Part shown: piece by piece, positions 1 to 64,000 of the stretch
Layout of the letters: every line of letters begins with the position of its first letter
Position numbering within the stretch: the stretch's first letter is position 1
Source: Mobula hypostoma
Lineage: Eukaryota
DNA: 64,000 nucleotides
Direction: 5' to 3'
Assembly: GCF_963921235.1 (NCBI RefSeq)
Contig: NC_086107.1
Location: 110,424,001 to 110,488,000, forward strand
The notes under the pieces: model-generated
Seen by the model: only the letters and a program-made list of their open reading frames with translations
What the model was told of the DNA's origin: nothing
The model's database searches: none
Made by a program: the position numbers and the translations under genes

Positions 1-15
1 GCCACCCTCCAATCC

Positions 16-1638
16 TCAGGAACTAGTCCAGAATCTAACGAGTTTTGAAAAATTATCACTAATGCATCCACTATTTCTTGGGCCACGCACTCTGGGATGC
101 AGACCATCTGGCCCTGGGGATTTATCTGCCTTCAATCCCTTCAATTTACCTAACACCACTTCCCTACTAACATGTATTTCGCTCAGTTCCTCCATCTCAC
201 TGGACCCTCTGTCCCTTACTATTTCTGGAAGATTATTTATGTCCTCCTTAGTGAAGACAGAACCAAAGTAATTATTCAATTGGTCTGCCATGTCCTTGCT
301 CCCCATAATCAATTCACCTGTTTCTGTTTGCAGGGGACCTACATTTGTCTTTATCAGTCTTTTCCTTTTTACATATCTATAAAAGCTTTTACAGTCCGTT
401 TTTATGTTCTCTGCCAGTTTTCTCTCATAATCTTTTTTCCCCTTCCTAATTAAGCCCTTTGTCCTCCTCTGCTGAACTCTGAATTTCTCCCAGTCCTCAG
501 GTGAGCCACTTTCTCTGGCTAATTTGTATGCTACTTCTTTGGAATTGATACTATCCCTAATTTCTCTTGTCAGCCACGGGTGCACTACCTTCCTTGATTG
601 ATTCTTTTGCCAAACTGGGATGAACAATTGTTGTAGTTCATCCATGCAACCTTTAAATGCTTGCCATTGCATATCCACCGTCAATCCTTTAAGTGTCATT
701 TGCCAGTCTATCTTAGCTAATTCACGTCTCATACCTTCAAAGTTACCCCTCTTTAAGTTCAGAACCTTTGTTTCTGAATTAACTATGTCACTCTCCATAT
801 TAATGAAGAATTCCACCATATTATGGTCACTCTTACCCAAGGGACCTCTCACGACAAGATCGCTAATTAACCCTTCCTCATTGCTCAAAACCCAGTCCAG
901 AATAGCCTGCTCTCTAGTTGGTTCCTCGACATGTTGGTTCAAAAAACCATCCCGCATACATTCCAAGAAATCCTCTTCCTCAGCACCTTTACCAATTTGG
1001 TTCACCCAGTCTACATGTAGATTGAAGTCACCCATTATAACTGCTGTTCCTTTATTGCACACATTTCTAATTTCCTGTTTAATACCATCTCCGACCTCAC
1101 TACTACTGTTAGGTGGCCTGTACACAACTCCCACCAGTGTCTTCTGCCCCTTAGTGTTACGCAGCTCTACCCATATCGATTCCACATCTTCCTGGCTTAT
1201 GTCCTTCCTTTCTATTGCGTTAATCTCTTTTTTAACCAGCAACGCCACCCCACCTCCCCTTCCTTCATGTCTATCCCTCCTGAATATTGAATATCCCTGA
1301 ACGTTGAGCTCCCATCCCTGGTCACCCTGGAGCCATGTCTCTGTGATCCCAACTATATCATAATCATTAATAACAATCTGCACTTTCAATTCATCCACCT
1401 TATTACGAATGCTCCTTGCATTGACACACAAAGCCTTCAGGCGCTCTTTTACAACTCTCTTAGCCCTTTTTAATGCTTGCCCTGGATTTGTCGGCCTGCC
1501 ACTTTTACTTTTCCCCTTTGTACTTTTTGCTTCTACGCTCACTTTACACCCCTCTGTCTCTCTGCACTGGTTCCCATCCCTCTGTTGTGAACTAACCTCC
1601 TCACGCCTAGCCTCTTTAATTTGATTCCCACCCCCCAA
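16..1638 (-). pseudogene. CR1 ORF2 N-terminal half (APE endonuclease and linker), frameshifted before the RT domain
   Basis: Motifs NARS, GITETW, VYRPP, MGDFN, LDWVL, SDH and KSPGPDG. Relative to the copy at 29461 there is an 8-bp deletion (ttaaggaa) near position 86 that shifts the frame after LHPRV. Confidence 0.92.
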
Positions 1639-1643
1639 CCATT

Positions 1644-1733
1644 CTAGTTTAAAGTCACCTCAGTAGCCCTCGCTAATCTCCCTGCCAGGATATTGGTCCC
1701 CCTAGGATTCAAGTGTAACCCGTCCTTTTTGAA
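1644..1733 (-). pseudogene. CR1 ORF1 C-terminal fragment (SGNH esterase-like)
   Basis: Translates to FKKDGLHLNPRGTNILAGRLARATEVTLN*, which contains the SGNH block V DxxH motif. The stop at 1644-1646 lies just upstream of ORF2. Confidence 0.85.
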
Positions 1734-1749
1734 CTATCAGTTCAACACC

Positions 1750-1800
1750 ATCTTGCTGCTTGTGGGATCTTGCTGTACACTATTTGGAGGCAGCATTTTC
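1750..1800 (+). mobile_element. Short Deu-domain SINE remnant
   Basis: tgcttgtgggatcttgctgt resembles the Deu core as I recall it; the match is short. Confidence 0.35.
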
Positions 1801-2780
1801 TATGGGGCACAGATCAAGTGGGTAGCCAGTGCCTTTTTCCCAGGGTGCGATGACTAATAGTGGAGGGAGGAGAAGATGGCGGCGTGACACAGCATGCGCG
1901 GCCGTTCCGAATGAATATCGATATGTGTTAACTAGAGGGCCGTGCACAATCCTGATTTGACGGAGACAGCCCTGAGAAGTGCAGAGGAACATCTGGAGAA
2001 ACTTCTGAAATGCCCGCTTCGCTGCCGCTGCTACTGTGCGATCAAGAACCTCCGGAGGGGAAGGCCCCAAATCCTCGGCTTTGCGTATTGCCTGTTGCTG
2101 GGGCCGGGTCGAAACGCTCGGCAGAGATGGCGCTCGGTGCTCGGTGTCAGAGAGCTGGTCGGAGGCTCAAAGTTTTTGGACGGACTCAAGAGTCGGCTGT
2201 GGTCGGGTGCTTCCAGGATGCTGCATCGGCAAGTTTGCGGTGCTGGAGGTTCACCGTCTGTGTGAGATGATGGGGCTTTTGAGAGACTTTGAGACTTTTT
2301 TTTACCGTGCCCATGGTCTGTTCTTCTATCAAATTACAGTATTGCTTTGCACTGCTGTAACTATGTTATAATTATGTGGTTTTTCTCAGTTTTTTTTAGT
2401 CTTGGTTTGTCTTGTGTTTCTGTGATATCATTCTGGATGAACATTGTATCATTTCTTAATGCATGCATTACTAGATGACAATAAAAGAGGACTGTGTGTC
2501 CTCATAATCTAATCTAATCTAATACGAGAGGGCATAATTTTAAGGTGATTGGAGGGAAGTATGGGGTGGGGGGGAAGTCAGGGGTAAGCTCTTTACACAG
2601 AGTGGTGAGTGTTGGCAAGGTAGAGGCAGATACATTGGGGATTTTTAAGAGACCCTTAGATAGGCACATGGATGATAGACAAATGGAGGGCTATGTGAGA
2701 GGGAAGAGTGAAATTGATCTTGGAGCAGGTTAATGGGTGAGCACAATATTGTGGGCTGAAGGGCCTGTACTGTTCTATGT
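1800..2780 (+). mobile_element. Old CR1 3' fragment split by the 1862-2523 insertion
   Basis: The flanks rejoin as ctaata|cgagagggcataattttaaggtg, typical of the CR1 ORF2 C-terminus. It ends in gggcctgtactgttctatg. Confidence 0.75.
1862..2523 (+). mobile_element. Non-autonomous SINE-like element with YY1-motif head, 3' stem-loop and (AATCT)n tail, copy 1
   Basis: Homologous to 4982-5672, 8124-8728, 26785-26858 and 39841-40561. AAGATGGCGGC at 1873-1883; GAGGAC/GTCCTC stem at 2487-2503. Confidence 0.85.
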
Positions 2781-3080
2781 GTGCCTATCCCAGCATGCAA
2801 AGTCAGCTCTGGCAGACTGGGTGGATGAGATTGACAGTAAGATCCATGGTCAGGAAGGTGGCTCTGCTGAGAGCCAAGGGCACGACGAGGCACGGGAGAC
2901 GTCATGGTCATCCACTGCAACCATGGAAGACCCCAGCTTGTGACGACTCCTTGCACCACTGGACCCGGACTTCCGAGATCGAGAGAGTGGAACTGCCCCA
3001 GTGTAACAGCTTTTCCACTTTTAAAAACTCTCCAGCACTTGTTTCCTGTCACTGTCAGACACGGTGGACAACCACCACTA
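2781..3080 (+). mobile_element. 3' part of the non-autonomous family also seen at 6167-6726
   Basis: Shares ctatcccagcatg, ggtcatccactgc and ccactgga blocks with 6400-6650. Confidence 0.7.
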
Positions 3081-3264
3081 TTCTATGTTCTATGGGGGGG
3101 GGGGGTTAGATTGAATTTGGAGTAGGTTAAAGGGTCGGCACAACACTGTGGGCTGAAGGGCCTGCACTGTGTTCTATGTTCTATGCTCTGTAACAAGATA
3201 ACCACCCTTCTCCTGCCTTGACCATGAGGGGCTTTGGGTGATGGAAAAGATGCTTTGGAAACTT

Positions 3265-3464
3265 CAGAGTTCAAAGTTCAAAGTAAATTCATTATCAAAG
3301 TACATACACGTTACGGTAAATCACCCTGAGATTTGTTTTCTTGCGGGCATTCACAGTAAATATAAGAAACATAATAGAATCAACAAAAGACCACAGAACG
3401 GACAAACAACCAATGTGTGAAAGACAACAAACTGTGCAAATATAAAAACAACACAGAAATAATA

Positions 3465-3502
<38 letters not shown>

Positions 3503-3680
3503 CAATAAATATTGAGAACGTGAGATGAAAAGTCCTTGAAAGTGAGTCCGGCATTCTGGGAACAGTTCAGTGATGGGGTGAGTGAACTTGAGTGAAGTTA
3601 TCTTCTCTGGTTCAAGAGCCTGATGATTGAGGAGTAATAACTGTTCCTGAACTTGGTGGTGTGAGTCCTGAGGCTCCCTC
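3265..3680 (-). mobile_element. Rex1/Babar-type LINE 3' end containing an (AAT)n tract
   Basis: Minus strand encodes SLRTHTTKFRNSYYSSIIRLLN; (TTTGAAC)-type tail; (AAT)n at about 3459-3500. Confidence 0.75.
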
Positions 3681-3747
3681 AAGCCAGCTCCTGGATCATT
3701 GCCTGGTTGCAAACTGTTCGATGAAATTGCCAGGAATGTAATGCCTT

Positions 3748-3898
3748 TGTGTGTACGTGTGCGCACGTGCGTGCGTGTGTGTGCGCATTTGTGTATGTGC
3801 ATGAGTGTGTGTGTACGAGAGTGTGTGTTTGTGTATGTGGATGAGTGTGTATGTGTGCACGAGAGTGTGTATGTGTGTGTTTGTGTGTGTGTGTGTGC
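3748..3898. repeat. Degenerate (TG)n microsatellite
   Basis: Direct reading. Confidence 0.95.
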
Positions 3899-4149
3899 AT
3901 CTCAGTGACACAGACATCAGAGAGATGACCCACTTTTGTCAAGCATTGCTATGGATACAGGGAAATTATTGTCATCAGATGTTTCCTCTGCTGTAGGGCA
4001 GCATTATAAGCCAGGCTGAAATTAACAGTGCAGGAGGTGCTAATATTAGGTCTTTCGTGGTCGTCAAGTGTCACAAATGGCCATACTGTCGTAGGTCTAT
4101 CGGTGAGGTGCAGTCTCTGCTACAGTGCAAGAAAGACAGCTGGGAATTA

Positions 4150-4240
4150 GCGGCGGCACATCAGCATAGTGGTTAGCGTAGCACGATTACCGAGCCTGCG
4201 ACCCGGGTTCAATTCCTGCCACTGCCTGTAAGGAGTTTGG
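4150..4240 (+). mobile_element. tRNA-derived SINE head (representative of many copies, e.g. near 7720-7910, 9310-9510, 22430-22610, 38490-38720, 49410-49670)
   Basis: A-box-like tagtggttag and B-box ggttcaattcc, followed by the gcctgtaaggagtttg SINE body. No complete cloverleaf. Confidence 0.75.
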
Positions 4241-4406
4241 ACAAGATTGAAGATTCCAGATCATTTATTGTCACTCTTCAGTGTAAAGAACAACATGATT
4301 GTTACTCTGGATCTGATGCAACATAAAAAAACACAATCAACATAAACAACACAATGAAGAAATAAAAAAAATTACCACCATAAATATAAATGTAAAAGCA
4401 ATCTTA

Positions 4407-4662
4407 TACTCCATGGTTACTTTATTAGGTACACCTGTACACCTGCTCTTTAATGCAAATATCTAGTCGGTCAATCAATGCATAAAAGCACGCAGACATG
4501 GTCAAGAGGTTCGGTTGTTGTTCAGACCAAACATCAGAATGGGGCAGAAATGTGATCTAAGTGACTTTGACTGTGGAATGATAGTTGGTGCCAGATGGGG
4601 TGGTTTGAGTATCTCAGAAACTGATGGACTCCTGGGATTTTCACCCACAACAGTCTCTAGAG
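4407..4662 (+). mobile_element. Tc1-derived non-autonomous element, partial
   Basis: Encodes an HTH-like peptide CDLSDFDCGMIVGARWGGLSISET; homologous to 54422-54970. Confidence 0.75.
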
Positions 4663-4739
4663 CAGGGGTTCCCAACCTTTTTTATACCATGGACAAACAC
4701 CATTATGCCATGGACTAAACCCCAGGCTGGGAACCCCTG
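4663..4739. mobile_element. Short hAT-like MITE
   Basis: Terminal inverted repeats caggggttcccaacc / ggctgggaacccctg. No clean TSD. Confidence 0.6.
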
Positions 4740-4981
4740 CTGTTTAGAGACTGGTGGCTGGGGGTTGGAGGGGTGGGTTAGTGGACAAGGGTGTTGATCG
4801 GTCTTACTGCTTGGGGAAAGTAACTGTTTTAGAGTCTGGCAGTCCTGGTGTCAGTGCTCCTTTCTGATGGAAATGGGGAAATCAATTTTTCAGCAGGGTG
4901 TGAGGGATCCTTCATGATATTCATGATCCATGCTTTCTCCCCGTGACTGTATGGATTTCTTCCAAGTGCTCCTGTTTTTTT

Positions 4982-5672
4982 TTGGATTCTGAGAACACTC
5001 AGTCCTCTTTTATTGTCATTTAGAAATGCATACATGCATTAAGAAATGATACAATGTTTCTCCGGAGTGATATCACAGAAAGCAGGACAAATCAAAGACT
5101 AACACTGTCAGAACCACATAATTATAACATATAGTTACAGCAGTGCAAAACAATACCATAATTTGATGAAGAACAAACCATGGGCACGGTAAAAAAAATC
5201 TCAAAGTCTCCGAGTCGACCGACTCCCGAGTCCCCGATAGCAGGCGGCAAAAGGGAGAAACTCCCTGCCATAAACCTCCAGGCACCGTCAACTTGCTGAT
5301 ACGTTGGAAGCAGCCGACTACAGCTGACACTGAGTCCATCCATCCAAAAACTCCGAGCTTCCGACCAGCCTCTCCGATACAGCCTCCCGAGCGCCATCCT
5401 CTACCAAGCGCCTTTGACCTCTCCCCGGCCGCTGAAACACGCAAAGCCAAGGATTTCGGGCCTTCTGCTCCGGAGATTCCGGTTACCACACAGTAGCAGC
5501 GGCAGCGAAGTGGACATTTCAGAAGTTTTCCAGACGTTCCTCCATACTCTCACGTCCATCTCCATCAAATCAGAATCGTGCACTGTCCCCTACTCGACAG
5601 ATTACAGATATCATTCACCAGAGAGGCTGTGCGCGCTGCCGTCGCGCCGCCATCTTCTCCTCCTACCTCCCA
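4982..5672 (-). mobile_element. YY1-head SINE-like element, copy 2
   Basis: gccgccatctt at 5646-5656; 3' stem gaggac/gttctc retained through a G-U pair. Confidence 0.85.
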
Positions 5673-5909
5673 AAGGTGCAGGTTGGCAGGTCACATGGGT
5701 GTAACTGGGTGGCGCGGCCTCGTTGGGAGGGAAGGCTCTGTTTCCATGCAATAACAAAAATGTGCGCACAGCACGTTCCCACAGTGATCAACGTGGTGAC
5801 GATGAGCAAGATGACTGAGGTTAAGTTTCAGCCAACAAGGAGGAGTATATCCTTCCTAAATACTGTTCACTGTACTGACAGGGTAGGTGGTTTGCTAGCT
5901 GAGGTATCT

Positions 5910-6856
5910 TCAAGGACATCTTCAAAGAGAGGTGTCTTCCGTCATCACGGACCCCCACCACCCAGGACATGCCCTCTTGTGATTGTTACCATCGTGAGGT
6001 ACAGAAATCTGAAGACACACACTCAGCGATTCAGGAACAGCTTCTTCCCCTCTGCCATCCGATTTCTGAATGGGCATTGAACCCATGAACACTACCTCAC
6101 TACTTTTTTTTTGTTTCTGTTTTTGCATCACTTTTCTTAATTTAAGTACTTAATATGCACATATATGGGGTGTATGGGGTGTCAGGGAGGGGTAGCACCT
6201 CTGGTGGGGGACATGTTGTGTCCTTTTCAGGGCGGTTAGTCCACCTTTGGTCCCCACCTGGGTCTCAGCTCTCACCTGTGGCTCCCCGTAGCTGTTTGCA
6301 TGCGACAGCGGCCACGCCCCGGGCAACGGCTTCGACAAGCCGGCTAAACCAGGTGAGGGTAGCCGACGGGCCTCAAAACCTCGGTGAGATAGGGAGTTGT
6401 CTATCCCAGCATGTGAAGACAGACTCTGGCGGATTGAGCGGACGAGACCAATGGAAGGTCCAACGGTCAAGCAGGCGGTCTCTGCAAGTGTCGTGGAACG
6501 TGTAGAGCAGGACAAGACACAGAAGACGTCCTGGTCATCCACTGCGCCTAGTCCCATCTCCAGCTGTCTCGACTCTGTCTTGCCACTGGATCCAGATGGG
6601 AATTGGGAAGAGAGAGTGAGGCTGACGCTGCGCAACTCTCCCTCACTTAAATCCAAATCACGCGCTAGTCTCGACACCATCATAATGGTGTCGAGGTCCT
6701 CATCGATGTCGATGATGGACGAACACATGCACATATATACTTACTGTAATTCAGTTCTTTTCCCTTTATTTATTGTGTATTTACTGTACTGCTGCCGCAA
6801 AGTTCACACATTTCACGACGTCTGCCGGTGATATTAAACCTGATTCTGATTCTGAT
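5910..6856 (+). mobile_element. Rex1/Babar-type LINE 3' end hosting the 6167-6726 insertion
   Basis: RYRNLKTHTQRFRNSFFPSAIRFLN; (TCTGAT)n tail near 6840-6856. Confidence 0.8.
6167..6726 (+). mobile_element. Full-length non-autonomous non-LTR element (RTE-like by inference) with candidate 5' HDV-like ribozyme
   Basis: 12-bp TSD atgcacatatat at 6155-6166 and 6727-6738; homologs at 2781-3080 and 50990-51446. Confidence 0.85.
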
Positions 6857-7311
6857 CTTGTGGTCTTCGAAGGGCACCACCTCTGCATCACCTCACTGGG
6901 ACTGTTCACTGAGATTCTGCATTCAAGTGTTTGAGGACACTACAGAAGGGAGGACACTGACTCGGATTAAAGATCAGCTTTATTTGTCACAAGGGCCGTT
7001 GAAACGTTGAAGCCCATGGCACGTGAAATGTGAGATGCACTGGTGGCACCAACAACCAACGCAGTCTGAGGCTGCGCTGGCGGCAGCCCGCCAGTGTCGC
7101 CATGCTCCCAGCACCAGCGTAGCGTGTCTGCAACTTACCAACCCTAGTCACGTGTCTTTGAGACTGCAGCACCCGTAGAAAGCCCATGCGATCACGGGGG
7201 TGGGCGGGGCGGGGAGCGTGCAAACCCCTTACAACAGCGGTGGGGATCGAATCTCGACTGGTGACCGCTGGTGCTCTAAAGTGTTGTGCCAGCCGCTACA
7301 ATACATGGCTT

Positions 7312-7612
7312 ATACTTATACTTTATACTTTATTGTCGCCAAACAATTGGTACTAGAACGTACAATCATCACAGCGATACTTGATTCTGCGCTTCCCGCT
7401 CCCTGGATTACAAATCGATAGTAAATATAAAAAATTTAAATTATAAATCATAAATAGAAAATAGAAAAATGGAAAGTAAGGTAGTGCAAAAAAAAACCGA
7501 GAGGCAGGTCCGGATATTTGGAGGGTACGGCCCAGATCCGGGTCAGGATCCGTTCAGCAGTCTTATCACAGTTGGAAAGAAGCTGTTCCCAAATCTGGCC
7601 GTATGAGTCTTG
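7312..7612 (-). mobile_element. Young Rex1-type LINE 3' end
   Basis: Near-identical to 25640-25960; (TATAAAG)-type tail. Confidence 0.8.
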
Positions 7613-8123
7613 GCTTCTATCACAGTTTATGACTGTAGAGTCATAGAGCACTAAAGCACAGAAACAGACCCTTCGGCCCATCTAGTCTGTGCTGAACTCT
7701 TATTCTACCCAGTCGCATCACCCCATTTAACCTTAGTCTAACCACAGGGCAATTTACAATGACAAATTAACTTGTTAACCAGTACGTCTTTGGACTGCGG
7801 GAGGAAACCGGAGCACCCGGAAGAAACCCACGCACTCCTGGGAAGCGTGCTCAAACTTCTTATGGAGGACACCAGAATTGAACCCCAAACTCTGGCGCCC
7901 CAAGCTGCCTACCCGAACTTCTCTTAAATATTGCAATTGAACCCACACCCACTGGCATCTACCCAGTCCTGCCCTGGTCTTTGCATTTACCCAGCCTTAG
8001 CTCTACTCTCAGCCTAACAATGACCACATAGTTGCCCGGATTCTAATCTTAGCACCTCAGTCCGCTGGATCAATTTATCCCTTGCAGGGACACATACCTC
8101 CCTAACCCTGGTTCCAGCAAAAG

Positions 8124-8728
8124 TTTAGATTAGATTATGAAGACACGCAGTCCTATTTTATTGTCATTTAGTAATGCATGCATTGAGAAATGATACAATA
8201 TTTCTTTTGGTGTGATATCACAAAACACAGGGCAGACCAAGACTGAAAAAACTGACAAAACCACATAATTATAACATATAGTTACAACAGTGCAACAATA
8301 CCATAACTTGATGAGGAACAGTCCATGGCACAGTAAAAAGTTCCAAGTCTCTCAAATGTCCCACATCTCACGCAGACAGGAGAAGGAATAAAACTCTCCC
8401 TGCCATACCCGACCACGGTCCGACTCTGAGTCGTCCGAAAACTTCGAGCCTCCGAATCAGCTCTCCGACACCAAGTACCGAGCACCATCTCTGTCCGAAC
8501 GATCCGACCTCAATCTCGGTCGCCAACAGCAAGCAAAGCCGGGGATTTTGAAGCCTACCCTCCGGAAGATTCCCAACCAGGCAGTAACGACAGCAGTGAA
8601 CTGGCGTTTCAGAAATTTCTCCAGATGTTCCTCTGTGCTTTCACATCCCTCTCCATCAAATCAGAATTGTCCACGGCCCCTATTTAACAGATACGATATC
8701 ATTTTTCACCAGAGGACTGCGCATGCAG
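8124..8728 (-). mobile_element. YY1-head SINE-like family, copy 3, lacking the 5' motif
   Basis: (AGATT)n tail at about 8125-8138 and homology to the other copies. Confidence 0.8.
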
Positions 8729-8852
8729 TTTATTCTCATCCTTAACCCCAGCTCTGTTTCCAGCGTTAATATTAGTCCTAGTTCTAACACCTGTAGGGCT
8801 GAAGAGCCTTTTTCAGTGCTGTATGACTGAACACACCCCCACCTCCCCACTA

Positions 8853-9210
8853 TTTAGTTCAAAGCCCTATCCACAGTCTTTGTTATGGAATCCACCAGGA
8901 CCCTAAGCCCAGCATGGTTCAGGTTGAGTCTGTCCCATTGAAGCAGCTCCCTCCTTCACCAATACCGGTGCCAATGCCCCATGAATTCAAGGCCACTTCT
9001 CCCACGTCAGTCTTTGATCAATGCGTTTAACTCTCGGATCTTATAAACCTTGTGCTGGTTGGCATGAGGCTCAGCTAACAATTCAGAAATTATTCCTTTT
9101 TCGGTATCTGCTTTTTAATGAAGTCCCTAGCTGGTCAATCTCCCTTTGCAGAACCCTTTCCTCGTTCTTCCTACATCATAGACCATGATAACTGGATCTT
9201 TCCCCTTCAT
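8853..9210 (-). pseudogene. Decayed CR1 ORF1 esterase fragment
   Basis: Minus strand reads RRELLQWDRLNLNHAGLRVLVDSITKTVDRALN*, homologous in position and pattern to the ORF1 end at 1644-1733. Confidence 0.65.
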
Positions 9211-9535
9211 TGCCACCCCCCCCACCAATTCCAAATTTTATTCTGTTTAGAGATACGCTGCAGAATAAGCCCTTCAAGCCACGCCGCCCCAGCTACCCCT
9301 AAATTTTAACCCTATCCTAATCATAGGACGATTTACAATGGGGTAATTAACCTACTAACTTTGGACTGTGGGAGGAAACTGGAGCACCCAGGGAGAAACC
9401 CACACGCTCCACAGGGAGGACATACAGACCCCTTGCGGATGACGTTGGAACCGAACTGCGAACTCTGACGCCCCGAGCTGTAACAGCGTCGCGCTAACCA
9501 TGGTGGCCACTGTTCTGTCACTCTGTGAAGATTAC

Positions 9536-9878
9536 CTAGAGCCTCGGACTGGACCCGCTCCCTTCCAGGTCAGCCGGGGACGACGACTGACCAACGGAGC
9601 CTGTGTGAACCCCATTCCCCCTCAGTTCAGCTCTCAGGGTGCACCGAGCCAACGGGACAGATGGAGCCAGGGAATCTAGGCGGAGCTGTTCACCAGTAAC
9701 TCCAGGGAGGAAGCCACATGCAATACTGACCAACTCTGGCAGCGAGCAGCGAAGATAAGAGACTCGCTGAACTAAAACAGAAGGATTAAGTTGTAACAGT
9801 TGGCATCACATTTATTTCCTCACTTAGAAGCTTACCGAGCAGTGGCACTGAAACCCTTCCATGTCTTGTAGTATCCAT
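9536..9878 (-). CDS. Candidate spliced small ORF of 92 aa (join 9878-9836 and 9771-9536), unknown product
   Basis: caccATGg context, GTAAGC donor, ttctgttttAG acceptor, phase-compatible join. The intron is only 64 nt and I recognise no homolog. Confidence 0.2.
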
Positions 9879-10136
9879 GGTGATGCTCACAGATCACAGC
9901 TTATTGTATTTCACCGAGGAAGTGAGATTCATGTTGGTAGGAGTTCCGTCTGTAGAATGTGATATCTATAATCTGTTGTATACATTTCACCAGAAGAGTG
10001 TGTGTGTGTGTGTGTGTGTGTGCATGTATATAAAGGTTGTACGTATGAGCATTTGTGTGGTCGTCTGTGTTTCAACTTGTACATGTGTATCTGCCAGAAT
10101 GAGTTTGTGATTATGAATGAACATATGTTGATAAGA

Positions 10137-10167
<31 letters not shown>

Positions 10168-10436
10168 AGTGTGTGTACGAGAATGTGTGGGTGTGTGCAT
10201 TTGCATAAGTGAATGATGGAGTCAGTTCAAGGCTCAGGATTCAATTCCATGGATCACATCTACTGCACATCGAAGTGTACAGTGAAATGTGCTGTTTGCG
10301 TTAACAACCAACACACCCGAGGGAGTGCTGGGGGCAGCCCGCAAGTCTCGCCACACATTCCGGCACCAACATAGCATGGCCACAGTTCTCAGCACAACAA
10401 CACAGAACACAACAAGCAACAAAACGAGCCCCTGTT

Positions 10437-10547
10437 ACACACACACACACACACACACATACACACACACACGAACGAACACATACACACACACATACAT
10501 ACATACATGAACACACACACACACACGTGAACACACACACACTCACG

Positions 10548-10594
<47 letters not shown>
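10437..10594. repeat. (CA)n microsatellite
   Basis: Direct reading. Confidence 0.95.
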
Positions 10595-10599
<5 letters not shown>

Positions 10600-11129
10600 C
10601 CTCTAACCCATAAGAGTCTTGTCTCCTTCGGCCCCCGGCCTCTAGCAGACCCGGACTTGCAGACAATGGACCTTCAACCACCCCAGCAGACTTGCAGAGT
10701 TTGCTGACTTGGGGCTCCAATGGGCCTCGACTTCCAGACTTCCGATTTGACCTCTGGGCCTCAACCCCTGGCATCGAACGCAGGACCCACCAATCACCAG
10801 ACATTAGGCTTCAACCTACGGACCTGTCAATGACAGAACATTAGGCTTCAGACCCTGGTCTCATTGAGTTAAGAACCCAGGGGATCATCAGACCTCGTTC
10901 CTCCTGCCTTCGACTCTGGAGCACGCTGACAATGCCCTGACCCTGCGGGAGCCACGCTGGACATCCTGGCTCTGTCTGTGGATGTCCCCCGTCCATGTCA
11001 CGGTCTTTTAGAAGCAGGGTAGAAACTTAAGACTTTAAACTCCAGTGTTACCTCTAATTCTTCTAAAATAGTGGCCACAGCTTGGCTAGGTCCCCAATTA
11101 TTGCTTCTTCCTACTTGGCCTGGAGCAGG

Positions 11130-12245
11130 ATCAGAATCAGAATCAGATTTAATATCAGCGGTATGTGTCATGAAGCTTGTTGTTTTACAGCAGCAGTACA
11201 TTGCAATACTTAATAATAAAAACTATAAGTTACATTAGGAAGCATATATTGAACATTGAACATAGAACAGTACAGCACATTACAGGCCCTTCGGCCCACA
11301 GTGTTGTGCCGACCCTTAAACTCTGCCTCCCATATAACCCCCCACCTTAAATTCCTCCATATACCTGTCTAGTAGTCTCTTAAACTTCACTAGTGTATCT
11401 GCCTCCACCACTGACTCAGGCAGTGCATTCCATGCACCAACCACTCTCTGAGTAAAAAACCTTCCTCTAATATCCCCCTTGAACTTCCCACCCCTTACCT
11501 TAAAGCCATGTCCTCTTGTATTGAGTAGTGGTGCCCTGGGGAAGAGGCGCTGGCTATCCACTCTATTTATTCCTCTTATTATCTTGTACACCTCTATCAT
11601 GTACATTTATATATATTATATATATAAATAAAATTAAATAATTAGAGCAAAAAGAGAGAATAAAAGTAGTGAGGTAATGCGCATAGGTTCAATGTCCATT
11701 TAGAAATCTGATGACAAAGGGGAAGAAGCTGTTCCTGAATCTTTGAGTGTGTGACTTCAGGTTCCTGTACCTCCTCCTTGATGGTAGCAATGTGAAGAGG
11801 GCATGGTCTGGGTGGTGGGGTCCTTAATGATGGATGCCGCCTTTTTGAGGCATTGCCTTTTGAAGGTGTCCTGGATGCTGGGGAGGTTTGTGACCGTGAT
11901 GGAGCGGGCTGAGTTTGCAATATTTTGCATCTTTTTCCAATCCTGTGCCGTGCCCCTCCCCCATGCCAGACAGATATAGAACGGTCTCCACGGTACATCT
12001 GTAGAAACTTGCGAGCGTCTTCGGTGACATACCAAATCTCCTCAAACTCCCAATGAAATATAGCTGCTGTTGTGCCTTCTTCATAATTGCATCAATATGT
12101 TGGGCCCAGGATAGATCCTCAGGAACTTGAAACTGCTCACCCCTTCCACTGCAGATCCCTCCACGAGGACTGGTGTGTTTTCCCTCGACTTCCCCTTCCT
12201 GAGGTCCACGATCAATTCCTTGGTCTCACTGACGTTGAGTCCCTG
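11130..12245 (-). mobile_element. Rex1/Babar-type LINE 3' part with a nested CR1 end
   Basis: LNVSETKELIVDLRK and KKAQQQLYFIGSLRRF...FYRCTVE, with frameshifts; (TCTGAT)n tail. Confidence 0.85.
11250..11602 (-). mobile_element. Young CR1 3' end
   Basis: MIEVYKIIRGINRVD...FFTQRVVGAWNALP; near-identical to 52936-53259; (TTCTATG) tail. Confidence 0.9.
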
Positions 12246-12353
12246 GTTTTGCAGACAGTCCATGTTCTGGATTTATGCATAGACCAGACCAGTTGCACGA
12301 CAGGGACTTGGCACAGTCCTGTCCTGTAGGATAAAACAAGATGACGTATTAGG

Positions 12354-12478
12354 AGCAACACACATAAAAGTTGCTGGTGAATGCGGCAGGCCAGAGATGC
12401 TGCCTGGCCTGCTGCGTTCACCAGCAACTTTTATGTGTGTTGCTTGAAATTCCAGCATCTGCAGATTTCCTCGTGTTG
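12354..12478. mobile_element. Inverted pair of Penelope pseudo-LTR fragments (41-bp arms)
   Basis: Arms at 12354-12394 and 12404-12444, with two G-U-compatible differences. Confidence 0.75.
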
Positions 12479-12634
12479 ACAGGGCACCCATAAAATACCA
12501 GAAACAAGATCAGGTTTATTATGCTGAGATATATCGTGAAATTTGTTGTTTTATGGCAGCAGTATAGTGCAATACGTAAAAACTGCTATGAGGTTACAAA
12601 AAAAGTGCAAAAGAGGACTGGTGAGTCACAGCCA

Positions 12635-13322
12635 CGAGAGATTCTGCAGACGCTGGAAACCCAGAGCAACACACATACACAAAATGCTGGAGGAACTCAG
12701 CACCTATGAAAAGGCTGACGTTTCAGGCTGAGACCCTTCTTCAGGACTTAGAAGAAAGGGGGAAGACACGAGAATAAAAAGGTGGGGGGGGTGGGGAAGG
12801 AGGCTAGCTGGAAGGTGATAGGTGAAGCCAGGTGGGTGGGAAAGGTCAAGTGCTGGAGAAGAAGGAATCTGATAGGAGAGGAGAGTGGACCATAGGAGAA
12901 AGGGAAGAAGGAGGGGACCCAGGGGGTGGTGATAGGCAGGTGAGAGATAGAGGCCAGAGTGGGGAAAGGATGAAGATGGAAGGGGGATGGAAGACATGCA
13001 GAACAATGCATTTCCGAAACACAAGGGATTTTGCAGATGCTGGAAAACAGAGCAACATACATAAAATGCTGGAGGAACTATGCAGGTCAGGAAGCGTCAA
13101 TGGAAAAGAATAAACAGTCAACATTTTTGGTTGAGACCCTTCATCAAGACTCAATCAGGTCTCAGTATTTCGTTTAGACTAGTTTTTAATGTGAGAAAGT
13201 CTGCAGATGCTGGAAATCCAGAGCAACACACACAAGATGCTGGAGGAACTCAGCAGGTCAGGCAGCATCCATGGAGATGAGTAGATAGTTGATGTTTTGG
13301 GTTGAGACTCTTCTTCAGGATA
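12635..13322 (-). mobile_element. Cluster of Penelope-like 3' ends and pseudo-LTRs
   Basis: Three repeats of the ctgcagatgctggaa...ggaggaactcagc...gagacccttc block, with degenerate hammerhead cores. Confidence 0.75.
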
Positions 13323-13684
13323 ATAGTGTCCATGGGTTCATGGACCGTTCAGAAATCTGATGGCAGAAGGGAAGAAGCTGTTTCTAAAACATTCATTGTG
13401 GGTCATGAGGCTCCTGTACCTCCTCCCTGATGGTAGCAATGAGAAGAAGGCTTGTCCCAGGTGATGGGGGTCCTCAAAGTTGAATGTTGTCTTCTTCAGG
13501 CACTGCTTTTTGATGCTTGTGCCACCCCTAAGCCTCCGCTTTTCGAGAGAGACCTTGTCACTTTTTCCTTTCCTGGTAGACACCAGCCCCTGGCTCTGAC
13601 AACTCTTGTCCCAACACCACTGTATCCTTTGTACAACACAGTGGACAGATCTACGCGCTCTACGCCAAGTGAAAGTGTTACAGA

Positions 13685-14610
13685 TCTGAATCAGGTTTAT
13701 GATCATTGGCATGTGTCATGAAATTTGTTAACTTAGCAGCAGCAGTTCAATACAATCTATAATATAGAAGAAGAAAAATAAAAATAAAATAATAATAAAT
13801 AATAATAAATAAATATGGAAATCGATTTACAGTATACTTATATAGAATAGATTAAAATCATGCAAAAAACAGAAATAATTGTATATTAAAAAAGCGAGGT
13901 AGTGCTCATGGGTTCAATGTCCATTTAGGAATCGGATGGCAGAGGGGAAGAAGCTGTTCCTGAATCGCTGAGTGAGTGCCTTCAGGCTTCTGTACCTCCT
14001 ACCTGATGGTAACAGTGAGAAAAGGGCATGCCCTGGGTGCTGGAGGGTCCTTAATAATGAACGCTGCCTTTCTGAGACACCGCTCCTTGAAGATGTTCTG
14101 GGTACTTTGTAAACTAGTACCTAAGATGGAGCTGACTAGATTTACAACCTTCTGCAGCTTCTTTTGGTCCTGTGCAGTAGCCCCTCCATACCAGACAGTG
14201 ATGCAGCCTGTCAGAATGCTCTCCACGCTACATCTATATAAGTTTTTGAGTGTATTTGTTGACATACTAAATCTCTTCAAACTCCTGATGAAATATAGTC
14301 GCTGTCTTCCCTTTTTCATAACTGCATCATTATGCTGGGACCAGATTAGGTCCTCAGAGATCTTGACACCCAGGAACTTGAAACTGCTCACTCTCTCCAC
14401 TTCCGATCCCTCTATGAGGATTGGTATGTGCTCCTTCATCTTACCCTTCTTGAAGTCCACAGTCAGCTCTTTTGCCTTACTGATATTGAGTGCAAGGTTG
14501 TTGGCATATCTCGCTCCTGTACGCCCTCTTGTTTCCGTCTGAGGTTCTACCAACAGTGGTTGTATCACCAGCAAAATTATAGATGGTATTTGTGCTACGC
14601 CTAGCCACAC
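13685..14610 (-). mobile_element. Rex1/Babar-type LINE (RT C-terminal region and 3' UTR)
   Basis: ORF 13999-14610 contains LNISKAKEL, FKFLGV, RQRLYFIRSL and YRCSVESILTGCITVWYG. Confidence 0.88.
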
Positions 14611-15685
14611 AGTTTATGATCTACACACCATGTGAAAACTTTAGGTGGCCCTTTATGGGTGGGGGGGAGGGGGAGACCCCAGCTGGGTGGTCCAGTTGGT
14701 AGAGTGTATCTCTGACTGATCTTGTTAAAGCTGCGGATATAGTAGGGACTGGGACAAGTTTCAGACGGCCAAGCCAAGTGTACACAAACATCGACTGTTT
14801 ATTCCTCTCCATAGAAGCTGCCTGACCTGCTGAGTTCCTCCAGCATTTTGTATTTTGTTGTTTCAGAAAAGAGGTTGTTTGACATAGTCCCCTAAGAGGC
14901 ACAACAATACATCCAAAGCCAGAGCTCACTACATGAAGACAGACACAGAGATAACAGGAAGAGTTATATAAAGGAGACGACAGGGGAAAGTTGAGCATGT
15001 TAGGAATTTATTCATAGGAGCGCAGGAGAACAAGGGAAGGTCTTAGAGTTACTTATTTTGATTTATTTAGAGATACAGCGTGGAACAGGCCCTTTCAGTC
15101 CTTCGAGCCATCAGAATCACATGCCATGAAGTTTGAAACTTAACACTAACCTAATCACAGGACAATTTACAATGACCGATTAACATACCCGGTACGTCAT
15201 TGGACTGCGGGGGGAAATTGGAGCCCCTGGGGGGAAACCCGCGCATTCCACGAGGAGGATGCTGGGGTTGAACTCTGAACTCCGGCGTCCGGAGCTGTAA
15301 TAGCGTCGCACTGACCGCTAAGCTAGCGCAGCACACGATTGATACAGAGTTATTCGGGGTATAGATTGGGTGAACGCACTGGGGTCCCAGTGTGAGAGAG
15401 GGAGTGTTGGAGCTGTGGTCCCGCTATCTCAGAGGGAGCATAGGAGTTGAGGTCTCTGTGTGAGAGGGAGTACGGAAATTGGGGTCCGTGTGTCTTTCTA
15501 CCCCCCCTCAGGTTGGACAAGACCAGAAAAGGTCATAGTTTTTGGGTGAAGATACTTAACGGGAACATGAGAGAGAACTTCTTCACTCAGAGGGTGGTGT
15601 AGGAATGAGCTGCCAGCGGAATTGATGGGTGCAGGGCCAATTGTAACATCTTGGAGAATTTCGGAGGTGCGTGGATGAGAGAGCT

Positions 15686-15880
15686 GGCCGGTGGCGTGGT
15701 GACTGGACTTTGAGGTGAGTGGTCCCGGGTTTGAATCCGACTGGCTCCTCGCATTCTTTCCATCCGTACTGGATTGAGCATTGAGCTAGCAACTTGGCCT
15801 TGTGAAAAAAACAGACAAAAGTGCTAAGGAAGCGGCAAGCTTGCAGCCTGGGGTGCCACAGAGGAACAGTAACAACAACA
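15686..15880 (+). mobile_element. tRNA-headed SINE of a second family, with (AAC)n tail
   Basis: B-box-like ggtttgaatcc; homologous to 18135-18330. Confidence 0.7.
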
Positions 15881-16175
15881 TGGATGAAGGAGGTATGGAG
15901 GGCAGGTAAAAAAGACCAGGCTGGTAGTGTCTAGATGGGCCGAAGGGCCTGTTTCTGTGTTGTGACTCTAGGTGGTAATTGCTAGATCTACAGTACAGAG
16001 AGAGGAGAGAATAACAGGAGATTAAAATGAGGGCTAGCCAGAGAGCTCAAGAAAAGGTTAGCAAATGACACATATCGAAAAGTCTGTCAGAGAGGGAGGG
16101 TGGATGTGGACTGCAAGCTGAGGGCACGGCCGACATGGCTCACAGCAGACAGCAGAGCCATCATCACAGAGTAGG

Positions 16176-16695
16176 AAATAACAGGAATTCTGAAGATGCT
16201 GGAAATTCAAGCAACACACATCAAAGTTGCTGGTGAACGCAGCAGGCCAAGCAGCATCTCTAGGAAGAGGTACAATCGACGTTTCAGGCCGAGACCCTTC
16301 GTCAGGACTAACTGAAGGAAGAGTGAGTAAGGGATTTGAAAGTTGGAGGGGGAGGGGGAGATCCAAAATGATAGGAGAAGACAGGAGGGGGAGAGATAGA
16401 GCCGAGAGCTGGACAGGTGATTGGCAAAAGGGGATACGAGAGGATCATGGGACAGGAGGTCCGGGAAGAAAGACAAGGAGGGGGCGGGTGACCCAGAGGA
16501 TGAGCAAGAGGTATATTCAGAGGGACAGAGGGAGAAAAAGGAGAGTGAGAGAAAGAATGTGTGCATAAAAATGAGTAACAGATGGGGTACGAGGGGGAGG
16601 TGGGGCCTTAGCGGAAGTTAGAGAAGTCGATGTTCATGCCATCAGGTTGGAGGCTACCCAGACGGAATATAAGGTGTTGTTCCTCCAACCTGAGT
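16176..16695 (-). mobile_element. Young 5'-truncated Penelope-like element (GIY-YIG C-terminus plus pseudo-LTR)
   Basis: Minus strand reads LRLEEQHLIFRLGSLQPDGMNIDFSNFR*, then a pyrimidine-rich UTR and a hammerhead motif. Confidence 0.85.
16274..16309 (-). ncRNA. Minimal type I hammerhead ribozyme motif
   Basis: agtc CTGACGA agg-gtctcgg-cct GAAA cgtC gatt: intact core, 3-bp stem II, palindromic ACGU stem III and GUC cleavage triplet. Confidence 0.7.
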
Positions 16696-16899
16696 AGGAA
16701 GAGGCTGCTGTGACAGGGTAAAACTAGATTGAGAGGGTGTCAGTGTTTGGAGTAGAAATTTCGCCCAGTCGGAATACGATGCACCCTCGACGGTGGAGGG
16801 AAGGAAGGCGGGGGGCTGCATGTTTCTGGGTGACTTGCCACCTGCAATGAATGCAACCATATGGAGCCGAGGCAGATGTTGAAATTAAAGGGAGAGAAC

Positions 16900-17810
16900 T
16901 ACACTTCACTGTGGACAAAATCAGCTTGGATTCGGAATGGTGGGGGATACAGCAGACGATCACCGAGCTACATTTCATTAGTAGTTTGTAGAGATTTGGT
17001 ATGTCACCAAAAACACTCGCAAATTCCTACAGATGTACTGTGGAGAGCATTCTAACTGGCTTCATCACTGTCTGGTATGGAGGAGGGTGCTACTGCCCAG
17101 GATCGAAATAAGCTGCAGAGAGATGTAAACAGTCAACTCTATCATGGGCACCAGCCTCCGTAGTATCCAGGACATCTTCAAGGGGTGATGCCTCAAAAAG
17201 GCAGCGTCCATCATTAAGGACCCCCATCACCCAGGACATGTGCTCTTCTCATTGTTACCATCAGGAAGGAGATACAGGAGCCTGAAGGCACACACTCAGC
17301 AAGTTGGGAACAGCTTCTTCCCCTCTGCCATCTAATTTCTGAATGGACATTAAACCCATGAACACTACCTCATTACTCTTTTAATTTCTATTTTTGCACC
17401 ACTTATTTAACTACCTAATATTCAAAAGATTCAAAGGTTCAAAGGTTAATTTACTTTCAAAGTATACAACTCTGAAATTCTTCAGTCCTCCAGGTAGCCA
17501 TGAAACCAAGAAAGAAAACGAAAGGGAGCACAATCATCAAGCCCCCAAATCCCACCTCCCTGCAAAAAAACCGAGCAACCAAACAAAAACGGAACGAGCA
17601 CATCAACCCCAAAATGCCCCCTCCTGCACAAAAACCGAGCAAGATGGACCAGGCACATCAATATATATGTAATTCATAATTGGTATATATGTGTGTAGTT
17701 CACAGTTTTTTTCTGTTATTATGTATTGCGTTGTACTGCTGCAAACAAAGATTACAAATTTCACGACGTTAAACCTGATTCTGATTCTGACATCAGCTAA
17801 GGACAAATCA
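16900..17810 (+). mobile_element. Decayed Rex1/Babar-type LINE 3' part
   Basis: FYRCTVESILTG and AASIIKDPHHPGH-like peptides; (TCTGAT)n tail. Confidence 0.8.
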
Positions 17811-18134
17811 CGTCTGACAAACATGACGGAACTCTTTGGTGGGATTACCCACGTGTTTCAAGAGAGCACTGATGATATCGTGTTTCTAGGCTTTCTAAGT
17901 CCGTCCCCTCTACAGGGGCAAAGGCCGCTGACAGCAGCTCACTGGAGCCCTCTATCCTGGGCTGAACGTTGATCTTCACCCCACGAATTCACATGTCTTC
18001 TAAGCAAAGATCCTTCCTCACCCAGGGAAGAGGTTGCCAGCTCCATGCTGACCACCCCTCTCTTTCTGCAGCGGGGCTTGGCACAGAGTAGGCTTTCTAA
18101 GGGCATCGAATAATGAGCCATGTAATAGAGTTGC

Positions 18135-18330
18135 TCTGGTGTAGTGGCACCAGCACCAGACTTTGAGGCCAGTGGTCCCGGGTTCGAATCCGGCCGGCGC
18201 CTTCACGCTTTCCATCCGTGCTGGGTTGAGCGTCAAGCTGACAACTTGACCTTGTGAAAAACAGACAAGATGCTATAGAAATGGCAAGCTTGCGGCTTGA
18301 TGTGCCACAAGGCATGGAGAGGGATAACAT
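18135..18330 (+). mobile_element. tRNA-headed SINE of the second family
   Basis: ggtgtagtgg A-box and ggttcgaatcc B-box; homologous to 15686-15880. Confidence 0.72.
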
Positions 18331-19719
18331 GCCAGAGTTGCTGGCGAAGTTGATGTCAGGGAATGAAAGGGGCAGAATACAAAACTGACAAAGGTGTAGA
18401 CAGAGGAGAATTAAACATTAAACGCAAAAGATTCTGCAGATGTTAGAAATCTTGAGCAACACACACAAACTACAATTCATGTTCTCACGATTATTAGTTT
18501 CTTTTCTGTATTTGCACAGTTTGCCTTGTTTTGCACATTGGTTGTTTGTCAGTCTTTGTGTGCAGTTTCTCATTGATTCCGTTGTACTTCTTTGTTGTAC
18601 TGTGAATGCCTGCAAGGAAATGAATCTCAGGGTCGTATATGGTGACATACTGCAGATGTACTTTGATAATATATTCACTTTGAACTTAAACCTTGAGCTC
18701 TGAAGTACTGAAGGAACTCAGCAAGTCAGCCAGCATCTGAGCAGGGGCATAAACAGTCGATGTTTTGGACCGAGACCCGAACCTGACTTTATCCGCCCCT
18801 CCCCACCCACCCACCTTCCTCCTCACCTGGTCTCACCTAACACCTGCCAACTTGAACTCCTCCTCCTCCTCTCCTCACCTTCATTTTCTGGCTTTGCTCC
18901 CTTCCTTTCCTGTCCAGACGAAGGGTCTCGGCTGAAACATCGACCTGTTCATTCCTCTCCATAGATGCTGCCTGTCCTGCTGAGTTCCACCAGCACTTTG
19001 TGCGTCCTGATGAGGTAAATGTGTGACGTTTCATGCCAACCCAAGAGAACTGTGGATTATCACCTTACTTGTGAGTAGACACCCCTGGGGTTGAGGGATT
19101 CCCTCAGCTGTGTGCAGGAACATTGGCTTGGGTTTGCAATTCCAACCTCTAGTGTTGAGCCATGATCAGAAAGGCGGCGTTCATCATTAAGGACCCCCAT
19201 CACCCAGGTCATGCCTTGTTCTCATCATTACCACCAGGAAGGTAGTACAGAAGTCTGAAAACACACACTCAAACAATTCAGTAACGGCTCCTTCCCCTCT
19301 GCCATCATTTTCTTCACGGACATTGAACCCATGAATACTTCCTCACTACTTTTTAAAATTTCTATTTTTTTGCACTACTTATTTAATTTAACTATTTGGT
19401 AGTTATTCTTTATTGATCCTGGGGGAAACTGTAATGAAAACCAATTTCCCCCCGGGATCAATAAAGTATAACTATGACTATGACTATATATATATATATA
19501 TACACTCTTACTGTAATTCTCAGCTTTTTTCTCTATTATCATGTATTGCATTGTACTGCCACAAATCTAATAAATTTCATGACATATGCTAATGATATTA
19601 AACCTGATTCTGATTCTTTGAGCGACATCCGTGGTTTCTCGTTGTTTCATGGCTATCTGGAGAAGATAAATCTCAGAGTTGTATATGCACACATACTTTA
19701 ACTTTAAATTGCTGGGAGC

Positions 19720-20400
19720 CACTACCTCAGAAGACCTGTCCTGGGCACATCATAATTATAATTATGAAGAAAGCACAGTGACACCTCTACTTCCTCGGGA
19801 GTCTGTGGAGATTCGGCACGTCATCGAAAACCTTTGCAAACTTTTATAGGTGCGTAGTGGAAAATGTGCCCACTGGCTGCATGCCAGCCTGGTATGGGAA
19901 CACCAATGTCTTTGAACGGAAAATCCTGCAAAAGGTAGTGGATACAGCCCAGTACATCCAGGTAAAATCCGCCCAACCACCGAGCACACCTACATGAAAC
20001 ATTGCCGTAAGGAAGGCAGCATCCATTATCAGAGATTCCCATGATCTCTTCTCGCTGCTGCCATCAGGTAGAAGGTACAGGAGACTCAGGACTCACACCA
20101 CCAGGGTCAAGAACTGTTACTACCCCTCAATCATCAGGCTGTTGAACAAAAGGGGATGTGCACACATTTAAGGACTCGTTTATCTTGTTATTTCATTCTC
20201 ATTATTTATTGCTGTTTATTTATACCTGCATTTGCACAATTTGTTGTCTGTTGATCCTGTTTACAGTTGCTATTCTATAGATTTGCTGAGTATGCCTGCA
20301 GAAAAAGAATTCAGGGTTTTATGTGGTGACATATATGTACTCTTGATGATAAATGTTACCTTGACTTACTTTGACTTTGATAATAAATGGACCTTTGAAC
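19720..20400 (+). mobile_element. Decayed Rex1/Babar-type LINE 3' part
   Basis: LYFLGSLWRFG...NFYRCVVE and LLPSGRRYR-like peptides. Confidence 0.8.
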
Positions 20401-20699
20401 CTCTGATTCTGATTTTGATCACCCAGTTCGGAGGCAGACTGCAAAGGCTCGTGTGCCACAGCCGATGACTCCAGTCCAATGAAACCACAACAGAAGGTTA
20501 TGCTGAGCTGAGGCCACTGCTCCCGAGGAAGAGTTGGAAGCAAAGTTCAGGTTGAGACTACGTGGCCCTCGATACAACGTCTACAAAATAACTCCCGCGG
20601 CAGGAGAAGCAATTAAGTAGATTCAACGTCAATGCTAATGCTTTTTTTGGGCTTTAAATACGGACATGACACATTATATTGGGTGTTCAGAGTTTCCAT

Positions 20700-20713
20700 G
20701 TTACCATGGTTAC
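20700..20713. promoter_or_regulatory. RFX X-box-like palindrome within a repeat-free block
   Basis: GTTACCATGGTTAC, one mismatch from GTTRCCATGGYAAC. Confidence 0.3.
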
Positions 20714-21197
20714 AGGCAGAGTGATCAAGAGCCAATTAAACTCATAATGAAGGGTTAGGAGGGTAAAGCTAATGCACACTTGCAATTTGCAGTGACTAAT
20801 TCCAGCACTTACTGACGGTAACGTTCATAGTTCAACTTAAGCTGTACAGCGTATTGTGAAACAATATCAAATATGCTCTCCTGCAGTGAGATATATGATA
20901 GATTAACGCAGCAGAATTGATAATCGATGTTTGGTGATCTTATTCAGGTGTTTAAGGCAACACAAAAGCTGCTGATGGATAGAATTAGAGCAATACCTTC
21001 TTGCTATGAGAGGCCAGGTTGCTCTGAGAAGATGTCAGGACAGCATGCTTCAGACAAAGGAGGGCGGGAACCGGGAACTTTCTCCAGCAAAGTACTTGCT
21101 GCCGCCATAAAGGCACAGGAGACTGTTCAGCCCTCACAGCTCATCCTTGCTCTGTTAGTCTCACGCCTTACAGCGCTAGAGGTGAGATCAGGATGCA

Positions 21198-21820
21198 ATT
21201 GACAATAAACTGGACTGGTCAAAGAACACTGAGGCTGTCTACAAGAAGGGTCAGAGCCGTCTCTATTTCCTGAGGAGACTGAGGTCCTTTAACATCTGCC
21301 GGACGATGCTGAGGATGTTCTACGAGTCTGTGGTGGCCAGTGCTATCATGTTTGCTGTTGTGTGCTGGGGCAGCAGGCTGAGGGTAGCAGACACCAACAG
21401 AATCAACCAACTCATTCGTAAGGCCAGTGATGTTGTGGGGATGGAACTGGACTCTCTGACGCTGGTGTCTGAAAAGAGGATGCTGTCCAAGTTGCATGCC
21501 ATCTTGGACAATGTCTCCCATCCACTACATAATGTACTGGGTGGGCACAGGAGTACATTCAACCAGAGACTCATTCCACCAAGATGCAGCACAGAGCGTC
21601 ATAGGAAGTCATTCCTGCCTGTGGCCATCAAACTTTACAACTCCTGCTTTGGAGGGTCAGACACCCTGAGCAAATAGGCTGGTCCTGGACTTATTTCCTG
21701 GCATAATTTACATATTACTATTTAATTATTTATGGTTTTATTACTATTTATTATTTATGGTGCAACTGTAACGAAAACCAATTTCTCCTGGGATCAATAA
21801 AGTATGACTATGACTATGAC
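21198..21820 (+). mobile_element. Young Rex1/Babar-type LINE 3' 620 bp
   Basis: KKGQSRLYFLRRLRSF...FYESVVASAI...SFLPVAIKLYN; (ATGACT)n tail; near-identical to 42620-43247. Confidence 0.9.
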
Positions 21821-22006
21821 AATTCCTGCAAGGAGATTGTATGTTCCCCACAGCGGTCGCCTGGGTTCCCTCTGTGTCTTCCCACATTCCAAAGACGTAC
21901 GAATTAGGGTTATTGAGATACAGCATGGAGCAGATCCTCTGACCCTTCGAGCTGTGCCCCCCAGCAACCCCCCCCCTCCGGTTTAACCCCAGCCTAATCA
22001 CAGGAC

Positions 22007-22426
22007 TTCTCCGTGGATTGTCACCTTGTCGCGGTGGAGAAGCTTGTGTGGTCCTGTGATCCCGAGAGCAATGTCGTCTGGAGCTATGCTCCTGGTAGGG
22101 TCACCCATGGCGGTAAGGTCAAGGGTGAGGTCCCTGACAAAGAACAATCCAACCAAGACCTCAACGGTGGAACAGGCAAAGTTACTTTGAGCTCAAGGCG
22201 GATGAAGGCTGCAGCAAATCTATCAGCTCCAATCGTCGTGGTTTCCACGCCATTGGAATCAGTTGGTTGATTTGTGAAGTATGGTGTGCTTCTTGGAGTG
22301 CAACAACAAGTACATGTTAAACGAATACACGCACAGGCGTCTTCGCCCTGTGGGCCACTTGATCAACAGAATGAAGATCATCACCCTCGACCTCGAGGGA
22401 TAGCCACCACGACGATGATGACGACG
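22007..22426 (+). mobile_element. Non-autonomous RTE/Expander-like element, full length
   Basis: 11-bp TSD aatcacaggac at 21996-22006 and 22427-22437; RTE-type 5' end ctggtagggtcacccatgg; (GAT/GAC)n tail. Confidence 0.85.
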
Positions 22427-22869
22427 AATCACAGGACAATTTACAATGACCAATAAACCTACCAACCGGTACGTCTTTTGGACTGTGGGAGGAAACCGGA
22501 GACCAGGAGGAATCCCACGCGGCCACGGGGAGAACGTACAAACTCCTTACAGGCAGCGGCGGGAATTGAACCCGGGTTGCCTGGTACTGGAAAACTACGC
22601 TACCGTGGCATAACCCACTTGCGGGCTGCCCCCAGTGCCGCCTCGACACATTTCGCTGTAGTTTCGATGTACACATGACGAATAAAGCTAATCCTTGCAG
22701 AGCGATTCTGTCAGACCTTTTGCCGAGATCTTTCCCATGTTTTCCAGTATCTTATTTTCCCTTGTGCCCGCTAGCGGTGAGCGTTGCTTGCTTCTGTTTC
22801 CGCCAATCCGAAAGGCGGTGAATTCCAAACCAAACTCTAGTCGACATGAGAAAAGGCCCAGTTAAGAAC

Positions 22870-23389
22870 TAAACAGAGGAGATTCCGCAGATGCTGGAAA
22901 TGCAGAGCATCGCACACAAAATGCTGGAGGAACAGAACAGGTTGGGCAGCACCTATGGAGAGGAATAAAGAGTTAATGTCTCGGGCTGAGACCCTTCATC
23001 AGGGCCGGAAATGAAGGGGGCAGAAGCCAGAATAAGAAGGTGGGGGGGGGGAGGGGGAGGATTACAAGCTGACAGGTGACAGGTGAGGGTAGGTGGGGGG
23101 GGGGATGTGGGTGGGTGGGGGAGGGGGGAATGAAGTAAGAGAGCTGGGATGTGATAGGTGGAAGCGGAAGGAATCTGATGTAAGAGGCTGTATTTCAGAA
23201 AACAAGACACGCATTTTGAGTCATGGAGCTTGGAATTATAGCGGGTAGCCATGCATTTACTTTTGACTTCACTGGGTGAGGATCTGAGGGTCAACGGTCC
23301 AAAGATGAATAGCTGGATCACAGTAATAAAAGACAGAGGAAGGACGACAGCAAGTGGGTCTGCAAGAGAAAGAGACAGACACATACAGA

Positions 23390-23434
<45 letters not shown>

Positions 23435-23756
23435 CACAAAACTGGTCAGGTAGCATCTGCGGAGAGGAACAAACAGTCAATGTTTCAGGCAGAGACTCTT
23501 CATCAGGACTGGAAAGGATGAAGAACAGAAGCCAGAAGAATAAGAAGGAAGGGGGAAGGAGCTGAAGCTGGCAAGTGGTAGGTGAGAGCAAGTGAGAGGG
23601 AAGGTGGGTGGATGGGGTGGATGAAGTAAGAAGCTGGAAGGAGATAGGTGGAAGATGTACCGGGCTGAGGAAGGATCTGATAGGAGAACAGCGGGCCGTG
23701 GAAGAAAGGGAAGGAGGAGAGAAACCAGAGGGAGGCAATGGGTAGGTGAGGAGAAG
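22870..23756 (-). mobile_element. Two Penelope-like 3' ends separated by unique sequence and a CT/CA microsatellite
   Basis: Pseudo-LTR blocks at 22875-23005 and 23440-23512. Confidence 0.7.
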
Positions 23757-24356
23757 ACCATAAGATCATAAGACATAGGAGCAGAATTAGGCCATTCAGC
23801 CCATTGAGTCTGCTCCACCATTTTATCATGGCTGATCCCATTCAACCCCATACACCTATCCTCTCACCATATCCCTTGATGCCCCGACCAATCAGGGATC
23901 TATCAACCTCCGCTTTAAATATACCCACAGACTTGGCCTGCACCGCAGTCTATGGCAGAGCATTCCACAGATTCACCACTCTCTGGCTAAAAAAAAATCC
24001 TCCCTACTGCTTTTCTAAAAGGTCACCTCTCAATTTTGAGGCTGTGCCCTCTAGTTCTGGTTACCCCTACCATAGGAAACATCCTCCCCACATTCACCTT
24101 ATCTAGTCCTTTCAATATTTGGTAGGTTTCAATGAGATCCCACCCCCCGCTGCCTTCTTCTAAATTCCAGTGAGTACAGGCCCAAAGCTGCCAAACACTC
24201 CTCATATGTTAACCCTTTAATTCCCAGAATAATCCTTGTGAATCTCCTCTGGACTCTCTCCAATGACAACACATTCTTTCTGAGATAAGGGGCCCAAAAC
24301 TGTTGACAATACTCCAAGTGCGGCCTGAGTAGTGTCTGATAAAGGCTCAGCATTAT
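23757..24356 (-). mobile_element. CR1 3' fragment
   Basis: LYQTLLRPHLEYCQQFWAPY...LERVQRRFTR. Confidence 0.88.
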
Positions 24357-24844
24357 AAGTGAAGGAGTGAAAGGGTAATCAGAATGGGGAATGGAAAAAA
24401 AGAGAAGGGGGAGGAACTGAAATTAAAACTGGATGAATAGAGTTTTTGATGAAACCTCAGCAGGTGTTCTCAATGCACTGGGCATTTCCAGTGGTTTCTG
24501 CTTTATGGTTAAATTCAGGGCAGTGTTACTTGGCAGAGATGAAGACATGAAAATTGCAGTATTTGGAGATGACCATATTTAGAGGGTAGAGGTATCGAAT
24601 TTGTCAGTATAACTATCTGTGATGTCAAGAAGCTTGGGTAAGATAGAAAGTTCAAGTTCAGTTCACTTTCATTCAACTGCACACATGCATACCGCCAAAC
24701 GAGACAAAGTTCCTCCAGTCCAAGGCGCACAACACAGTACATATCACTCATGCACACAGCACGCAAAGTAATATTACCACAAATAAATGAACAAATAATA
24801 AGGAGCATTTACGACACAAGTTAAAAAGTAAACAGTATAATGCT

Positions 24845-25032
24845 ACACACATAAAAGTTGCTGGTGAACGCAGCAGGCCAGGCAGCATCTCTAGGAAGAG
24901 GTACAGTCGACGTTTCGGGCTGAGACCCTTCGACAGGTCCTGACGAAGAGTCTCGGTCCCTAAACGTCGACTGTACCTCTTCCTAGAGATGCTGCCTGGC
25001 CTGCTGCGTTCACCAGCAACTTTTATGTGTGT
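24845..25032. mobile_element. Head-to-head Penelope pseudo-LTR pair with perfect 71-bp inverted arms
   Basis: 24845-24915 is the exact reverse complement of 24962-25032; 46-nt spacer. Confidence 0.9.
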
Positions 25033-25609
25033 TGCTTGAAATTCCAGTGTTTGCAGTATAACGCGACTGGCTATTCAGACGTGATGAGACCTGGGTGTGG
25101 CAGGGAGATCAGTAGTCTTAGGGCCTGGGGGAGAAAGCTGTTTCCCATCCTAACAGTTCTTGTCCTAACACTACGGTACCTACTGCCTGATGGTAGGGGG
25201 TCAGAGAGACTGTTGGACAGATGGGAGGGATCATTGGCAATGCTAAGGGCACCGCCCCTGATAAATCTCTGATAGGTAGAAGAGAGACCTTGATGATCCT
25301 CTTAACAACCCTCACATTCCTTTGGAGGAACTTGTGGTCACATGCCTTGTAATTCCCACACCAGGCGGTGATGCAGCTGGTCAGGCCACTCTCGATGGTT
25401 CTTCCTCAAACATTGGTTAGAATGAGGGAGAGAGCCTCACTCGCCCTCAATGCCCACAGGAATGGAAAAATGATTTTTTTTTCATGCTATGGCGATCAAA
25501 AACAAGATGGCATAGGTTTAAGGTAAGGCGAAGGAGTTTTAAAGGGGATCTGAAAGGTAAGTACTGTATTTTTTTGCACAGAGAGAGGTTGATATCTGAA
25601 ATGTGTCCC

Positions 25610-25975
25610 TCTTCCCTCCGGGAGAAGGCTCAGGAGCTTGAAGACTCCTATGGCCAGATTTGGGAACAGCTTCCTTCCAACTGTGATAAGACTGCTGAAC
25701 GGATCCTGACCCGGCTCTGGGCCGTACCCTCCAAATATCCGGACCTGCCTCTCAGTTTTTTTGCACTACCTTACTTCCCATTTTTCTATTTTCTATTTAT
25801 GATTTATAATTTAAATTTTTAATATTTACTAATTTTAACTATTTTTAATATTTATAATATTTAATATTTGTAATCCAGGGAGTGTGAAGCGCAGAATCAA
25901 ATATCGCTGTGATGATTGTACGTTCTAGTATCAATTGTTTAGCGACAATAAAGTATAAAGTAAAGTAAAGTAAAA
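25610..25975 (+). mobile_element. Young Rex1-type LINE 3' end
   Basis: Near-identical to 7312-7612; (TAAAG)n tail. Confidence 0.8.
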
Positions 25976-26109
25976 GAGATGGTGGAATTGGATAGAATCA
26001 CTACACTTGCAAGGCACTTACACAGATAACACTGGATGACAAATTTTTCCATAAGTGTTGCTTCCTCAGAATTTTTTTTTGTTTATGGTAGACTGCTTGA
26101 AGCTGGACC

Positions 26110-26680
26110 ATCACCTTTGTGAGAACTGGAGAGCGACCAGAAGCCACCCACAGGGATCCTGGCACCCGCTCATGACTGGCAGCTGATGACTGACCTGAAG
26201 GAGCAGCTGAAGTCCTCACAGCGCAACGCCAAGAACAGCCTGAGACCAGACACGCCCCCTGGTCTCAGAGGCAGCGAAACATACCACCCTGCTGCAGCTG
26301 ACGGTGCTGCGGGAAGAGGCCCATGCGAGGAAGCTTGCCAGATACGAGGAACTGGTCAGCGGCCGTCGGAGGCAGGGGTGGAAGGCAAAGCGCGTTCCCG
26401 TTGAAGTGGGTTGCTGGGGCTTCCCTGGGCAGTCTCTTCACAGAGCCCTCAGCATCGCTGGTACAAGGAGACTAGAGAGGCATCACTGAGGCAGCAGAGA
26501 AGGCCTCGAGATGGCTCTGGATGAAGGGATCTGCAGCACATGCTACCTGAACACATGTTGTGGCTTGATCAACCACGGCTGGGTCACTTGGGCGAGGGTG
26601 TCTGACGTTGAAAGACCCGAAACACCCAATGACCCCGGTTTACATCACTGATGATGTGTTCGGAGCAACATGAGATGAAT
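26110..26680 (+). mobile_element. HERO-like (R2 group, restriction-like endonuclease) non-LTR 3' fragment
   Basis: DWQLMTDLKEQLK...LRPD...LLQLTV...EEAHARKLARYEELV...GWKA..VPVEVGCWGF...EAAEKASRWLW, with frameshifts. Confidence 0.8.
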
Positions 26681-26784
26681 TCTTCAAATCAGACTACTTG
26701 TACAAAGTAGGAATTTGAAGAAACAAGCAATTAACTTTTAATGAATACAATGCATTTAATTACATAACATTACCGCCACTTTTG

Positions 26785-26858
26785 TTTAGATTATGAGGAC
26801 ACGCAGTCCTCTTTTATTGTCATTTAGTAATGCATGCATTAAGAAATGATACAATGTT
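26785..26858 (-). mobile_element. 3' fragment of the YY1-head SINE-like family
   Basis: tagattatgaggacacgcagtcctcttttattgtcatttagtaatgcatgc. Confidence 0.8.
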
Positions 26859-26859
26859 T

Positions 26860-27469
26860 TTGCAATAGAGTAACTAAGCTAAAATGTTTTGTCAATGATT
26901 TTCATTTGTACTCAGTGTCTGAAGCTTCTCGTTTAAGTGTCCAACAATAACCAGGCAGCGTTGATGGATTCCAGTTGCCCTGACACCGTTTCCCCATGTT
27001 CACAATGTCCTGGTGAAACCTTTCACCGAGCTCGTCACTGACAGTGTCAAGATTTGCAGGGAAGAAGTCTAAATGGGAATGCAGAAAGTGAATCTTTAGT
27101 GACATGTTGCACTTCATGGTTTTGTATATTCGAAGCATGTTGTCAACCAGCTGCACGTAGGTTGGTGCTCTGTAGTTCCCAAGAAAATTTTCAACAGCAT
27201 CCTTGAATGCCTTCCATGTGATTTTGTCTGGTCTTACTGGAAATTCTTCGAATTGCCTGTCATTGATGAATTGTTTGATTCGTGGACCAACAAAAATCTT
27301 GGCATCTGTTACTCTGGCTTAAATTATGAACAGAAACAACAAATATAGACAATTTCAATAAAAATGGTACATGATAGGGAAATTTCATGGTGATTTTCAT
27401 GATCAGCAGCCCAAATTCCATAAGATACACCTAAAAGTATTCAGGAAGCATAATCTTTGTTGTCCAGTG
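26860..27469 (-). mobile_element. Chapaev3-like DNA transposon, internally deleted
   Basis: CNMSLKIHFLHSHLDFFPANL..VSDE.GERFHQDI...YCW; terminus CACTGGACAACAAA (read on the minus strand) flanked by TTA. Confidence 0.75.
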
Positions 27470-28629
27470 TTATTAAATAGGAATAGGGGAGAAGGATACC
27501 ATCCTAATGTGGGCACATGGACAGAAAGGGTGAGAATGGATGTTGTGGGGCAGATGGCCTGTTCCGGGCCGTACACTTCTATGAATGAAAAAACAGGATG
27601 ATTAAGTCGCTGTATCTTTCTGAAAAGTTGATTTGATCTTTAGTCTCCTTGTAAATGAAGTGCAAAGGAAGGTAATGAGGACGTTTGAGAACCTGTTGTG
27701 AAAGATCAGGTTAGAAGAGGGAAGAATGTGTCTGCAGTGACCTGCAGACCGACAGTAATTGCTCGCACCTCCAGTCCCAGCACACCCAGACAGCTTGCTA
27801 AACACTTTGCAGTGTTTTCTCCGGGGGTAAACCACACACTTCCCGTAAAGCTGTGCGGCCATGAAGACACAAAACAGAACGGTGTATTCTGACGCCATCG
27901 AGTGGGGGTCAGCGGAGGGAGAAGGGCTCCAACCACATCTAAGTGAGAAGGCTGCGAGCTCAAACCCAGCCCCAGCCAAAATGTAAGCTAAATCTCGGCT
28001 GGAGTACTGAGTGACTCCCGCAGTGTGGGAATCCAAATGCCTGGTTAAGGCATCAAACTCAGAGCCTTGTCTGCTCTTGTAGACTGTGTTAAATATCCCA
28101 TGCATGGTTTTGACCTGAATGATTTCCAGTATCGAATCATCAGCGGTTCTGAGGCTTCACCAGAAGGACGGCAGTGTTTCAGGTGAATGGGGTTGACAGG
28201 GAAAATAAACCAGCTATGATTGAATATGTAGGAGCAGATATGATGGGCTGAATGGCCTAATTCTGCTCCTACATCTTAAATCAAACAACACGGAATTCGG
28301 CTCTTCCCTGCACTATCCATGCTGATCACAGAGCTCGTTTGCTCTAATCCCACACGATCCCCATTTTTAATTCTCCGCACAAAACGTTCCCATCAACTCA
28401 TCCCAGATACACACTATGGGGCAATTTTCAGTGGCCAATTCTCTCAGTTTCTCTTCTTTTGAAATTTCTTCAGCCAAAGGGCCGTGAATCTGTCGGATCC
28501 ATTGCCACAGATGGCTGTGAAGGCCAAGTCATTGGGTATATTTAAAGTGGAGGTTGATAAGTTCTAGATTAGTAAGGACATCAAAGGTTATGGGGAGAAG
28601 GCAGACGGATGGGGTTGGTTGGGTGGGGC

Positions 28630-29000
28630 TCTTAGCTCCCAGTGGAGTATAGGCCATTGATAACCTTCGTCTCCATAGTCCTCTGTTCTGAGGCAGTTTC
28701 TTGTAAATGGACCAAGAGTGCCCTTATCTTCTAATTTTGATGTCTCTCCTCCACTTATTCTTTGGACGTCCTATTTTCCTCATTCCATTTCAATGCCTGC
28801 CTGGGGGTATTGTTAGCTGGCTTCCTCAGGGTGTGGCCAACCTACTTCCATTGCGTATTTGTATCCCCCTGGACTCCCGGTTGGAGATTTCCCAACAGTG
28901 TCTGGTTGGTTATGTTGTCAGTCCATCTGATGTTAAAGATTCTTCTGGCTGACAAAAGCCCACAGTTTTTGTAGTGTCTCCTCTGTTGTTCTCCAGGTTT
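28630..29000 (-). mobile_element. RTE-clade LINE 3' fragment
   Basis: RRIFNIRWTDNITN...VGHTLRK...ALKW...RKIGRPKNKWRR. Confidence 0.8.
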
Positions 29001-29006
29001 CAGAGC

Positions 29007-30985
29007 CAAAGAAGTAGCATACAAATTAGCCAGAGAAAGTGGCTCACCTGAGGACTGGGAGAAATTCAGAGTTCAGCAGAGGAGGACAAAGGGCTTAATT
29101 AGGAAGGGGAAAAAAGATTATGAGAGAAAACTGGCAGAGAACATAAAAACGGACTGTAAAAGCTTTTATAGATATGTAAAAAGGAAAAGACTGATAAAGA
29201 CAAATGTAGGTCCCCTGCAAACAGAAACAGGTGAATTGATTATGGGGAGCAAGGACATGGCAGACCAATTGAATAATTACTTTGGTTCTGTCTTCACTAA
29301 GGAGGACATAAATAATCTTCCAGAAATAGTAAGGGACAGAGGGTCCAGTGAGATGGAGGAACTGAGCGAAATACATGTTAGTAGGGAAGTGGTGTTAGGT
29401 AAATTGAAGGGATTGAAGGCAGATAAATCCCCAGGGCCAGATGGTCTGCATCCCAGAGTGCTTAAGGAAGTGGCCCAAGAAATAGTGGATGCATTAGTGA
29501 TAATTTTTCAAAACTCGTTAGATTCTGGACTAGTTCCTGAGGATTGGAGGGTGGCTAATGTAACCCCACTTTTTAAAAAAGGAGGGAGAGAGAAACCGGG
29601 GAATTATAGGCCGGTTAGCCTAACGTCGGTGGTGGGGAAACTGCTGGAGTCAGTTATCAAGGATGTGATAACAGCACATTTGGAAAGCGGTGAAATGATC
29701 GGACAAAGTCAGCATGGATTTGTGAAAGGAAAATCATGTCTGACGAATCTCATAGAATTTTTTGAGGATGTAACTAGTAGAGTGGATAGGGGAGAACCAG
29801 TGGATGTGGTATATTTGGATTTTCAAAAGGCTTTTGACAAGGTCCCACATAGGAGATTAGTGTGCAAACTTAAAGCACACGGTATTGGGGGTAAGGTATT
29901 GGTGTGGGTGGAGAATTGGTTAGCAGACAGGAAGCAAAGAGTGGGAATAAACGGGACCTTTTCAGAATGGCAGGCGGTGACTAGTGGGGTACCGCAAGGC
30001 TCAGTGCTGGGACCCCAGTTGTTTACAATATATATTAATGACCTGGAAGAGGGAATTAAATGCAGCATCTCCAAGTTTGCGGATGACACGAAGCTGGGTG
30101 GCAGTGTTAGCAGTGAGGAGGATGCTAAGAGGATGCAGGGTGACTTGGATAGGTTGGGTGAGTGGGCAAACTCATGGCAGATGCAATTTAATGTGGATAA
30201 ATGTGAAGTTATCCACTTTGGTGGCAAAAATAGGAAAACAGATTATTATCTGAATGGTGGCCGATTAGGAAAAGGGGAGGTGCAACGAGACCTGGGTGTC
30301 ATTATACACCAGTCATTGAAAGTGGGCATGCAGGTACAGCAGGCGGTGAAAAAGGCGAACGGTATGCTGGCATTTATAGCGAGAGGATTCGAGTACAGGA
30401 GCAGGGAGGTACTACTGCAGTTGTACAAGGCCTTGGTGAGACCACACCTGGAGTATTGTGTGCAGTTTTGGTCCCCTAATCTGAGGAAAGACATCTTTGC
30501 CATAGAGGGAGTACAAAGAAGGTTCACCAGATTGATTCCTGGGATGGCAGGTCTTTCATATGAAGAAAGACTGGATGAACTGGGCTTGTACTCGTTGGAA
30601 TTTAGAAGATTGAGGGGGGATCTGATTGAAACGTATAAGATCCTAAAGGGATTGGACAGGCTAGATGCAGGAAGATTGTTCCCGATGTTGGGGAGGTCTA
30701 GAACGAGGGGTCACAGTTTGAGGATAGAGGGGAAGCCTTTTAGGACCGAGGTTAGGAAAAACTTCTTCACACAGAGAGTGGTGAATCTGTGGAATTCTCT
30801 GCCACAGCAAACTGTTGAGGCCAGTTCATTAGCTATGTTTAAAAGGAAGTTAGATATGGCCCTTGTGGCTACAGGGGTCAGGGGGTATGGAGGGAAGGCT
30901 GGGTTCTGAGTTGGATGATCAGCCATGATCATAATAAATGGCGGTGCACCTATTTTCTATGTTTCTATGTTTCTATGTTTCTATA
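29007..30985 (+). mobile_element. Young 5'-truncated CR1 LINE
   Basis: Uninterrupted ORF2 segment; (TTTCTATG)n tail; 7-bp TSD tcagagc at 29000-29006 and 30986-30992. Confidence 0.96.
29008..30909 (+). CDS. CR1 ORF2 reverse transcriptase region, open but lacking the endonuclease and its start
   Basis: NYRPVSL, QHGF, YLDFQKAFD, GVPQGSVLGP, FADD and DLGV motifs, with no stops over about 630 codons. Confidence 0.93.
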   Translation, partial: KEVAYKLARESGSPEDWEKFRVQQRRTKGLIRKGKKDYERKLAENIKTDCKSFYRYVKRKRLIKTNVGPLQTETGELIMGSKDMADQLNNYFGSVFTKEDINNLPEIVRDRGSSEMEELSEIHVSREVVLGKLKGLKADKSPGPDGLHPRVLKEVAQEIVDALVIIFQNSLDSGLVPEDWRVANVTPLFKKGGREKPGNYRPVSLTSVVGKLLESVIKDVITAHLESGEMIGQSQHGFVKGKSCLTNLIEFFEDVTSRVDRGEPVDVVYLDFQKAFDKVPHRRLVCKLKAHGIGGKVLVWVENWLADRKQRVGINGTFSEWQAVTSGVPQGSVLGPQLFTIYINDLEEGIKCSISKFADDTKLGGSVSSEEDAKRMQGDLDRLGEWANSWQMQFNVDKCEVIHFGGKNRKTDYYLNGGRLGKGEVQRDLGVIIHQSLKVGMQVQQAVKKANGMLAFIARGFEYRSREVLLQLYKALVRPHLEYCVQFWSPNLRKDIFAIEGVQRRFTRLIPGMAGLSYEERLDELGLYSLEFRRLRGDLIETYKILKGLDRLDAGRLFPMLGRSRTRGHSLRIEGKPFRTEVRKNFFTQRVVNLWNSLPQQTVEASSLAMFKRKLDMALVATGVRGYGGKAGF

Positions 30986-33269
30986 TCAGAGCACTGGGAA
31001 TGAGAAGGATAATGAATCAGCCATGATGGAATGGCAGAGCAGACCTGATGGGCCAAATGGCCTAATTCTGCTCCTATGTCTTAAGGTCTTGTTGTGGTCT
31101 TCTCCTCTCTTCCATTGGGCAGAAAATACGAAAGCCTGAAAGCACATGCCACCAGGATCAAGGCGAGCTTCTATCCTGCTTTTATAAGACCAATGAACAG
31201 CCCTTTAATATGATTAGATGCACTATTGACCCACAATAAAACATAGTACAGTACAGGAACAGGCCTCTCAGCTCACAATGTTCTGCCAAACCAAGCAAAT
31301 TAGTCAGCAAATGGCCGACTAAACTAATCTCTCTGCCTGCACAATGTCCAAACCCTTCAATTTTCCTCACGTTCATGTGTTGACCTAAACGTGTCTTAAA
31401 AGTCTCTAATGTATCTGCCTCTACCACCACCCCAAGCACTGCATTCCAGGCACCCTCCACTCTCTGTGTGAAAAACTTGCCCCTCACATCTTTGCTTGGC
31501 ACAGCTTTGTGGGCTGAAGGGCCTGTATTGTGCTGTAGTTTTTCTATGTTTCTATCTCCTTTGAAATCATCCCTGCATACCTCAAAAGCATGCCCTCTGG
31601 TATTAGAATCTACCTAATTATAATCTTGCACCTTATTGCCTACCTGCACAGAATTTCTCTGTGTTCTTCTGGCTCATTATCTTGTTCTATCTCATTGTAT
31701 TGTGGAATAAATTGATCTGTATGCAAGGCAAGCTATTTGCTGAACCTCAGTAACAATAATAAACCAATTCCAATTAAATTTTTCAATTCCAGTCCCCTCA
31801 TTAGAGGAAGGATGTGCAGACTTTAGGTGTAGAGGAGATTTTCCAGGATGCTGTCTGGATTACATAACATATCTTATGAAGATAGATTGAGCGAGCTTGG
31901 TCTTTTCTTTTTAGAGTCGAGGAGGATGAGAGGTGACTTGATTGAGGTCAGAATTGGGTTTAATATTGCAGGCATATGTCGTGAAATTCGTTAACTTTGT
32001 GGCAGCAGTACAACGCAATACATGATAAGTCTAGAAAGAATCCGAACTACAGCAAGTGTATGTGTATGATTAGATAGTTAAATTGAGATAAACAGTGTAA
32101 AAAACAGAAATGTGAAGAAAGTACCTTGCTGAAGGGTCTCGGCCTGAAACGTCAATCGTACGTTTTTCCACAGATGCTGCCTGGCCTGCTGAGTTCCTCC
32201 AGCATTTTGTGTGTGTTGTTCGGATTTCCAGCATCTGCAGACTTTCTCTTGTTTGTAATTAAAAAAAGTAGTGAGGTAGTGTTCATGGGTTCGATGTCCA
32301 TTCAGAGATCGAAAGGCAGAGGGGAAGAAGCTGTTCCTGAATCTCTGAGGAACCTGTACCTCCTCCCCAATAGCAGTAGCACTGAGAAGAGAGCATGTCA
32401 TGAAATTTGTTGATTTGTGGCAAACCATAAATTATAATAAGTACTATATACATAAATAAATTAAATTAAATATATAGTGCAAAAAGAAGAGGAAAAACTG
32501 CGGAGGGAGTGTTCATGGATTCATTGTCCATTCGGAAATTGGATGGCAGAGGGGAAGAAGCTGTTCCTGAATCGTTGAGTGTGTGCCTTCATGCTTCTGT
32601 ACCTCCTCCCTGACGGTAGCAATGAGAAGAGGGCATGTCCTGGGTGATAGGGATGACGGATGCTGCCTTTTGAAGGTATCCTAGATGCTTGGTATAAGAT
32701 GATAAGAGGCAGTGACGGAGTGGAAAGCCAGAGCCTTTTCCCAGGGTGTCAATGGCTAACACGAGGGGGCATAATTTTAAGGTGATTGGAGGAAAGTACA
32801 GGGGGGATGTCAGAGGTGGGTGTTGTTGTTTTTTTACACAGTGAGTGTGGTAAGTGTATGGAAGATCCTGTCAGGGATGATGGTAGAGGCAGATATTATT
32901 ACGGACATTTAAGAGGGTTCTAGATGAGAGGAGAATAAAGAGTTACGTTGGAGAGAAGGGATAGAGTGATCTTGGAGTAGGTTAAGAGGTCAGCACGACA
33001 CCTTGGGTTGAAGGGTCTGCACAGTGCTGTACTGTTTTATGTTCTATGTACCGTATTCTAAGTATTAATTCAAAATCTGAATAATCTATCAACCCACACA
33101 CCTTTGGAAAGTGGGAAGAAGATGAAGCAGACAAGGGAAGCCTACTGGGTGACGGGGAGAACATGCAAACTCCACACAGAGAGCGTGGGAGGTGGGGATT
33201 GAACCTGGATTTCTGGCATTGGGAGGCAGCAGTGTTATGGGCTGAACACCTGCCCTGTGTAATAAACAC

Positions 33270-33550
33270 CAGCACCGCCAACGGACACCATCGACGTCGG
33301 CTCTGAAGTTGAACGAGATGCCACCCCATCCTTTCCCGTTTTGTGGCACCCCTCGTGAGAGGTGGGAACGGGTAAGGCCGGCCAACAGGGCTCTGGTGAA
33401 GCTCTATAAACCAATCCCCTGTACCGTGGACACAATGGATTACAGAAACATCGAGGAACTCCAACCATACCATTGACTTTGGACGATGGAGATGGGAGAT
33501 CATCGATGGCCTAGGCTCCACTGGGAGCCAAGGGCCCGAGTAAGTCAGCA
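33270..33550 (+). mobile_element. Short non-autonomous element with an RTE-type 3' end
   Basis: Tail ggcctaggctccactgggagccaag matches the reverse complement of 28631-28655. Confidence 0.55.
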
Positions 33551-35384
33551 AGCCTGATAGAAGGTTATAAGATTATTTAAGATTCAAGATTGTTTAATAT
33601 CGTTTCCTGTACACAAGTGTAAAGGAGAACAAAATAACTGTTACTCCAGATCTGATGCAGCACAAAAAAAGCACCATAAGATAAAAAACACGTTAATAAT
33701 AAAAAAGCTACAATAAATATAAATATGAAGATAGCTTATATACATAGATTGATTGTATGTCCATAAAGTGGTGCTAGGCACTGAGGTGTCCGTACATAAG
33801 GTGACTGACAGGAAATGATAAAGTAGTGGTGGTTGGGGGAGAGGAGGGGTGGATTAGTGGGTGGAGGTGTTGATCAGCTTTACTGCTTGGAAAAAGTTGT
33901 CATGAGCCCTGTGGCTTGACACAGAGTGTTGAGCACCTCTGTTTATTAATCAATATCTTAAGTAGAGTTATTAAGCCCTTGCATTTTTTGTTTAATCTTG
34001 TCAAGTTAATTGTGGTTGGGACATGTTTCCCACATTCTATGATTATTCTCATTCAGCGCTTGGGGGGGGGTCATTGTGTTGGGGAGAATGAATTGTCTCG
34101 TGGTGTCACTCAGTCACTCCTCTGAGGCTCTGTTGGTATTTCAGTGTCTAACCTTGTGTTTCCGTCTCTTCCTGGGGACCCTGCTTCTGGTTCGAGCCGT
34201 GAGCCTGCCATTCGCAGCTCCTGGGCTGAGCAGGTGCCAAGGAAGCTCCATAACAGAGGAAGCCTACCATTCCTCCGCATCTGGGTCCAGTCCTTTGTGA
34301 ACACACCGTGACAGAAAGCAACGGTTTTTGAGTCTGGTGGATCTCACGTTGCCTCCCCTCTGATGGAAGTGGGACAAGCAGAGGAGCAGGCAGCTGCTAA
34401 CTGCTCTCTGGGGTGCAACAATGGCCGTAGAAATTTGTAGAGTCAGTCTGGAATAAAATGCACACATCCTAATCAAAGAGCTTGTCTCTGTTGGTACACT
34501 CTACAAAGAATTTTGTTAGAGGTTAGTAACATGCACTTCACATCCATGGAGCCACAGAGGAACAAAGCATTTCTATTTTGCCAGTGAAGACTCATCTGTA
34601 GATTCCCTTGGGGGGTGCGGAGGCCAGTGTCCTTGCACCGTTGCTGTCTGCGATTCACCACCGTGCCAGTGCTCACTGTTAGGGCCTTGTTCTGGAAGGC
34701 AAGTGGTTGCCATGCAACAACGTCCCAGGGTGCAGTGCTGTGACTTCCCAGAGGGCCGTGCTGCAGTTTGCTGCTGTCTGTAAGGAGTTTGAACGTTCTC
34801 CCCGTAACCGTGTGGGTTTCCTCCGGGTGCTCTGGTTTCCTCCCACAGTCCAAAGGTGTATAGTTTAGGGTTATTAAATTGTGGGCATGCTATACTGGTG
34901 TCACATGGCGATGCTTGCGGGCGGCCCCCAGCGCACCCTCAGACTGTGTACGCGAGCAATGCATTTGACTTATTTTGATGTGCAGCATAGGAGAAGAATT
35001 AAGCTAATCTTTGTCTTTTTAATAAAACTCCCAAGGAACAGCGCAGAATTTTCCCAGGGTGCAGTGCTGCAACGACCCAGGGAAGAGCGCAGCAATGTTG
35101 CAGGGAGACGTGCTGCAGCTGCAGGGGGGGGGGGCCCAACTGGAACAAGCAGCAGGTTGGGTAAAATTGACAAGAGGAACGATGCCAATGAATATGTTTG
35201 CCTCTGAGATGAGCTTCTACACTTGAGACGGGTACCAGCATGAGGTGATGATCAAACCGTGTCAAACTGAGGAGTTGGATTGGCTGCTTGCTGGAGTGAC
35301 CAGTCAGGTCAAAGCTGGCCGTCAGCAGAGGTGATGCTCTTCCCAGAGGACCTCTTGTGCTGGACACTGAGTCCAGCTGGACTT

Positions 35385-36180
35385 TGGACATTTTGGTAGG
35401 ACTAATCAAAATAGGACATTCATGGTGAATGGTAGGGTATTGAAGAATGCTGTAGAACAGAGGGATCTAGGAATAATGGTGCAGAGTTCCCTGAAGGTGG
35501 AATCTCATGTGGATAGGGTGGTGAAGAAAGCTTTTGGTATGTTGGCCTTTATAAATCAGAGCATTGAGTATAGGAGTTGGGATGTAATGTTGAAATTGTA
35601 CAAGGCATTGACAAGGCCAAATTTGGAGTATTGTGTACAGTTCTGGTCACCGAATTATAGGAAAGATGTCAACAAAATTGAGAGAGTACAGAGAAGATTT
35701 ACTAGAATGTTACCTGGGTTTCATCTCCTAAGTTACAGAGAAAGGTTGAACAAATTGGGTCTTTATTCTTTGGAGCATAGAAGGTTGAGGGGGGACTTGA
35801 TAGAGGTATTTAAAATTATGAGGGGGATCGATAGAGTTGATGTGGATAGGCTTTTTCCATTGAGAGTGGGGAAGATTCCAACAAGAGGACATGAGTTCTG
35901 AGTTAAAGGGCAAAAGTTTAGGGGTAACATGAGGGGGAACTTCTTTACTCAGAGAGTGGTGGCTGTGTGGAACGAGCTTCCAGCAGAAGTGACTGCGGCA
36001 GGTTCGATATTGTTGTTTAAAGTTAAATTGGATATCTATATGGACAGGAAAGGAATAGAGGGTTGTGGGCTGAGTGCAGGTCAGTTGGACTAGGTGAGAG
36101 TAAGAGTTCGGCACGGACTAGAAGGGCGGAGATGGCTTGTTTCCATGCTGTAATTGTGATATGGTTATATGGTTATATGA
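35385..36180 (+). mobile_element. CR1 3' fragment
   Basis: EQRDLGI...RPNLEYCVQFWSP...RLRGDLIEVFKI; (ATGGTTAT)n tail. Confidence 0.92.
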
Positions 36181-36989
36181 GTCACTGGTGAGTGCTTGAC
36201 GTTTTTCTAGACCTAGATACCAGACAGCAGAAAAGGTCATTGGCTACCGTCTACCATCACTGCCAGTCTCATACATCTCCAGGACAAAGAAGTGAGCAGG
36301 AAAAATTGTGGATAACTACTCATCCTTCAAACTGCCTTTTCCAAAAACTCCCTTCTGGCAAGTGCTATAGGGCAATTAAAACAAGAAACTTCATGCCATC
36401 TTAAAAGTTTCTTCCCCAGATAGTTAATCTAATCAACCATTCTAGTTAGTCTCCCCACCCCCCTCTATCTATTACCTCAGTCACTGCAATATAAGCACTT
36501 TAAACTACTTTTTATAAAGCTGTTTACATTGTAAAAACATGCTAGGATTTATGCACATTTTATTCCATATCTGTACTTGTAACTTTATTTTTATATATGT
36601 AACCCTCTATACTATATCATTGTTGAATGTTCTTGTCGCATGTCACGCCAACACACCACAGCAAATTCCTAATGCATGTAAATGCGTACAGAAAATAAAG
36701 TTAATCCTTGGTCTTTGACATCATGTGAGGATAATCATCAGACTAGAAAACGGAATGAGTTTCAATTGTCCAACAGAGTCAGTGGTAAATCTCTTTGTGT
36801 TCTTTTTCTGAATGTCTCTGTCCCCCAATACATCCTCCTCATAGACCTCTCTGGTATCTATCTTCATATCATCAGCAAACTTGGATATAATGTTGACTAT
36901 CATCAACTGATCTAGATCAGGCTATTTACTACACGACTCTTAAAAGCTTGCACTTAATTTCGTCTGTATGAATATCAATGGTTCCTTCA

Positions 36990-37460
36990 GGTTGTTATAG
37001 CTGGGGTTGGTAATGGGGTTAAGTTCCCACTATCTATTAAATGCTCCAGTGGCGTGTGCCTCAAATAGCCTCTGACAACCAAGTCCAGCTCCTGGCCTTC
37101 GTGTGTGGCAAAGGCGGGTTACTGGCCCTTAAAACCAGCTGCTTCAGGCAGAAGGGCCTCATCAGCTGTGGAAGGCAGCTCATCTAGGAGAGGGAAAACT
37201 CGGATCTCAAACCTCAGCTGCCTAGTAAATCCAGAGCTGGTGTCCCTAAGGCAGATCTATGTTGAGTTCAACACTGACTGGCATCTTCTGCCATGCTGTA
37301 TCGGTCTCTGCCGTTCCTTTGGGTACATCTGATGTGTGGAGAGGGGAGCCTGCTACATGGGCGACGGCTTGCTCTCCGTATTGTACTGCTCTGGTTTGTG
37401 TATCTAAACAGCTAGGATGCATCATCCATGGTTGACTCTGACCAGCAGAGGCCTACAACT
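36990..37460 (+). mobile_element. Non-autonomous element, possibly Vingi/ingi-related
   Basis: 5' ggttgtta pairs with tgacaacc (37073-37080), preceded by a ctcaaa loop reminiscent of the ingi/L1Tc Pr77 signature. Confidence 0.5.
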
Positions 37461-37465
37461 ACCAA

Positions 37466-37978
37466 TGTAACTATGTTGACCCTGGGCCAACAATTTAGAA
37501 CATGACTACTACTGTTCCCTCTGTACCAATACTCACTCGGACCACTTCTCCAGATTACAAAACTGAAATAGGGGATCTCCTGTTGGCCAAACAATTGATT
37601 CTTCTTTTCCCAGCTCCTGGCAAGGGGGCTTCTTTGCGATAGTCTCCTACGTTCTCACCACTTTGCATTCAAAGCCCCTCATTCTTCTACTCTTTCCTTA
37701 TCAGTTCAAATGTTGTGTTTCAATTTCAATTGGCTCTTGCTTAACTGGTTAACGTATGTCAGCTTCCCATTGGCTCTAGCCTATCTGGCTAACATATGTC
37801 AGCTTCCCATTGGCTCTGGTCCAAACCAGCATTAATTTATTGCACTTTTCGCAAGTGACAACTTGTAATTAACTTACCTTTGTTCTGAATCAGAGCAGAC
37901 CGGCCGGTTGTTAGGCTCGGGTTACTCAGGTCAGACATAGGTTGCCCAATTCATAAACCTGCATGTTCTATCCTACCA
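37466..37978 (-). mobile_element. Possible LTR-like segment with tandem CCAAT boxes
   Basis: Begins tgtaac; three attggctct motifs at a 40-bp period. Termini and TSD are not clean. Confidence 0.3.
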
Positions 37979-38789
37979 AAGAACCCCTCACAAGTAACTT
38001 CGTATTTGGAAATGATCTCTAGTCCAACGGGTTATCAGGAGTATCATTGTGTCTACTTTAAAACACTGTGATGCAGTGATTCCGAACAAAACCACCTCAC
38101 AAAATGGAGGTTACTGAGCAGCTTCACAAAATGGCAGCCTCCATTCCTTCAACGACATGGCAAGAACAGAGACAATTGGTTTGTCTATTTCCACTGTCCT
38201 TGACTTATTCGAGTTCAATGTTTTCCTCCATAATTTAATTCCCTTTTCGCCTACAAGATCATGTATGGTCTCCTCACTGATTGAGACTGAGCACGGCTGG
38301 GGTTTCAGCACCAAACCCTTCAATCCCAACTTATTAGTGACCCATTTATTCCTCCTCAGTTCTCCTTCCATTAAGTAATCCTCAATCCACGCCAGATTAT
38401 CACCCTCAATAAAACACGTTCTAGTATTATTTTCTGAACTCTTATGTAATTCCTTATTAAAGTCCTCCTGAAAGTTCAAATGCACCAGATGGCATGGTAG
38501 CACAGTGGTTAGCACAACGCTTTACAGTACAGGCGATCCAGGTTCAATTCCCACCTCTGCCTGTAAAGAGTTTGCATGTCTTTCATGTGGGTTTCCTCCA
38601 GGTGCTCTGGTTTCCTCTCACAGTCCAGAAACGTACTGGTTGGTAGGTTAATTGGTCCAATGATTAGTTAAAGGGCCAGAAGGATCTACTCCACTCCACG
38701 CTGGATCTCAATAAACAAATAATAAACAATAACTGATTTATTTTTATCTTTTCTATCACTTGTCACCTCAAAATACTCCAACAAAGCAG

Positions 38790-39840
38790 AGTGTTGAGTA
38801 CAGGAGTTGGGATGTTATGTTGAAGATGTTGGTGGAGTATCATTTGCAGTTCTTGTCACCTACCTGCAGGAAAGATATCAATATGATTGGAAGTGTGCCA
38901 AGAAAATTTACAAGGAGTTACAAAGATGCAAGGATTTGAGTTGTAGGGAAAGGTTGAATAGGTTGGGAACATTGGAGAATGAGTGGAGATTTGATAGAGG
39001 TATACAAAATTATGAGGGGAATAGATAGGGTAAATGCAAGCAGGCTTTTTCCACTGAGGTTGGGTGAGATTAGAACTGGAGGTCATGGGTTAAAGGTGAA
39101 AGGTGAAGTACATAAGGGAAACATGAGGATGAATTTAACTCAGAGGGTAGTGAGAGTGTGGAATGAGCTGCCAGTGGAAGTTTTCAACATTTCAACACTG
39201 AAGAGAAATACAAAATTCAAAGTAAATTTATATCAAGTGTATGTATGTCACCATATACAACCCCTGAGATTCGTTTTCTTGTGGGCATGCACACAGTAAA
39301 TCCAAGAACCATAATAGAATCAATGAAAGACCACACCCAACAGGGCAGACAAACAACCAACGTACGAAAGACATCAAACCGTGAAAATACAAAAGAAAAA
39401 TAAACAAACAAGCAAGAAATATTGAGAATGTGACATGAAATGTCTTAGAAAGTGAGTCCATAGGTTGTAGGAACAGTTCGGTGATGGAGCGAGTGAAGAT
39501 GAGTGAAGTTATTCCCACTGGTTCAAGAGCCTGATGGTTGAGGGGTAATAACTGTTCCAGAACCTGGTGGTCTGGGTCCTGAGGCTCCTGTACCTTCTTG
39601 ATGGCAGCAGCAAGAAGAGAGCATGGTCTGGATGCTGGGGTCCTTGATGATGGATGCTGCTTTCCTGCCACAGCGCTCCGTGTAGATGGACTCATTGATG
39701 GGGAGGACTTCACTCATGAAGGACTGGGCTGAATCCACTACTTTTCAGAGGATTTTTCATTCAAGTACATTGTTTTTTTTCTGTATCAGAGCTTGATGTA
39801 ACCATTTAATATACTCTGCACCACACATCTATTGAAGTTT
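38790..39840. mobile_element. Decayed CR1 3' fragment (plus, 38790-39200) abutting a Rex1-type 3' part (minus, 39213-39840)
   Basis: GDLIEVYKIMRGIDRV on plus; ERCGRKAASIIKDP on minus. Confidence 0.8.
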
Positions 39841-40561
39841 GGGAGGAGAGGAGAAGATGGCGGCGTGACGCAGCGCGCGCGGCCGCTCCGAAATGATATC
39901 GTATTTGTTAAATAGGGGCCGTGCACAATCCTGATTTGATGGAGACAGATGTGAGAAGCACGGAGGAACATCTGGAGAAACTTCTGAAATGCCCGCTTCG
40001 CTGCCGCTGCTACTGTGCGATCGAGAATCTCCGGAGGGGAAGACCCCAAATCCTCAGCTTTGCCTGTTGCCTGTTGCCGGAGACGGGGTCGAAGCGCTCG
40101 GCAGAGATGGTGCTCGGTGTCGGAGGGCTGGTCGGAGGCTTGAAGTTTTTGAACGGACTCAAGAGTTGGCTGTGGTCGGGTGCTTCCAGGATGCTGAACG
40201 GACTCAAGAGTTGGCTGTGGTCGGGTGCTTCCAGGGTGCTGCATCGGCAAGTTTGCGGCGCTGGAGGTTCATGGCAGGGAGAGTTTCTCCCTTCTGCCGT
40301 CTGCGTGAGATGATGGGACTTCCAAGAGACTTCGAGACTTTTTTTTTACTGTGCCCATGGTCTGTTCTTCTATCAAATTACGGTATTACTTTGCACTGTT
40401 GTAGCTATATGTTATAATTATGTGGTTTTTGTCAGTTTTTTAGTCTTGGTTTGTCTTGTGTTTCTGTGATATCATACAGGAAGAACATGGTATAATTTCT
40501 TAATGCATGCATTACTAAATGACAATAAAAGAGGACTGCGTGTCCTCATAATCTAATCTAA
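39841..40561 (+). mobile_element. YY1-head SINE-like element, copy 4, with an internal 45-bp tandem duplication
   Basis: AAGATGGCGGC at 39854-39864; duplication at 40150-40239; gaggactgcgtgtcctc stem-loop and (AATCT)n tail. Confidence 0.88.
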
Positions 40562-41415
40562 TGTCATGCTGAATCTTCACAAACTTCTAAGGAAGTGCTG
40601 GTGCCATTATGGTTACACTTACCTGTTGAGCCTAGAACAGATCCTCTGAAATGATAATGCTGAGGAATTTAAAGCTCTCAATCTTTCCCAACCTGGGGGT
40701 CCGCAGACCACTTGTTTAAATGTGTTGGTCCATGGCATCGAAAAGGTTGAGAACCCCTGTTCTTAAACACCGCTATCATATCTGTCTCCACCACCACCCC
40801 TGGCAACATATTCCAGCCATCTACCACTCTCTGTACAGCAAAACTTGCCCCACACATCTCTGAACTTCTCCCCTCTTACCTTAAACATTTTTCTTCGAGT
40901 AAGGCACACAGCGCCTGCAGATTCTCTCTTTGAGTTGTACGTCCTCTCGTATTAGATTCAGGCTCAGATTCATTTATTTATCACATGTACATCGAAAAAT
41001 ACAGTGAAATGCGCCATTTGCGTTAATAACGTTGGAGAGGGCAACAGACGCTGGCCTTGTGGGCATGGACATAGCCACGGGAAAGGGGCAGGCAGTCGGC
41101 TCATGCTAGAACTCTGGGATTTAGCCTCAAGGTTCGGGGGAGTAGATCTAGGACAGAGACGAGGAGGAACTGCTTTTCCTAGAGGGTGGTGAATCTCTGG
41201 AGTTCTCTGCCCAATGAAGCAGTGGAGGCTTCCTCAGTAGATATATTCAAGAGAAGGTTGGATAGATCTTTGCATAGTAGGACAATTAAGGGTTATGGGG
41301 AAAAGGGAGGTAGGTGGAGATGAATCCATGGCCAGACCAGCCATGATCTTATTGAATGATGGAGCAGACTCGATGGGCCAGATGGCCGACTCCTGCTCCT
41401 ATTTCTTGCTCCTAT

Positions 41416-41878
41416 TTTATTGTGACTCAGAAACTTAGTATCGGTGCAATCACTCAAGTTGAGGGGTTGTATATTTCTGGGTCCTCTGATGTCTGTAGAT
41501 ACCAATCTGAGATCCACATGTTCTGGCACTGTGTCCCTTACTGGAGAACGCTTGTGTGTGACTTCGTTTAACATGGGGAGGCAGATGCACGGGCAGCCAC
41601 CACACGGTCCTTGACAGATTGGGGTGAGATGCAAGACGACTGGGGACCATTCTCTGCTGCAGCCTCCCTCCATCTTCACTGCAGTTGTGTTGTGTCATCA
41701 TCTTCCACCGCCTCCAACGTTGAGGTCTTGGTTGGATCGCTCTTTGTCTGGAAACTCTCCCTTGACCTTACCAACAGGGATGACCCTACCAGGAGCTAAG
41801 CTCCAGGCAGCTTCGCTCTCGGGATCTCAGGATCTCACAAACCCTTCCACCACGACAATCTGACGATCCTCGGAGAAG
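41416..41878 (-). mobile_element. Non-autonomous RTE/Expander-like element related to 22007-22426
   Basis: The reverse complement begins cttctccgaggatcgtc and shares ctcctggtagggtca and atccaaccaagacctcaacg. Confidence 0.78.
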
Positions 41879-42619
41879 ACCATCAGTAGCTTAGTCACTG
41901 GAAGAATGAACTGGAGATCTGCACTAACAATCTGGAGTTCAAAGCAGGCAAGGAACTTGAATTAAAGAGTCTGTGCTTGAGGAAGAAAAGAAGCTACTGT
42001 CAGTAATTGTGACCGAGGAATTACAGGGACGCTGAAATTAATGTATTTTCTGGGACTGGGAAGTGCAGCTGAAGTTAAAGGCAGCATGAATATGTACAGA
42101 TGGTGGTTCGATTCCCCACAGTGTGAGTGGAAGAATTCTCTAATGCCGCGGACTCCTCCAAATCATGTACTCGAGGTGGTTTCCTCGAGCAGTGAGAAAT
42201 TAACAAGGGAGCAGTCTAATTTAGACTGGGTATCATGTAATGAGATAGGATTAACTAATGATCTTGTAATAAAAGTTTCCCTTGAACCAAATGATCCATG
42301 TGAAAGATTCCAAATTCTGTATCAGGCTGGGAATTGCAGGTTTGAAACTACTGTCCAAAATTTAAATCAATAGATACATCTAATGCCAGAGAAATGTATA
42401 CAATATACATCCTGAAATTCTTTTTCTTTGCAGACATCCACAAAAACAGAGGAGTGCCCCAAAGAATGAATGGCAGTTAAAACGTTAGAACACCAAAGCC
42501 CCCCACGACTCCCCCTCCCACGCATAAACAGTAGCAAGGCAACGACCCACACCCCACCCCCACCAGCAAAGCAGCATCAGCACCCTCCACTGAGTACTCG
42601 AGCGTGCAGCAAAGCATCA

Positions 42620-43247
42620 ATAGTCATAGTCATACTTTATTGATCCTGGGGGAAATTGGTTTTCGTTACAGTTGCACCATAAATAATAAATAGTAAAAGA
42701 ACCATAAATAGTTAAATAGTAATATGTAAATTATGCCAGGAAGTTATGAAATAAGTCCAGGACCAGCCTATTGGCTCAGGGTGTCTGACCCTCCAAGGGG
42801 GGAGTTGTAAAGTTTGATGGCCACAGGCAGGAATGACTTCCTATGACGCTCTGTGCTGCATCTCGGTGGAATGAGTCTCTGGCTGAATGTACTCCTGTGC
42901 CCACCCAGTACATTATGTAGTGGATGGGAGACATTGTCCAAGATGGCATGCAACTTGGACAGCATCCTCTTTTCAGACACCACCGTCAGAGAGTCCAGTT
43001 CCATCCCCACAACATCACTGGCCTTACGAATGAGTTGGTTGATTCTGTTGGTGTCTGCTACACTCAGCCTGCTGCCTCAGCACACAACAGCAAACGTGAT
43101 AGCACTGGCCACCACAGACTCGTAGAACATCCTCAGCATCGTCCGGCAGATGTTAAAGGACCTCAGTCTCCTCAGGAAATAGAGACGGCTCTGACCCTTC
43201 TTGTAGACAGCCTTAGTGTTCTTTGACCAGTCCAGTTTATTGTCAAT
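42620..43247 (-). mobile_element. Young Rex1/Babar-type LINE 3' 620 bp
   Basis: Near-identical to 21198-21820; tcaata duplicated at both junctions. Confidence 0.9.
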
Positions 43248-44624
43248 AAAGACACAGACTTGCAGTACCCCAAAGACTACTCATTCACCCGGTAATTTGA
43301 CATACCACAGGCTCTCTCCCTCCCTAATAAGGGAAGAAGAGGTGTCACTGTTTCACAGCGAGAGGTGAGACATAACAAACAACTTGCTGATTTACGATAT
43401 TAAAAGTCTGTTGTGACGCTTTCCCTGAGCTCTGCACCTGGAGAGTCAGCTCCAAAAAGGGACAGCTCTCCGGACACTGTTGTGTCTCCCGCGACGCTTC
43501 AGTCAGCAGGCACCGGCCTAGAATAAGCACGCCCCCAGAGCCGTGAGTTCCCGGCACCCCGAAGGCACGCTCGTCTTCCAGGCCGCGTCTTTGGGATATC
43601 AAAAAGTGGCCGGTCGTGAGGCCCTAAGACCATCCTATTCAAGACAATGTAGCCAGCAGAAGTGGTGGATGTGGGTTTGATAGCAACATTTAAAAGAAGT
43701 TTGGATAAGTTGGGAGGGATATGGAGGGTTACGGTCCAGGTGTGGGTCAACGGGACTAGGCAGAATAATGGACATGACTGAAGGGCCTGTTTCTGTGTCG
43801 TAATGCTCTAGGATCTCTCTGACTCTAATTACAATCGTTCATTAAAGTGCAGTGGTAATGACTATAGATCAGCACTGGAAGGGAATGCAGGGAATTTTAT
43901 TAATCTCAGTAAAGGTATATTCAGATATATTCGTGTTAGCGAGTTAATTAGTCATTGTAAACTGTCCCGTGATTAGATTAGGGTTAAATCGGGGGTTGAT
44001 GGATGATGTGGCTTGAAGGGCTGGCTTGACCTATTCAAAGGTTCATTTTATTGTCAAAGTATGCATGTACAATACAACTCTGATATTCTTCTTCTCTAGA
44101 TAGCCACGAAATACAGAAAAAAACAAGGGTTGCTGAAAGAAAAGACATCAAAAACCTCCCCCTGCATGGAGAAAAAACCTCGCAATCCCCAAACCTTCAA
44201 CCCCCTCCCTCGCACAAAATCTAACAGGTCTTCCACAGGGAAAATGGCAGCTGAGGAACAAAAAGCCCACACTCTCAACCACCTCCTTTGCTCAGAAACA
44301 GAGACAATAACATCAAACCCCCAACCCCCTTGCTTGCAGAATCTCTAAATGAATTCCGCATTGTATCTCCTAAATAAATAAATAAATTTGTGGTATTTTG
44401 TTTTTAGGAACCAGCCAATCACAAGTCTGGTCTGAACTGGAGTGTTCAGGCCTGGTTGCCATCTTCGAGGTTCAGTGTGAGGATGGTGGAGAGGATCCAG
44501 AAGAGGCTTCTTGGGATGAGAAGAGACAGGGAAGTCATAATCAACACAGCATGCCCACCATGCTGGGCAGGACATGACACAACAAGCAACCAAACAACGA
44601 CAGCAAAACAGCGCTCCCCACTTC

Positions 44625-45070
44625 CCCATCTTAACAGCAACAGAGTTCCTCTTGTCTTCACCTAACACGCCATCAGCTTTCGCATCCAACACGTAATCCT
44701 TCACAACTTCTGAAATCTCCTAAGGGATCCCACCACTAAACATATCTTTACCTCCCCACCACTCTCCGCTTCCTGCAGGGATCGCTCCCTCTGTGATTCC
44801 CTTGTTCGATTGCCCCTCCCGGCACTTAACCCTGCAAGCAGCTGGAGTGCTACATCTGCCCGTTCACCTCTTCCCTCACCTCCATTCAGGGCCCCAGGGA
44901 GTCTATCCAGGTGAGGTAACACTTCACCGTGAATCTGCTGGGGTGGACTATTGTGTCCTGTGCTCCCGATGTGGCCTCCTCTACTTTGGTGAGGCCCGTT
45001 GTAAATTGGGGAACCACTTCGTCGAGCACCTCTGCTCCAACCACCACAAGTGGAACTTCACGGTGGCCAA
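44625..45070 (+). pseudogene. Penelope-like element linker and GIY-YIG endonuclease fragment
   Basis: RVPLVFT...PCKQLECYICP...ESAGVDYCVLCSRCGLLYFGEARCKLGNHFVEHL, with stops and frameshifts. Confidence 0.85.
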
Positions 45071-45107
45071 GCAATAAAGCAAGCCCCGTTCCCCCCTCCC
45101 AATGCAC

Positions 45108-45398
45108 TGTTACATACCCCGTAACTGGGTTGCCAAACCAGCAGAAATAGAACACGTGTTGGAGTCTGTGATTACGAGGAACTAATAAAGTTTTATTAAA
45201 GAAATAAATAATACAGTACACTAATCGCAAGGATATAAATGTAACAGGTTAGCAATGATACTATACACATATACACAGAAATAGGGTAATAGGAATCAAC
45301 CAAGCTCTATTGCAGTCTAGGGGTAAAATGATCAGTCTTAAGTGAAGCAGAGTTCAGTTCAGTCTAGTGCAGTTCGAAGTAATCGCTGTTGTTGTACC

Positions 45399-45431
<33 letters not shown>

Positions 45432-45936
45432 AGAGATACAGTTGGTTTCAGGCAAACCTTTTCGATGCGTTCTGATCCAGCTGTGGTCACCGACTGTGAC
45501 CCCTCTGTTCCAGATACGATCGTTCTTCCGTGGTGAACCCGGCACCCAGGCAAGGGTGGACACACACCAGGTTCCCACTGATTGTACCTTTACACCCTGT
45601 GAGCCTCTGACCGATTCCTGCGAACCGGTCCTCCAAACTCCCACCACCTTGTGGGGCAAACTGCTCTTTCCAGGGTCTTGTGGCGTGTGTGTCCCATGCT
45701 TTAGCAAACCTGCTATTTTTATCCCCCTGCTGGGGTTTCACCTGTCCATCAAACTTCAAACAGTTCAGGTTCAAAGCAAACAGCTTGTCGCAGACGCCAA
45801 CATCGGAATTGTGTTTCTTTCTCGTTAATCTCTCTCTTCTCTCTTATTAGCATTTTGAATGTTTCTCCATTGTCTTCCATTATCTCTCTCATTAGCATCA
45901 TCCGTCCTGCAGCTCTGCTTGGCGTCACACATGACA
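45108..45936 (-). mobile_element. Solo LTR (829 bp)
   Basis: TGT...ACA termini; 4-bp TSD gcac at 45104-45107 and 45937-45940. Orientation is inferred from the AATAAA position. Confidence 0.8.
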
Positions 45937-47044
45937 GCACATACACAGTTCCCTAACTCAAGGATTGAGCACCTTCAGTGAACTTTGCACATTCTCCCTG
46001 TCTCTTGTTTCATCTCTCATTCCATTGACATGTGAGTTAGTAGGTTAATTGGCCATGGCATAGTGTCCTTACTGTGCAGGTGAGTGATAAAATCTGGGTG
46101 TTGGTTGAAGGGAGAATACACTACAAGAAAAGTTAATGTGGTTCTGGGACTGCACTGTGAGCTAGCATGGACTGAAGTTGGCTTCCCTTCCCTTTGCTGA
46201 TAATTTGCTTGAGCCACCTCTGACACCTCCATCCCCTTTCTTGATCTCTCTGTTTCCATCTCTGGAGACAAACTGCCAACCGACATCGCTTGTAAACAAT
46301 GCTGAGTTCCTCCAGCATTTTGTGTGTGTTGTCCTCTTTCCCATCTGGAAACTGCCACCATTACAAGATCTCTGCATCAAAATGGCAGAAGTTAAGTTCT
46401 TCACAAAGTTAAACTTGTCACACACATTAGATCAGTCAAATGCAGATGAAGAGAGACAACATAACCTGACTAACAGTATACTGAAGGGTTCATGCCTTAC
46501 ACAAAGTTGGCAGCTAGAGGGAAGTCATAATCAAGAAACTTTGCAATTGATGAAAATGGTTCGGCGCAGACTAGATGGGCCAAAGGGCCTGTTTCTGTGC
46601 TGAACTTTTCTATGACTGTATGACTCTAACCTGCAGAGAATAGACCAAGGATGACAAACTCTTTTGAGAGCATCCATCCAAATTATTGATAACCCCTAAA
46701 AAAATTCTCTCACATGCCACAACAATTCTGAGCAGAGATTACCATTGATGGATGAATTAGAAACAATAATTATGAACTTATTTTTAAGGCAAAAGGTATA
46801 TGTCTTGTTGCTTATGTATGCACATCCATTGTTTTGATATTAATACAAATATAACAGAGACAGATATATGCACTTTAGAAAATCAGTTCCAAAATTATTA
46901 ATTATTAATATTAATTTTTTAAGACAACAGTTGAAAAATAACACCATTTCTAAACAGTATTGCTTTTGTAACCATTTACTCTAAATATTGATGTGTGCAC
47001 TAGGTCTGTTTATTGTTGGCTGGCTAGTATTTTGAGACAACTTG

Positions 47045-47763
47045 TGGTTCCCTCTAAGATTTTTTACAGCTGTGTGGACCAACCATTGCTCTGAGCAGGA
47101 AATTTTTACACGGCCTGAAAACTGCACAGCACTTTAAATGTGTTTTTTTTTTGGTAATATGCACACTATGAATATTTAGAATGAAAATTTTAAAAATCAC
47201 ATACATTTAACTTTATTATAATGAAATACAGTACAACAAAGAAAATACATGAAACATTGCCATAGAAAAGCAGCATCCATCATCAAAGATCCTCACCACC
47301 CAGGCCATGCTCGTTTCTCACTGCTGCCATCAGGCAGAAGGTACAAGAGCCTTAGGACTCGCACCACCAGGTTCAAGAACAGTTACTACCTTCATACTCC
47401 TGAACAAAAGGGGAAAACTACACTCATTCCATTTCTGATGTTCCCACAACCAATGGTCTCATCTTTATCTTGTTATTTATTGCTATTTATTTATTTTTGC
47501 ATTTGCACAGTTTGTTATTCATTGATCCTGGTTACAGTTACTATTCTATAGATTTGCTGAGTATACCTGCAGGGAAAAAAAATCTCAAGAGTTGTATGTG
47601 GTGATATGTAATAGATTTTACTTTGAACTTTGAAAATCTTTCGTGTTTTGTAAACTTTTTCCCATCTGTCTTTATTCCATCTGCATGGCAACAAAGGCTA
47701 TGTGCGCGGGAGCATTTCAGTTACAGCACAGCCATGTACCTGTGCAGTTTAGAAGGAACAGTG
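47045..47763. mobile_element. Non-autonomous DNA transposon with a nested Rex1-type 3' end (about 47245-47635, plus)
   Basis: Imperfect inverted ends gttccctctaa / ttagaaggaac; the nested piece encodes LLPSGRRYKSLRTRTTRFKNSYY. Confidence 0.55.
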
Positions 47764-47789
47764 GTTGTAATATCTGTTATATAAATGCA

Positions 47790-48170
47790 GACACGACAGA
47801 GACTACAGATGCTGGAAATCTGCTGCAACACACACAAAATGCTGGAGGAACACAGCAGGCAAGGCAGCGTCTACGGAGGGAAATGAACTGTCGATGTTTC
47901 ATGCTGAAACCCTTCATCAGGACTGGAAAGAAAAGGGGCAGAGGCCAGGAGAAAAGGGTAGGGTGAGGGGGAAGAGAAGGAGCTCTCGGGTGATAGATGA
48001 TTCCAGATGAGGGGCAATGTAGGAAGATGGGGGAGGTGGGATGGAGAGGTGGGAATGATGTGAGAAGCTGGTAGATGATAAGTGGAAGAGGCAAAGGGCT
48101 GAAGAAGAAGGAATCTGATAGGAGACCATGCAATAAAGGGAAGGAAGTGGAGGACCAGAGGATTTATGGC
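47790..48170 (-). mobile_element. Penelope-like 3' end with hammerhead-like motif
   Basis: Minus strand reads cagtc CTGATGA agggtttcagcat GAAA catc gac at about 47889-47925. Confidence 0.72.
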
Positions 48171-48369
48171 GATGTCATTCAGCTTTATCATGTTGCCAAA
48201 GATTTAAACTCTTTACATATCCAAAGCAGAAAATAATCTGCCTCAGGCCATCCCAAGTCTTCCTTTACAAGTATAAAAATAATTCAATGGGACCCTTTTC
48301 AGAACGCAACAGGAGCCTTGAGAAATGTGCGGATGATTGTTTCTGTCCATTATATTATGCCTATAGACT

Positions 48370-49080
48370 AAGACCATAAAATCATAAGCTAAAGGAGCAG
48401 AATTAGGCTATTTGGCCCATCAAGTCTGCTCTTTCATTTCATCATGGACATTTAATTTACTCCCTCAGCCCCAATCTCCTACCTTCTTCCCATATCCCTT
48501 CAAGCCCTGACCAATCAAGAATCTATCAACCTCGGCCTTAAATATACATGCAGACTTGGCATCCACAGATGAGAAATTCTCTGTTCTAGAAGGATGCCCC
48601 TCTATTCTGAGGCTGTGTCCTCTGGTCCTAGACTCTCCCACCACAGGAAACATCCTCTCCACATCCACTCTATCAAGGCCTTTCACCATTCGGTAGGTTT
48701 CATTGAGGTCACTCCTAATTCTCCTGAATTCCAGTGAATGCAGGCCCAGAGCCATCAAATGCTCTTCATATGAAAAGCTATTCAAACCTGGAATCATTTT
48801 CGTGAACTTCCCTTGAATTGTCTCCAGTTTTAACACATCCTTTCTAAGATAAGGAGTCCAAACCTGCTCACAATACTCCAAGTGAGGCCTCACCAGTGCT
48901 TTATAAAGTTTCAACATTACATCCTTGCTTTTATATTCTAGTCCACTTGAAATGAATGCTAACATTGCATTTGCCTTCCTCACCACAGACTCAACCTGCA
49001 AATTAACCTTTAGGGAATCCTGCACTGGGACTCCCCAAGTCCCTTTGCATGTCAGTTTTTTGTGCTTTCTCTCCATTTAG
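48370..49080 (-). mobile_element. CR1 3' fragment
   Basis: ORF 48465-49076: KANAMLAFI...LVRPHLEYC. Confidence 0.9.
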
Positions 49081-49954
49081 TGAAATGAACTAGTGTATTT
49101 GCGGTGGCTGGGTAGGGGCTGCGGGACAGACAGGGTGACGGAGTTGAATTAACTTGCACAGCTGGTGCTGAGTCATCACCAATCTTGTGACTGTCACTTG
49201 GTCTTGAGGTCCACAATGAGCTGAGTCAGTAAATCCAGCAACTACCGGGAGAAGGTCAACACGCGCCATTGGAACTCAAAATGATGTGACTGTTGGCCTT
49301 GAAATCCAACCGGAACCGATGGTTTCCGGTGCCCCCAGTTTGGCTGTGTGCCACAAAACTGTCTATTTAACACTTGGCGACAGCTCTGCTCTTGACTGAC
49401 AGACGACCATGGTAGCACGATGCTATCACAACAGGGCATTGGAGTTCGGAGTTCAATTCTGTCGCTATCTATAAGGAGTCTGTACGTCCTCTCTGCGGAA
49501 TGCTTGGGTTTGCTCCGGGTGCTCTGGTTTTCTCCCACAGTCCGAAGACGTACCGGTTAGTAGGTTAACTGGTCCTGTGATTAGGCTAGGGTTAAATAGG
49601 CAGGTTGCTGAGTGGTGCAACTTGTTGGGCTGGACGGGACCGTTCCTCATTGTATCTCTAAATAAAATAAATAAGGATAATGACAGAGCCTGTTGTCCAT
49701 CTAGATTTGAGATGCCTGTGCTAATATTCTTCAAGTGTTAAATCGGGGTTTGCTGGGACAGCACAGCCCGAACAGCCAGAAGGGCCTGATCGACGCTGTA
49801 TCTCAATGAGAAAATAAGATCTGCAGGTTGTGGTAAACAACAGCCTTGTGCACCACAGGCTCACCACTTCCTCTCGTCCTGTCCATCTTCAGAGTGTGTT
49901 GCTTCGGGAAAGCTAAATCTTCAGGGATCAAGGATCAACTTTCTTCACGAGACA

Positions 49955-50452
49955 CACTCAATGGTCACTTTACTGGGTACAGGAGTGGTCTTCTGTTGCT
50001 GTACTCCAACCGCTTCAAGGTTCAATGTGAGATGCCATTCTGCACACCACTGTTGGTTATTTGCGTTACTGTTGCCTTCCTGTCAGCTGAACCAGTCTGG
50101 CCATTCTCCTCTGATCTCTCTCATTACCTGGGCCTTTTCGCCCACAGAACTGCTGCTCACTGGATGTTTTTGTTTTTCACACCATTCTCTGTAAACTCCA
50201 GAGACCATTCTGTATGAAAACTCCAGGAGATCAGCAGTCTCTGAGATACTCAAACCACCCCATCTGGCACCAACAATCATTCCACAATCAAAGTCACTTA
50301 GATCACATTTCCTCCCATTATGATATTTAGTCTGAATAAAACTGAACCTCTTGACCATGTCTGCGTGCTTTTATACACTGAGTTGCTGCCACACGATTGG
50401 CTGATCAGGTATTTGCATTAACAAGCAGGCACACAGATGTACCTAATAAAGT
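49955..50452 (-). mobile_element. Tc1-derived non-autonomous element
   Basis: Same HTH peptide and termini as 54422-54970. Confidence 0.78.
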
Positions 50453-50989
50453 TCTCTCCCCCCCCCTCTCCATAGTACCCTGGTGTACATTGCAATAAAC
50501 TAATCTAACGGACATTCTTTTATTAAGATAAAGATCAGCTTTATTTGTCACATACACAGCGAAACACACAGTGAAATGCATCTTTAGCATCAAACCAAAT
50601 CAGCGAGGATCGTGCCGGGGGGAGCCCATAAGTATCGCCAAGTTTCTGGCATCAACATAGCGCGACCACAGCTCACTAACCCTAACCTGTAGGTCTTTGG
50701 ACTGTGTGAGGAAACCCATGCGGCCACGGGGAGAACGTACAAAGTCCTTACAGACAGCAGTGGGAATTGAACCCTGATCGCTGGCACTGAAACGTGATGC
50801 GCTAACCGTTATGCCACTGTGCTGTTCTACCGGACACCATCCTTTCAGTTCTCCCCATCGCTAGCATCCCGCTCTGTTCTCCCTCATTTCAATCCAGATT
50901 CTCCTTGAATGCGCCTGCCCATTTGTCCTTCATTTGCCACTTCCCTATCAGAGTTACCATTTTATATTCTATTCTGGGTTATTAGCATG

Positions 50990-51446
50990 GCTGACGATCA
51001 TGCCATCAGTGAGAGCTTTTAAAGTGACAACTGGTGCCAATCCACTCTCTTGACCTCAGAAGTCCGGGTCCAGTGGTACGAACAAGGGTCACAAACTGGG
51101 TGGGGTCTTCCTTGGTGTCCATGGATGACTGTGACATCTTCTAATCCTTGTCTCCATGGAGCATTGCAGAGCCAACTATCTGGCCATTGGATCTCCCCAC
51201 AGACCTCAACCGCCCAGTCTGCCGGAGATGACTTCCCATGCTAGGACAGGCATGTCCCTATCTCACCGGGGTACGAGGCTGGCAGTTACCCTCACCTGGC
51301 TTAGACTGCTTGACGAAGTGCCGTACCAGGGCGCGGCCGCTGTTGGGTGCAACAGCTACTTGGAGCCACCGGTGAGAGTTGAGCGTCCAGCGGGGACCAA
51401 AGGTGAGTGAGCTGCCCCAGAATGGACCTGACAAGCCTCTTCCACA
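50990..51446 (-). mobile_element. Diverged, 5'-truncated copy of the 6167-6726 family
   Basis: The reverse complement shares cacctttggtcccc, ggctcc..gtagctgtt, ccaggtgagggta and ggtgagataggga. Confidence 0.8.
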
Positions 51447-51769
51447 CGAGACAATTTACAGTGACCGCTACATCATTGGAATGTGTGAGAAAACCCACGT
51501 ACACAGGGAAGAATGTATGCACTTTCTTACAGAGGACACCAGAATTGAACTCTGAACCCTGACGCCCTCAACTGTAACATCACGCTAACCATTATGCCCC
51601 CTAGTCTACAAATGTACCTACCATCGTTGAGGCAAGATGCTAGGACAATGGCTTTGATGACTTTCTGGAAGCTACTGAGGTAGGTCTGAAACAGAAGGAA
51701 GACAAAATGAGAACCAAGTCGAGATGTGGATCTGAGAGAAGATACTCAATAGACTTCACTTACATTGCA

Positions 51770-51965
51770 TGGCTACTGATCTCGGGATTTCCCAAAGCGC
51801 TTTCCAGTCAATAGTCTCTTGTAGCAGTTGTAATGGTGCTGAGCAAGGCTTCAGAAACAATTGAGAACAGTCGGATAATCTGGTCGTAAAAAGATTATCT
51901 CAGGGATAAATATTGGCCAGGTTAACAGGGATCTGCGGTGAGATCATGTTTTTAATCCAACTGAA
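51770..51965 (-). mobile_element. Ancient Deu-domain SINE remnant (SacSINE1/AmnSINE1 group)
   Basis: tcccaaagcgcttt...gataatctg...agggataaatattggccagg match the Deu core in reverse, as recalled from memory. Confidence 0.6.
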
Positions 51966-52552
51966 AGGAATTTATCAACTTGTTTAAAAGATATCTTTTG
52001 GACAGGTACATGAATAGAAATGGTGCATCTTGGTAGTGTAGTGTTAGTAAGTCCGTAAGACCTAGGATTAGAATTAGGCCACTCAGCCCATCGAGTCTGC
52101 TCTACCATTCTGTCATGGCTGATTTATTATTCCTCTCAACCCCATTCCCCTGCTTTCTCTATGTACTCTTTGACACCCTCACTAACCAACCAAGTAACCC
52201 AGGTTCAATTCTGCTGCTGTCTCTAAGAGGATCTTGTACGTTCTCTCTGTGACTGTGTGGGTTTCCTCCGGGGGCTCTAACTTCCTGCCACATTCCAAAG
52301 ATCAATGGATTCGTAGGTTGGTTGGCTACATGGGTGTAATTGGAGTCGCCTATCAACTATGAAAATTAGAGAGAAGGGTCTTAGAGCTATGCAAGTGAAA
52401 CCTTCTTTCAAAAAAGAGATTGAAGCCACACACATTGCTTCAGGAGATGCAAACAACTGTAGATGCTAGAAATTGAATTAACACACAAAGTGCTGGGGGA
52501 GCATACTAGGTAAGGCAGCATGTATGGAAGCTGTTACTTCCATTGATCAATG

Positions 52553-53308
52553 TGTCACTACCACAGATTCGGCAGCGCAGCAGATATGGCAACTGCACTC
52601 ATGTATATGCACGTGTCAGCTAATTATTGTTTCATTGTGACGGTATTTAACTCCCTTCTTTTCATCGTAACGCCTGTCGAGATTTGAGCAAAGCACAGCA
52701 ACGTTTCGTTGTCTGCTTGCATTTGGCCTCGCCTGAGAAATTGGACTGTCAAGTCAACTGATTCTGAAGACTAGCAGTATTCATTTTATATTTAGTTATT
52801 CATTTCAGCCGCAGTATTGGCTTCGTTTTCCATTTGAGAGTTTTAGTTAACGATTCTGTTGGACGTAGTATTTATTGTTTTCTTTTCCCTCTAACTCTGT
52901 TCGTATTAAAATCTGTGAACTATCGACGTGCTTCATAGAACATAGAACATAGAATAGTACCGCACATTACAGGCCCTCCGGCCCACAATGTTGTGCCCAC
53001 CCTCAAACCTTGCCTCCCATATAACCCCCCACCTTAAATTCCTCCATATACCTGTCTAGTAGCCTCTTAAACTTCACGAGTGTATCTGCCTCCACCACTG
53101 ACTCAGGCAGTGCATTCCACGCACCAACCACTCTCTGAGTAAAAAAACCTTCCTCTAATATTGCCCTTGAACTTCCCACCCCTTACCTTAAAGCCATGTC
53201 CTCTTGTATTGAGCAGTGGTGCCCTGGGGAAGAGGTGCTGGCTATCCACTCTATCTATTCTTCAGTGTCTCTCACTCCGCACTTGGGCCATATCCGAACG
53301 CGGTGACA
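52553..53308 (+). mobile_element. Solo LTR (about 430 bp net) interrupted by a young CR1 3' end at 52936-53259
   Basis: TGTCAC...GTGACA termini; 5-bp TSD caatg at 52548-52552 and 53309-53313; the inner insertion is flanked by cttca duplicates. Confidence 0.85.
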
Positions 53309-53645
53309 CAATGGATTCCATCTGTGGATTCCTCCATCGATGGAGGAAAATGGACCATTGACCCTTTTGGTCACAACCCTTCCTTCAGTCCTGATGAAGG
53401 GTCTCGGCCTGAAGTGTGGAATATCCATTTCTCTCCATGGATGCTGCCTGATCCACTGAGTTTCCCTGGCTTTTTGTGTGTTGCTCCACATTGCCTCAGG
53501 AAAGCTGTCAATATCTCAGAATAACTTCACTTCACCTGAGCTCCACAGACCATCGACCAATTTGCCTTTCAAATTGTTTGCTATATCTGCAAATTAACTT
53601 CTGCCTTCTGCACAAGTTCCTTCTGGGCTGCAACCTTTACTTGTT

Positions 53646-54205
53646 AGACCATAAGACATAAGAGCAGGATAAGGTTGTTTGGCCCATCGAGTCTGTTCCT
53701 CCATTCTATTACAGCTCATTTATCACCCTCTAAACTCCATTTCCTGCCTTCTCTCCATAACCTTACTAATAAATAACCTTTAATCATAGCCAATGACTTG
53801 GCCTCCACAGCCGTCTGTGGCAATGAATTCACAGATTTTCCACGCTCTGGCTAAAGAAATTCCTCCTCATCTCTGTTCTAAATGGACATCTTTCTATTCT
53901 GAGGCTGTGTCCTCTGGTCCTAAACTCCCCCATTAAAGGAAACATCCTCTCCATATCCACTCTTATCTAGGCCAGTCAATATTCAATAGGCTTCAATGAG
54001 ATCCCCCACTCTTCTTCTACTCTCCAGTGAGTACAGGCCCAGAGCTACCAAACACTGCTCATACATTAACCCTTTCATTCCCAGGATAATTCTTGTGAAC
54101 ATCCTCTGGACCCCCTCCAATGCTAGCACACCCTTTCTTCAAATAAGGGGTCCAAAACTACTCACCATACTCCAAGTGCAGTCTGACCAGTGCCTTATAA
54201 AGCTT
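53646..54205 (-). mobile_element. CR1 3' fragment
   Basis: Homologous to 23757-24356 and 48370-49080. Confidence 0.85.
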
Positions 54206-54421
54206 CACCCCTCATTTCTAAAAATGTTCTGTTTTTCTATTCTTCCTTTCAGCTTCACAGCCTCACTTTCCCCACACTCTACTGGAACCACGTTGTCGAA
54301 TGGTCTACCCTGTTCATATTGCAGAGGGTTGAAGCTGGGAATAGGGTTAACTTTAGCTCTGAACTTGGTATCATCAGCAGACTTGCACACATTCCACTCT
54401 GTCTTGTCACTTAACTCTGTA

Positions 54422-54970
54422 CACTCAGTGGCCACTTTATTAGGTATACCAGTACACCTGCTCCTTAATGCAAATATCTTATCAGCCAATCACGTGGCAG
54501 CAACTCAATGCATAAAAGCATGCAGACATGGTCCAGAGGTTCAGTTGTTGTTCAGACCAAACATCATCATGGGGAACAAATGTGGTCTAAGCAACTTTGA
54601 CTGTGGAATGATTGTTGGTGCCAGACAGGGTGGTTTGAGTATCTCAGAAACTGCTGATCTCCAGGGATTTTCACGCACAACAGTATATAGAGTTTACAGA
54701 GAACGGTGCAGAAAGCAAAACAAAAAAAAAATTCCTTGAGCAGCAGTTCTATGGGTGAAATGCCTTGTTAATCAGAGAGGTCAGAGGTCAAAGGCCAAGC
54801 TGACAGGAAGTAGCTCAAATAACCAACAGCAGTGTGCAGGAGAGCATCTCTGAACGCACAACACATCGAACCTTGAAGTGGATGGGCTACAGCAGCAGAA
54901 GACCACAAGCATACACTCGGTGGCCACTTTATTCGGTAAACTCCTTGTCCTAGTAGAGTGGCCATGAGTG
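54422..54970 (+). mobile_element. Complete Tc1-derived non-autonomous element
   Basis: TA|cactcagtggccactttattag ... ctagtagagtggccatgagtg|TA; internal HTH peptide GMIVGARQGGLSISETADL..FSRTTVYRVYRE. Confidence 0.85.
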
Positions 54971-55665
54971 TACTGCTGGTAACCTGGTGATGAAAAGGAG
55001 CAGGTTATCTGAAGATGATCTACCTATTCCAGTTTCCGCCCAACCAGTTCCCTATCTTTACTCATGTAGTACCCCTGTTATACCTTAATCAGATTCATGG
55101 GCATGCCTCCTTCATTAATATAAAGGCTCGGGAGAGGATGTACATCTTGCGGCAGTTGGTAAACTTCCGTCTTCCCCAGAACGTACTGGTGCAATTCTCC
55201 ACTGCCTCCTTACATCAGCCGTCACTGTCTGGTTTGGTGCAGCAACCTCTCACAATATACAAAAACGACAGCGAACCGTCAGGTCAGCAGCAAAGGTCAG
55301 TGGGTGCAGTCTCTGCAGAACTTGTATGTATCCAGGACGAAGAAGAGGGCAGGAAAAATCACTGCGGACGCTCCCCACTCTACAAACTGACTTTTCCAAA
55401 AACTCCCTTCTGGAAAATGCAGTAATGCTATTAAAACAAAAACTTCATGCCATTTTAAAACAGACAGTTAATCTGATCTACTTAGAGGGGTGCGGGGCAA
55501 GCTATCTATCACTCCAGTCACCACTCTGCCCTGTAAACACTTTAAACCCACTTTTTATAACACTTTTTACATTGTAAGTACGTGCTAGCATTTCTGTATT
55601 TCTGCACGTTTTATTCCATATTCATACTTTAACTTTTAACTCTACTTTATATAATCCTTTATAAT

Positions 55666-56556
55666 TTGGATTTTCTCCAAACATACCTTTGCTCATTGCG
55701 GCCAAAAAATTCTATTTTAACTTCATCAGCCCACAAGACTTGTTTCCAAAATGCAAGAGGCTTGTTTAGATGTTCCGTTGAACCTTTTGAATAGGACTTT
55801 TTGGCCGCAATGAGTATGTTTGGAGAAAAAAGGGTGCAGAATTTCATGAAAAGAGCCCCTCTCCAACTGTTAAGCATGAGGGTGGATCGATCATGCTTTG
55901 GGCTTGTGTTGCAGCCAGTGGCACGGGGAACATTTACTGGTAGAGGGAAGAATGAATTCAATTAAATACCAGCAAATTCTGGAAGCAAACATCACACCGT
56001 CTGTAAAAAAGCCGAAGGTGAGAAGAGGATGGCTTCCACAACAGGATAATGAACCTAAACACACCTCAAAATCTACAACGGACTACCTCAAGAGGTGCAA
56101 GCTGAATGTTTTGCCATGGCCCTCACAGTCCCCCGACCTAAACATCATCGAAAATCTGTGGATAGACCTCAAAAGAGCACTGCAAGCAAGACAGCCCAAT
56201 AATCTTACAGAACCAGAAGCCTTTTGCAAGGAAGAATTGGCGAAAATCCCCCAAACAAGAATCGAAAGACTCTTAGCTGGCTGCAGAGAGCGTTTACAAG
56301 CTGTGATACTTGCCAAAGGGGGTGTTACTAGGTACTGACCATGCAGGGTGCCCAAATTTTGCTTCGGGCCCTTTTCCATTTTTGTTATTTTGAAACTGTA
56401 AAAGGTGGAAATAAAAAAGTTTTCTTGCTTAAAATATTAAAGAAATGTGTCATCTTTAACTTTATGCCTTTTGGAAATCAGTTCATCTTTTACTCGCTTA
56501 GCTATTCACAGTAACAGAAATTTTGACCGGGGTGCCCAAACTTTTGCATGCCACTG
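55666..56556 (+). mobile_element. Tc1-like transposon 3' half (DD34E-type) with IR/DR right end and an inverted upstream piece
   Basis: QQDNEPKH and WPSQSPDLNIIENLW; direct repeats gggtgcccaaa at about 56346 and 56530; terminus gcatgccactg; WADE on the minus strand at 55666-55790. Confidence 0.9.
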
Positions 56557-56819
56557 CATGTCTTGAAATTTGTTGTTTTGCAGCAGCGGTACAGTGTAAC
56601 ACAGAAAAAGTTACTATAAGTTCCAATAAATGATAATAAATAGTGCAACAAAGAGCTAAATAGTGAGGTAGTGTTCATGGGTTCATGGACCATTCAGAAA
56701 TCTGATGATAGAGGGGAAGAAGCTGTTCCTAAGACACTGAGTGTGTTTCCTTGAGTTTCTGTACCTTCTTCCTGTTAAAAAGATCAAAGATCAAAATCAA
56801 AGTACATTTATTATGTACT

Positions 56820-57127
56820 GAGAGAGAGAGAGCGAGAGAGCGAGAGAGAGAGAGTGAGAGAGAGAGAGAGAGAGAGCAAGAGAGAGAGAGAGAGCGAGAG
56901 AGAGCGAGAGAGCGAGAGAGAGAGTGAGAGAGCGAGAGAGAGAGAGAGTGAGAGAGCGAGAGAGAGAGAGAGAGTGAGAGAGAGAGAGAGAGCAAGAGAG
57001 AGAGAGAGAGAGCGAGAGAGAGCGAGAGAGCGAGAGAGAGAGTGAGAGAGCGAGAGAGAGAGAGAGTGAGAGAGCGAGAGAGAGCAAGAGAGTGAGAGAG
57101 AGAGAGAGTGAGAGAGCGAGAGAGGGA

Positions 57128-57168
<41 letters not shown>

Positions 57169-57176
57169 CGAGAGAG

Positions 57177-57218
<42 letters not shown>
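56820..57218. repeat. About 400-bp compound (GA)n microsatellite with GC/GT interruptions
   Basis: Direct reading. Confidence 0.97.
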
Positions 57219-57219
<1 letters not shown>

Positions 57220-57836
57220 TCATGGGTTCATGCCTCACCTCCATGCTTCTTGGTCTCGAGGCCACATGCTTTGCTCAAAACCTCACCGAACCCCCTCAGA
57301 GAGCGTGGTAAAAAGCAAGGAGAATAAGTTACATATTTGTGCTTTGCTCATCGCAGATTGTAGTAGATGGGGACCGACGGAGGTCATATGTTTTGTTGAC
57401 TGCTCAATTACGCTTAGCTTACACTTGGGTATGCTTAAATTTCATTGGTTGATGATTGTATGTCTGCTCATTCCTAATAAAGGATTGAATACATATCCTC
57501 AGTCTCTGGAGCAACATTATTGGAGTGAAGGCGCGTCATGAAAGTGTAACAATCCGTAGGGTTGTCGGCAGCGGCAGTTGTTTTGGCTTAGTTTGTCCGC
57601 GACACTTATTTCTATGTGACTCCAGTCCATCAATGGTCACTCACACCTGGCGATCACTGGCGCAGAAAAGTGTCGCGCTAACCTCTACGCTACCACGCCA
57701 TCCCAAGGGTGCTTTGCTTTTCAACCATCTTTAATTTGCCAAAAACACAGCATGACCTGCTTCAACACCCTTCTAACGTGTCCTAGCTATTTTTCGACAG
57801 CTTACTTATACCTTTCTGTAGTGTTCTTGTGTAGTG

Positions 57837-58460
57837 TGTTGAAACTCTGACTAAACACCAAGTTAAACCGGAGTCAATGAAGACAGAGTCGTAGTAAGGC
57901 TAACCATTTACTGTTCACTCTTCCACATTAACATCGTATGGTGAAAACTATTGATAAAAAAATACAAACATATACAGCGTCTGTTTCATTTTGGAGACCA
58001 CGCGCGCTCTCTTCTTTTAGCGAGTGTCTCCAGCCGTCCCGAGTAGCGGGCGAGGGGGGGGGGTCCCGTCAAACCGCCATCGAGTTTGAGCCGACCCCGC
58101 GTTTGAAATTGAAAAGCCGGCATGTAGGCCACCCCAGCCGCCGCTTCCTTAACAGAAACTGCGTTAATATTTTTACTTCAAATACATTCTTAAGAACTTA
58201 CAGCGTTGCTTCTATAATGTTTCTTCGTGGGTAGAAATGGAGCTCTTCACGATCATGCCGCACGCATGGCGCCCACCTTCACACCTTCTCCGAACCAGAG
58301 GTTACACACAAGACGCGGCGAAACCGGAGGTGACGTCATCACTTGCTGCAATGTACCATGGACAATGAATTTACCTTTGTTATACTGTAACTTAATTATC
58401 AACCTTTAACTTTAACTAGAAAATAGTTACAAACAAATCATTTAAAGCGTAGACCCAACA
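57837..58460. mobile_element. Possible solo LTR or other young CpG-rich insertion
   Basis: TGTTG...CAACA termini and CpG-rich interior, but the flanks (tagtg / aggtc) do not form a TSD. Confidence 0.4.
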
Positions 58461-58489
58461 AGGTCAAATAAATGACTTAAGGGCAACAT

Positions 58490-59080
58490 ACTTTCTATAG
58501 GTGCACAGTGGAGATTATCCTCATTGGTTGCATCGTGGCCTAGTATGGAAACACGAATGCCCAGGATTGGAAATGTCTACAAAAAGTGTGGATACAGCCC
58601 AGTTCATCACAGGAAACACCCTCCCACCACAGAGAATAATTACCAGGAGTACTGCCACAAGAAAGCAGTGTTTATCATCAAGTAACCCACCATCCAAGCC
58701 ATGTTCTCTTCTCGCTCCTGCCGTCAGGAAGGAGGTACAGGAGCCCTAAGTCCCACGCCACCAGGTTCAGGAACAGTTATCACCCGTCAACAAGCAGGCT
58801 CTTGAACCAGTGTGGATAACTTCACACTTCAACACTGAACTGGATGCACAACCCGTGAACTCACATTCAAGGGTTCTACAACTTGTTCTCTGATTTATTT
58901 TTTTATCTAGTTTTAGTATTTGCAAGATTTGCCTTCTTTACACATTGGTTGTGTGTCAGTCTTTATGCATAATCCGTCATAAAATGTTCTGCATTTCTTT
59001 ATTTTCTTGTGAATGTCTGCAAGGAAAACGTATTTCAAGGTAGAATGTGGTGACAAACTGTACAGGTACTTTGATAATAA
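58490..59080 (+). mobile_element. Decayed Rex1/Babar-type LINE 3' part
   Basis: FYRCTVE.IL.GCI and LLPSGRRYRS-like peptides. Confidence 0.78.
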
Positions 59081-60204
59081 ATTTAAAATTCAAAGTACAT
59101 TTATTATTAAAGTATATATGCAGTATACAACCCTGAGATTCATCTTCCCCACAAAATGCCATCAAAGATAGAAAGAAAAACCATGGGACCCATTCAAAGA
59201 AAAACTTCAAATCCCCAAACCGCAAAAAAAAGAACAAATCATGCAAACAGCAAAAAAAAAACAAGTGAAATACACAGAATATAAAATACCAAACCACAAA
59301 GTCATTGACCAGTCCAGGCAGATCCAGTTCAGTTCAATCTAGCTCGGTGTCGTTCCTTAACCGATCAAAATAGCAGCAAAATAAAAGGAGTGACCAGAAA
59401 CTTAGTTTGGCTTTTTTGCTTTTCTGAACAGTGGTGTTTCATTTGCTGCCTTCCCATCCCCTCTGTGAACCTAGCCAGAAATCAGCAACTCTGCAGCCAT
59501 TCCCTTTAGAATCCTGCACTGTCATGTGGAAGGAATTCTTTATCTTTTACTTACCTTAATTGTTCCAGTGCTTCCTCTTTTCTAATTATTCATATTATTG
59601 ATTTTGATTCCTTCATCCGCTTCTCATTTGCTCCTGTTTCTTCCCCAACTTCTTGTGAAGATACATGGAAAATATTGAATTATTCAGTGTTATTTTCTTA
59701 TTTTTTCTGTTTTGATTTCTCTCCACTGTGCCCAATATCTGATCTTCTCCCTCCATCAATAGAGGGCACGTGGTGCAAGGAGAGATTAGACAAACTTGGG
59801 TGTTTTTCTCTGGAGCAGTGGAGGCCGAGGGGAGATCTGATAGAAGTTTAGAAGATAACCAGAGACATATGTAGAGTAGACAGACGGTATCTTTTTATCC
59901 TAAGGTTGAAATGTCTATTACCTGAGCGATTTAAGGCAGGTATTTAAGGTGTGGGGGGGGTGCGAAATTCAAAGGAGATGTGATGGGCAAATTGTTTTGG
60001 GTGCCTGGGGTGGGGGTGGTAGAGGCAGATACCATAGAGTGCTGTTAGACACAGTGGGCACAGGAATGTGTAGGAGATGGAAAATATGGACATTATGTAG
60101 GCAGAAAGGATTAGTTTAGTTGGCCATTTGGTTACTAAGTTCATTAGTTCGGCACAACATTGTGGGCTGAAGGGCCTGTTTCTGTGCTGTACTGTTCTAT
60201 ATTC

Positions 60205-60605
60205 AGTCTTGACCACTGCCCCGCTGGCGTTTAGGGCAGCAATGAAGGTCCTCCATCTCTGGTGGTGTTCAGAACTTCCTTCATCGTGTCAGCTTCCTCT
60301 CGGTTTTCACTACTGTCAGCCGCGCAAGTCACACGTGGAGAATCAGGAATACTGTCGCACTCAGATTGCTGTTTCCATAATGATTTTGTTTTACCAGTCA
60401 GAGTTGTTAGCCCTGAGCTGAACCCCCGAACCTGCAGGACCGGTGGACCACTCTCAGTCTGGCCTCCGCCCTTTGACCTGTTTGGCATGGGTGGACCCTA
60501 CCAAAAGTAAAAACATTAACCCCTAAGTCCAGCCAACGTAGCTCTCAGGGTCATTGAGGCACACAAGCCTCCAAACCACGAGAAGGTTGTGGTCCTCTTG
60601 GAGGA
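60205..60605 (-). mobile_element. Non-autonomous bipartite RTE-like element
   Basis: 5' part resembles the 22007 family head; 3' end gaccttcattgctgccctaaacgcca matches the RTE tail at 63712-63737. Confidence 0.72.
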
Positions 60606-60634
60606 GGCATCATGGAAGCTTACTGATAGATGCT

Positions 60635-61000
60635 CATAATCGTCATCACCATCGTCATGTGCCGAGTCGATGATGTGGGCGATCATGGTTGTTCTGGGCA
60701 AATGTTTCTACAGAAATGGTTTGCCTTCTTCTGGGCAGTCTCTTTAAAGGACGGGTGACCCCAGCCATTAACGATACTCTTCAGAGATTGTCTGCCTGAC
60801 GTCGGTGGTCGTATAACTGGGACATGTGATATGTACCGGCTGCTCGTACGACCGTCCACCACCTGCTCCCATGCCTTCACGTGACACTGACTGGGGGCAA
60901 AGCAGGTGCTACGCCTTGTCCAAGGGGGACCTGCAGGCCAGCAGAGGGAAGGAATGCCTTACACCTCCCTTGGTAAAGACTTATCTCCAGCCGCCACCCA
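60635..61000 (-). mobile_element. RTE-related SINE-like element with (GAT)n tail
   Basis: gaaggcaaaccatttctgtagaaa, a BovA/RTE-like block, and a GAT-rich tail. Confidence 0.6.
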
Positions 61001-61789
61001 AGTTCATAATAAACCACCTGAAAAATAATCGGATATGCGTTTATTGTGGTCCTTACCTGCGGGTCCCTTTTGAACAGAGATGAGGAGAAATTTCTTTCGC
61101 CAGAAGGAGGTGAACTTGTGGGACCCGTTGCCATGGACGGCTGTGGAGGCCAAGTCACTGTGTGTGCTTAAACTGGAGATCAATCGGTTCTTGTTTAGTC
61201 AGGGCATCGAATGTTCTGGGGGGAAGGCAGGAGAATGGGGGCTGAGAGGGATAATAAATCGGCCATGATGGAATGGTGTAGCAGATTCAATGGGCCTAAT
61301 TTGGCTCCTATGTCTGATGACCTTATGATCTATTTATAAAAATGGAGCAGGGGGCTATTTAACAGTGGTCACGGGGAGGCGGTGTCTGAGCCTGTGGAGG
61401 ATTATTAGGCTCATTATTTTGCAGCTGTGTCTAAGTCACTGAAAGCAGTGAGCTGAGAGAAGTGAATTACAGAGAGCCAGATGAAATCCTGTATCCCTGG
61501 GGAAGGCTAAATGATCCTGGGGCAAGAGTACATTGTGGTATGTGACCATGTCAGTCATGACAGCCTGCTCACCGAGACCTCCATCGGATGGACATCAGAA
61601 TTACTGGGTGATGGAGGACCCGGGTCGATCTAGTTGACCTTCTCCTTTCTGATGACTGCATGATACAATTATAATGGAGTTATTGACTAATTGTAGCAAT
61701 CAATCCCTATGAATTAATCCTCAATCTCCCAGACAGGATACAGGAAATCCCTGGTGGTGGAGAGCTGTGGGAGCCATTGGTTTAAAGAA

Positions 61790-62355
61790 ATAGAAGGAGA
61801 ATTGGGCCATTCGGCCCATCGAGTCTGCTCTGCCATTCCATCATGGTTGATTTACTATCCTTCTCAATCCCATTCTCCCGCCTTCTCCTTATAACTTTTG
61901 ACACCCTTACTAATCGAGGACCTATCAACCTCTGCTTTAAGTACACCCAATGACTTGCCCTCCACAGCTAAATGGGGCAATGAATTCCACAGATTCACCA
62001 CCCTCCGGTAAAAGAAATTCCTCCTCATCTCTGTTCTAAATGGATGTCCTTCTATTCTGAGGCTGTGCCCTTGAGTCCTAGACTCCCCCACTCCCCATCC
62101 TCTGCACATCCACTCTACCTAGGACTTTCAAGATTTGATAGGTTTCAATGAGACCACCCCCACCCCATTCTTCTCGACTCCTGTGAGTACAGGCACAGAG
62201 CCATCAAACGCTCCTCACACATTAACCCTTTCATTCCCAGGATCATTCTCATGTTCAACGCCAGCCACATCCTTTCTTAGGTAAGGGGCCCAAAACTGCT
62301 CTCAATGCTCCAAGTGTGGTCTGACCATTGCCTTATCAAGCCTCAACATTGCATC
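61790..62355 (-). mobile_element. CR1 3' fragment
   Basis: GHSLRIEGHPFRTEMRRNFFYRRVVNLWNSLP. Confidence 0.86.
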
Positions 62356-62584
62356 CTTACGCTTCCTTTAATTATGTAATGTTCACCTCGTCACAAGTTA
62401 CTCGGCAAGTGAAGAAGCTATTTCCCGTGAGAAATTTGTTCAATTAGCACCTGATGGAGTCGGTATGTGTAATCTGTTCATGAACTTCACCTTGTGTTTT
62501 AGAGATTTATAACTTCCGATGCTTTTGCTTGTGAGAGAACATCTGAATTAAGCTGATCTCAGGGGTGGGTTCAGCCGGTCACCT

Positions 62585-63150
62585 AGAACTTTGACGAACT
62601 TCTATAGATACACAGTGGAGAGTACCTGAACTGGTTGCACCTTGGTCTGGTATGGAAACACCAATGCCCAGGAGCAGAAGAGACGTGGATACAGCCTGGT
62701 CCACCACAAGCAAAGCTCTCTATAAGGAGTACTGCAACAAGAAAGCAGCCTCCATCATCAAGGACCCCCACCATCCAAGACGTTCTCTCTTCTCACTGCC
62801 ACCATCGGGCAGGAGGTACAGGAGCCTTAGGGCACACACTACCAAGTTCAGGAACAGTTAGTACCCTTCAACCATTAGGCCTCAGAACTAGCATGGATAA
62901 TTTCACTCACCTCAACTTGGAACTGATTCCACAACCTACAGACTCACTTCCAGGGACTTGACAATTCACGTTCTCAACATTATTTTATTGACACGAGTCT
63001 TTTTTCACACATTGATTGTTTGTCAGTCATTGTTTATGTACAGTGCTTCATAAATTCTATTGTATTTCTTTATTTTCCTGCAACTGTGCGCAAGAAAATG
63101 AACCTCAAGGTAGTATATGTTGACATTGCTAACCAATTTACTTTTGACTT
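62585..63150 (+). mobile_element. Decayed Rex1/Babar-type LINE 3' part
   Basis: KKAASIIKDPHHP...PPSGRRYRSLRAHTTKFRNS. Confidence 0.8.
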
Positions 63151-63504
63151 TCAGATCAGAGAGATTATATACCACTATGTTTTGACAGTCAGATTAGTGG
63201 CACCATAACACTAAACTGGCTCAGAAAGTGGCCTCAGGACCACCTGCCTGATATTCAGAAACAATTTATAAATCAACAAGAGCTAATAAAAGTTAAACTT
63301 TTGTTAACAGCACTTACGCATTTCAAAATAATAAAAATTAAAACACTTACTATAAAAGTTAACAGCAGCTTAGGGTCTGTGAAAGGACCATCCCAACTGC
63401 GTCTGAGACAAATCTTCAGAAGAGCTAGCTCACTTATTTATTTCATTGAGATATGGTGCTTTCAGCTCTTCAAGCCATGCTGCCCAGCTGATTTAACCCT
63501 GTCT

Positions 63505-63765
63505 ACAATCGTCACGAGGGAACGTCGGAGATGGATTGGGCACGTGATGAGAAGAGAGGCCAACTCCACCATCAAGTTAACATTTCACTGGACCTCTGAA
63601 GGGCGGAGGAAACGCGGGAGACCAAATACAACTTGACGCCATACGGTAGAGGCAGAAATGAGGACCTGGAACCACAGTAGAGAAGACGGCCAAGGACAGA
63701 CAGAAATGGAAGACCATCATTGCTGCCCTAAGTGCCAACGGCGTATGGGTAGTAACTAACTAACT
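63505..63765 (+). mobile_element. RTE-clade LINE 3' end inserted in a tRNA SINE
   Basis: RRRWIGHVMRR...HWTSEGRRKRGRP...AKDRQKW; (TAAC)n tail. Confidence 0.85.
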
Positions 63766-64000
63766 AATCACGGGTCAATTTACAATGACATATTAACGTA
63801 CTTACCAGTACACTTCTGGACAATGGGAAAAACTAGAGGAAAGCCACACATTCGACGGGGAGTACATCTCCTTACAGCCATCGGAACTGAACTCCAAACA
63901 CCGATCCTCTGAGCTGTAATAGCATTGCGCTAACCGCTATGCTACCATGGCGACCACTGATCCTGAGACCCTGCCCCTTTTTTATGTCTTCATTTTCCAG

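Follow-up and report, generated by a model that had tools for sequence, protein, structure and literature searches.

The locus considered here lies in a stretch of 64,000 nucleotides from Mobula hypostoma (NCBI RefSeq assembly GCF_963921235.1, contig NC_086107.1, positions 110,424,001 to 110,488,000 of the forward strand), which we call the window. It raises the question of whether a short retroelement begins with a self-cleaving ribozyme of the HDV type even though the catalytic loop L3, normally of 7-8 nt, is 28 nt long (6283-6310) and contains a hairpin. An initial annotation of the window had proposed such a ribozyme as a candidate. In the following, we describe the element and its copies, the fold of its 5' end and the related families in which the same fold occurs, and then consider how the element may be mobilized.

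The element, the representative of what we call family A, is a non-autonomous, non-coding and bipartite retroelement of the RTE clade, 560 bp in length (Table 1). The 12-bp target site duplication (TSD) that was said to bound it is exact, and its description as a non-autonomous retroelement agrees with the missing ORF, the TSD and CAA tail, and a UTR and 3' end in common with autonomous RTE elements. A search of the genome (3.48 Gb, 200 contigs) gave 3744 first-look candidates, and the best 39 other copies are 95-97% identical to the element across the full 560 bp. Tails of the copies consist of CAA or CCAA repeats, and a TSD of 9-15 bp with at most one mismatch was identified in 15 of 30 copies. 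An origin from Ingi/Vingi or R2 elements was rejected, since the copies are dispersed among unrelated flanks and body and tail match RTE. The family is also present in the contig sets of four other organisms, where the contigs carry no information on ends or strand; the viral contigs searched for it gave no match.

Three further observations concern the setting of these copies. The element is inserted in another abundant repeat (5910-6166 and 6727-6860), both halves of which match many sites in the window. At 2782-3002 there is a third relative, which resembles family B (see below), is 5'-truncated and is without a ribozyme. Elsewhere in the genome, two same-strand family A cores about 576 bp apart (G000:C1:21776331-21777297) possibly represent a tandem pair.

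Table 1. Positions of the features in the window (position 1 is the first letter of the window).
Feature	Positions	Strand	Remarks
Left TSD	6155..6166	+	12 bp, exact repeat of 6727-6738
Family A retroelement	6167..6726	+	whole-length copies at 95-97%; CAA/CCAA tails
P1 5' strand	6167..6173	+	pairs with 6314-6320; G6167 = G1, predicted cleavage directly 5'; inter-copy homology ends here
J1/2 (P1.2)	6174..6268	+	95 nt, long structured domain; basal stem 6177-6186 with 6257-6266
Second copy of P1 5' heptamer	6176..6182	+	as a rule paired within P1.2; might be a minor alternative G1
P2 5' strand	6269..6279	+	11 bp with C6349 bulged; 97.9% of cells paired
P3 5' strand	6280..6282	+	pairs with 6311-6313; invariant; in search pattern for metagenome rows
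Canonical 7-nt L3	6283..6289	+	U20, C21-C22 (P1.1) and G25 equivalents; aligns with entire L3 of families C and D
21-nt L3 insert (3' side)	6290..6310	+	6-bp hairpin 6291-6296/6304-6309; missing from families C and D; 17 carriers have 99% of cells paired
P3 3' strand, P1 3' strand (6314-6320), P1.1 GG (6321-6322)	6311..6322	+	
P4 hairpin	6327..6342	+	strands 6327-6332/6337-6342; 84% of cells paired
J4/2	6343..6347	+	C6344 = C75 equivalent, A6347 = A78 equivalent; both 50/50 in family A
P2 3' strand	6348..6359	+	from the pairing alignment
RTE 5'-UTR-derived body	6397..6670	+	74-76% to family C 5' UTR; alike by eye to 5' UTRs of RTE-1_PSi and RTE-3_AMi (rows of PMC5786205 supplement)
RTE 3' terminus (stem-loop, start of CAA tail)	6686..6726, approximate	+	alike by eye to 3' end of L095 and RTE-1_PSi 3726-3767
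Right TSD	6727..6738	+	exact repeat of 6155-6166
Decayed, 5'-truncated family B copy	51164..51405	-	core 51289-51378; runs on to about 50980; 74% to the element

The first 193 nt of the element form the nested double pseudoknot of HDV-like ribozymes, with the helices in the order P1-P2-P3-P1.1-P4. All the parts that the initial annotation had placed (P1, P2, P3, L3, the GG of P1.1, P4, C6344 and a J1/2 of 95 nt) were confirmed in the sequence. The core features that define the HDV-like fold have been put into a descriptor, and the element has the fixed ones among those given in the relevant passages (PMC6326823) except one: its J4/2 reads CUAA, not CRRA. The second base of J4/2 is U in families A, B, D and E and G in family C. 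This deviation counts against the ribozyme reading, as does the A found instead of C at the C23 position in families B and D and in most metagenome rows. Among 50 copies of family A, the equivalents of U20, C21, G39, C75 and A78 are kept in all, those of C22 and G38 in 49 and that of G25 in 48; the C75 equivalent is also invariant in an alignment of 23 rows. P1.1 and U20-G25 do not vary in the pairing alignment and are thus without support from covariation.

The pair at the predicted cleavage site is a purine-pyrimidine pair throughout, namely G1-C in family A, G1-U in family E and A-U in family C and L165, and P1 position 6 shows a double change in family D and L188. G6316 is private to the window copy, 29 of 30 family A copies having A there, so that P1 of the family is entirely Watson-Crick with G1-C rather than G1-U.

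A GC-rich repeat head might resemble a ribozyme by chance, and several searches bear on this explanation. The core pattern matched twice in the window (the element and 51301-51367 on the minus strand) but not once in 100 shuffles, a control of little force because the pattern was drawn from these same sequences. A generic HDV descriptor that leaves the helix sequences free found the core of the element alone in the window and no core in 60 shuffles. When L3 was restricted to 7-8 nt, the same descriptor found nothing in the window, in line with the prediction that a 28-nt L3 would be atypical and could be missed by standard descriptors. Genome-wide, there are at least 2110 matches to the exact core pattern, against 0 for the reversed control pattern.

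Two results are on the side of chance. The Rfam models of the HDV clan, drz-agam included, gave no match in the window at the gathering threshold, and minimum free energy (MFE) folding does not single out the ribozyme region (z = -0.75). The former is uninformative, since Rfam also misses family C copies with canonical L3 (L105, L108 and two 5' fragments gave no match at E<=10), and so is the latter, since two pseudoknots cannot be scored. Also counted against the ribozyme reading are the unconstrained MFE folds, which, with P1 not yet added, are 1-11 kcal/mol lower than the pseudoknot-ready folds; in that of the window copy, the P1 5' strand pairs elsewhere. The shuffle controls, the excess of core-pattern matches, a long P2 that is outside the pattern and the covariation described below all oppose chance resemblance, which the compensatory changes in independent families already refute and to which we assign almost no probability.

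The positions at which copies begin were collected in two ways. With a query that includes the 5' end, 30 family A copies show unrelated bases upstream, and G occupies position 1 in 21 of them, position 2 in 27 and each of positions 3 and 4 in 29. A second sample was taken with a query that does not include the 5' end, and the starts were judged by eye in 20 of the 39 non-self matches: 14 start within 3 nt of G1, three start 5-9 nt further in and three are more truncated or rearranged, while none extends upstream of G1 or has upstream sequence in common with others. Family B has the same start, and so do 18 of 20 copies of family D, in a sample that was chosen by score and is therefore biased. 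Full-length 5' ends thus pile up at G1 in the way anticipated for a ribozyme-defined end. Note that an internal promoter at G1 would give the same pile-up, since reverse transcription often runs to the end of the template.

As a separate observation, T precedes G1 (the position of 6166) in 22 of 30 copies, which may reflect either a target preference or selection for U at -1; U at this position favours cleavage of HDV, according to the abstract of PMC1874588.

Two peculiarities of the fold had been entered as caveats, the J1/2 of about 95 nt and an extra base in the register of P2 and J4/2. Both are present as described, and both lose their weight when homologs are considered. J1/2 folds with -43.9 kcal/mol in the copy L003 and with -29 to -49 kcal/mol in homologs. 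When P1 and the start of L3 are barred from pairing, each of the 12 representatives forms a J1/2 stem as well as P2, and most carriers of the hairpin form it too. This is the architecture of drz-Agam-2-1, in which a structured P1.2 and a 12-bp P2 strongly raise the cleavage rate, as stated in passages of PMC4908430. The extra base near the top of P2 occurs in most homologs; it is an unpaired C in families A, B and E and others, and is absent in L173 and family C, for which reason we regard it as a feature of the lineage. In the window copy itself, private changes at 6262-6263 and 6316 weaken P1.2 and P1.

The P1 5' heptamer is doubled, and the descriptor is satisfied by both 6167 and 6176. The ribozyme could therefore cut mainly at G6176, or switch between the two sites, with the hairpin and the doubled strand acting as a folding switch that sets the frequency of cutting, a reading that partly overlaps the main one. 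The 3' strand of J1/2 can replace P1' as the partner of the first heptamer in family E and in the window copy, and the starts of L019, of L072 and, perhaps, of L069 are near position 8-10. Against this, by far the most copies begin at G6167, consensus-like copies have the second heptamer paired inside P1.2 (in the J1/2 stem of L003 and L016, with slipped folds close in energy), and exact doubling is absent in families C and D. We consider main use of the second site, or such a switch, quite improbable.

The second copy in the window, on the minus strand, had been cited in support of the fold: the terminal U of its P1' would give a G1-U wobble, and its L3 hairpin of 7 bp is perfect but has a different loop. 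Neither argument stands after comparison with family B, the older sister family to which this copy belongs (about 77% identity among copies). The site at the end of P1' varies in family B as CCCCGG, CCCTGG or CCCCAG, a pattern of CpG decay, and the majority hairpin is that of family A, the P1 of which has G1-C. The terminal U and the different loop are thus best read as CpG and neutral decay rather than covariation.

The kinship of the element became apparent from family C, to which the protein of another branch, L081, led when used as a query. Family C is an autonomous RTE family, one copy of which has an intact ORF of 1129 aa for endonuclease and reverse transcriptase (Pfam Exo_endo_phos and RVT_1). 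Nucleotides 231-504 of the element share 74-76% identity with the 5' UTR of all seven family C copies fetched; this identity and the domains of the autonomous partner establish the RTE kinship of the ribozyme-headed element. By eye, the body and the 3' end also resemble rows of RTE-1_PSi, RTE-3_AMi and WALLSI in the supplement of PMC5786205. On the likeness to named RTE UTRs and the layout of the domains, that is, on sequence criteria, the partner family is placed in the RTE clade. We also observed two adjoining hairpins at 6670-6720 (together -32.5 kcal/mol), the first of which spans the junction of the 5'-UTR-derived part and the 3' end; a similar hairpin is seen in the WALLSI1A row of the same supplement (PMC5786205). 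A long-range pairing between the end of the 5' UTR and the start of the 3' UTR, seen by eye in L095, was rejected because 282 of 482 random segment pairs were as good.

Families C and D contain the same ribozyme without the hairpin. In copies L102-L108 of family C, the core is homologous, L3 is 7 nt long, P2 is a perfect helix of 12 bp and J4/2 reads GCGAA. Family D (L116-L135) is non-autonomous and about 370 bp long, also with a 7-nt L3, with a GAA tail wherever a copy was followed to its end, and with double changes relative to family A in both P1 and P2. In the alignment, families A and B have the L3 of the C/D type with an additional 21-22 nt ahead of the P3 3' strand. Since C and D carry the same ribozyme with a 7-nt L3, the 28-nt L3 can be described as a normal L3 plus a hairpin of 21 nt. 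An autonomous element with the hairpin ribozyme was not found among 40 scored matches in the M. hypostoma genome.

The 5' ends of family C are informative in another respect. The P1 5' strand is intact in L105 and L108, and both copies start with it; L108 is flanked by a near-TSD of 9 nt, and no 3' end was located for L105. In five of the seven full-core copies, a foreign tandem-repeat head replaces the first three bases of P1, and in further copies, which acquired different heads, the ribozyme lacks its 5' part or is missing altogether. That headed copies have a broken ribozyme is what would be expected, in this small sample, if an active ribozyme removes anything upstream of it.

The heads themselves are diverse. 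Young family C copies (L095:200-760, L097, L096) have captured GC-rich host sequence as a new 5' head instead of the ribozyme, and other copies have different heads or a pyrimidine-rich tandem repeat. One captured piece encodes a fragment with the glyoxalase fold (Pfam Glyoxalase_4, E 3e-11), which we take to be methylmalonyl-CoA epimerase-like.

L081 (G000:C36:131599259-131602312, minus strand) represents a DUF6451-bearing RTE branch with an open frame of 1018 aa, most relatives of which are broken. The branch has GAA or GAC tails and about 30% protein identity to the family C branch. It was considered as the driver of the element through a PF20049 search and rejected, because the 14 pieces fetched have no BLAST match to the element. 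The GAA tail of family D, which is like that of L081, suggests that the ribozyme head has been shared or swapped between RTE branches.

Homologs in metagenomes were collected with a pattern that consists of P3, the start of L3, P1', GG and J4/2, and does not contain P2, the pairing of P4, the hairpin or the P1 5' strand. P2 is 10-15 bp long in 15 of the 94 matches and at most 8 bp in the other 79, which were dropped; L180 and L198 among the latter look like decayed homologs. An L3 insert that folds is present in 14 of the 15 matches with long P2, some of which are duplicates, and L179 was rejected as a carrier because its insert is a duplication, not a hairpin. In most of the retained homologs, the P1 heptamer is the first sequence to follow the unrelated flanks and lies 104-125 nt upstream of P3. 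L166, L188 and L214 continue with sequence 70-74% like the body of the element, and L193 continues into a frame that resembles the start of the L081-branch endonuclease (44%, E 8e-9 to L081; E 0.001 to L095).

For the analysis of covariation, 17 hairpin carriers were picked by hand (3 of 50 from family A, 4 of 30 from family B and 10 of 14 metagenome carriers), the rows being related to each other; families C and D were excluded, their P2 and P3 having been shifted by the aligner. In this set, 95.4% of the cells are paired, against 38-47% for control structures slid along the alignment, and 17 of 35 pairs show double changes (49 cells), a level that none of 500 shuffles reached. The double-changed pairs are distributed over P2 (7 of 11), the L3 hairpin (4 of 6), P4 (4 of 6) and P1 (2 of 7, with one cell each). 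Those of the hairpin come almost wholly from the four rows of family E and represent perhaps one evolutionary event per pair. The invariance of P3, P1.1 and P1' in the metagenome rows exists by construction, since these parts belong to the search pattern. Covariation, named at the outset as a check on P1-P4, is therefore positive for P2, P4 and the L3 hairpin and weakly so for P1, while P3 is invariant and shows no double changes. With the starts at G1 and the RTE kinship, it agrees with an HDV-like ribozyme fold at the exact 5' end of a retroelement, as the initial annotation had it.

We consider it very likely, judging from sequence comparisons, that a read-through transcript of the element cleaves itself 5' of G6167 by means of C6344 and is reverse transcribed in trans by an RTE protein. 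Transcription would start from host promoters, and the RNA would fold into P1, P1.1, P2, P3 and P4, in which the long J1/2 stem and the long P2 would draw P1 and P2 towards each other in the manner of Agam-2. With C6344 as the putative general acid, the backbone would be cut just 5' of G6167, and the RNA would be released with a precisely defined 5' end. An RTE protein, most likely supplied by intact family C, would then bind the 3' stem-loop or CAA tail, and target-primed reverse transcription would insert the copy and create the TSDs of 9-15 bp. The 21-nt hairpin would form a peripheral helix after the seventh base of L3, at the site of the eighth base of HDV, which would leave U20-G25 and P1.1 intact; it is probably kept by selection and may be dispensable for cleavage in this lineage. 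The eighth L3 base of HDV is flipped out and dispensable. It occurs in genomic HDV at the place where the hairpin sits here (bioRxiv 10.1101/2022.09.22.508989, in passages on L3).

Alternatively, the fold could be an inherited HDV-like scaffold that cleaves poorly or not at all owing to the L3 insert, and that serves as a 5' cap, in translation (IRES-like) or in binding of reverse transcriptase, with an internal promoter setting G1. Such roles have precedents in passages of two papers, in which the first 77 nt of L1Tc are both promoter and ribozyme (PMC3383444) and the fold of the R2 ribozyme protects in the manner of a cap (PMC13708176). In addition, P1 contains an A-C mismatch in 7 of 30 family A copies, where position 6 is A and its partner in P1' is C. 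These copies still start at G1, and R2 ribozymes tolerate mismatches in P1 (passages of PMC3774820). A non-cleaving scaffold is at odds with the equivalents of C75, A78, U20, G25 and P1.1, all of which are kept across families only 63-68% identical, and with the headed copies of family C, in which the ribozyme is broken or truncated as loss of cleavage predicts. We thus regard a scaffold of this type as unlikely and self-cleavage as the preferred reading.

How far the element departs from known systems can be stated only relative to the parts of the literature covered. HDV-like ribozymes at the 5' ends of RTE elements (PMC5786205, PMC3774820, PMC6765202) and bipartite non-autonomous RTEs (PMC5786205) are already in print. 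The closest architecture is that of drz-Agam-2-1 (PMC4908430), which has in common the nested double pseudoknot, cleavage at the 5' terminus (predicted here), a structured J1/2 (P1.2) and a P2 of about 12 bp; the present element differs in the 6-bp hairpin after the seventh L3 base, the conserved bulge of P2 near P3 and the doubled P1 heptamer. The ribozymes of R2, R4, L1Tc/ingi and RTE share the exact 5' junction and are kept in non-autonomous derivatives (PMC3774820, PMC4035085, PMC5786205), whereas in the passages covered their length varies in J1/2 and P4/L4 and L3 is short and conserved, with an unusual L3 spacing in Nasonia R2. Genomic HDV and CPEB3 have in common the 7-bp P1, 3-bp P3, P1.1 of CC/GG, U20-G25, C75 and the J1.1/4 stretch (bioRxiv 10.1101/2022.09.22.508989, PMC6326823); their L3 is 7 nt in CPEB3 and antigenomic HDV and 8 nt in genomic HDV, compared with 28 nt here, where the first pair is G1-C. 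Since its L3 is longer than 7-8 nt, the element is a variant rather than a standard member of the HDV-like group.

As a retroelement, it resembles WALLSI3, RTESINE2 and RTE-N of the RTE-1_PSi/RTE-3_AMi group, which also consist of a piece of 5' UTR and the last 40-45 nt of the 3' end with a CAA tail and are alike in sequence (PMC5786205); unlike these, it has retained the outermost 5' end, ribozyme included. Of four probe words taken from the ribozyme half, three do not occur in the supplement examined (PMC5786205) and the fourth matches only tRNA heads. No L3 hairpin in an HDV-like ribozyme was found in the full-text literature searched, which was covered mostly as keyword passages and which left figures and key early papers outside. 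The 5' end of the lizard Vingi-1 element may have a similar long L3; if so, the feature could already be drawn somewhere, patents included.

These comparisons lead to a broader proposal, which we put forward tentatively and at somewhat less than even confidence. Ribozymes with a helix in the catalytic L3 would constitute an undescribed, old and widespread subclass of the HDV-like fold, which heads two RTE branches of about 30% protein identity, has thousands of copies per genome, occurs in unrelated metagenome contigs and is invisible to short-L3 descriptors. The helix would be a functional module that tunes the release of the RNA, for example as a folding switch with the doubled P1 strand, as a guard against dimerisation or as a handle for reverse transcriptase or another protein.

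L3 is part of the active site and has been treated as fixed at 7-8 nt, the known variation being in J1/2 and P4. A covarying helix in L3 widens the HDV fold and offers a new site for engineering, such as aptamer or protein-binding inserts; RTE UTRs are used in gene-writing templates, according to passages of PMC13708176. Censuses based on structure descriptors undercount such ribozymes. A single genome holds natural pairs with the hairpin (families A and B) and without it (C and D), as well as autonomous copies in which the ribozyme is intact or broken. What the hairpin does is thus directly testable with the A/B and C/D pairs, and the idea that 5' ribozymes decide which RTE derivatives gain new heads, raised in passages of PMC5786205, becomes testable as well.
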